In this document: positions 1 to 49,354 of the stretch, one piece after another | Layout: each line of letters begins with the position of its first letter | How positions within the stretch are numbered: the first letter of the stretch is position 1 | Source of the DNA: a virus | Lineage: Duplodnaviria; Caudoviricetes | Virus record (IMG/VR): IMGVR_UViG_3300048849_000167 | Span: 1 to 49,354 of that record | Strand: one strand, 5' to 3' | Length of the DNA stretch: 49,354 nt | The notes under the pieces: generated by a model | Database searches by the model: none | Told to the model about the DNA's origin: nothing | Seen by the model: the letters and a program-made list of their open reading frames with translations, nothing else | Made by a program: the position numbers and the translations under genes

Positions 1-267
1 TTACTCGCCTCCATCCGGGTTTCGATCGGTGTCGCCGTTCTGAAACAGCCGGCGATCACCGGCTGAGGCAGGTGGGTCGAACGTCTCGACCGGCGCAACG
101 GGGAGATCCTGGGGGGCGGCGGATGCGGCCGAACGGTGCGTGCTCCCGTCCCGCGACGCCGCTGCCTTCAGGTCAACATCGCCGCCAACAGGGGCGGTAT
201 CCCCAGGAAGAATATCGGGGGCGCCGTCTGTCGTCATCTGTGGTTTGGTCTGCAATTGCTGTGTCAT
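1..267 (-). CDS. hypothetical low-complexity protein (host, probable general-stress gene)
   Basis: 88-aa ORF with GGAG RBS; EcfG-type promoter upstream. Confidence 0.55.
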   Translation of the reverse strand: MTQQLQTKPQMTTDGAPDILPGDTAPVGGDVDLKAAASRDGSTHRSAASAAPQDLPVAPVETFDPPASAGDRRLFQNGDTDRNPDGGE

Positions 268-293
268 CGGACTGCTCCTTGCTCAGAGCGTCC

Positions 294-318
294 AACCAAC
301 TGCGGCAGCCGAAGTTCC
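294..318 (-). promoter_or_regulatory. EcfG/RpoE2 (general stress sigma) promoter
   Basis: minus strand GGAAC-N16-GGTT upstream of ORF 1-267. Confidence 0.55.
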
Positions 319-414
319 GAAATCGCTCGGGAAAGCCTGTAGTCCGTCCGCAATGGAGACGGCATCTCAGGCTTCAATCACAGACGTCCGGTCCGGAGCG
401 CCCGCGGCAGGCAC

Positions 415-448
415 AAAAAGCCGCCAGCATTTTTGAGCCGGCGGCTTT
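415..448. terminator. intrinsic terminator after DUF378 gene
   Basis: AAAAAGCCGCC...GGCGGCTTT hairpin with A/T tails. Confidence 0.6.
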
Positions 449-467
449 AGTATTCCGTCACGTTCGC

Positions 468-707
468 TTACCGGCGATGCGCCAGATTGGCTTGGGCGGC
501 AGTTTCGCCGATCGATATTGCCTTGGCGAATGGCATCAGCTGCCAGAGTGCCGACAGTCCGACCAGAACATAAACTACTCTGGACAGCATTGCCTGCTGA
601 CCGCCGAAAATGGCTGCCACAAGGTCAAAGTTCGCAATTCCGACCAGAAGCCAGTTGACCCCGCCGACGATGATGAGAAGCAGGGTAATAAGGTTGAGTG
701 CGCGCAT
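468..707 (-). CDS. DUF378 family small membrane protein
   Basis: MRALNLITLLLIIVGGVNWLLVGIANFDLVAAIFG...RVVYVLVGLSALW signature; AAGGAG RBS. Confidence 0.85.
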   Translation of the reverse strand: MRALNLITLLLIIVGGVNWLLVGIANFDLVAAIFGGQQAMLSRVVYVLVGLSALWQLMPFAKAISIGETAAQANLAHRR

Positions 708-738
708 TTCGTTCTCCTTCTTGCTCGACAGCGGCTCG

Positions 739-763
739 AACCAGAGGATCCGGGGATAGTTCC
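739..763 (-). promoter_or_regulatory. EcfG/RpoE2 promoter
   Basis: minus strand GGAAC-N16-GGTT upstream of DUF378. Confidence 0.6.
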
Positions 764-918
764 GGGACATACCGCACAACAAGATTTGAGCAGCAGAGCT
801 GGAACCACGACGGGTCCCCCACTGCCTTGCCTATGCCCAGTCAGAGAGGTGGAAAGGCATATTGCGAGATCGGCAAGCGGGGCAAACGACGCAATGCGCT
901 TTGGGGAGTAAGAACCAT

Positions 919-938
919 GGGAAATGGCGGAAGAGGTG
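919..938 (+). repeat. att core, left copy GGGAAATGGCGGAAGAGGTG
   Basis: identical to 46456-46475; contains the reverse complement of the tRNA-Ser 3' end. Confidence 0.92.
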
Positions 939-1170
939 TCTGTCGAACTAAAATCCGTAAACAATTGATGCTAAAGCAGCAAAAATATCCTTTATATAAA
1001 ATGTACCCCGACAAATACCCCAGAAGATAAAACATACCACTGCGGAAGGAGGCAGCATTACGCGGCAAACCTTGACAAAAATGTAAAAATGATATAAGAA
1101 AAGGGCATAGTACCCCACTCATGACAATACATATTTGTAAAACTCGTGTCAACCCGGAAAAGGAGAAAAA

Positions 1171-1377
1171 ATGGAAGCGGCGAACGACAACCCCTCTGGC
1201 GACCTTTTGTTGGGCGCGAACGCTATAGCAGCCCATCTCGGCATTAGTCCGCGACAGACATATCGCCTCATATACGCTGATACAATTCCGACCTTCAAGC
1301 TCGGCGGCGCCGTTGCGGCAAGGCGCTCCACGTTGACCCGGTGGATAGATACGCTGGAAGCAGAGGCCACCGCCTAG
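1171..1377 (+). CDS. AlpA/excisionase-like HTH protein
   Basis: LLLGANAIAAHLGISPRQTYRL..IPTFKLGG..ARRSTLTRW; AAGGAG RBS; next to att. Confidence 0.8.
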   Translation: MEAANDNPSGDLLLGANAIAAHLGISPRQTYRLIYADTIPTFKLGGAVAARRSTLTRWIDTLEAEATA

Positions 1378-1438
1378 TCCCACCAACCACGACCTACCCA
1401 CCACAAGCGTCCGGCTCCGTGCCGGCGAGAGGAGAACC

Positions 1439-1864
1439 ATGTCCAACACACAGAACATCAACACCCCGTCCGCGGACGTCGCTTTCGCATTCACAATGAC
1501 CGGACCCGTGGCCGACGTCGCTCGAATTGAACGGCTGGCGGCCAACCGCATGGCCAGGGTCCGCGGCTGGGTCGGTTGGCGCATCAGCAACGTCGATGTC
1601 GAAGAAGCCGACGACGGTCTTGCCAAAATTACGATCAGCGCCGATCCCGTTGGCCCCGGTTACCGCGAGCCTGCCTCTTTCACATTCCTGACAGACGGGA
1701 CTGCGAGCCGAGGATCTAATCGCTTCAATGCATTGCTCGCCGGGTGCGGAGTGCGGGAGCACGTCGACGATACGCGGGAAGTGGAGGGGAGGTATTTCGC
1801 CGCGCGGAATTACGGGCGAGTAGCTGCCGATTTTGGCCCTTTGACGCTCGCGTTGCTGGCGTGA
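1439..1864 (+). CDS. phage hypothetical protein
   Basis: GAGGAG RBS, 141 aa, early operon. Confidence 0.7.
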   Translation: MSNTQNINTPSADVAFAFTMTGPVADVARIERLAANRMARVRGWVGWRISNVDVEEADDGLAKITISADPVGPGYREPASFTFLTDGTASRGSNRFNALLAGCGVREHVDDTREVEGRYFAARNYGRVAADFGPLTLALLA

Positions 1865-1878
1865 GGGAGTGCGAGACC

Positions 1879-2148
1879 ATGGCTAAATCCGCTGTAACTT
1901 GCAGCCCCGTCCGAGGGTACGCAATCCAGATTTTCGACGCACCAGGTGGCCGCACCTGTCATCTGATGGACCACTCTCCCGTCCTCGTGCCGGTTCGCGC
2001 TGAGAGGACAGATGCTGGCCGCCGTCTTCGCTTTGCAGAAGGCAGTAGAGAACTCCGTCAGTCGGGCGACGTTTTTGTCGCCGACCTGGATATGGCGGAC
2101 TTCGTGCGGGAAGCCATCAACGAGAAGTTCGCGCGCGAGGCTGCATGA
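1879..2148 (+). CDS. phage hypothetical protein
   Basis: ATG at 1879 after GAGGGAG; stop overlaps next start (ATGA); ends REAA. Confidence 0.55.
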   Translation: MAKSAVTCSPVRGYAIQIFDAPGGRTCHLMDHSPVLVPVRAERTDAGRRLRFAEGSRELRQSGDVFVADLDMADFVREAINEKFAREAA

Positions 2149-4445
2149 TGAGGGTTCTTTCCATGAAACCCGTTGCCATTCGTGGCAGCGGGAGTCTCCG
2201 CGCGATCGCGGAGTTTGACGTAGAACTGCACGGAGAGGTCAGAATTTACCGCATGAGATTGATGGAGGGGGTTGATGGCAATCGCATCGTTTATGGCCCA
2301 CAGGATGGCGTAAGACGCACAGCCACCTTCGCCAGGCGCCTCGCCGAAATGATCACCACTGAAGCATCGAAAACCTATGCGGGGCAATTATCGCCAATGA
2401 ATTCGAACACGCAGCTTGATCCACGCAGCGTTGCCGCCGCGCTTGGTGGCGTCGCCCGCGGCAATCAGATTTCGGCACCTGCCCCAGGCCACTCTCGTCG
2501 GGATAAATCGCTTTCCATTCGCATCGACCCGTCTGCTAAGGACGGATTTGTCGTCAACGCGTTTGCCGGCGAGGACGCACTCGAGATGCGAGACTATGTC
2601 CGCGGCAGGCTCGGCCTTCCTGACTGGCTACCTGATCGACGGGAACAGCCTGAGCCGAGGGCGCACCTTCGGCTGGTCCATAAAGAAGAGCCTCCAAAAG
2701 TATTTTCCGACCGACATCTCGTCGCGCAGGGTTATCACCATGCGATGACTTACGACTACGCAGACGCACACGGAGAAGTCGTCTTCGAGGTTTTGCGGTA
2801 TGAGCACGCGGCTCTCAGCAAGACATTCACGCAGCGTCGACCGGACGGCAGTGGCGGGTACTTCGCTGGCCGCGGCGAGCCTGTTTTGTATCGCATACCC
2901 GATATTGCAGCGAACACAGAGGATCCTGTCTTCGTCGTCGAAGGAGAGAAGGATGCCGATCGGCTGGCGTCCCTTGGCTTCCTCGCGACCACGGTGCCCA
3001 ATGGCTCATGGCCTGATGACCTGTCCGCGCTCTCGGGGCGCCGGGTTTTCGTGTTGGCAGACAATGACGCGACGGGCGAGAAGAAGGCAAGGCTGGCAGT
3101 CGAGAAACTGTCGGGCTTGGCAACCGTATCCTGCATCGACCTGCCTGGGCTTCTCGAAAAACAGGACGTCAGCGACTGGCTAGACGCCGGCAATGAGGCG
3201 GATGCCCTTGTTGCGCTATGCTCTTCGGCCGATCCGATACCGGCGAATGACAACCAACGACCTTCCCCGCCGTTCTCGATCTTCGAATGGACGGTTGATC
3301 GCTTTGTCGGACCAGCACCGGCCGTCGAATACCTGGTCGACGGCGTGATTCCGCTTGGCGTTCCTGGCATGGTGGCGGCCATGGGCGACACCGGAAAGAG
3401 TTTCGCGATGCTTGAGCTTCATCGACGCGTGTCCTTCGGCTCGAACATATATGCGCCACCAATATTCGGCGGCAAGGTCATCGCAGAGGGCGTTTCCGTC
3501 ATGGTCACGTCTGAGGACGATCAGGGTGAGGTCCATCGCCGAATAGCGTCCCTCGACCCTCACGGGGAAAGAGACAGCAGTGCCGGGAAACGAATGATTG
3601 TCGTCCCGATGCCTTCTGCCGGAGGTGCGAAGGCCTACTGGAAAGAGGACCGGAAGCACGGTCTGATTGAGACTGACGACTTCAAGAGGCTTTGCGACCA
3701 GCTCAAAAGCATCGATGGTCTCCGGTTGGTGACATTTGATCCGTTGGCATCGTTCGCGCATTTGCCGCTGAATGAGGATCCTGCCGCAGGTCAGTTCGTC
3801 TGCACATCGATTGGTCGGCTGACAAGCGAAACGGGGGCTACAGTTTTGACGGCCCACCACATGCGCAAGCTACAAAAGCCCATTGAGACGCTGGGAGATG
3901 CCCGCGACGCCATTAGAGGAAGCAGCGCGCTCGTCGACGGTCTACGATGGGTATACGCAATGTGGCCGGCCGACGAGGCGAGAGCCAAGCGGGTGTGTAA
4001 ATCGCTCGGCGTAGAGTTTGCGCCTGGAAAGGTCGTGCTTGGTGGTGTCGTCAAGGCGAACGGTGCCGCCCGACGTATTGTCACAACGTACGTCCGAAAT
4101 GATTTCGGTCTGCTTGTCGATCGGACCTCCAGCCTCACCTCATCCGCACCTCCGCAGGGCGACCTTCTATCCGCTTTGGTTGTCGCAGTTGAGGCGGCGG
4201 CCGCATCTGGATCTCCATTCACCAAGACAGGCGCGAGCGGTTTGTTCGAAATGAAAGAACGTCTGCCGGAGGAACTCAAGGCCCTAGCTAAAGGTCGGCT
4301 CGATGCTCTTGCGTCGCAGGCGCTTGATCAGGGTAAAATTGTAAGGGCAGCGGCCAAGGGCGAAAAGGTAGCCAAATGGCTCGATGTGCCTGGCGGGATG
4401 TTTGCGATTGGGCTTGGTAACTTCACCACCGGCAGCCCTCGGTGA
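2145..4445 (+). CDS. TOPRIM primase / AAA_25 (RepA-like) helicase with SpoVG-like N-terminal extension
   Basis: VVEGEKDAD and LADND TOPRIM motifs; Walker A AMGDTGKS; Walker B LVTFDP; HHMRK and RGSSAL. Confidence 0.88.
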   Translation: MMRVLSMKPVAIRGSGSLRAIAEFDVELHGEVRIYRMRLMEGVDGNRIVYGPQDGVRRTATFARRLAEMITTEASKTYAGQLSPMNSNTQLDPRSVAAALGGVARGNQISAPAPGHSRRDKSLSIRIDPSAKDGFVVNAFAGEDALEMRDYVRGRLGLPDWLPDRREQPEPRAHLRLVHKEEPPKVFSDRHLVAQGYHHAMTYDYADAHGEVVFEVLRYEHAALSKTFTQRRPDGSGGYFAGRGEPVLYRIPDIAANTEDPVFVVEGEKDADRLASLGFLATTVPNGSWPDDLSALSGRRVFVLADNDATGEKKARLAVEKLSGLATVSCIDLPGLLEKQDVSDWLDAGNEADALVALCSSADPIPANDNQRPSPPFSIFEWTVDRFVGPAPAVEYLVDGVIPLGVPGMVAAMGDTGKSFAMLELHRRVSFGSNIYAPPIFGGKVIAEGVSVMVTSEDDQGEVHRRIASLDPHGERDSSAGKRMIVVPMPSAGGAKAYWKEDRKHGLIETDDFKRLCDQLKSIDGLRLVTFDPLASFAHLPLNEDPAAGQFVCTSIGRLTSETGATVLTAHHMRKLQKPIETLGDARDAIRGSSALVDGLRWVYAMWPADEARAKRVCKSLGVEFAPGKVVLGGVVKANGAARRIVTTYVRNDFGLLVDRTSSLTSSAPPQGDLLSALVVAVEAAAASGSPFTKTGASGLFEMKERLPEELKALAKGRLDALASQALDQGKIVRAAAKGEKVAKWLDVPGGMFAIGLGNFTTGSPR

Positions 4446-4472
4446 TGCCTAAAAGCCGATCCCAGGCACCGT

Positions 4473-4647
4473 TGGGAACGGCCGTTCCCATGGGAATGGG
4501 AACGCTAAGCAATTGAAAAGAAACAATATTGCATTCCCATTCCCAGCATTCCCAGAAAGTTTGGGAACGGCTTAAGTCATTGAAAACAAAGGCGTTCCCA
4601 CATTCCCGGTCTCTGCCCCTACTACGTAGGGGGTGGCGCTTGGGAAC
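4473..4647. repeat. iteron-like TGGGAA/TTCCCA cluster, putative replication origin
   Basis: about 11 copies in both orientations, two IHF-like TAAGnnATTGAAA elements and a CCCCTAC-TAC-GTAGGGG hairpin directly after the primase-helicase. Confidence 0.6.
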
Positions 4648-4797
4648 GCCATCCCTCCGTATACCGAAGTTGCAAACGACCGCACTTGGTCGAGATACAC
4701 CACAACATATAGACTCGCAACTCGATTATTTGCGACGTAACTACTATATATACCGTATCCACCGACCATTAAAGCACTCCAGCGCGGGACACACAAG

Positions 4798-5193
4798 ATG
4801 CGCCTGAAAAACGCCGAGCAGTCAGCTCGACTGGACCGTCAAAAGGCAAAAGCGACCCTTTCGACCATGGTCGCCGATAGCACGAAGCCCAGAGACCCGC
4901 GCAAGCAGGGGGCTCACTACCGACAGCATCTGATCGATGCACATATCGTCATCGAACGCCTCCAGGGGAGAATATCCGATCTGGAGGCGGAACTAGCCAA
5001 GACGAAACGGGACGCCGCGTACGCCCTATCGCTGTGCGTCAGCAGAAGGACAGCAGAGGAGGCTAGGATCAAGGCGGCCGCGGCTATGCGGTACCGCGCT
5101 GCGGACATGGCCGAAGGCCCGCACGGCGAGCCCACAAACACTTCGCACGCCATCGACAACATCCCGCTGCCGCGCCCTAAATTTACGAAATGA
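4798..5193 (+). CDS. phage hypothetical coiled-coil protein
   Basis: 131-aa ORF abutting the next gene. Confidence 0.65.
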   Translation: MRLKNAEQSARLDRQKAKATLSTMVADSTKPRDPRKQGAHYRQHLIDAHIVIERLQGRISDLEAELAKTKRDAAYALSLCVSRRTAEEARIKAAAAMRYRAADMAEGPHGEPTNTSHAIDNIPLPRPKFTK

Positions 5194-5202
5194 GGACTGA
5201 CC

Positions 5203-6360
5203 ATGACCGCACCCGACCGTCACGACCTGTCGTCTCTTTCCGCCTTGCTTGCGTCGCCAACTTCGGCAGTCAAGCCATCAAAGGCCAGTAAAAAGACACC
5301 AGTTGCCGCCAACGACAACAGACCAGCCCCAGCAGTTTTGGCGTGGCCGGCCCTCGAGCGCCTGGCTCATCGTGGCGATATTGCGCGGGCGTTCGCGCTG
5401 CGGCACTGGCGTAATCTGTGCCAGCCTGGTTCCGGATATGAGCCGGACGATTCGACGGACCAGGCAACTGAGGACGTAGTCGAGTTGCGTCCGTCTGAGG
5501 CAGAAACCCTGCGTGCAATCGGCTGGACAGTGACGGGTCAAGAGCGGTGGGCCGACACAGGCAGGCTTGTCCCCACCTACGAGACGTCAGAGTCCACCCC
5601 CTCTATCGCACGCAATCGCAACGGCGGGACTGATACGCGCCTGGGCGACCTGCTCTTCCGTGATGGAAAACTAATGACGTGGGGAGCGACGGCCAAGGGA
5701 GCCCCTCTGAAGCCCATCGAGAGGCCTCGCGGCATCAAAGGCGGCAAGGCACCGGAGCGCACGGCGGTAGCTATCTGGGCCTATCTTGGCGTTGGCAACA
5801 CGCAGTCGCCATTCGCGGCAACATCATATCGCCGCCAATTTTCCGGAGAGAGGGCAATTGCCGCATGCTACGATCCGCTGCCGCGCGAGGAGCCTTCAGA
5901 GAAGGATAAGCGCGGCCGGTTCGGAGTTGAGGAAGCGCGCGCCTTGCTGCGGGAGCACGGTGTGGATGGCGCCGTCCGCTTTGAGGATCTTCCGGTTTCC
6001 GCAATGCTGGTCCCTGACGGACTTGTGGTCGGCCCGCAGTGGGTTGGCGGCATCAAGAAGCCGAAACCCCTTGGTGAAATCTCCGCGGCTGCCGGTCGTG
6101 AACCTGAAGTCGTCCGGCTTGTCGAAACACTGAGCCACCTCAGCAATCTCCGCCATCTTCTCGGCGACCACGCCAGGGTTTTGGATCTGGCGATTACAAA
6201 TGCGACGGCCAGGGAAATTGGCATAGCGATGGGTAAGGCTCCGGCCTACGCAGAGAAGGTTGGCCCTTTACTGATTGATGCGGCTCTCGATGCGTTGCTG
6301 GAATTAGACGAGACTGCCAAAGCAGACGTTCTTGCGGAGGAAAAGAAAATGGCCGCCTGA
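5203..6360 (+). CDS. phage protein, possible late-transcription regulator (C-terminal HTH-like)
   Basis: GAGGA RBS; C-terminal ATAREIGIAMG helix-turn-helix-like segment; precedes the packaging module. Confidence 0.6.
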   Translation: MTAPDRHDLSSLSALLASPTSAVKPSKASKKTPVAANDNRPAPAVLAWPALERLAHRGDIARAFALRHWRNLCQPGSGYEPDDSTDQATEDVVELRPSEAETLRAIGWTVTGQERWADTGRLVPTYETSESTPSIARNRNGGTDTRLGDLLFRDGKLMTWGATAKGAPLKPIERPRGIKGGKAPERTAVAIWAYLGVGNTQSPFAATSYRRQFSGERAIAACYDPLPREEPSEKDKRGRFGVEEARALLREHGVDGAVRFEDLPVSAMLVPDGLVVGPQWVGGIKKPKPLGEISAAAGREPEVVRLVETLSHLSNLRHLLGDHARVLDLAITNATAREIGIAMGKAPAYAEKVGPLLIDAALDALLELDETAKADVLAEEKKMAA

Positions 6361-6613
6361 TGTCCGGTCGGCGCGCTCGCCGATGCGTATTATATTGAGG
6401 GGTTGAAGAACTTCCTCACTTGAGGCGCCGAGCAATCCGCGGACGCATTGAACTCGCGAGGACTGCGGGTCTGCCTCAACCCTTTCCCATTGCCCATTGC
6501 GCGCCTCCTCTCGCTGCATTGGGTAATCCTGCCGCTGGTTGAGTGTGACCCTGTCCGCCTATGGCGTGGTAGGTAGTGCACGCTCCCAGCGGCTTTTGTT
6601 TTCATGGTGGTGC

Positions 6614-6922
6614 ATGGCCAAGCCTGACCTGCGCAGTGCCGATGCCGCGGCCTACAGGCGCTTGTATAAAACAGCCAGATGGCAGCGAGTAAGGCTTGCC
6701 AAGCTGATAGCCAGCCCACTCTGCGAGTGGTGCCTCGAATCGGAAACGATCGAGCCGGCGACTGAAGTTCACCACGCAGATGGTGGCCACAAGGGTGATG
6801 TGACAAAGTTCTGGACAGGCCCGTTCATTAGCACATGCAGAGCGTGTCATTCATCTAGAGGCCAACGGGAGGACCGCGGGCAGACGGTGATCCGTCATGA
6901 TGCGTCAGGATGGCCGTTATAG
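6614..6922 (+). CDS. HNH endonuclease (terminase-associated)
   Basis: PLCEWC...ATEVHH...CRACHS motifs upstream of terS. Confidence 0.88.
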   Translation: MAKPDLRSADAAAYRRLYKTARWQRVRLAKLIASPLCEWCLESETIEPATEVHHADGGHKGDVTKFWTGPFISTCRACHSSRGQREDRGQTVIRHDASGWPL

Positions 6923-6943
6923 CGTCGGGACCAAAACCGCCGT

Positions 6944-7080
6944 GTGTCATTTATGACACGTTTTGCAACGCAACATCAACGCGTGACAAAAATATCACAA
7001 TAACGGGGGCGCGGTCCGAAAAAACGGGACCGGCCCGGGCCAAGGACCGGCGGGGTTCCACAACGCACGCATCTGCGTTT
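6944..7080. other. putative cos/packaging region
   Basis: noncoding gap between HNH and terS with palindrome GTGTCAT-TT-ATGACAC and GC-rich GGGGGCGCGGTCC...GGACCGG; position typical of HNH/HK97-type cos phages. Confidence 0.45.
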
Positions 7081-7215
7081 CAAAATATGACCGGCATTTC
7101 GATCGGGAATTTGAAGTCGGCAGCGCCAGCACTGTGATCTTTTATGCCGGATTTGGCCGCCAACTTCTCAAGAATAATACCGCGGCATAGCCGCAATAGC
7201 AAGGGATTTCACCAT

Positions 7216-7602
7216 ATGGCCAGACCGAGAAATCCCCTCGGCAAGGCCAAGACCGAGGGGCGAGACAAAATCAATAAGGCGCGGTTCAAGGACCGCAAGG
7301 AGCCTAAGGCGAACGGCCCACTGGGTCCGCCACCAAGGTGGCTTGTAGACTCCGAAAGCAACAAGGCTCGATCGGCCTGGCTCCTATTCCAAGCTGAAAT
7401 CCCATGGCTAACGGCCTCGCATCGCATGCTCGTTGGAATGGCATCGAACATTCAAGGTCGCATCATGGCTGGTCAGGATGTCGGCGTTCAGGCGCTGAAC
7501 CTGCTTCGTCAGTGCCTTGGACAAATGGGAGCGACGCCAGCCGATGCGAGCAAGGTGACATTACCTGATGGGGACGACCAGAAAGACGACCTCCTCGATT
7601 AG
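7216..7602 (+). CDS. terS: terminase small subunit
   Basis: MARPRNP..., PPRWL, LGQMGATPADASKV (P27-like); overlaps terL. Confidence 0.8.
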   Translation: MARPRNPLGKAKTEGRDKINKARFKDRKEPKANGPLGPPPRWLVDSESNKARSAWLLFQAEIPWLTASHRMLVGMASNIQGRIMAGQDVGVQALNLLRQCLGQMGATPADASKVTLPDGDDQKDDLLD

Positions 7603-9445
7603 TGGGCCGGCGCTGACTCGGGTTTCGGCCTATGCGCAAGACGTTCTTGACGGCACGCTCGTCGCCGGACCGCATGTGCGTAACGCTTGCCGTCGCCACT
7701 TCGCGGACTTGGCTCATGGATCAGAACGTGGCCTGTATTGGGATGACCACGCGGCCAACAGGGTTCTGAGATTCTTTGAGGAGAAGCTTCGCTTGAGCGA
7801 GGGCCAGTTCGACGGCAAGGCTTTTTCTTTGCACCCATCTCAGGCCTTCAAGCTTGGCTCGATCTTCGGGTGGAAGAAAGAAAACGGCACTCGCCGCTTT
7901 CGCACCGTCTACATCGAGGAAGGCAAGGGCAACGGCAAATCACCGTTCGCGGGCGGCATTGGCTTGTACGGCCTCATGGCCGACGGCGAGTCGGGCGCGC
8001 AGATTTATGCTGCTGCCGCCAAAAAAGATCAGGCGCAGATCCTGTTCCAGGATGCCTGCAAGATGGTGCGCCAGTCGCCGGATCTTGAACAGCGCCTGAA
8101 GTTCAGCGGTGGCTTGGGCAAAGAGTTCAACATTAGCCACCATCGGAGCGGATCGTTCTTTCGTCCGATCTCTAAAGAGGCAGGCAAGACAGGCTCCGGT
8201 CCGCGTCCACATTTTGCGCTTGCTGACGAAGTCCACGAGCATCCCGACCGCAGCATCATGGAGATGCTCCAGCGCGGCTTCAAGTTTCGCCAAAACCCTT
8301 TGCTGCTGATGATTACGAATTCAGGCTCGGATCGTAACTCGGTGTGCTGGGAAGAGCGAGAACGCGCGGTCAAGGTGCTGGCTGGCACGCAGACGCCTGA
8401 CGATGACTTTACGTTCGTTGGTGAGACGTGGGAGGGCAGTGACAGCGTCTTCGCATACGTCTGCTCGCTGGACAAGGACGACGATCCGATGATGGATCCG
8501 TCCTGCTGGGTGAAAGCCAACCCGCTTCTGGGCACAATCCTTACGGAGGATTACTTGGCTGGCGTTGTCGCGGAGGCACGCGACGTACCCGGCAAACTCA
8601 ATAATGTTCTCAGACTTCACTTCTGCCAGTGGACCGATGCCGACAAGGCGTGGATGCCGCGCGCTACCGTCGATAAGGTGATGTGCGAATTCGATCTGCC
8701 CACGGGCGGCCCGCTTTATCTCGGAATCGATCTCAGCGGCACCAAGGACATGACAGTCGTCGCTTGCGCGCAGCCAACCGGTTTCCAGACCGTGACCCGC
8801 CATGATGGCGCCACGGCCGACCTTCCGACATACGATCTTTGGATAGAGGCATGGACGCCAGGTGACACCCTCGCAGCTCGCGTTACGGCAGATAAGCAGC
8901 CATACGACGCATGGGTCCGCGGCGGCTATCTGGAGGCTCCTGAAGGCCCGCGCATTCGTTTCGACATTGTCGCGGCGCGTGTGGCGGAACTTGATCGTAT
9001 CTTCGATATAAAGTCGATCGCATATGACAATTACGCTTATGCAGCGTTCAAGGACGAGCTCGATATATTCGGAGTGACCGCAGAGCAGTTACCCCATCCG
9101 CAGGGTGGTAAGGTCCGTGCTCGGCCATCCGAAAAGAGGATTGAGGCCGCTAAGGCAGCCGGAGAGAAGCCGCCTGTCGGGTTGTGGATGCCTGGCTCCG
9201 TTAACGAGCTAGAGAATGCAATTATTGATGGCCGTATCCGGCTGCGGTCGAATCCGGTGCTGATGACTGCGCTAATGGGGTCCACGTTTAACCACCCACC
9301 TGACCCGCATGGGAATAGGTGGTTCGTAAAAACGCGCGCATCGGTCCGAATAGATTCTGCTGTGGCTGCGGCCATGGCCATCGGCGCGGCTGTAGATGGC
9401 GCCACCGAAGTTCGATCGCTCGATATCCGCGGGATGATCGGCTGA
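7568..9445 (+). CDS. terL: terminase large subunit
   Basis: Walker A GKGNGKS, Walker B LADEVHEH, nuclease GIDLS, C-terminal RIDSAVAAAMA. Confidence 0.95.
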   Translation: MGTTRKTTSSISGPALTRVSAYAQDVLDGTLVAGPHVRNACRRHFADLAHGSERGLYWDDHAANRVLRFFEEKLRLSEGQFDGKAFSLHPSQAFKLGSIFGWKKENGTRRFRTVYIEEGKGNGKSPFAGGIGLYGLMADGESGAQIYAAAAKKDQAQILFQDACKMVRQSPDLEQRLKFSGGLGKEFNISHHRSGSFFRPISKEAGKTGSGPRPHFALADEVHEHPDRSIMEMLQRGFKFRQNPLLLMITNSGSDRNSVCWEERERAVKVLAGTQTPDDDFTFVGETWEGSDSVFAYVCSLDKDDDPMMDPSCWVKANPLLGTILTEDYLAGVVAEARDVPGKLNNVLRLHFCQWTDADKAWMPRATVDKVMCEFDLPTGGPLYLGIDLSGTKDMTVVACAQPTGFQTVTRHDGATADLPTYDLWIEAWTPGDTLAARVTADKQPYDAWVRGGYLEAPEGPRIRFDIVAARVAELDRIFDIKSIAYDNYAYAAFKDELDIFGVTAEQLPHPQGGKVRARPSEKRIEAAKAAGEKPPVGLWMPGSVNELENAIIDGRIRLRSNPVLMTALMGSTFNHPPDPHGNRWFVKTRASVRIDSAVAAAMAIGAAVDGATEVRSLDIRGMIG

Positions 9446-9466
9446 TCCTCTCAGGAACAATCAAAC

Positions 9467-11371
9467 ATGCTTATTTTCAAAGCAGGCTCCGCTACTGGCG
9501 AAGGGCTTGAATTCGTGCTGAGCGACGCCACGGTGGACCGCTACGGCGACATCGTGGATCCGTCCGGCTGGGACCTGAAAAACTTCAAGAAGAACCCGAT
9601 TGCCCTGTTTGGGCACAGCAGCAGCTTTCCGATCGGCACATGGACTGACTTGCGCGTTGAGGGCGGGAAGCTCATTGGCCGACTTAAGCTAGCGGCCCAA
9701 GGCACAAGCGCTCGTATCGACGAGCTCATCAGTCTTGTCGAGCAGGGCATCCTGCGGGCTGTGTCGGTCGGGTTTCGGCCACTTGAGGCGGATCCCATCG
9801 ATCCTAACAGGCCTTACGGACCTCAGCGCTACAAGAAACAAGAGCTTCTGGAAACGAGCCTCGTCTCTGTTCCGGCAAATCCAGCGGCAGTCGCTCTCGC
9901 GAAGTCGCTGCATCTTTCCAAAGAGACATTGGATCTGGCCTTCGGCGAGCATGCTGAAGAAAGGCGTAGGGACGTGTCTGCCACCGGCGAGAAAGCCGTC
10001 GCAACCGCAAAAGCCAGCGAAAGCGCGGCTAACCAAAACTCCCCCAAGGTGAAAACAATGAAAACACTCGCACAGCGCATCGAAGATGCAGAAGCCGATC
10101 GCGTCGCAAAAATGGATCGCCTCGCTGAACTCCACCAGGCCGACGATCTGGATCTTGATGCGATCGAAGGTCTCAACGGCGACATCGAAGTTGCTCAGCG
10201 CACCATCGCCGCCATGAAAGCTTCCGAATCGAAGATTGGCGTAGGCGCCACCAACCCGAACGCCAAGACCGCAGCTACCGCTCGCCGTCCGCTGAGCATT
10301 CCAGGCAAGGAAGTCGCAGGCTTCGACCTGCTGGTCAAGGCGATGACTGCTCGCGGCGTCTCCCATTTCGCAGGCAAGTCTCTCGAGCAAGTCTTGAGTG
10401 AGCGGTACAACGGCCAGGAGGCCGTCGCGATCGTTGCCAAGGCTGACCAGACGATCGGCACCACGACCGTTTCCGGTTGGGCGGCTGAACTGGTTCAGAC
10501 CGTCAACCAGGGCTTCATGGATGCCCTGACGCCCTATTCGATCTATCCGGCACTGCGCTCGCGCGGCATCGGCGTGAACTTCGATGGCATCGGCACCGTA
10601 TCTCTTCCAAGCCGGACAGCCGGCGGCGCTGGCGGCGGCTTCGTTGCCGAAGGCTCGCCTATCCGCGTCGGTCGCGTCACGACTGCCGCAACCACGATGA
10701 CCCCGAAGAAGCTAGGCGTCATCGTACCGTTCTCGCGTGAACTGGCCAAGCGCAGTACCCCAGCGATCGAGGCTCTCGTTCGCCAGGCGATCCTCGAAGA
10801 CACCGCAGTCATTCTCGACAGCGCCATCATCGATGCGGCCGCAGCCAGCACCGCTCGCCCTGCTGGCCTTCTGAATGGCGTGACCGCGGTCGCTAGCGGC
10901 TATGGCGGCGGCGACTATCAGGCCGTTATCGCCGACTTCGCGGCTCTGCTTTCACCGTTTTACACGGCCAACGCCGCTGACAACATCACCGTTCTGATGA
11001 ACCCGATCCAGGGTCTGAAGCTCGCGATGATGCCAGGTCCTGACGGCACCTTTGGCTGGTTCGAACGCCTCCGCGCACGTCTGAACATCGTGGAATCCAC
11101 GACTGTTCCGGCTGGCCGCCTTATCGCTCTTCGCAACTCTGACTTTGCGACTGCGCTGGGCGACGCTCCGGAGTTCGATGTTTCGGAGCAGGCCACCGTT
11201 CACATGGAAGACACAACTCCGCTGGAAATTGTGAGCGCCGCCGGCACTGTTGCCGACCCGATCCGCTCGTTCTTCCAGACCGCAACCATCGGCGTTCGCA
11301 TGCTGATGGATGTCTCCTGGAAGATGCGCCGCGCCGGAATGGTCCAGTGGGTCGACACGACGACCTGGTAA
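9467..11371 (+). CDS. fused HK97-type prohead protease / major capsid protein
   Basis: N-terminal DRYGD, LFGH, SVGF, ETSLVSVPANP protease motifs; C-terminal HK97 capsid (GFVAEG, PAGLLNG). Confidence 0.93.
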   Translation: MLIFKAGSATGEGLEFVLSDATVDRYGDIVDPSGWDLKNFKKNPIALFGHSSSFPIGTWTDLRVEGGKLIGRLKLAAQGTSARIDELISLVEQGILRAVSVGFRPLEADPIDPNRPYGPQRYKKQELLETSLVSVPANPAAVALAKSLHLSKETLDLAFGEHAEERRRDVSATGEKAVATAKASESAANQNSPKVKTMKTLAQRIEDAEADRVAKMDRLAELHQADDLDLDAIEGLNGDIEVAQRTIAAMKASESKIGVGATNPNAKTAATARRPLSIPGKEVAGFDLLVKAMTARGVSHFAGKSLEQVLSERYNGQEAVAIVAKADQTIGTTTVSGWAAELVQTVNQGFMDALTPYSIYPALRSRGIGVNFDGIGTVSLPSRTAGGAGGGFVAEGSPIRVGRVTTAATTMTPKKLGVIVPFSRELAKRSTPAIEALVRQAILEDTAVILDSAIIDAAAASTARPAGLLNGVTAVASGYGGGDYQAVIADFAALLSPFYTANAADNITVLMNPIQGLKLAMMPGPDGTFGWFERLRARLNIVESTTVPAGRLIALRNSDFATALGDAPEFDVSEQATVHMEDTTPLEIVSAAGTVADPIRSFFQTATIGVRMLMDVSWKMRRAGMVQWVDTTTW

Positions 11372-11386
11372 CCGGACAAAATCACA

Positions 11387-11416
11387 GCGCGGGGCCTTCG
11401 GGCCTCGCGTTCTCAT
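11387..11416 (+). terminator. stem-loop/terminator after capsid gene
   Basis: GCGCGGGGCC-TTCG-GGCCTCGCGT hairpin. Confidence 0.55.
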
Positions 11417-11449
11417 TTGTTTGTCCGGATATATCCGGGGGAGAAAAAC

Positions 11450-11830
11450 ATGACTATTCGCAAATTCGCGGTCACTGCTGTGACCGCCGCCGACGGCTCC
11501 GCCACCGCCTATATCGGCCCACTTTCTGGTTACCTTAACCAGATCGGCTACAAAAAAATCGATTTCGCTGATGGCGTCGACTTTACGGTCACTGTCGATG
11601 GCACCGGCCAGGGAGTTTGGTCTGAGAGCGACGTCAATGCCGCCGTGGTCAAGGCGCCGCGCATTGCCACGACGACCATCGCAGGCGTGGCGTCACTCTA
11701 TGCCGCTTCCGGCACTGCCGTAAACGATAAGATCGCAATCAGCCGAGATCGCATCAAGATCGTCATTGCCCAGGGTGGCAACGTGAAGTCCGGCGTATTC
11801 GAAGTTATCGTCGACGACGGCGTTCGCTGA
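11450..11830 (+). CDS. virion-associated hypothetical protein
   Basis: GGAG RBS, beta-rich, in head module. Confidence 0.7.
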   Translation: MTIRKFAVTAVTAADGSATAYIGPLSGYLNQIGYKKIDFADGVDFTVTVDGTGQGVWSESDVNAAVVKAPRIATTTIAGVASLYAASGTAVNDKIAISRDRIKIVIAQGGNVKSGVFEVIVDDGVR

Positions 11831-11887
11831 CGGCCTGGGGTGGGCTATTTTTTGCCCGCCCCAGCGCCATCCGGCAAGGAGATCTTG

Positions 11888-12136
11888 ATGCGAGATACTT
11901 GGTATGTACTTGAGGACGGAAGGGTCGCCGACCCGGCTGACGTTGTTGCTGACGAGAGCGGCAAGCTCTTTGGTGCGGACGGGGTCGCGGTAGCAATGCG
12001 TGGGGACACCTACAGCAGCCGCAGCGTCGAAGTCGACGAGGTGCAATCGCGCGTCGCCAAGAAGTCACGCGAGATGAAGCCAGAGGCGCCCAAGCGCACT
12101 TACAAAACTCGCGAGCTGGCTACTCGCTCTGAGTGA
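11888..12136 (+). CDS. phage hypothetical protein
   Basis: AAGGAG RBS; ends KRTYKTR. Confidence 0.65.
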   Translation: MRDTWYVLEDGRVADPADVVADESGKLFGADGVAVAMRGDTYSSRSVEVDEVQSRVAKKSREMKPEAPKRTYKTRELATRSE

Positions 12137-12161
12137 ATGCCCGCGCTGGTAAGGAATCGAT

Positions 12162-13523
12162 ATGGCCAATATGTTAACCCGCATCCTGCCTTCGTGGGTT
12201 AAGCGGTCCCAAGAGGGTGGATACAGGCCCGGTCCTTATCAGCTTTCCGACGGATGGTTGTCGGCCAGGGCAGGCCGCGCCTGGAACTTTTGGCAGATGG
12301 GGCACTCTGTCGAGCCCTACGGCGAGAACAGCGCGATGGTCGAGGCGTGCATTTCTGCATACTCGCAGACCGTCGCGATGTGTCCCGGCGATCATTGGCG
12401 CACCAATACAGACGGAGGTCGCGAGCGCATCACGACCTCTGCCCTTGCCCGCGTACTCCGGTCGCCGAATGACTATCAAACGATTTCAGACTTCCTCCTG
12501 AACCTCACCCGCACTCTGTATGAGAAGGGCGAGGCATTTGCTTACGCAGGCGCCCGCAATCAGAGGAATGAGATCTCTGAGCTACATCTAATACCGTATG
12601 GCCAAGCGATGGTAGCATCTGACGGCTCTATCTATTACGGACTTAGCGGCAACGAGATCGCCGAAGCGCGGTTTGATTTGTCCCTGCCCATTCCGGCAAG
12701 GGACGTCCTGCACGTCCGGCTGCATACGCCGAGACATCCTTTGAAGGGCGTCAGCCCAATCCTGTCCACCGTGCTCGAGCGCGCCATGTCAGGCGCCGCC
12801 CTCAGCCAGCAGGTGACTTTCTATCTGAACCAGGCTCGTCCTTCGTTCATGTTGGAAACTGATCAGCAGTTGACCGCTGAGCAGACTGAAGCCCTTCGCC
12901 TTCGATGGAATGAGCAGACAACCGGCGAAAATGCTGGCGGTACGCCTATCCTCGCTTGGGGAATGAAAGCCAAGCCGGTTTCAGTCTCGCCGGCCGACGC
13001 TCGGCTGGCCGACATGCTGAAGATTGGCAACGAGAGCATCGCCTTGGCGTTTCGAATGCCACTTGCTGTGCTTGGTATCGGGGCAACGCCGTTTGCATCA
13101 ACCGAGGCGCTGATGTCTTCTTGGAAGGCTTCAGGGCTAGGCTTCGCGCTAAACCACATCGAAGAGGCATTCGGGCGGCTGTTCAAGCTAGCCGGTCAGC
13201 CCGACGAGTATCTTGAATTTGACGCTGACGCACTCATGCGGTCCAACTTCAAAGAACTGATTGATGGACTAGCCGTCGGCACCATCAGCGGCGTGTACTC
13301 TCCGGACGAGGCACGGAATAAAATTGGTCTTCCAGTCGTCGCCAATGGCGCAGGCAAGGAGCCTCGCGTTCAGCAGCAGGTTGTCCCGCTGAGCTATGGC
13401 ATGGACATGAGACCCGCGCCGATCGTGGCTCCACAGCCTCCCGCACCCGCTAATGACAACGCAAAGACTATCGAATTCAACGGGGTGAGCCTTGACGCAA
13501 GATTTGACAAAGGCCTTCGGTGA
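12162..13523 (+). CDS. portal protein (HK97 family)
   Basis: PNDYQT, DVLHVR, GVSPI, IALAFRMP, SPDEARNKIGLP motifs. Confidence 0.93.
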   Translation: MANMLTRILPSWVKRSQEGGYRPGPYQLSDGWLSARAGRAWNFWQMGHSVEPYGENSAMVEACISAYSQTVAMCPGDHWRTNTDGGRERITTSALARVLRSPNDYQTISDFLLNLTRTLYEKGEAFAYAGARNQRNEISELHLIPYGQAMVASDGSIYYGLSGNEIAEARFDLSLPIPARDVLHVRLHTPRHPLKGVSPILSTVLERAMSGAALSQQVTFYLNQARPSFMLETDQQLTAEQTEALRLRWNEQTTGENAGGTPILAWGMKAKPVSVSPADARLADMLKIGNESIALAFRMPLAVLGIGATPFASTEALMSSWKASGLGFALNHIEEAFGRLFKLAGQPDEYLEFDADALMRSNFKELIDGLAVGTISGVYSPDEARNKIGLPVVANGAGKEPRVQQQVVPLSYGMDMRPAPIVAPQPPAPANDNAKTIEFNGVSLDARFDKGLR

Positions 13524-14526
13524 GCTGACTGACTGGGCCGCAGACAAGCTCAGCGCCGAGATCAAGTCTCTACGCCACAAAGCCGAGCAAGAGCGTCAGT
13601 TGCGCGATGCGCAGCTCTCAGAAGCGCTGTCCGGCCTTGAAGTGCAGAAGGGCCTTCTGGCAGAAGCTGTGGCTCGCCTCGATGAGCGCGTCGCCACGAT
13701 AAAGGATGGCATTGATGGTGTCGACGGGAAGGATGCCGTCGCTGCTACGGCAAATGAGGTCGCTGAACTTCTGAAACCGGAAGTTTTACGGACTGCGCAG
13801 GATATCATCGCGGCTTTCCCTGTTCCCAAGGACGGCTTAGACGCAATCGCTCCGACTGCTGCCGAGGTCGCCGAACTCCTCCTCCCAGAGGTGACGAAGC
13901 ACGCAGAGAGCGTTCTGCTGTTTTGGGAAAAGCCTCAGGACGGCAAAGATGCAGACATGGATGTGCTTAGGGCGCATCTCGACGAATTGGTGTCAGCGAT
14001 TCCAGTCCCGAAGGATGGGGAGCCTGGTATCGAAGGGCCTCCAGGCAAACTCCCCATGGTCTATGCATGGGAAGACAAGGTCTATTTCGAAGGTGAGGTC
14101 GTTACGAGGGACGGCAGCGTCTTCCAAGCGAACCGCGCTACGGGCAAACAGCCGGACCATGAGGATTGGAATTGTATTGTGAAGGGCGGAGCCAATGGCG
14201 ATCCGGGTAAATCCCCGGAGCCGAAGGGTCTGTTCGATTCCGAGACCGATTATTCTTTCCTGGATATCGTCATGCTGAATGGTGCATCCTTCATCGCCAA
14301 ATACGATGGCCCAGGCGCCTGTCCGGGCGAGGGGTGGAACCTCTTAGCGGGGCAAGGCAAGCAGGGTAGGCCTGGTCCACCGGGCCTCAAGGGTGAGCCT
14401 GGCCGAGCTTCCCTTTCAACGGTCAAGTCGATGGACATATCTGAGGATGGCTTGCTGGTCCTGGCTAATTCGGATGGGACGATCGTGGAATGCGACCTGT
14501 ACCCCGTACTATCGAAGGTGGTGTGA
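13492..14526 (+). CDS. head-associated protein with coiled coil, collagen-like GXY segments and CBM-like repeats
   Basis: GKDG/GEPG/GPPG triplets; WEDKVYFEGEVVTRDGS module; duplicated AxTAxEVAELLxPEV. Confidence 0.7.
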   Translation: MTQDLTKAFGELTDWAADKLSAEIKSLRHKAEQERQLRDAQLSEALSGLEVQKGLLAEAVARLDERVATIKDGIDGVDGKDAVAATANEVAELLKPEVLRTAQDIIAAFPVPKDGLDAIAPTAAEVAELLLPEVTKHAESVLLFWEKPQDGKDADMDVLRAHLDELVSAIPVPKDGEPGIEGPPGKLPMVYAWEDKVYFEGEVVTRDGSVFQANRATGKQPDHEDWNCIVKGGANGDPGKSPEPKGLFDSETDYSFLDIVMLNGASFIAKYDGPGACPGEGWNLLAGQGKQGRPGPPGLKGEPGRASLSTVKSMDISEDGLLVLANSDGTIVECDLYPVLSKVV

Positions 14527-15101
14527 TGGTACAGATTCCTGTGCTCGTGACTCCACCTGCCGTTAGCCCTGTGACTCTGGACGAGGCGAAACGGCATTGC
14601 CGCGTTCTCCATGACGACGACAACTCGTACATCGAAGCGCTGATAGCGGCCGCTACCAACCACTTTGACGGTTGGGATGGTGTTCTCGGCCGTTGCATCG
14701 TCGAACAGACTTGGCGGCAGGATTTCTGTCGCCTTGATTGCCTCCGCTTGGCAATCGGCCCAGTTCTGTCGATTAGTGCGGTCACCTTCTACGACAGCAA
14801 TAACGTATCCCAGACGCTTGACGAGAGCTCCTACGAGCTGCGGCGAGATTATCTTGGCAACTACGTCGCGTTGGCATCAGGGCAGTCTTGGCCCACGTCT
14901 TATCGGCGCGACGATTCCGTGAGCGTTTCCTTTGTCGCTGGTCAGCCGGTCGAAAAAGTCCCGGCATCGCTCAAGGCTGCAATCTTGCTGTTGATCGGAC
15001 ACCTGTACGAAAACCGCGAGGCCGCTGGACCAAGCGACATTGCCGAGCTTCCATTCAGCGTCTCCACGCTAATCTCAAAGTTCAGAAAAATGGTCGTTTA
15101 G
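14526..15101 (+). CDS. head-tail connector (gp6-like)
   Basis: PVTLDEAKRHCRV...LKAAILLLIGHLYENRE. Confidence 0.9.
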   Translation: MVQIPVLVTPPAVSPVTLDEAKRHCRVLHDDDNSYIEALIAAATNHFDGWDGVLGRCIVEQTWRQDFCRLDCLRLAIGPVLSISAVTFYDSNNVSQTLDESSYELRRDYLGNYVALASGQSWPTSYRRDDSVSVSFVAGQPVEKVPASLKAAILLLIGHLYENREAAGPSDIAELPFSVSTLISKFRKMVV

Positions 15102-15136
15102 CCTAAGCGCGCGACACTCAATTTCAGGAGCCACAC

Positions 15137-15562
15137 ATGGCCGACATTACCATTACCGCGGCGAACGTCGTTGCGGGCAGCGGTGCTGCAACAAAGACAG
15201 GGACGGCAGGCGCGACAATCGCAGCCGGCGACATCATCTATCTCGATACCGCAACCACCGGCAAGTGGATCCTCGCTGACAGCGACGCTGCGTTGGCAGA
15301 AGCGCGTGGTCAGACGGGCAATATCGGCATGGCGCTCAACGGCGCGGCTGTGAATCAACCTGTCGTGGCGCTCACTTCCGGCCCCGTCACGGTCGGCGCC
15401 GTCCTGACTGCCGGGACCGCATTTTACCTTTCGGATACGCCAGGCAAGCTTTGCCCTGTGGCCGACATCTCAGGCGGCGATTACTTTACGCTCGTCGGGC
15501 TCGCTGCTTCGACCAGCCTGCTTAACGTTGACTTCCAGTATTCTGGCGTAGCGAGCGCCTGA
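15137..15562 (+). CDS. virion structural protein (decoration-like)
   Basis: AGGAG RBS; AGATIAAGDIIY...YLSDTPG motif. Confidence 0.65.
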   Translation: MADITITAANVVAGSGAATKTGTAGATIAAGDIIYLDTATTGKWILADSDAALAEARGQTGNIGMALNGAAVNQPVVALTSGPVTVGAVLTAGTAFYLSDTPGKLCPVADISGGDYFTLVGLAASTSLLNVDFQYSGVASA

Positions 15563-15897
15563 TGGCTTCGGGGGCGCTGAAAGAACGCGTCTCCTTTGCT
15601 GTCCGCGGCGAGATGGATGACGGATATGGAAACACCGTCTCTGACTGGGTGGAGCAGTTTCAGGATGCGGCAGAATATGTGCACCTGCGAGGCGGCGAGA
15701 CCGTCATAGCGGCTCGGCTTGAAAATCGGCATCCGCAGGTTCTGCGGGTGCGGGCCTCCACCCGCACTCGGAATGTGACGTCCGATTGGAGAATTACAGA
15801 CTGCCGCAGCCGGGTCGAGTACGCCATCAAGGACGTGACGCACACCACGGACAACAAGTGGATCGACCTCTTGTGCGAGCGCGGGGTTGTAGCCTGA
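15562..15897 (+). CDS. head-tail adaptor / head closure protein
   Basis: GALKERV..DDGYGN..W..RGGE. Confidence 0.85.
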   Translation: MASGALKERVSFAVRGEMDDGYGNTVSDWVEQFQDAAEYVHLRGGETVIAARLENRHPQVLRVRASTRTRNVTSDWRITDCRSRVEYAIKDVTHTTDNKWIDLLCERGVVA

Positions 15898-16379
15898 TGG
15901 TGCAGGGCCTGGCGGACCTCAACAAAAAAGTCGCAGAGATTCCGAAGCGCATTGAAAAGGCTGCCCGTGTAGCCATGGAGAAGGGCGCACAAGAGCTTGT
16001 CGACATGATGAAGCGCCTTGTCCCTGTCGATACAGGGCAGTTGCGCGACAGCATTGGCTGGACGTGGGGCGACGCGCCAGCAGGCGCCGCTCTAATTGCT
16101 CAAAGTTCGCCCGATCCGCGTGGACTGAAAATCACCGTTTACGCCAAAGATTACGCCGCCGCATGGGTAGAGTTCGGCACTGCGCCTCACAACGTAGCGC
16201 TTGGCGGCGGCAATAAGAGCTTCAAGGGGTCAGCTAATATGCACCCCGGTAGTCGAGCTCAACCATTCTTCTTCCCTTCATACCGAGCGCTGCGAAAACG
16301 AATTCAGTCTCGTATCAAGCGGGACACGCGCAAGGCAATGAGGTTCCAAGGGCCGCCTATTGCGGAGGATGCTGACTGA
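15897..16379 (+). CDS. HK97 gp10-family neck protein
   Basis: PVDTGQLRDSI, VEFGT, AQPFFFP. Confidence 0.88.
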   Translation: MVQGLADLNKKVAEIPKRIEKAARVAMEKGAQELVDMMKRLVPVDTGQLRDSIGWTWGDAPAGAALIAQSSPDPRGLKITVYAKDYAAAWVEFGTAPHNVALGGGNKSFKGSANMHPGSRAQPFFFPSYRALRKRIQSRIKRDTRKAMRFQGPPIAEDAD

Positions 16380-16792
16380 TGTCTGGACCGCAGGCTGAGC
16401 TTCAAAAACTTCTATATGACACCCTGCGCGGCAGCGCGGCCATCATGGCAATAGCTGGTGGTGCCTACGACCGGGTGCCGACGGACCCCTACAAAGCCAA
16501 GACGGCATATATCAGCTTCGGCCCATCCGATGTCTCGGAAGACGGCGCCGATTGCATCGATAGCGGGTTGCATACCTTCCAGATTGACGTCTGGAGCAAG
16601 GCTGTTGGGCAAGTGGAGGCGAAGCAGCTTGTCGACCTGATCTACAAAGCTCTGCACCTCCAGGATCTGAAGATGACCGATAACGCCTTGGCCGAAATTA
16701 GGGTGGACTTCCGGCGGGTCTTCATGGACAGCGACGGCTTGACCTCGCATGGCGTGGTTAGCGTTTCCGCCTCGATCGAGGAGCCGGAATAG
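16379..16792 (+). CDS. tail terminator (DUF3168-like)
   Basis: YDRVP, YISFG, QIDVWS, HGVV. Confidence 0.85.
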   Translation: MSGPQAELQKLLYDTLRGSAAIMAIAGGAYDRVPTDPYKAKTAYISFGPSDVSEDGADCIDSGLHTFQIDVWSKAVGQVEAKQLVDLIYKALHLQDLKMTDNALAEIRVDFRRVFMDSDGLTSHGVVSVSASIEEPE

Positions 16793-16974
16793 TGGCGTGG
16801 ATGATCGTTCATCGTGAGGTGAGTTGGTCGAGACCCAAATGCAAATTCGGCTTCAGGGCCTTACCTAGCTCACAGCAGCAGCAATTCCCACGCGATTTCG
16901 TCGAGCATGCCGTCGTAACCGGACGCGCGACCAAAGTGCCGTCTCCACAACGGCCAAAGCCGCAGGGCGCCTAG
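16792..16974 (+). CDS. phage hypothetical protein
   Basis: 60-aa ORF coupled to upstream stop. Confidence 0.5.
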   Translation: MAWMIVHREVSWSRPKCKFGFRALPSSQQQQFPRDFVEHAVVTGRATKVPSPQRPKPQGA

Positions 16975-17047
16975 CCCGCGATCACCAAAAATCATCACCA
17001 CAATCGAGCTCGCCAACCAGCGGGCTCCTTTTCGTTTGGAGACCAGC

Positions 17048-17497
17048 ATGGCACGAGCCGGCACAGCTAATTTTCATCAGATGGTGCTCGAGGTCGAAGT
17101 GACCTCCGGCTCCGGCGTCTTTTCTCGCATCTGCGGCCTGACGTCGCGCGGCATCAATCGCCAGCACAATATGTCGACGTCGGAAGTTCCGGACTGCGAT
17201 GACGAGTCCCTGCCGGCTGCCGTTGAGCGTGCCGTTCAGTCTTCGGAGGCGACGATTTCCGCTTCTGGCATCTGGGCCTCACAGAGCCACGAGATGCTTC
17301 TCGACTGGTGGGAGTCCGGTGCCACCAAGAGCATCCGCATTCATCACGTTCGCGCAGCCGTCGGCGATACCGAATACGAGACGGGCAATGCTTACCTTGT
17401 TTCGATTCAGAACCAGGCCGAGCGCGGCACGAAGGTGACGGCCGAACTGTCGATCGAATTCGACGGCATCCCGACCCGCACTCCGAAGGCCGCGTAA
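17048..17497 (+). CDS. major tail (tube) protein
   Basis: ICGLTSRG...VPDCDD...ISASG; position in tail module. Confidence 0.85.
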   Translation: MARAGTANFHQMVLEVEVTSGSGVFSRICGLTSRGINRQHNMSTSEVPDCDDESLPAAVERAVQSSEATISASGIWASQSHEMLLDWWESGATKSIRIHHVRAAVGDTEYETGNAYLVSIQNQAERGTKVTAELSIEFDGIPTRTPKAA

Positions 17498-17845
17498 ATG
17501 CGCGTCGCAGAGGAGATTGTATGGCCAGGCGGAGAGCATCCTTTCCGCCTGGGGATCGGCGAGTTGCGCGCCATAGAGCAGCGCAGCGACGCCGGATGTG
17601 CTGTGGTCTTCGGGCGATTGCTTGGCATGCAGTGGAAGATCGACGACGTCATGAACCCAATCCGCCTGGGTCTAATCGGCGGCGGGATGCAAGAAAAGGA
17701 CGCACAGCGTCTGGTCGAAAAAGTTCTGGACACTGCGAGCCCCTGGGAGCTTGCGGTCACAGCCGCGACCATCATGAAGAAATTCATCATGTGGGAGAAT
17801 ACAGACCAGCCGGGGGAGGGCGTGGCGGAGGAAGCGACGGCCTAG
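17498..17845 (+). CDS. tail assembly chaperone (GTA gp10-like)
   Basis: FRLGIGELRAIE, IRLGLIGGGM; lies between tail tube and tape measure genes. Confidence 0.82.
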   Translation: MRVAEEIVWPGGEHPFRLGIGELRAIEQRSDAGCAVVFGRLLGMQWKIDDVMNPIRLGLIGGGMQEKDAQRLVEKVLDTASPWELAVTAATIMKKFIMWENTDQPGEGVAEEATA

Positions 17846-18063
17846 CTGATCAACCTCCGCTACCTAACGGCGCCACCCGATGGTCATCTTACTACGCTTC
17901 CGGCTGCGCCATGGGGTACTCGCCCCGCGATGTCGACGACATGACCCTTTGGGAATTTGCATGCTGCGCCGACGGCTTCAGGCAGGCGAATGAATCGCAG
18001 GAGTCGCTGCCACCACCAATGGACGATGACGAGCTCGCAGGGCTTGATATTGAAGGTTTCTGA
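17812..18063 (+). CDS. tail assembly chaperone C-terminal extension (-1 frame)
   Basis: open -1 frame after G GGG GAG; GYSPRDVDDMTLWEF typical of gpT-like segments. Confidence 0.7.
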   Translation, partial: GGGRGGGSDGLADQPPLPNGATRWSSYYASGCAMGYSPRDVDDMTLWEFACCADGFRQANESQESLPPPMDDDELAGLDIEGF

Positions 18064-18066
18064 TAT

Positions 18067-20484
18067 ATGGCCGCCACTAGCGAAGACCTTGCTCGCCTAC
18101 TCGTTTCGATCGAGTTCACGCAGAAGCAGAGCATGAAACAGTTGGCGGCCATTGCGAAAGCAGGCGGCGACACCGCTCAAGGGATCGAGACTCGGTTCCA
18201 GAAGGCGAACGACAATGTCGGCAAGAGTTTCGAGGCGACTGGGAAAAAGGTCGTTGTCTCTGTAGGGCAGCAGCGTGCTGCAGTACAGAACCTATCGTTC
18301 CAGTTGAACGATATTGCTACATCGTTGTCTGGTGGCGCATCGCCATTTCAAGTGATGATGCAGCAGGGAAGCCAGGTCGCGCAAGCTCTCGGGTCCACCG
18401 GCGGCGGTCTGGGTGGCGTTGTTAGGACGCTTGGCGGTGCTTTTTCCACCATGGCCAATCCTATCTCTATCGCATCGTTCGCTCTCATCGGGTTGACCGG
18501 ATATGCCATCCAATATTTTTCAAGCTGGCTAAACGATGGCAAGCGCACCAGTGAAGAGATTGAGAAGCAGGCCGGTTTAGTTCAAAAAGTGGCCGAGAGC
18601 TACGGAGCAATCGTCCCGGCCTTGCGGGAGTATGCAGACGAGTTGAAGCGTGCGTCCGATTCAGCTGATCGGCTTGGAGCGCTGAAGGCAACCCGCTCCA
18701 ACGTTACCGAGGGTTTCGCGCAGGAGTTCAATAAGACCACCGAATCTATCCTCGGTATTGTCAGCGCCGTTCCTGACGCCAATCGTGAGTTTGGCGTCCT
18801 GGCATCGAAGATCGCCTCGAATTCGCAAACGGCCGAAGATTTCCAGCGTGTCATAGATGCGCTTAACGTTGCTTTCGAACAGACCGGGTCCAAATCAGTA
18901 AGTGCCGCCGTTCTGGGACTTCAGAGCCTTCAGAAGGCATCCGAGCGCACGTCGGAAGCCCTTGCAAGCGTTGACGGCAGCATGAAGGCCATCGACCTGT
19001 CGATGGAGCAGCTCAAGGACATTTCCTTGGGCCTCACTAGCCAGTTGATCGGTCTTGGGTCCAGCGGTTCCGGTGCAATAAAGCAAATTGCCGATGCGGT
19101 CGGATCCTACCTCGGGCCTGCTTTGGGTAAGGCGTCCGGCGTTCTCGACACGATGGGTAAGACCCTCGATACGGTCGGAAAGTCTCAAGGTGCGTCGTCC
19201 GGCCTTATCAAAGGTTTTGAGGGTTTTCGACCGGACGCCTATTGGGACGTAAACGCCTACCGTACAGGCTTTGGAAGCGACACAACCACCCGCTCGGACG
19301 GCACCATTGAAAAGGTGACGAAGGAGACGATGGTCACGCTTGAGGATGCCGAGCGAGATCTGTCTCGCCGCATTGTCGAGTTTCAAAGCGGTGTCCAGCG
19401 CTCAATCGGCATAGACACGTGGCGCAGCCTTTCGGAGGCGCAGCAGGCCGCGTTGACCTCGATAGCCTACAATTACGGCTCTCTGCCGGATGCCATCGTG
19501 ACGGCAATCAAGAGCGGAGGCGGGCCGGAGAAGGTGGCTCAGGCGATTGCGGCGCTGAGCTCCAATCCTGGGCGGCGCAAGCAGGAGGCAGAGACATATC
19601 TGTCTGGAACTGGCGTCTCAATGAGCGATGCCGGCCTCGGCAGTAACAAAAAATCGCCAGCCGAATTGTTCAATGGCGACGTCGCGCAAGTTCAGAAGCG
19701 CATCGACTTGATGAACGCCGAGTATGAGGCGCAGGCAAAACTGAACCCGCTCGTCTCCGATTATGGATACGAAGTCGAAAAGGCTAAAATTCAGCAGCAA
19801 CTTCTGTCGGAAGCGCAGAAGGCGGGACTTGAGATCACGCCGGAGATCGCCGAGAGCATCGGGACTCTGGCGGAAAACTACGCTCGAGCGTCTGTCGCTG
19901 GCGAACAACTGAAGGTATCGCAGGACCGCATCAAGCAGTCGTCCGACGAATGGAAGTCGACAGCCAAAGACGTCACAAGCGGGTTTATCAATGATCTGCG
20001 GAATGGCGTCTCCGCTGCTGATGCACTTTCCAATGCGCTCGACAAGGTCGTCGACAAGCTCCTCGACGTAGCCCTCAATAGCGTCTTTGGCGGTGGTGGC
20101 GGCGGAATCGGCGGGGCTATCGGCTCACTGTTTGGTTTTGCAAGCGGCGGTGTTGCTGCCCACGGACGCCCCCAACCTATGAAGACTTTCGCTCGCGGCG
20201 GGGTGTCTAACTCTGCGGCCATATTTGGCGAAGCGGGTCCGGAAGCGGCTGTACCTCTCCCCGACGGGCGGCATATCCCGGTGAAGATCAAGGAGCCGTC
20301 TGTCATGCGTCGATCCTCCGCCGGCAACAGCACCTTCGCCCCCGTCTACAACATCGATGCCCGCGGTGCGGACCAGGCTGCTGTGGCCCGCCTCGAGCGC
20401 GGCCTGCAACAGCGCGACAGCACCGAGAGCAAGCGCGTCTCCGGACGCCTGCACCAGCAGGATACGAGAAAGGTTAGACCATGA
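18067..20484 (+). CDS. tape measure protein with internal lysozyme-like domain
   Basis: NLSFQLNDI..QQGSQ TMP motif; IKGFEGF..AYWD..GFG and ALTSIAYNYG lysozyme motifs; FASGG/GEAGPEA C-terminus. Confidence 0.92.
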   Translation: MAATSEDLARLLVSIEFTQKQSMKQLAAIAKAGGDTAQGIETRFQKANDNVGKSFEATGKKVVVSVGQQRAAVQNLSFQLNDIATSLSGGASPFQVMMQQGSQVAQALGSTGGGLGGVVRTLGGAFSTMANPISIASFALIGLTGYAIQYFSSWLNDGKRTSEEIEKQAGLVQKVAESYGAIVPALREYADELKRASDSADRLGALKATRSNVTEGFAQEFNKTTESILGIVSAVPDANREFGVLASKIASNSQTAEDFQRVIDALNVAFEQTGSKSVSAAVLGLQSLQKASERTSEALASVDGSMKAIDLSMEQLKDISLGLTSQLIGLGSSGSGAIKQIADAVGSYLGPALGKASGVLDTMGKTLDTVGKSQGASSGLIKGFEGFRPDAYWDVNAYRTGFGSDTTTRSDGTIEKVTKETMVTLEDAERDLSRRIVEFQSGVQRSIGIDTWRSLSEAQQAALTSIAYNYGSLPDAIVTAIKSGGGPEKVAQAIAALSSNPGRRKQEAETYLSGTGVSMSDAGLGSNKKSPAELFNGDVAQVQKRIDLMNAEYEAQAKLNPLVSDYGYEVEKAKIQQQLLSEAQKAGLEITPEIAESIGTLAENYARASVAGEQLKVSQDRIKQSSDEWKSTAKDVTSGFINDLRNGVSAADALSNALDKVVDKLLDVALNSVFGGGGGGIGGAIGSLFGFASGGVAAHGRPQPMKTFARGGVSNSAAIFGEAGPEAAVPLPDGRHIPVKIKEPSVMRRSSAGNSTFAPVYNIDARGADQAAVARLERGLQQRDSTESKRVSGRLHQQDTRKVRP

Positions 20485-20711
20485 ATGACGTGTACTACAT
20501 TAGCCAGGATGGTCCGAACTACGCGCATTTCGAGCGTGCCAAGGAGGCGGCTTCTGGATATCTTCGGGATCTCGGCGAAGTAGCCAAAGCCGAGCCACGG
20601 TGGGACACCGAAGGCAACCCCACTCCTGAGCTTATTGATGCCTTCCATAGAATGCACCCGGCCATCGGCGAGGGGTCGTGCTGGCCGGTTAGTCGCGGAG
20701 TTGGGTCCTAA
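20481..20711 (+). CDS. hypothetical protein
   Basis: start overlaps TMP stop (ATGA). Confidence 0.5.
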   Translation: MNDVYYISQDGPNYAHFERAKEAASGYLRDLGEVAKAEPRWDTEGNPTPELIDAFHRMHPAIGEGSCWPVSRGVGS

Positions 20712-20937
20712 AAAGATCCAGGTGCTGGACGGCGCTTTTGATCACACGGTTTTGGATACCCGTTACCGACTGCTCCAAAAACCTCCCGTCAGCCGAGAGT
20801 AGCACGTTCGCCCTGCGGAGGTCCTCTTCGGTCAACTCACTTTTCACGACGAGAAGAGCCGTCAGTGCGGCGACCTTGCCTTCTAGCTGATCTATGCGCT
20901 CAGCAAGATCCTTCACCGAAATACCACCCTCTGTCAT
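20689..20937 (-). CDS. hypothetical protein (moron, antisense to tail operon)
   Basis: GGAGGAG RBS, 82 aa, helical. Confidence 0.65.
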   Translation of the reverse strand: MTEGGISVKDLAERIDQLEGKVAALTALLVVKSELTEEDLRRANVLLSADGRFLEQSVTGIQNRVIKSAVQHLDLFRTQLRD

Positions 20938-21016
20938 CGCGAATCTCCTCCTGCGGTTGCTCCGTCATCGAAGCACACCGCTGGCCGGGTGTCGATGCGC
21001 ACTTTTCGGAGCCGCA

Positions 21017-21739
21017 ATGGCAAGACTGCTTTCATGGCCTCACGGCCTTCGTTGGAACCGTTGGAAATGGCTCTCCGGACCTGAAGCGGTTGGCGCATCT
21101 GCCGACACGACGATCGGCGACTTCACGCAGACCATCGCGACGCCTTTTGGTGCGCGGCATATTCAACTTTCCTTCCCGCCCATGCGGGGGCGAATTGCGC
21201 GCAGGGCGAGGGGGCTGGTTACTGCGCTCCACAAAGGCGCGAATGCAGTTCGCCTCCCCATGTGTGACTGGGATGGCCTGCCATACGGCGAGGCCGGAGT
21301 GCAGGCGACGCGCCGGCAACTGCAAGAGGGGAAGACCTGGAACAACGGCAAGCCGTGGAATAACGGCCAGACTTGGAAAATTACGAAGCCCAACGCACCC
21401 GTAACGGTAGCGGCGGGTCTAGGCGCCACTATTGTGTCTCTTGCTGACGAATTCTGGGGCCATGAACTTGGGATGGGCGACTGGATCGGGTTCTTCCCGC
21501 TTCACTTCGGTCAATATGAAATCACGCAGGTGATATCGGCGGGGCAATATCGGATCTGGCCGCCATTGCGCGGTGCTCTGGCCGTCGGTGACTATGCAAC
21601 GCTTTACCCGGTGATGGCGATGCGACTGAAGGCCGACAATCTCCCCGACGCAGACCGCGGCCCGGCGTTTCTTGAGGGTCTGACGATCTCTCTCTTCGAA
21701 ACGTTCGACTACGACGTTCGTCAGTATTTCACGGATTGA
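21017..21739 (+). CDS. distal tail protein-like
   Basis: GGAG RBS; follows TMP; RIWPPLR motif. Confidence 0.7.
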   Translation: MARLLSWPHGLRWNRWKWLSGPEAVGASADTTIGDFTQTIATPFGARHIQLSFPPMRGRIARRARGLVTALHKGANAVRLPMCDWDGLPYGEAGVQATRRQLQEGKTWNNGKPWNNGQTWKITKPNAPVTVAAGLGATIVSLADEFWGHELGMGDWIGFFPLHFGQYEITQVISAGQYRIWPPLRGALAVGDYATLYPVMAMRLKADNLPDADRGPAFLEGLTISLFETFDYDVRQYFTD

Positions 21740-21815
21740 TCGCAGCCAGTTGAAGTCGGCGCGGCTTGCCGCCCTCGTGCTTCTTCGTCCGCCAACTCAT
21801 AATCGACGGTGATTG

Positions 21816-22397
21816 ATGTCATCCACCTTTTCAGAGGACGACCGCGCATTCTTGCGTCGTCCGCACATCTCTCGTGTCTGGTTCGCGGAGCTCGATCTGC
21901 CGTCCGGCTTGTCGCGCATGCACAGCGGCGCTGGCCGTGTTTATGTCGGGGGCCATGAGTGGTTCGGCATCACGGATCCCGGCGGGCAGCAATTGGTGTC
22001 GATCGGGGCTGTTGAGGAGCCTCGTTTCGGCGTCGCCGCCAAGCTGGATATCGTCATTTCCGGCGTGAACGTCGCGTTTCTTCGCTCTGTCAAGGACGCC
22101 GCTCGAGAGATCGAGGGCCGACGCGCTGACATTTTCTGGTGCGCCTTCGATCAGGAGACCGCCGAGCCTTGGGGCGGCGGCATGAAGAAGCTGTGGCCGG
22201 GCAAACTGTCGTCTCCTGTCCTTCGGTGGGCAGGCTCCGGCGTCCGAACGATATCGTTCTCGATCGAGGGGCCTTGGCAAAGCCAAAGCTACCCGTTCGG
22301 CGGCAAGTGGAATCCCGCCGACCAGCGCCGTCGCTATCCTGGCGACAAGGGCTTGGACTTCGTCGGCGTCAAGGTTCAGGAGCTCATCAAGGCATGA
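21816..22397 (+). CDS. tail tip / baseplate protein
   Basis: HSGAG..W.G and DQRRRYPGDKGLDFV motifs. Confidence 0.75.
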   Translation: MSSTFSEDDRAFLRRPHISRVWFAELDLPSGLSRMHSGAGRVYVGGHEWFGITDPGGQQLVSIGAVEEPRFGVAAKLDIVISGVNVAFLRSVKDAAREIEGRRADIFWCAFDQETAEPWGGGMKKLWPGKLSSPVLRWAGSGVRTISFSIEGPWQSQSYPFGGKWNPADQRRRYPGDKGLDFVGVKVQELIKA

Positions 22398-22819
22398 ACC
22401 GCTTCACATCGGATGAGTTGGCCTTGCGTGCGAACGCCTATGCCGAGGCCGCCATGGAGCAAACGACGGTCTGGGGCGAGAGCGACTGCACGGCATGGTC
22501 CCGCAAGTGGGTGGAAACCACCCTTGGGCGGCGGATGTCCCTCCCGAAGTGGTCATCGCGCGAAGAGGCTATCGTTCATATCGAGCGAGCTGGTTCGCTG
22601 GTGAACCTGTGGTCGAAAGCGCTTGATTCGTTCGGGCTATTCGAACGCTACGACGACCCTCAGCCGGGCGATGTCGGCATTCTCAACACCCATTACGCCG
22701 GCCAAATCGGCGGCATTTTCCTTAACCACGGGATATTCGCCTGGCGGGCAGAGCCTGTCGGAGCGCGCCTTCTCAGGCCGCGTCAACGCACCATTGTCAA
22801 GGTTTGGGCTCTGCAGTGA
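22394..22819 (+). CDS. NlpC/P60-like tail-tip protein
   Basis: WGESDCT, PQPGDVG. Confidence 0.72.
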   Translation: MNRFTSDELALRANAYAEAAMEQTTVWGESDCTAWSRKWVETTLGRRMSLPKWSSREEAIVHIERAGSLVNLWSKALDSFGLFERYDDPQPGDVGILNTHYAGQIGGIFLNHGIFAWRAEPVGARLLRPRQRTIVKVWALQ

Positions 22820-24942
22820 GATTTCTAAAGTTGGTGATGTTGTCGTCTGCCGCATACGCAGCAGCGACGATGCCCGCGCACGCGGAGCCTATCAGTTTCG
22901 CGATTTTCAGCGCCCTCTATACGATCGGGATTCCCGGCGCGATTGCCAATGCGATTTCCCTTATCGCCGTCCCGGCTCTGGCCGTCGGTGCATCGCTTGC
23001 GCTTGGCGCAAGAAGGGCGCCTAGCATCAAGGCTTCTGACGCCAAGAGCACCTTTGAATCTGCCGAGGCGCAGGTCATGGAGGGCATTGGTCGCGTACGT
23101 GTTGGAGGGCTAAAGGCTTACGGCAATTCGGATGGATCCACGCGCGCTCGTCTGGTCTGCCGACTTCAGGGGCCGATCGACGCCGTCGAGGAATATTACA
23201 TCGGCGGACGAGAGGTTACTGTCGATTCCAACGGAGACGTCAGCTCACCCCCTTGGGCGCGCCCCGACGGATCGTGGGCCAACTGGAAAGACAAGTCTGG
23301 GACTGGCGACGAGACGGCATGGGCCGGCCTCATGTCCTTGTTTCCGACGCTCTGGACGGCTGATCACCGCGTCCGCGGCATCGCTCAGTCCCTCATTCTT
23401 TGGTACAATCCGGGCCTTGAGGAAACCAAATATTTTACCCTCTATCAGGGCGGCATTCCGGAAACGGAGCAAGTCGTTCGGGCCGCCAAGATCTACGACC
23501 CGCGGACTGGCGCAACAGCGTGGAGCGACAACGGCATTCTGGCCTGCGCTCACGTTCTTCGTCGCGACCCAGCGTTCACATATGCGATGTTCGACTGGGA
23601 TCTGATCGCCTCGGAGGCAGGCAGGGCTGACACGCTCGTCGCCACAAAAACGGGCACGGAGAAGCGCGCAAGGGCTTGGGGAATCTGGGGACTAGAGACG
23701 GCCCGAATGGACGTCATGCAGCAGTTGATGGACTCCATCGGCGCAGAGCTACGGTTTACGAATGAGGGCAAGATCTGGTTCCAACTGATCGATGATACCC
23801 ATGTTTCGGAAATCGATTTCACACCACTTGATGGTTATGAGGTCACCTGGCGCAGTGGACCAGAGGCGGTCGAGCGTCCGAATATCTGCCGGGTTAACTA
23901 CTATTCGCCGGAGAGAAACTACGAGTCCGCTGAGATCGACATGGCCAGCGTAAGTTGGGCATTCGTCGAGGATGAGATCACCCGCTACGGGCCAAAATAC
24001 TTCGACATTGATCTGACATTCTGCCCCTCTGCAAGCCAGGCTCAACGCATCGCGCGTCGGAAGTTTGCGCAGGCGAGGGCGGATACCGGCGTGCTGAATG
24101 CTGACATGGTCGGGCTTGCGGCATGGGGTCTTCTTCGCGCATCAGTCACGCTTCCGGATCTTGGCGACGTCCTGCCGGTTCGGATGGAGGCGCCCCGCAT
24201 CAACGACGATCAGGGCATGGTCGAGATACCTTTCTTCGTCTGGCCTTCGCTGCCGGCATGGAATCCTGTGTCAGATGAAGCGGTAGCGCCGGAGATCATT
24301 CCTGATTTCGGGTTCGAGACGGATCTTATCACTCCCAATCCGCCGACTTCGACCATACAAATCACCTACCCAGGTGGCGGTAAGGAAGTCCGCATTACCT
24401 ATGCTTTGCCTGCTCAGGACTTCGACACGACCGAGGCCAACTACCGGAGCTATTCTCTCGGCTTGCCGAACCCATGGCAAGGCATGACCGAGGTCGGCGA
24501 GACGCTGGCCTACGCAACTGCCGACTTGCTTGGGCAGACCATTGACGCTCGAGTGCGCGTGTTCAATGGCGATGATGGCTCTTATTTCTCAGCCGCGGCT
24601 TCGTTGGTTGTCGCTACAGACAATACGGCCTGCGGAACACCAACGCTGGATTCTGGCGGCGTCGACGGCGCTTCGCTTGCTGCCAATATTTCCGTGTCGG
24701 AACTCAGGGCGGCATATATCAGCCTTGAGCGCCGGACAAAACCAACGGCAGGCAGTTTCAGCGTCTGGTCACTTATCAGCCAGTTGAGTGCTCGCCCTGG
24801 GACAAGCATCCTTGTCACGGACTCTGTCTCATTCGGTTCGACCGGAGGTGACGTAGAGTGGCGCCTTCAGACGCATACGAGCAATGGCACTGGCGGCACT
24901 TACCGCAACTTTTCTGGCTCTGAGCCCGACACTAGCGGCTGA
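22816..24942 (+). CDS. central tail hub / host-specificity (gpJ-like) protein
   Basis: GRVRVGG, HRVRGIA, KIYDPR..AWSDN, SQAQRIA. Confidence 0.85.
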   Translation: MRFLKLVMLSSAAYAAATMPAHAEPISFAIFSALYTIGIPGAIANAISLIAVPALAVGASLALGARRAPSIKASDAKSTFESAEAQVMEGIGRVRVGGLKAYGNSDGSTRARLVCRLQGPIDAVEEYYIGGREVTVDSNGDVSSPPWARPDGSWANWKDKSGTGDETAWAGLMSLFPTLWTADHRVRGIAQSLILWYNPGLEETKYFTLYQGGIPETEQVVRAAKIYDPRTGATAWSDNGILACAHVLRRDPAFTYAMFDWDLIASEAGRADTLVATKTGTEKRARAWGIWGLETARMDVMQQLMDSIGAELRFTNEGKIWFQLIDDTHVSEIDFTPLDGYEVTWRSGPEAVERPNICRVNYYSPERNYESAEIDMASVSWAFVEDEITRYGPKYFDIDLTFCPSASQAQRIARRKFAQARADTGVLNADMVGLAAWGLLRASVTLPDLGDVLPVRMEAPRINDDQGMVEIPFFVWPSLPAWNPVSDEAVAPEIIPDFGFETDLITPNPPTSTIQITYPGGGKEVRITYALPAQDFDTTEANYRSYSLGLPNPWQGMTEVGETLAYATADLLGQTIDARVRVFNGDDGSYFSAAASLVVATDNTACGTPTLDSGGVDGASLAANISVSELRAAYISLERRTKPTAGSFSVWSLISQLSARPGTSILVTDSVSFGSTGGDVEWRLQTHTSNGTGGTYRNFSGSEPDTSG

Positions 24943-24969
24943 TTTCTAACAACTCAAAAGGAATTCTAA

Positions 24970-26475
24970 ATGTCGCTCGTTTTGACCAAGGTCGGCGAAG
25001 AAGTCTTTGCGCCTACTGATGGGTTGGGCGTCCCACGCAGCCCTAGCCTGCAAGAGGCACAGGTGTGGTCCACCGAGATCGAGGATACGCTCGCTACCGC
25101 CGCGCAGACCAATGCTGACGGTGGCATCACCTCCCACTCTACAACAACAACCCAAAACTGGGACAACGGGCTTTACGGGGGGCCTTTCCTCGCTGCCTAC
25201 CGCCTCTCCAGCGCGGACGATGCGTTATTCAATGGTTCTCGTGCGACATTTGCCGTCGACCGCAAGGTGCAGGGCAGCGGTACCAATGGCCCCGCATATG
25301 CGGACTTGGCAGCGTACCTTTCGGTTTCGAAGAAAAACTATTACACCAACCCCACGCAAGGCGAGATCGACGGCCTCGAGATCTTCGTCGGTCAGAGCCA
25401 ACTAGGCGATGCCGGCGGCATCCTGGTTGATTTGGAGAAGGTCGGAGGTTCCACTGGCGCTGGTGTGGGAGTAGAGACTGCGGTCAAAAAGATCGATAAT
25501 ACCGGCGCGACTGCACAGCGGATTCAGTCAATTGTGAATTTCGGAGTGGAAAGCCCAGGTGGGCCGTCCATCAGCACGGGTTACGGATATTGGACAGAGG
25601 CTGAAATTGGTGGCGTCTATTCAGCCTTCCATGCCGATCAATCCAAAGCCGCAACCGGCGCTCTCTGGCAGAACCTTATGACGTTCTGCGAGGACCGTGA
25701 TGCGGCGAAAATGATTTATCGGATTGATGGATCCGGGCACGTGTTGACGAAGCCAGGCACCCAGGGCTCTCCGGCGTACAGTTTCCTGCTCGATCCAGAC
25801 ACGGGCTTGTACCGCCTAGGGGCAGATCAGGTCGGTCTGTCCACAGGCGGCGCGGTTCGGGTCTACGCGGCGAACTCCGGGGTCATCCCGGGCGCCGACA
25901 ACGCTTACACGCTTGGTGCGGCGACCGTCGGCCGGTGGTCGAACATCTACACCGTCAACGCTGTCACCGTCGGTTCGGACCGCCGGCTGAAGACCGAGAT
26001 CATCGATACCCCGCTTGGTCTGGACTTCATCCTGGCTCTCCGTCCGAAAGCCTACAAGCTTCTGCACGGCGGCACGGAAATCCAGATGGTCGACGAAGAG
26101 GTCGAAGTTGAGGAAGCCATCCTCGACGCCAATGGCGAGCCGGTCTGCGATCGGGTTCCGTACATCGATGCCAAGGGCAAGGAAGCCGTCCGACTCGTAC
26201 CGCAGATGCAGACCGTCACAAAGGTGGTTCAGCGTCCTGTCGAGGTCAAAGTCCCCGGCAAACGCCAGCACTTCGGTCTGATTGCTCAGGAAGTTCTCGA
26301 GGCGCTCAACGGCGTAGACTTCGGCGGCCATGTGCTGGCCGACAAAGACGACCCAGACAGCCAGCAGTCGCTGCGCTACGAGCAGTTCATTCCCATCTTG
26401 ATCAAGGCTGTTCAGGAACTGAAGGCCGCCAACGACAATTTGGCTGCCGAGGTGGCGGTGCTCAGGCGTCCCTAA
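24970..26475 (+). CDS. tail fiber with peptidase S74 intramolecular chaperone
   Basis: SDRRLKTEI cleavage motif, HFGLIAQEV, LRYEQFIPILIKAVQEL. Confidence 0.9.
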   Translation: MSLVLTKVGEEVFAPTDGLGVPRSPSLQEAQVWSTEIEDTLATAAQTNADGGITSHSTTTTQNWDNGLYGGPFLAAYRLSSADDALFNGSRATFAVDRKVQGSGTNGPAYADLAAYLSVSKKNYYTNPTQGEIDGLEIFVGQSQLGDAGGILVDLEKVGGSTGAGVGVETAVKKIDNTGATAQRIQSIVNFGVESPGGPSISTGYGYWTEAEIGGVYSAFHADQSKAATGALWQNLMTFCEDRDAAKMIYRIDGSGHVLTKPGTQGSPAYSFLLDPDTGLYRLGADQVGLSTGGAVRVYAANSGVIPGADNAYTLGAATVGRWSNIYTVNAVTVGSDRRLKTEIIDTPLGLDFILALRPKAYKLLHGGTEIQMVDEEVEVEEAILDANGEPVCDRVPYIDAKGKEAVRLVPQMQTVTKVVQRPVEVKVPGKRQHFGLIAQEVLEALNGVDFGGHVLADKDDPDSQQSLRYEQFIPILIKAVQELKAANDNLAAEVAVLRRP

Positions 26476-26596
26476 CGGCGACTCCAGGTGTCGTGGACAT
26501 CAGAGTCCATTCCTAAAAGTTGCACTGCGCACTTCCTAAAAACACACCCACACCCGCCGGGCGGCTTTCGCGCGCCTACCAACTGACGGAGCCACG

Positions 26597-27433
26597 ATGG
26601 CTAAGGCAACCCTACCAATCGCGCTGGACCTGATGTTCGGCCACGAGGGCGGCTATTCCGACTCCAAGACGGACAGTGGCGGCCCGACCAAATACGGGAT
26701 TACCCACAAGACCTTGGCCGCATCACGCGGCGTGAAGTCGGTCACCGCCGCGCAAGTAATGGCGCTGACGCTTTCCGAAGCGACTGCAATCTATCAGCGT
26801 TCCTATTGGGGGCAGGCCGGCGGCGATGTTCTGCCGGCTGGTCTCGACTATGCGGCCTTCGACTTCGGTGTGAACAGCGGACCTACCCGTTCCATCAAGT
26901 CGCTGCAGGCCGTGCTGGCCTCCGCAGGCGCCTACAAGGGCGAGATTGATGGACACTGCGGAGAGCAGACCGTCGCCGCTGTAGGGGCTTATCCTGGCGG
27001 CGTGCGCATGCTGATTATCGCCTTCTGCGAAGAGCGGATGCGGTTCCTGCGTTCGCTCGGCGGCAAGCAAGGCTTTGGCCCGAACGGTCGCGGATGGACG
27101 ATCCGGGTGACTGGCAAGGATCCGCTTAAGAAGTGGAAAGACCAGCCTGGCGTCGTCGGCAATGCACTGAGGCTGGCCGCCCCGGCTGGACCGAAGCCAA
27201 AGACGGTTGACGCTCCGGTCGAGGCTTCCGCCAAGGCCGACCAGAAAAGCGTTGGCCTGCCGGAAATCCTCAAGAAGCCAGAAGCATGGGGGCCGCTAGG
27301 CGGGCTTCTGTCCGCAGGGGGCGCACTATTCGCCGGCAGTGGTCCGCTACAGTGGGCTCTTGCCATTGCGCTTGTCGCAGGCGTTGGCGTCGGCCTCTGG
27401 TATCTCGTGCGGCGCGTAAGGAGCAACGGATGA
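26597..27433 (+). CDS. endolysin, glycoside hydrolase family 108, with C-terminal membrane segments
   Basis: HEGGYS..DSGGPTKYGIT, FDFGVNSG, GWT.R. Confidence 0.9.
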   Translation: MAKATLPIALDLMFGHEGGYSDSKTDSGGPTKYGITHKTLAASRGVKSVTAAQVMALTLSEATAIYQRSYWGQAGGDVLPAGLDYAAFDFGVNSGPTRSIKSLQAVLASAGAYKGEIDGHCGEQTVAAVGAYPGGVRMLIIAFCEERMRFLRSLGGKQGFGPNGRGWTIRVTGKDPLKKWKDQPGVVGNALRLAAPAGPKPKTVDAPVEASAKADQKSVGLPEILKKPEAWGPLGGLLSAGGALFAGSGPLQWALAIALVAGVGVGLWYLVRRVRSNG

Positions 27434-27684
27434 CACTATTTTTTGCTGCCCTTTGGGGCAGGGCGTCCGGTTGGCTTGCTGCCGTCGGCGTGGCTTTCGC
27501 GATCGTCGCGGGAGCCTTTTTTTATGGCCGCTCAGACGGCAAGTCCGATGCAGAAGCGGAGCGGGCAAAGGCAGACGCGAAAGCGGTCAAGCAGGCAAAG
27601 GGCGTAGAAGATGAGATTCAAAACATGGGTGGCACTGACGTTGACGCTGCTTTGTCTAAGTGGATGCGTGACGGCAAGCGGTAA
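27430..27684 (+). CDS. inner-membrane spanin (Rz-like)
   Basis: N-terminal TM helix plus periplasmic coiled segment; follows endolysin. Confidence 0.7.
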   Translation: MTLFFAALWGRASGWLAAVGVAFAIVAGAFFYGRSDGKSDAEAERAKADAKAVKQAKGVEDEIQNMGGTDVDAALSKWMRDGKR

Positions 27685-27805
27685 CTACTGCGACGTCGCG
27701 CGTGCCATTCGTCCTTCAGTCATTGACCAGATGTCTGAAGGCACCAAGCGACAGATTCTGACCGAGAACGAAAAGTTCGCGAAGCTTTGCGGGATCAAGG
27801 CATGA
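27611..27805 (+). CDS. outer-membrane spanin lipoprotein (Rz1-like)
   Basis: lipobox LLCLSG-C; overlaps the Rz-like gene in another frame. Confidence 0.75.
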   Translation: MRFKTWVALTLTLLCLSGCVTASGNYCDVARAIRPSVIDQMSEGTKRQILTENEKFAKLCGIKA

Positions 27806-28146
27806 CCGGCGCTATCACCTGGGAGCAGGTACTTTTCTTCCTCGGCCTGCTCGGCACGGTGGCTGGCGTCTGGTGGAGGATCGAAGGCCGCGTTGACCGC
27901 GCCAAGGCTGAAGCCATTGAGAAAGCCACGCTGGCCGCCAAGGAAGCCGCCGACGTGCGAGCCGACCTCGCCACCCTCCGCCTGCATGTAGCCGAGTTCT
28001 ACGTCTCCAAGCAGGGGCTTCGCGAGACAAAAGACGAGATCATGGACGCGATCCACGGCGTGAAAGCGGCGGTGGACCACATGGTCGTGCGCGTCAATCG
28101 CGTCGTCGAAAACCAGACCAAGCCCGTTCCGGTTAGTCGCACCTAA
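27802..28146 (+). CDS. single-TM protein, possible holin/lysis accessory
   Basis: N-terminal TM and coiled coil; in lysis cluster. Confidence 0.55.
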   Translation: MTGAITWEQVLFFLGLLGTVAGVWWRIEGRVDRAKAEAIEKATLAAKEAADVRADLATLRLHVAEFYVSKQGLRETKDEIMDAIHGVKAAVDHMVVRVNRVVENQTKPVPVSRT

Positions 28147-28163
28147 AATCCAAGGAGGCCGCC

Positions 28164-37509: not shown

Positions 37510-38340
37510 TTAGGCCTCCAGGTCATACCTGTGTGAGTTAAACCGCTCGGCGACGACCCTACCGCCATCTTCGCCTTGAACATAGATCTCAAGGAAGACC
37601 TTCGAGCTAACCCATCCGCCGCCGTCCATTGCGCTCTTCGTGTCGATGCCAAGGGCGACCGTGTTCTTCGCGTATGCCCTTCGTCCGACGTAATGGCTTG
37701 GAAGGTAGCGGATTCCTGCACGCCGGCAGACAGCCTTCAGGCGCTCGTTAACGCTGTGCCGGCACCTGTATTTGAAAGGCCCTTCCTCGTGGTTGTTGCG
37801 CAGCTCGTAAAGCTTGGCGATAAGGTCGTCGGTCAGGTGCCGGACAGAGTTCTTACCCGTCTTCGTCTTCCGCAGAATCACCTTCCGGTTTACGAGGTCG
37901 ATGTCGTCCCATCGAACGTTGACTGCCTCGCTGATCCGGGCCGCCGTTCGGTTCATGAAAAGGACCAGGGCAGCCAGGTGGGGCAGCCTGTCGATCTTGC
38001 ACTGGCGGAGGAATAGGATCATCCATTCCAACGTCGCCGCCGGCCGTCGCTTCGGCTTTTCCTCCTTGAACCGCTTCAGCCGTATCAGGCTGCACCAGCC
38101 TCTGTCATATGCGTGGTTGATCACGGCGCTCACCGGCATCAGGGCTTGCCGATTCTTCGTCGCATTGCTCTGATGGGGATAAAGGGCGTTCGCCATCTGC
38201 TGAAGGTCGAAGGGGTAGATGCTGGACAGTGGACGGTCGCCGATCAATTCGGTAATTCTGGGAAGGAATTTCGCTTCGCCGCCATGATCGATGTAGCTGG
38301 CCGCGGCCTGCGCAAAGACCTTTTCCTCACCTATCAGCAT
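37510..38340 (-). CDS. tyrosine recombinase (short, no arm-binding domain)
   Basis: TAARISEA (R), KTKTG (K), HYVGR, GGW, EIY. Confidence 0.85.
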   Translation of the reverse strand: MLIGEEKVFAQAAASYIDHGGEAKFLPRITELIGDRPLSSIYPFDLQQMANALYPHQSNATKNRQALMPVSAVINHAYDRGWCSLIRLKRFKEEKPKRRPAATLEWMILFLRQCKIDRLPHLAALVLFMNRTAARISEAVNVRWDDIDLVNRKVILRKTKTGKNSVRHLTDDLIAKLYELRNNHEEGPFKYRCRHSVNERLKAVCRRAGIRYLPSHYVGRRAYAKNTVALGIDTKSAMDGGGWVSSKVFLEIYVQGEDGGRVVAERFNSHRYDLEA

Positions 38341-38354
38341 TTAACCCTCCGTAA

Positions 38355-38412
38355 ATCGTATATACGATATACAAGTGCAATCACGCTGAAGGCGCAATAT
38401 CGTATGTACGAA
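38355..38412. promoter_or_regulatory. paired palindromic operators
   Basis: ATCGTATATACGAT (38355-38368) and ATCGTATGTACGAA (38399-38412) between divergent genes. Confidence 0.6.
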
Positions 38413-38422
38413 ATGATGGGAC

Positions 38423-38629
38423 ATGGTTAAAGACAAGGCCGGCTCAGGGGTAGGCAGAAAAAAAGAGTATCCGGTTCGACTGACGCTGCCCCTAAGCGCG
38501 GAGATGTTCGCCGGCCTTGATCGAATGGTCCAGGCAGACGAGACCAGGCTTGACCTAATCAGAGCGGCAATCGAAATAGAACTCGCTCGTCGACAAGGCA
38601 TGCCGCCTAGGCCGGCGAAGAAGGGCTAG
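38423..38629 (+). CDS. ribbon-helix-helix regulator
   Basis: GRKKEYPVRLTLPL..LD...TRLDLIRAAIEIELARR. Confidence 0.78.
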   Translation: MVKDKAGSGVGRKKEYPVRLTLPLSAEMFAGLDRMVQADETRLDLIRAAIEIELARRQGMPPRPAKKG

Positions 38630-38886
38630 CTTCCACGTTCCGATCCTCGGGATCATTGTTGTTTGCTGGCGGGTCAAAATCAAACAGCGGCTAGCTCGAA
38701 AGTTCGCGCGCGACCGCTGCAAGTGCAGCGAGTTGTTGAGCTATTTCAGCAAGCGCTACTTTTGGATCCTCGATCTGATTCATGCCGCTCCTCACAAGCT
38801 TGTCGGGCAGATAGGACACGCCTCGTCTTCGGCGAGGCTTGGCCGCACTAGGGATAGTTCCGAGAGAGGTAAAGGCGATTCCACCC

Positions 38887-39132
38887 TCAATGCCTAACCG
38901 GCGGCGGATAGCACCTCCCAATGGAGATGAGATACTCAGTAATCTCTTTCAACAGATGGCCGCGCTCGCCGTATTTAGTTGCGATGCGGCTGAGCTCCGG
39001 CGCGATCTCTCCGTATCGCTCCTCCGGCAGGTCCGCGTCGCCGAAAACGTACCCGACACCAACCACAGCTGTGATCTCGCATCCAACATCGACGAGCTCC
39101 TGCACGAACTCAGGAATCTGGTCTTTCGTCAT
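38887..39132 (-). CDS. hypothetical protein
   Basis: AAGGAGG RBS, 81 aa. Confidence 0.65.
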   Translation of the reverse strand: MTKDQIPEFVQELVDVGCEITAVVGVGYVFGDADLPEERYGEIAPELSRIATKYGERGHLLKEITEYLISIGRCYPPPVRH

Positions 39133-39198
39133 TGCGTCCTCCTTTTTCATGGAAAGTAAGACAGAAGGCCGGCTGGCAGCAATGTGCAGATCTGCAGG

Positions 39199-39387
39199 CT
39201 ATTTCAGCCTCCGCAACCGATTGTCGGGCAGCAGATCGATCACCTTCTCCTCCGCCAGCTTGAAGAGCACATTGACCACGGCGTGCTGATCATACCCAGC
39301 CAAAACCAACGGGCCGAATTCAAACAGGCTCGCCTCCGTAGGCAACTCGCCCAGTCGGTCCAATACAGCCGCCCGCACATCATCCAT
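39199..39387 (-). CDS. small winged-helix-like hypothetical protein
   Basis: overlaps upstream gene; LAEEKVIDLLPDNRLR. Confidence 0.55.
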   Translation of the reverse strand: MDDVRAAVLDRLGELPTEASLFEFGPLVLAGYDQHAVVNVLFKLAEEKVIDLLPDNRLRRLK

Positions 39388-39586
39388 GTCGCGAACGCCA
39401 TCCCCGGGTGTAACCTCTGCTCAATGCCGCGTCGGCCAGCGCCAGTTCGCGGTGCAGTCGACGCCGGTCCTCGATCAGAGCAGCAATGGCGGCTTTCGGG
39501 TCGTCGTCGTGGAAGGCAAGTTCGGCTTCGACAGCCCAGGCAAGATCACTAAGCTGCGGTGGGACGGTGGACTGCTGCTGCGGCAT
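39380..39586 (-). CDS. small hypothetical protein with upstream SOS box
   Basis: LAFHDDDPKAAI..L..ADAALSRGYTRGW; LexA-type box upstream. Confidence 0.7.
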   Translation of the reverse strand: MPQQQSTVPPQLSDLAWAVEAELAFHDDDPKAAIAALIEDRRRLHRELALADAALSRGYTRGWRSRHG

Positions 39587-39607
39587 GGCGGATACCCCTG
39601 AACGTTT

Positions 39608-39622
39608 GTTCTATCTTTGTTC
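39608..39622. promoter_or_regulatory. alphaproteobacterial LexA (SOS) box
   Basis: GTTC-TATCTTT-GTTC, exact GTTC-N7-GTTC. Confidence 0.75.
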
Positions 39623-39647
39623 AGGGTGCGTGGGGAGTCAAGCCGCG

Positions 39648-39881
39648 TCAGTCATCGGGATGCTCGCGCATCCACTTATCATAGGGATCTTCTTTCTGAT
39701 TCGTCACCAGCCCACTGATCTCGTCAAGTTTGGCGTCGATTGCCTTCTTGTCCCACTTGCGCGTCCCAGGGATAGCTGTCGGCATTTTGTGGCTGGCGAC
39801 CCACATCGAGAAGCAGGTTGGCGTAATCCCGCAATAAGCGGCAGCTCCTTTCCGACCGATGAGGCGAGGGGCGTCTGTCAT
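39648..39881 (-). CDS. excisionase-like HTH protein
   Basis: RLIGRKGAAAYCGI..F..WV...RKWDKKAID. Confidence 0.75.
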   Translation of the reverse strand: MTDAPRLIGRKGAAAYCGITPTCFSMWVASHKMPTAIPGTRKWDKKAIDAKLDEISGLVTNQKEDPYDKWMREHPDD

Positions 39882-40183
39882 GGATCACCCCACTTGGTTT
39901 TAGTCCGGCTCCGCCTGCTCTTGGTCCACTGGCCCAACCGCTCTTCGCCATCCGGACCTGCGGCATGAATCGGCTGGGCCAGACCCAGGTAGCAATCGTA
40001 ATAACGCCGGATTAGCGGAACCGGCCGCCCGCCGTGCAGATGGTCGTACTTAGGGAACCCCCGAGCTTCGATGACGGGCAGGACATTGCGCTTCCACTCG
40101 GAGGCTCGGGCTTTCCCGACAATCGCTATCGCGATCTCGAGGTCTGTCGCGAAGAGAGGAAGTTTGGAGAGGGCGTCGTTCAT
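39878..40183 (-). CDS. excisionase-like/DNA-binding phage protein
   Basis: LPLFATDLEIA..GFPK.D.LHGGRPVP; ATGA-coupled. Confidence 0.6.
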   Translation of the reverse strand: MNDALSKLPLFATDLEIAIAIVGKARASEWKRNVLPVIEARGFPKYDHLHGGRPVPLIRRYYDCYLGLAQPIHAAGPDGEERLGQWTKSRRSRTKTKWGDP

Positions 40184-40650
40184 GGTGCCGCCCTTCTTTC
40201 CCAGTCCATCATCTTACGCAGCTCTTCGTTCCCGTAGTTGGAAAGTTTATACCGCCTGCGACCGCGACCATCCTCGCCAAGATGCTCAATAACCTTTTTC
40301 TCGGCCAGCAATTCTAATGTATGATCGCCGGCCCCCCTGATATCGGTTGACGTGTCGCACTCCGGATGATCGCTCATGTACCGCAGAACCTTCAGGTACC
40401 TGTCTTCCAGTCTCGTGGGTCTATCCATTTTTGCTAAGAGTATGTCCGCAAGTTTTGTTCGTTCCGGTTGGTCTTCCTTGAAGCTGTCAATCCATTTGTC
40501 AACGTCGCGGACGTCGTACCGCTGCATCCTCACTCCATGCCCAAGAGAGATGGGCCGAACTGGGCATGTGCCACCGAATGTCGCAACAGAGAGGCCGCAA
40601 TATTGGGCGGCTTGAGTCTTCGTCAGCAGTCTCGCAGTCGGCAGCGTCAT
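40180..40650 (-). CDS. excisionase-like HTH fused to winged-helix-like domain
   Basis: RLLTKTQAAQYCGLS..RYDVRDVDKWID; C-terminal YKLSNYG. Confidence 0.68.
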   Translation of the reverse strand: MTLPTARLLTKTQAAQYCGLSVATFGGTCPVRPISLGHGVRMQRYDVRDVDKWIDSFKEDQPERTKLADILLAKMDRPTRLEDRYLKVLRYMSDHPECDTSTDIRGAGDHTLELLAEKKVIEHLGEDGRGRRRYKLSNYGNEELRKMMDWERRAAP

Positions 40651-41759
40651 TTCCTGCCCCACTTCACATGAGTGCTCACTGCCGTCAGAGGGTCGTCCCA
40701 CCAGTGCAAGTCGCGCCAAGCCTGCGGGACCGGAAGAGTGTTGATGGCCTCAATCAGTGGCGGTCTTGGGACCTGCGTGTACCTCCGACTCATATCGTCC
40801 ACCGCATGGCCGAGGATCTGGTCTTTTATGTGCGAATGCACGCCGTTGATCACCAGCTGTGTCGAGACCGTGTGGCGTGCTGTGTACGGGCTGATTTTGG
40901 ATATTTCATTATTTGCATCAGCCATTCGCTTTCGTGTCCCGCGAAGCGCGCCATGTAGCTGGCCGCCCCTTGTTTCATGAATGTGGTATGGCAGGCCTCG
41001 GTAACTTCGGATGAGCTGGCGGAATCGATCGCTTCTTCTTTTCTTCAGAGAAGCAAAAAGGGGCACCAGAAATTCATGGATTGGTACGCCTCGAGGTTCA
41101 CCGCTTTTGGTGTGGCGCAGCGTAATCCAGCGGTTTTCTACGTCGACATCATCGGGCTCCAGGGTGAAGAGCTCAATGGGACGCATGCCCGTGTAAAATA
41201 GCGCCGTCATAACCATAGCGGGCGCGGGTGACATATTACTCACGAATCCGGCCGCGAGCTCATATTCAACTGGCCTATCCCCGCTTCGGATCGATAGCTT
41301 CCGAGCGGTCGTGCCTTTCAGCTTTCGAGGACGTTTCCATCTCCGGAGTTCTGCCCAGTCATTGTCGACGGCGCAGTTCCAAACCGCAATGAAAGGTGTG
41401 TAGCATTGCCGGTTGCGTGTTTCGAGAGCGGCGGTCGGATGTAGCAACTTTGCTATTGAATCAATGTCGCTTTGATTTATCGAACGAAGAGGACGATGGC
41501 CTAACAGATTGGTCAATCTGGATAGGAAACGCGTGGACCCGCCGCCATTGAGGTAGGCCGTCGCGGCCTCCTCGAAGGTAGCATTTATCTTTTTGCCGAA
41601 GATACTTTCATCAACGAGCTCGCGTTCTCGGACGATCCTGATCGTTTCCGCAGCCTCCAGGTCGGCGATTTTGGTGCTTTCGTACACCTTGATGCCGCGA
41701 ACGGTGCCTTGTAGCCACCAGTTCGGGGAGCCGGCACGACGAACCAAAAGCAGGGGCAT
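40647..41759 (-). CDS. tyrosine recombinase/integrase
   Basis: TGMRPIE (R), TKSG (K), YTARH, LGH, RRY; GGAGG RBS. Confidence 0.9.
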   Translation of the reverse strand: MPLLLVRRAGSPNWWLQGTVRGIKVYESTKIADLEAAETIRIVRERELVDESIFGKKINATFEEAATAYLNGGGSTRFLSRLTNLLGHRPLRSINQSDIDSIAKLLHPTAALETRNRQCYTPFIAVWNCAVDNDWAELRRWKRPRKLKGTTARKLSIRSGDRPVEYELAAGFVSNMSPAPAMVMTALFYTGMRPIELFTLEPDDVDVENRWITLRHTKSGEPRGVPIHEFLVPLFASLKKRRSDRFRQLIRSYRGLPYHIHETRGGQLHGALRGTRKRMADANNEISKISPYTARHTVSTQLVINGVHSHIKDQILGHAVDDMSRRYTQVPRPPLIEAINTLPVPQAWRDLHWWDDPLTAVSTHVKWGRK

Positions 41760-41889
41760 CTGCCACCTCCTAGAAAAGAACAACTTTGCCGCCGGCACGG
41801 ATGCCGAAAGCTTACTGCTGGTCTCCTCGTGGTGTGGTGGTGTCGCTGGTAAGGCGTTGATGGAAGCTACTGCAGGCGGCCAGGTCCGG

Positions 41890-42120
41890 TCAAGCCTGTC
41901 TGTCGCGTAGGCGGACGCCTGGGCCGTTGCCGTTCTGATCGATGAAGATGACACCAGCTGCTTCTAGGGCGGCGCGGATGGCGGCGAGGGTTCGAGGCAT
42001 AATCTCTTCACCCCTCTCAAGGCGCGAGATCGTGTCGACCGCTACACCAGCCTCTTTCGCTAGCTCTCTTACACCCCAGCCGATAGCTGCGCGGGCCATC
42101 TTGCTCTGTACTGCGTTCAT
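41890..42120 (-). CDS. XRE-family HTH regulator
   Basis: QSKMARAAIGWGVRELA..V..TISRLERG..ALEAAGVIFI. Confidence 0.9.
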   Translation of the reverse strand: MNAVQSKMARAAIGWGVRELAKEAGVAVDTISRLERGEEIMPRTLAAIRAALEAAGVIFIDQNGNGPGVRLRDRQA

Positions 42121-42123
42121 CAG

Positions 42124-42181
42124 GACAATGTACCGATTTCGTATTGACGCACCGATATGATGCTGATATCAGTACATTGTC
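42124..42181. promoter_or_regulatory. inverted-repeat operator flanking a divergent promoter
   Basis: GACAATGTACCGAT / ATCAGTACATTGTC (13 of 14 match) around TTGACG. Confidence 0.6.
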
Positions 42182-42217
42182 ACGAAAACAGAACAGACGC
42201 AACGAGGAGTAACGAGC

Positions 42218-42703
42218 ATGATTAATGAAATGATACCCCGTGAGCGCGTGATGGCCCTAGAGGAGCCGGCCTGTGCAATGGCGAACAATGCCGAGCTCGC
42301 CTTGGCCTACATCACAGCCCTGCTGTTGAAACTCAGGAACGATGGCGCAATCACTACCGTAAAGGCCAACGCAGCAAGTCATGTCCTCGCAGAACTGGCA
42401 AACGCAGCCGATGAGCTTAAAGACGCCACCTACAAAGCCATGGAGCCGGTCTCTGCCGAACCGATGGCAAGCCTAGTCTCCCCCGATACCAGTCGCGACC
42501 TGGAGCGGCGGTTTTCCAATATCGAAATCGGCGTCGCTTCGATCATCCGGGTCATCGAGATCTGCAGGGACCGAGTCAACGGCCCTAGCGATGGCGTCGA
42601 CCTCACGACAGAATCGCTGCTTGAGTGCCTGTCGGCGCAGGCGCGCGAGGTCGAAAAGATGGCACAGGATGGGTATGTCGCTGTTCCGGAGTGGCGCCAA
42701 TGA
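42218..42703 (+). CDS. hypothetical helical protein
   Basis: GAGGAG RBS, 161 aa. Confidence 0.65.
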   Translation: MINEMIPRERVMALEEPACAMANNAELALAYITALLLKLRNDGAITTVKANAASHVLAELANAADELKDATYKAMEPVSAEPMASLVSPDTSRDLERRFSNIEIGVASIIRVIEICRDRVNGPSDGVDLTTESLLECLSAQAREVEKMAQDGYVAVPEWRQ

Positions 42704-42936
42704 CTCGCACACTTTCCACAGGATTCCGAGGCCTAGAAGAGGCTGGCAACGAGATTCGCGATATCGCGAAGGTTCTGGACATCCTTGCGCTCGCCGCCCG
42801 CGACGACTGGGACGATCGCCTGCCTGAGGCAGTTCGCTGCACGGCTGAGATGGTCTCGGAAAGGCTCGGAGGTCTTCGTGACCGGCTGACGCAGCTCACT
42901 GATGAATGGCAGCAGGAGCGCGTGGCCAGCAACTAA
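42700..42936 (+). CDS. hypothetical helical protein
   Basis: ATGA-coupled to upstream gene. Confidence 0.6.
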   Translation: MTRTLSTGFRGLEEAGNEIRDIAKVLDILALAARDDWDDRLPEAVRCTAEMVSERLGGLRDRLTQLTDEWQQERVASN

Positions 42937-42942
42937 AGTTTC

Positions 42943-43020
42943 GGGCACGTATCCGTTCGGGCCTTCTATCCCGACTACGGTAGCAGGATAAGGCTGGTTC
43001 GAATCCAGCCGTGCTCACCA
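42943..43020 (+). ncRNA. non-canonical tRNA-like RNA (CCA end, canonical T arm, rearranged D/anticodon region)
   Basis: GGGCACG/CGTGCTC acceptor stem + ACCA; GCTGG-TTCGAAT-CCAGC T arm; TCGGG/CCCGA arm with CCTTCTAT loop. Confidence 0.75.
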
Positions 43021-43139
43021 CCACACCGGAGGCCGGCCGCACCACTCGCGACCACACCAGCGAGGTCGGCCTCATACGGTATTGCCGCTCGATTGAACTT
43101 CGAACTGCTTAACCATATGCACAAGGACTGGTAGAATCC

Positions 43140-43164
43140 GGAACGTGTGGCGCAGCCCTGCATT
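43140..43164 (+). promoter_or_regulatory. EcfG/RpoE2-type promoter
   Basis: GGAAC-N16-CATT 30 bp upstream of the 43195 ORF. Confidence 0.55.
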
Positions 43165-43194
43165 ACATCCGCACGACCAACGCGGAGAGACAGA

Positions 43195-43461
43195 ATGACC
43201 GATCGTGGACCCACAGTTATAAACACAGGCCGAAGCAGCAACGCCGGATGGGCGGTGGCTGTTATCATCGCCGTGCTAGCTGTCGGAGCGCTGCTGATGT
43301 TTTCGGGCGTCATCAACATCAATGGTGGAGGCGGCACGGACGTTAATGTCAACGTGCCTGCCGCAGGGACAACAGCGCCTGCCACGGGTGCAGCGCCGCC
43401 AGCCGCTGCAGCACCGCCAACTGCCGCGCCTGCACCAAGCGCTCCTGCGCCTAGCAAGTAA
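43195..43461 (+). CDS. small single-TM Pro/Ala-rich protein (general-stress type)
   Basis: GPTVINTG..NAGWAVAVII TM, PAA-rich tail; GGAG RBS. Confidence 0.75.
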   Translation: MTDRGPTVINTGRSSNAGWAVAVIIAVLAVGALLMFSGVININGGGGTDVNVNVPAAGTTAPATGAAPPAAAAPPTAAPAPSAPAPSK

Positions 43462-43896
43462 GCTCGTTACGCTCAGCCGAATGAAGCCGTCCTGCCTAAC
43501 CAGCGGGGCGGTTCGTTCGTTCTGTGAGGGATTATTTTGCCTGCAAGACTCGCAGACTCTTGTCACGGCGACCGGCGACTCTAAATCTCATTCAGGCTTG
43601 GCTGTCGGTGACCACGGATGTACTGGCACACGACGAAGCTGAGCAGAGGAGGTCGGTGCAATTGAATTGCCCCGGCCTTTTTGCGTTGTGGCACGGGAAA
43701 ATTCCCTGTGGTTGACAAAAGCACTGCAGGGCAGGGCGGCGCCCTCCCACCAGCCCCGCAACGTTTAGGAGGGCTTTTTATTGACGGCGTTGATGTACCA
43801 CCGTCACCACAGACGCGTTGGCCGTCACTTTCCAAGGACTGCACTCAGGTCTGTCGACTACGATCGTTCAGCGACCGCAGCGCAGTTGACGCTTGT

Positions 43897-44918
43897 TCAG
43901 GATGAGCCGGGTGCGGAGTTACGCCGATCCCTCGCGGCCACTAGATCCGCATAAGCTTTCTTCACGATGCTCACGACCAAGTCTTTACTGAATGGCTTCG
44001 TAATGAGTCTAGCTGGCTCAGGCCTTGGCCCTTTTAGCAGGCGTTCTGGAAACGCCGTCACGAAGACGGGATAGCAATCAACAAGAGGGATGATTTTTTG
44101 AACCGCGTCCATACCTGAGCTCCCGTCGGCCAACTGGATGTCGGCGATCAGGATGTCGGGCCGAGTTCGTAAAGCCAGTTCAACAGCGTCCTTTTCAGTC
44201 CTCGCTATTCCGCAGACGACGAAACCTGCATCTTCCAGAATTTGTGAGAGATCAAGGGCAATGAGAGGTTCATCCTCGATGATCATTGCAACCGGACGCA
44301 GACATTCCAGCGCTTTTAGCGTGGATTTCAGCGCCACAATTTCTTTCTCAGCTAAGGCAAGCTTTTCTGTTATCTCACGCTTCTCATCAGTCGCGACCGC
44401 ATAAGCTGAGGCGGATACTTTTGTAGCAGGCGCTAGTGATTGAAGTCTGACTTCCAGATCAGCTTTCCACCGTTCGCGCTTCCGATCAAAGATGTGGTTT
44501 TCGGTTGCATCTAACCCCAGAGCTTCAGCAATGCTCTCTCTAACCTCCTGAAGCCCAGCGTGGTTTGTGATCTCCCACGCCTGAATCTGACCAACTGTTC
44601 GAGTGACGTCAATGAACGACACAGGAGGAACAACGATCGCGAGTGGACGCAGCGACTGGGACCAAGTGGCGCCAACCTCCATCAAGCAAAATGGCTGTCC
44701 ATGTAGGCGGGCGTCATGAGGAGTATAACTAGGTCTGCGGCGTTGATCTGCTCCTTCATATCCTTGTTGAAGTCGTGAGTGAGCGGGACGCCGAACCCAG
44801 GGAGGCTCGAGCAGAAGATTGCCTTCGGCGGCACACCAACCGCCTCCATGAGAAAGTCGACTAGCAGATCAGCGATGTTCTTGTCGGTAACTGCATGGCT
44901 AACAAATACCCGTCTCAC
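43897..44918 (-). pseudogene. TIR domain - coiled coil - PhyR-like receiver fusion, split by a 1-bp frameshift
   Basis: VFVSHA...LLMTPAYMDSHF then frame switch to (CL)MEVGATW; receiver IIEDEPLIA, ADIQLADGSSG, TAFPERLL, TKPF. Confidence 0.82.
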
Positions 44919-45041
44919 TTGCCGCCTCCAGAGCTCTTGAGTCGCTAATCAGAGGCGGGAAGCTGCGGCACCGCAAGCAATTTGTTATGTTCGATGTGAC
45001 ATCTTGCGAACGGCATCTTCAGTCGGCCATCCTGTGACCGC

Positions 45042-46283
45042 CTACCTTCGCCGACCAGTCAGCAGATCTGCTGCCGGAACGAATTCCGCCCCGATCAGGT
45101 CAGCCCATTCCTGCGCCAACTCTTTCCTCCGATTTAGATGGATCGCACGATTGTAGGCGCCTTCGACTTTATCTTTGGGGACGTGTGCGAGCATCAAATC
45201 GACGACATGCTTGTCGGCAGGGAAACGCTCGTTCATCACTGATGAGAACGTTGCGCGGAAGCCGTGCGGCACGTGGTGGCCATGATATCCCGCCCGGTTC
45301 AATAAGTACCCCATCGCATTTTCGGACATAGGTTTGTGAGCGTGGCGTGCGTTTGGGAAGGCGAGGGTGCCTCGTCCGGATACTTGGCGTAGCGCCTCAA
45401 TCGCCTCCACAGCCTGCCTCGAGAGGGGCACAAGATGATCGCGCGCCTCGTCCTCTTTGTACTGGAGTCGGAGTTTCATGCGGACGGCGGGAATATGCCA
45501 TAGCGGCGTCTCGTCGAAATCCGTCCACTCGAACCAAGGAGTAGAGGCCAGCGTGCCGGGGCGTACAGCCGTGAGTGCAAGGATTCGCAGTGCCAGCTTT
45601 GTGACGGGATGCGCGATCTCGCGATCGACCTTGGCAAGCATTTCTCTCGCCTTTGATAGATCCGTAATTGCCGGCTGGCGTCCTTTTTTTAATGGCGCCA
45701 TCGCCTTCTGCACGGTGGCGGCAGGATCAGTCTCTGCGCGGCCTGTCGAGATCGAGTAGACGAAGACCGCGCTCATCCGCTGTCGGATACGTCGGGCCGT
45801 ATCTTTCGCTCCACGCGCCTCTATGGGGCGAAGGACAGCTATGACGTCTGACGCGGTAATATCCTTGATTTGGACCTTGCCAAGGACAGGAAAGATATCT
45901 TTCTCAAGGCTCGTGATAACATCGTCAGCATGCCGCTCCACCCACTGAGATTTGTTTAGTTTGAACCATTCGCGGGCCAACGCCTCGAGACTGGTCTCTC
46001 CTGCATTAGCACCGGCGAGCTTCCTGAGCTTCTTCGTTGCGCCTGGATCTTTACCGGAACGAAGCATCGCCTTGGCGTCGTCTCGTTCGCCGCGAGCTGC
46101 CAGTAATGTCACATCCGGATACGCGCCGATCGAAAGCAGCTTTTCTTTTCCCCCGAAGGTGTAGCGGAATCGCCATAGTTTTCCGCCTGATGGCGAGACA
46201 TAGAGGAACAGCCCACCGCCATCGGCAATCTTGAAAGGCTTCTCTCGAGCCTTCTCTTTCCGGATTCGCAGGTCGGTAAGCAT
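45042..46283 (-). CDS. P4-type integrase (tyrosine recombinase with arm-binding domain)
   Basis: DGGGLFL..SGGKLWRFRY..GAYPDVTL; VRPG, HGFR, LAH, AYNR; adjacent to tRNA/att. Confidence 0.95.
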   Translation of the reverse strand: MLTDLRIRKEKAREKPFKIADGGGLFLYVSPSGGKLWRFRYTFGGKEKLLSIGAYPDVTLLAARGERDDAKAMLRSGKDPGATKKLRKLAGANAGETSLEALAREWFKLNKSQWVERHADDVITSLEKDIFPVLGKVQIKDITASDVIAVLRPIEARGAKDTARRIRQRMSAVFVYSISTGRAETDPAATVQKAMAPLKKGRQPAITDLSKAREMLAKVDREIAHPVTKLALRILALTAVRPGTLASTPWFEWTDFDETPLWHIPAVRMKLRLQYKEDEARDHLVPLSRQAVEAIEALRQVSGRGTLAFPNARHAHKPMSENAMGYLLNRAGYHGHHVPHGFRATFSSVMNERFPADKHVVDLMLAHVPKDKVEGAYNRAIHLNRRKELAQEWADLIGAEFVPAADLLTGRRR

Positions 46284-46455
46284 GCCGGACTCCCAAATAC
46301 CCCAGGTTCGGTAAAAGATACCCCGGATAGTACCCGGTTTCCAGTGGGGTATGGTCCGTAAATGACCGGCAAAATCGGGCAAGATGAGGCAAGTCTCGAA
46401 CCGTATTCGCGTTATAAATCATAAGATTACGGAAGAAATGAAGATGCTGCGGCAA

Positions 46456-46475
46456 GGGAAATGGCGGAAGAGGTG
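46456..46475 (+). repeat. att core, right copy
   Basis: identical to 919-938. Confidence 0.92.
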
Positions 46476-46551
46476 GGATTCGAACCCACGGTACGGTCTC
46501 CCGCACGCCGGTTTTCAAGACCGGTTCCTTAAACCACTCGGACACTCTTCC
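46462..46551 (-). tRNA. tRNA-Ser(TGA)
   Basis: GGAAGAG acceptor, CCGGT-CTTGAAA-ACCGG anticodon arm, long variable arm, GGTTCGAATCC, CCA; 90 nt. Confidence 0.96.
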
Positions 46552-46744
46552 GTCGCGCTGATCTGATTGCGGTTGCTCTTGCACGGCGCCGTCGGTCGGC
46601 GCTTGCGTTCACTATCAGATCCGGTTTGCAGGAGGCTTTATAGCCTGCTTCGAGACAGCGTCAACCGGCAGGCCAGGGAGAATGGCTTGATACCGGGTGA
46701 CGTCTGCGTGGCCGCCTTTACTCTATTTGAAGAGAGTATCCGTT

Positions 46745-46759
46745 TTAACCAACAGTAAA
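46745..46759 (+). promoter_or_regulatory. possible CtrA site upstream of chemoreceptor gene
   Basis: TTAA-CCAACAG-TAAA, one mismatch to TTAA-N7-TTAA. Confidence 0.4.
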
Positions 46760-46887
46760 ACTTGCATCGTTATGGTGCGTGCAAGCCCTCGGGAGGGGCA
46801 TGACGTCATTTCGGGAATCGCACTTGCAGCTCGTTCTTCTCCCGAGCGCAGACACGTTACCCGCCACGCTTTGCAAATGGGTCTTTC

Positions 46888-48897
46888 ATGAAGAACGTTT
46901 CGATCACCGGTAAATTCCTAGCGCTTCTTGCCTCGTTCGGGCTGTTCGCATTGGCTTTGGCTTTCTATGCCGGCGATCAGATCACCAAGGTCGATAGCGG
47001 TTATTCGGATCTCCTCAGTGCCGAGGAGGATGCGGCGGTATCGCTTGCTCGCGCCAGCCGCACCTATCAGACCATGCGCGCTGCGATCAGCGACATTCTC
47101 CTGACCTCCAACAAGGAGCAGGAGAAGAAGGCTTTCGAAGAGATCGCCACGGCGCGTCAGGAGTTCACGAGCTTAGTGGATCGTGCGGCAGCAGACCTGC
47201 CGCAAGATGCCAGCATCAAGGACCTCAAGGCCAAAGCCGTCGATATTCTCGATCAATCCTGCGCGAAAACGGTCGCGCTCGGCTCCAAGGCCCTGACCTA
47301 CATCGACATCAAGAACGCAACGGAAGTATTCTTCACGGAGTGTCAGCCCAATTTCCGGACCATGACACAGGCGTTCGCCGGCAAGGTCGAGGAGCTTGCG
47401 ACGGTGTCCCTCAAGCGCAAGGCTGAATTGTCTGCCGCCTCGAATGGCATCTACTGGACCACGATCGGTGGCGTCCTGATCGGCTTGGTGATGATCACCA
47501 TCGTCAGCTTCGTGATGATCAAGATCTGGCTGGTGCGTCCGGTGCAGGCGCTGAACGGCGTCATGACGCGGCTCGCCGACGGCGATCTGACCGCGGATGT
47601 CGACGGCACGGAGCGCAAGGACGAGGTCGGCGGCATGGCTCGCGCCGTTCAGGTATTCAAGGATAATGGTCTGCGGGCTCGCGACGTCGAGCATCAGTCG
47701 ACCGTCCAGCGCCAGCAGTCCGAAGACCAGCAGCGTCTGGCAGCGGAACGCGACCGCGTCCGCGCCGAGGCGATGGCCCAGGCGACCAGCGGTCTGGCCG
47801 ACGGCCTCAAGCAACTCTCCGCCGGCAATCTCGATTTCCGGATAGATCAGCCTTTCGCGGCGGATTTCGAGGCTTTGCGAAGCGATTTCAACGGCACCGT
47901 CGAGCAGTTGCGCGCAACGCTGAAAACCGTGGCGGAAGCCGGCGCATCGATCGACAGCGGCTCGCGCGAAGTCAGCCAGAGCGCCGACGATCTTGCAAAG
48001 CGGACCGAGCAACAGGCCGCCTCGCTCGAGGAGACCGCCGCAGCCCTCGACCAAATCACCGCCAATGTCAGCAATTCGTCGAAGCGGGCAGAGGAAGCCC
48101 GCGCAGTGGCAATCCAGGCAAATCAGAGCGCTCATCAGTCGGGATCCGTCGTCGCCAATGCCGTCGATGCTATGGGCCGGATCGAGCAGTCGTCCAACCA
48201 GATTTCCAGCATTATCGGCGTCATCGATGACATTGCCTTCCAGACCAATCTTCTGGCGCTGAACGCGGGTGTCGAGGCGGCACGCGCAGGGGAGGCGGGC
48301 AAGGGCTTTGCGGTCGTCGCCCAGGAAGTCCGCGAACTGGCTCAGCGTTCCGCCAAGGCCGCCAAGGAAATCAAGGAGCTGATCCGCAATTCATCCGCCG
48401 AGGTCGATAGCGGCGTCAGGCTGGTCAGCGAAACCGGCGAAGCCCTGAAAACCATCGAGGGCTATATCGTCACCATCAACCAGCACATGGATGCGATCGC
48501 GACCTCGTCGCGTGAGCAGTCGGTCGGGCTGTCCGAGGTCAATACGGCCGTCAACCAGATGGACCAGGTGACGCAGCAGAACGCCGCCATGGTCGAGGAG
48601 GCGAACGCCGCCGGTGCGACACTTGCCAACGAGGCGGCCCGCCTGCGCGAGTTGATCAGCCGCTTCCAGCTGGGACGTGACGGGCAGGCTTCCCTAACAC
48701 AGAATCATGGAGCGTCTTTTAGGGCTCCGGTGTCCACCGCGCGTACCGCACCGGTCAGGGCAATCGGCAGTCATACGGCGCCGGTCGCATCGCCGGCGCG
48801 CAGTATGGTCGGCAAGATCGCCCAGGCCTTCATGGGCAAGGGCAGCGCGCCGGCAGCCTCGACTGCCGCCGCTGCCGACAGCTGGGAAGAGTTCTGA
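46888..48897 (+). CDS. methyl-accepting chemotaxis protein (host)
   Basis: two TMs, [39 protein letters not shown]-terminal WEEF. Confidence 0.97.
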
Positions 48898-48927
48898 TCG
48901 CCACAGCGCAGGTTTGATGGCGAAATG

Positions 48928-48962
48928 AGAAGCCAGGGCGTGACTGTCACGCCCTGGCTTCT
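48928..48962. terminator. hairpin terminator after mcp
   Basis: AGAAGCCAGGGCGTGAC-T-GTCACGCCCTGGCTTCT. Confidence 0.7.
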
Positions 48963-49105
48963 CGCCGTTGTCTTGCTGACGCACAATGTCGGCTCGGACG
49001 ATGCGGGGAGGGGTATCTCCTACCCGTCATCGTCCTTTTGCATGACCGTCCGCCGGAACAAAATCCGCTGCAGTTAATTCAATTCGCCAAATCGGGAAGT
49101 TTGGC

Positions 49106-49354
49106 ATGGCACGGTATTTCTTCGATCTGCTCAATGGGGATGGTCTCGTGCGGGACGATCTGGGTGTCGAGCTGTCATCCCGCGATAGCATATCGAAGGA
49201 AGTGAGCCGTATCCTGACAGATATTGCGGGCGAGGAGATGCCGGGGCAGGAGAAGGGAGCGGTCTCGATCGAGGTGCGCGACGAGGACGGAAAGGCGATA
49301 TTCGCCGGTCACCTCTCGTTCGAAAGCCGGTGGCTTCACGCGCCGAATTCCTGA
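49106..49354 (+). CDS. DUF6894-like small protein (host)
   Basis: MARYFFDL..D..GVEL...IEVRDEDG. Confidence 0.8.
   Translation: MARYFFDLLNGDGLVRDDLGVELSSRDSISKEVSRILTDIAGEEMPGQEKGAVSIEVRDEDGKAIFAGHLSFESRWLHAPNS

Follow-up and report, generated by a model that had tools for sequence, protein, structure and literature searches.

This locus raised the question of whether two short open reading frames (ORFs) beside a prophage integrase, one with a match to a TIR domain and the other with a match to a response-regulator receiver, are parts of a single gene, and what the intact protein would do. The window, meaning the whole 49,354-nucleotide stretch of DNA that was analyzed, is a prophage of about 45.5 kb (919 to 46475) between 20-bp att cores, as recognized from PHROGs and Pfam matches and the att repeat. 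Its gene content includes primase, terminase, capsid, portal, tail, endolysin, and integrase (PHROGs, Pfam). Downstream of the integrase, and in the same orientation, lies the TIR gene, with 123 bp between the integrase stop and its start. The features referred to below are the following.

919 to 938, no strand assigned: att core, left copy, 20 bp (repeat D6; sequence).
43897 to 44298, minus strand: PhyR-like receiver and C-terminal helix, with E-D, Asp, Thr, and Lys canonical in the window copy (NCBIfam PRK09191).
44299 to 44421, minus strand: linker and long helix, a predicted coiled coil of about 36 residues (helix 170–205 in the AlphaFold model of the homologue P0008).
44422 to 44685, minus strand: C-terminal TIR half; it contains the putative catalytic Glu (44677–44679) as well as the Gly and Trp that belong to the alphaC interface in SpbK (alignment to SpbK 9phb; conservation).
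44682 to 44918, minus strand: 5' piece, the N-terminal half of an SpbK-type TIR, with a GTG start, GGAGG just upstream, and a premature TGA (TIR_2; homologue alignment).
44688 to 44691, minus strand: 4-nt run where one base was lost and the frame shifts, in the region of the Phe codon immediately ahead of helix alphaC (reading frames; homologue alignment).
45042 to 46256, minus strand: tyrosine integrase of the prophage, immediately upstream of the TIR gene (Phage_int_M, Arm-DNA-bind_3, Phage_integrase).
46456 to 46475, no strand assigned: right-hand att core of 20 bp, located where the tRNA has its 3' end (repeat D6; sequence).
46462 to 46551, minus strand: tRNA-Ser(TGA), the prophage integration site (ARAGORN).

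Several other features of the prophage were recorded. Its cargo includes two RTX-repeat (HemolysinCabind) proteins and a Crp-like regulator (33082–34230, 34872–35960, and 31821–32537, respectively, plus strand), and two more tyrosine-recombinase genes lie within it beyond the att-side integrase (40647–41954 and 37510–38340, minus strand). A 249-aa ORF at 36498–37247 (minus strand) contains two C-x-x-C motifs and matches PHROGs 19960 and 7075, both of unknown function, with no Pfam or PADLOC match. Over positions 30480–30917, run X1 contained a second, diverged sequence at a depth of 26–29, which suggests that the sample also contained a related element or strain. The MCP flanking the prophage has only about 76% identity to Rhizobiaceae genes, and a sigma70 promoter scan found no promoter.

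The first ORF (44682–44918, minus strand) encodes 78 aa that match TIR_2 positions 1–66 (E 1e-6) and align with residues 1–77 of intact homologues. The second (43897–44685, minus strand) encodes 262 aa with a Response_reg match (E 3e-10), contains the rest of the TIR plus the receiver, and is in the −1 frame relative to the first. At the break the first frame reads ...AYMDSHFA and then stops, and the second reads ...QPFCLMEVGATW. Intact homologues read Y-M-D-S-x-F-C-L-M-E (x-F-C-[LV]-M-E) across this position, and the Phe is encoded by TTT in 5/7 homologue loci. Because intact homologues align to both pieces across the break at 44688–44691, chance adjacency does not explain the arrangement; on this alignment the two ORFs are a single gene split by a one-base loss, as the initial annotation had claimed.

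The break cuts the TIR just before its catalytic helix, and the window copy is therefore likely dead, with neither piece expected to be an NADase. Restart at the ATG of the second ORF, which overlaps the stop of the first, would leave most of the TIR fold missing. The copy retains 52 of the 59 columns that are at least 90% conserved among intact homologues (one of the seven misses being the masked break), and its receiver keeps the acidic pair (44272–44277), Asp (44140–44142), Thr (44056–44058), and Lys (43996–43998). We read the copy as a likely recent pseudogene that arose by one-base loss. It is highly improbable that the split is instead functional or artefactual, that is, a product of programmed −1 frameshifting, phase variation, two cooperating subunits, or assembly error. 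One −1 slip on the run would restore the full-length frame, and the overlap of ATG and stop and the retention of so many conserved columns would also fit a working arrangement. However, no homologue with a confirmed split at the same site was found, and the break leaves the catalytic helix detached from the TIR fold. At only 4 nt the run is short, and the window contains 183 A/T runs of exactly that length, so the site is not a contingency repeat and the phase variation suggested earlier is unlikely. The break is spanned by a 10,076-bp contig with a depth of 81 and 0 differences from run X1, which may be the window's own source and so not independent, and no variant contig was listed, although contigs drop rare variants. 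Since this contig carries the same allele, the assembly error that had also been proposed is unlikely as well.

Homologues with the order TIR, coiled coil, receiver comprise 24 intact and 8 partial sequences, so that the fused protein reconstructed in the initial annotation does have intact counterparts. The intact fusions are 332–370 aa long; those with names come from Agrobacterium, Rhizobium, Neorhizobium, Mesorhizobium, and Shinella, plus one from a MAG labelled Delftia. Duplicates were removed from the count (L002, identical to P0129; L005, identical to L004; and P0122, in the P0008 cluster), and P0010, a truncated twin of P0006, was counted as partial. The AlphaFold model of P0008 consists of a TIR, the long helix, and a receiver, with a mean pLDDT of 80 and a pTM of 0.45. 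A homodimer prediction with alignment A3 gave 0.55 vs 0.53 for the control and counts neither way. Mean identity within the family is 63% for the TIR, 50% for the receiver core, and 21% for the linker. In one fragment, P0279, the last TIR helix runs straight into a receiver, without the coiled coil and the first receiver strand. The TIR profile gave 0 matches at E<=1e-20 in 401 Alphaproteobacteria genomes, a search with no positive control, which we read as not found there rather than as absent. In a GTDB scan with the downstream ORF, 1 of the 601 stretches among the matches listed was confirmed, and it proved to be a PhyR locus. INPHARED phages gave one weak TIR match with P0008 and, among 8 weak matches, no close PhyR homologue.

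The TIR of the family is SpbK-type by both sequence and structure comparison. For 5/5 TIR proteins scanned, the top PADLOC model was spbK (E 1e-22 to 6e-30), with the match limited to positions 150–305 of the 308 in the profile; the family TIR begins at residue 1. The best PDB sequence match was SpbK (9phb; E 2e-20, next 2e-3), and the model of a sister protein, P0133, had SpbK as its best structural match (Z 17.6, rmsd 2.4 over 152; next Z 12.6). Encoded by a single gene of ICEBs1, SpbK is an NADase that rests as a dimer, is activated when its accessory domain clusters on the phage portal, and additionally makes N1-cADPR, whose role is unknown (PMC12847820, excerpt). Positions equivalent to its E192, G194, and W197 are conserved in 25/25, 25/25, and 24/25 sequences. 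In SpbK, E192Q abolished defense (PMC11984713, excerpt), and G194R and W197A abolished both NADase and defense (PMC12847820, excerpt). D158 in the BB-loop and N191 in alphaC, both required for SpbK activity (PMC12847820, excerpt), are not conserved and align to a variable small residue and to Met. We infer NADase activity for the family from its SpbK-type TIR. The gene 123 bp from the integrase still qualifies as a candidate defense NADase in an integrase-adjacent slot, as it was first described.

The receiver is PhyR-like in sequence, and PhyR is its closest match, which supports the closeness to PhyR noted in the initial annotation. A PDB search with the receiver gave eight PhyR structures at the top (E 2e-38 to 1e-33), followed by the next natural receiver at 3e-17, and the Foldseek ranking agreed. 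Against NCBIfam, PRK09191 scored E 5.7e-44 and 150.8 bits, below its whole-protein cut-off of 240, with the next family at 2.5e-16. One receiver, from P0259, scores equally on PRK13435 and PhyR and is ambiguous. Identity to the best sampled PhyR ranges from 31 to 58%: 56–58% for the window, P0005, and P0009, with the window at 58%, and 31–40% for the deep members. Motifs specific to PhyR remain recognizable throughout the family, namely A-x-D in alpha1, G-x-A-R-T, L-A-D-G-S-S-G, T-A-x-P-E-x-L-L, and K-P-F, so that alpha1, the beta3-alpha3 loop, beta4-alpha4, and K-P-F remain PhyR-like; the motifs quoted originally, with the acidic pocket, Asp, Thr, and Lys, are all present in the window copy. 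The residues of helix alpha5 that are invariant in PhyR have mostly been lost, as has the Gln following the Asp. Both alpha1 and the beta5-alpha5 loop would be kinase-docking surfaces.

Two trees bear on the origin of the receiver. When 21 fusion receivers were placed in one tree with 27 receivers from PhyR and 14 generic ones, they grouped with those of PhyR, with weak support (77/90). In a second tree, of 24 fusion receivers (P0259 omitted) and 14 PhyRs with three active-site columns dropped and the root assumed, the two sets fell on opposite sides of a 100/100 branch. The second tree suggests either a single old capture or an unsampled paralogue as the source. Fresh recombination with a rhizobial phyR was considered as the source of the window's Asp; it is not favored, for when the three active-site columns are taken out the Asp copies still fall with the fusion receivers and separate from the 14 PhyRs.

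The PhyR phospho site is Asp in 111/111 sequences. In the family the corresponding residue is Glu in 22/24 intact and 8/8 partial homologues and is never N, G, A, or S; it is acidic in 32/32 homologues. The canonical site is present solely in the window, P0005 (from Mesorhizobium), and P0009, which keep all five catalytic residues. The second acidic-pocket Asp is absent in 20 of the 22 Glu-type intact homologues, and the receiver Thr and Lys are invariant (25/25 sequences). In sequence terms the canonical receiver of the window is the minority type and the family majority has aspartate-less receivers, which are pseudo-receivers under the definition in PMC12632262 (excerpt). Glu accounts for every substitution among the fusion receivers, which are related rows, compared with only 26% of those in aspartate-less receivers generally (PMC4395418, excerpt). 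Glu copies were monophyletic in 0/200 bootstrap trees, with 3–4 changes, which hints that Glu was fixed repeatedly; the starred branches alone permit a single origin. In the TIR tree the Asp copies are nested in a 16-member clade (100/99) whose remaining members have Glu. To judge from this conservation, the receiver matters and so does an acidic side chain at the phospho site, but Asp chemistry does not.

The pattern at the phospho site bears directly on the initial proposal that phosphorylation by host stress kinases gates the TIR. As a mechanism for the family it is not supported, because the phospho-Asp is Glu in nearly all members. For HWE/HisKA2 kinases to phosphorylate the receiver and thereby turn on the NADase could hold only for the Asp-type minority that includes the window, and even there we regard it as improbable. 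These three are the most PhyR-like full-length members and have the complete catalytic set, acetyl phosphate can phosphorylate PhyR, which becomes phosphorylated even in E. coli (PMC4551977, excerpt), and toxicity of such a protein could explain selection for the frameshift. Against it, the 22 Glu-type homologues cannot be phosphorylated on Asp, most of them also lacking the second acidic residue, and a fixed Glu would keep the toxin on. No kinase gene is beside the loci examined, and the family is not found in the nepR-ecfG-HWE kinase locus, its contexts being prophage and plasmid. An assumed EcfG-type promoter motif was found upstream of 0/8 family loci and 0/17 sister loci vs 4/6 phyR/nepR controls. 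Because a fixed mimic should be toxic if phosphorylation switched the NADase on, the phospho-like state would more plausibly be the resting, armed state.

The initial annotation also held that TIR had replaced PhyR's sigma-like domain. The sigma-like domain (PF22029/PF22233) was not found on the fusions, whose N-terminus is occupied by the TIR and coiled coil. The same TIR and coiled coil, however, are much commoner in receiver-less relatives, 194/210 of which cluster together and have a different C-terminal domain where the receiver would be; there are a few further modules. Because the TIR and coiled coil belong to this larger family, it was probably the TIR that gained a receiver and not PhyR that gained a TIR, and the C-terminal slot would act like a swappable sensor. 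Receiver-bearing TIRs occupied 3–5 places among these relatives across bootstrap trees and never formed one clade; the starred branches of the TIR tree do not require more than one origin.

The sister family (P0132–P0228 and most of P0238–P0373; L006, L009, L015, and others) has an SpbK-type TIR and a coiled coil. Its C-terminal domain is unnamed, mostly helical, about 130 aa long, and ends in D-D-x-x-F-W-E (AlphaFold pLDDT 90). No Pfam match beyond TIR was found for the sister family, and its C-terminal domain had no Atlas match and no BFVD match at E<=0.001. In a VIA structure search with a sister protein, the listed matches were all to the TIR, a result that does not imply a new fold for the C-terminal domain. 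The sister family is a candidate uncharacterized defense family. Elsewhere, the ESM Atlas contains clusters that combine TIR_2 and a receiver, a receiver and CAP12-TIR, and DUF4062 and a receiver, in Actinomycetota, Pseudomonadota, and Acidobacteriota.

The distribution of the TIR-receiver family is rare and mobile. The window and L002 are prophage ends adjoining an integrase, and L083 and L084 are small Agrobacterium plasmids. Tn7-like or Mu-like transposition genes are near L003 and L008, and weakly near L005; L003, L005, L008, and L011 are regions with transposition or LigD genes, and SOS-peptidase and ImuA regions are also among the contexts. No neighbor or partner gene is common to the eight loci compared, and only a few pairs share mobile-element genes such as LigD. 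The four window neighbors of the TIR gene had no PADLOC match. On the Agrobacterium pusense plasmid, L084:9185–10033 (minus strand), directly downstream of the TIR-receiver gene, has a weak, sub-threshold RiboL-PSP-HEPN match. At L003:261–806, a member of the TIR-receiver clade ends after 181 aa beside a TniQ gene and is a second broken copy.

Since these loci are no obvious defense islands but SOS-peptidase, ImuA, and LigD regions, a role other than anti-phage defense has to be weighed: the TIR might make a nucleotide signal or tune host physiology for the mobile element, or the receiver might titrate kinases or NepR, dampening the stress response and favoring lysogeny. The production of N1-cADPR by SpbK (PMC12847820, excerpt) would fit the first version, and the prophage does carry other regulatory cargo, such as the Crp-like gene. 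The chance of either version seems to us slim, as no effector or partner gene is shared by the eight loci, the closest characterized TIR is a defense effector, and the distribution is rare and mobile.

Our preferred reading, which we put forward tentatively and by analogy, is that the intact protein is an abortive-infection NADase whose receiver serves as a phosphorylation-independent bait resembling phosphorylated PhyR. The protein would rest as an inactive dimer, by analogy with SpbK. The trigger would be a binder of the PhyR receiver, with a phage factor directed against the general stress response as the most likely candidate and a host partner, such as a stress kinase, as the alternative. 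By binding several baits it would cluster the TIRs head-to-tail; NAD+ would then be consumed, the infected cell would arrest, and the infection would be aborted. Glu would lock the armed state in the majority, and in the Asp-type minority the bait could be armed by host kinases.

Phage proteins that target PhyR, mentioned in passing in the initial annotation, are thus the favored candidate trigger. A weak lead to such a trigger comes from PhiM9 and P10VF, rhizobial phages with an RpoE-like sigma factor that is nearer to those of Alphaproteobacteria than to phage sigma factors (PMC4621102, excerpt); the string 'PhyR' in the PhiM9 paper (PMC4621102, excerpt) proved to be the program PHYRE. Among the papers listed from the open-access literature on PhyR, phage, and the general stress response we found no phage protein that binds PhyR, and in the open-access literature no report of phage targeting the alphaproteobacterial general stress response.

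Several observations weigh against the bait. An identity of 31–58% to the best PhyR is loose for a decoy. Retention of the first acidic residue and Lys-Pro with loss of the second acidic residue is the generic pseudo-receiver pattern (PMC4395418, excerpt). Asp-to-Glu is a one-base change and the commonest pseudo-receiver substitution, and its role may be no more than structural; Glu does not act as a phosphomimic in every case (PMC12632262, excerpt). The window itself has a canonical receiver, and D158 and N191 of SpbK are not kept.

Another account, which we consider rather unlikely, deserves attention: the protein would be the same SpbK-type defense NADase, but its PhyR origin would be incidental, and the pseudo-receiver would sense a phage structural protein, much as SpbK uses its N-terminal domain to sense the portal (PMC12847820, excerpt), or would merely dimerize or auto-inhibit the TIR. 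The residue pattern fits generic aspartate-less receivers, many pseudo-receivers dimerize without phosphorylation (PMC12632262, excerpt), the deep members are far from PhyR, and the other TIR-plus-receiver clusters in the ESM Atlas indicate that receivers are generally reused with TIRs. This account does less well with the persistence of PhyR-specific motifs across the whole family and with a phospho site that is always acidic.

The bait reading can be extended to an integrated decoy, in which rhizobial mobile elements captured the receiver of the host's PhyR, repeatedly froze it as a phosphomimic Glu, and joined it to an SpbK-type NADase, so that phages attacking or hijacking PhyR-NepR-EcfG would trigger NAD+ collapse. 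We regard this full scenario as possible but, taken as a whole, unlikely. If it is true, plant NLR integrated domains would have a counterpart in this protein decoy, and the scenario would point to an unrecognized phage attack on the general stress response.

The interest of these results is in the family rather than in the window copy, which is probably a pseudogene. The family offers a small, testable set of candidate single-gene defense NADases in rhizobia and agrobacteria. It also offers a natural experiment, with Asp-type and Glu-type receivers on near-identical TIRs and another C-terminal module in the sister family. If the bait reading is true, escape mutants would identify phage proteins directed at the general stress response of Alphaproteobacteria, and the family would provide a clean case of how pseudo-receivers switch, which a 2025 review calls a mystery (PMC12632262, excerpt). 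Combinations of TIR and receiver are not unique, and databases already annotate proteins of this family as TIR or response regulator; in the open-access literature we found no description of an SpbK-type TIR with a PhyR-derived, mostly Glu-fixed receiver.

Among known systems, the TIR is most similar to that of SpbK (Bacillus subtilis ICEBs1, activated by the SPbeta portal YonE), belonging to the same subfamily by HMM, PDB sequence, and structure. Both keep the catalytic Glu and the alphaC Gly and Trp, and both are single genes of mobile elements that join a TIR to one accessory domain. In the family, however, the TIR is N-terminal and precedes the predicted coiled coil, a PhyR-like receiver serves as accessory domain in place of SpbK's N-terminal four-helix bundle, and D158 and N191 are not kept. 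Similarity to the TIRs of Thoeris ThsB and type III ThcB4 is weak, with scores far below those for SpbK and below cut-offs, and no ThsA-type effector adjoins any locus examined. Like the aspartate-less receivers described previously (Maule 2015, PMC4395418, excerpt; PMC12632262, excerpt), 22/24 intact homologues have no phospho-Asp, with Lys-Pro and the first acidic residue retained; they differ in that the substitution is always Glu (26% in general) and the output is a TIR, and the window copy is canonical. The receiver resembles that of PhyR (PRK09191, the alphaproteobacterial anti-anti-sigma factor) in sequence, fold, and C-terminal position, but the family has no sigma-like domain, scores 151 bits vs the cut-off of 240, has Glu in 22/24, forms a lineage separate from the sampled PhyRs (100/100), and is not in the nepR-ecfG-kinase locus. 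By these comparisons the family is neither SpbK, from which its sensor domain and two required residues differ, nor PhyR. Guard and decoy immunity is known from the integrated domains of plant NLRs, and Panoptes reportedly uses decoy nucleotides. The logic proposed here would be alike, in that a copy of a host target would be wired to a death effector; it would differ in that the decoy would be a protein domain of a two-component regulator, fused to a bacterial TIR.
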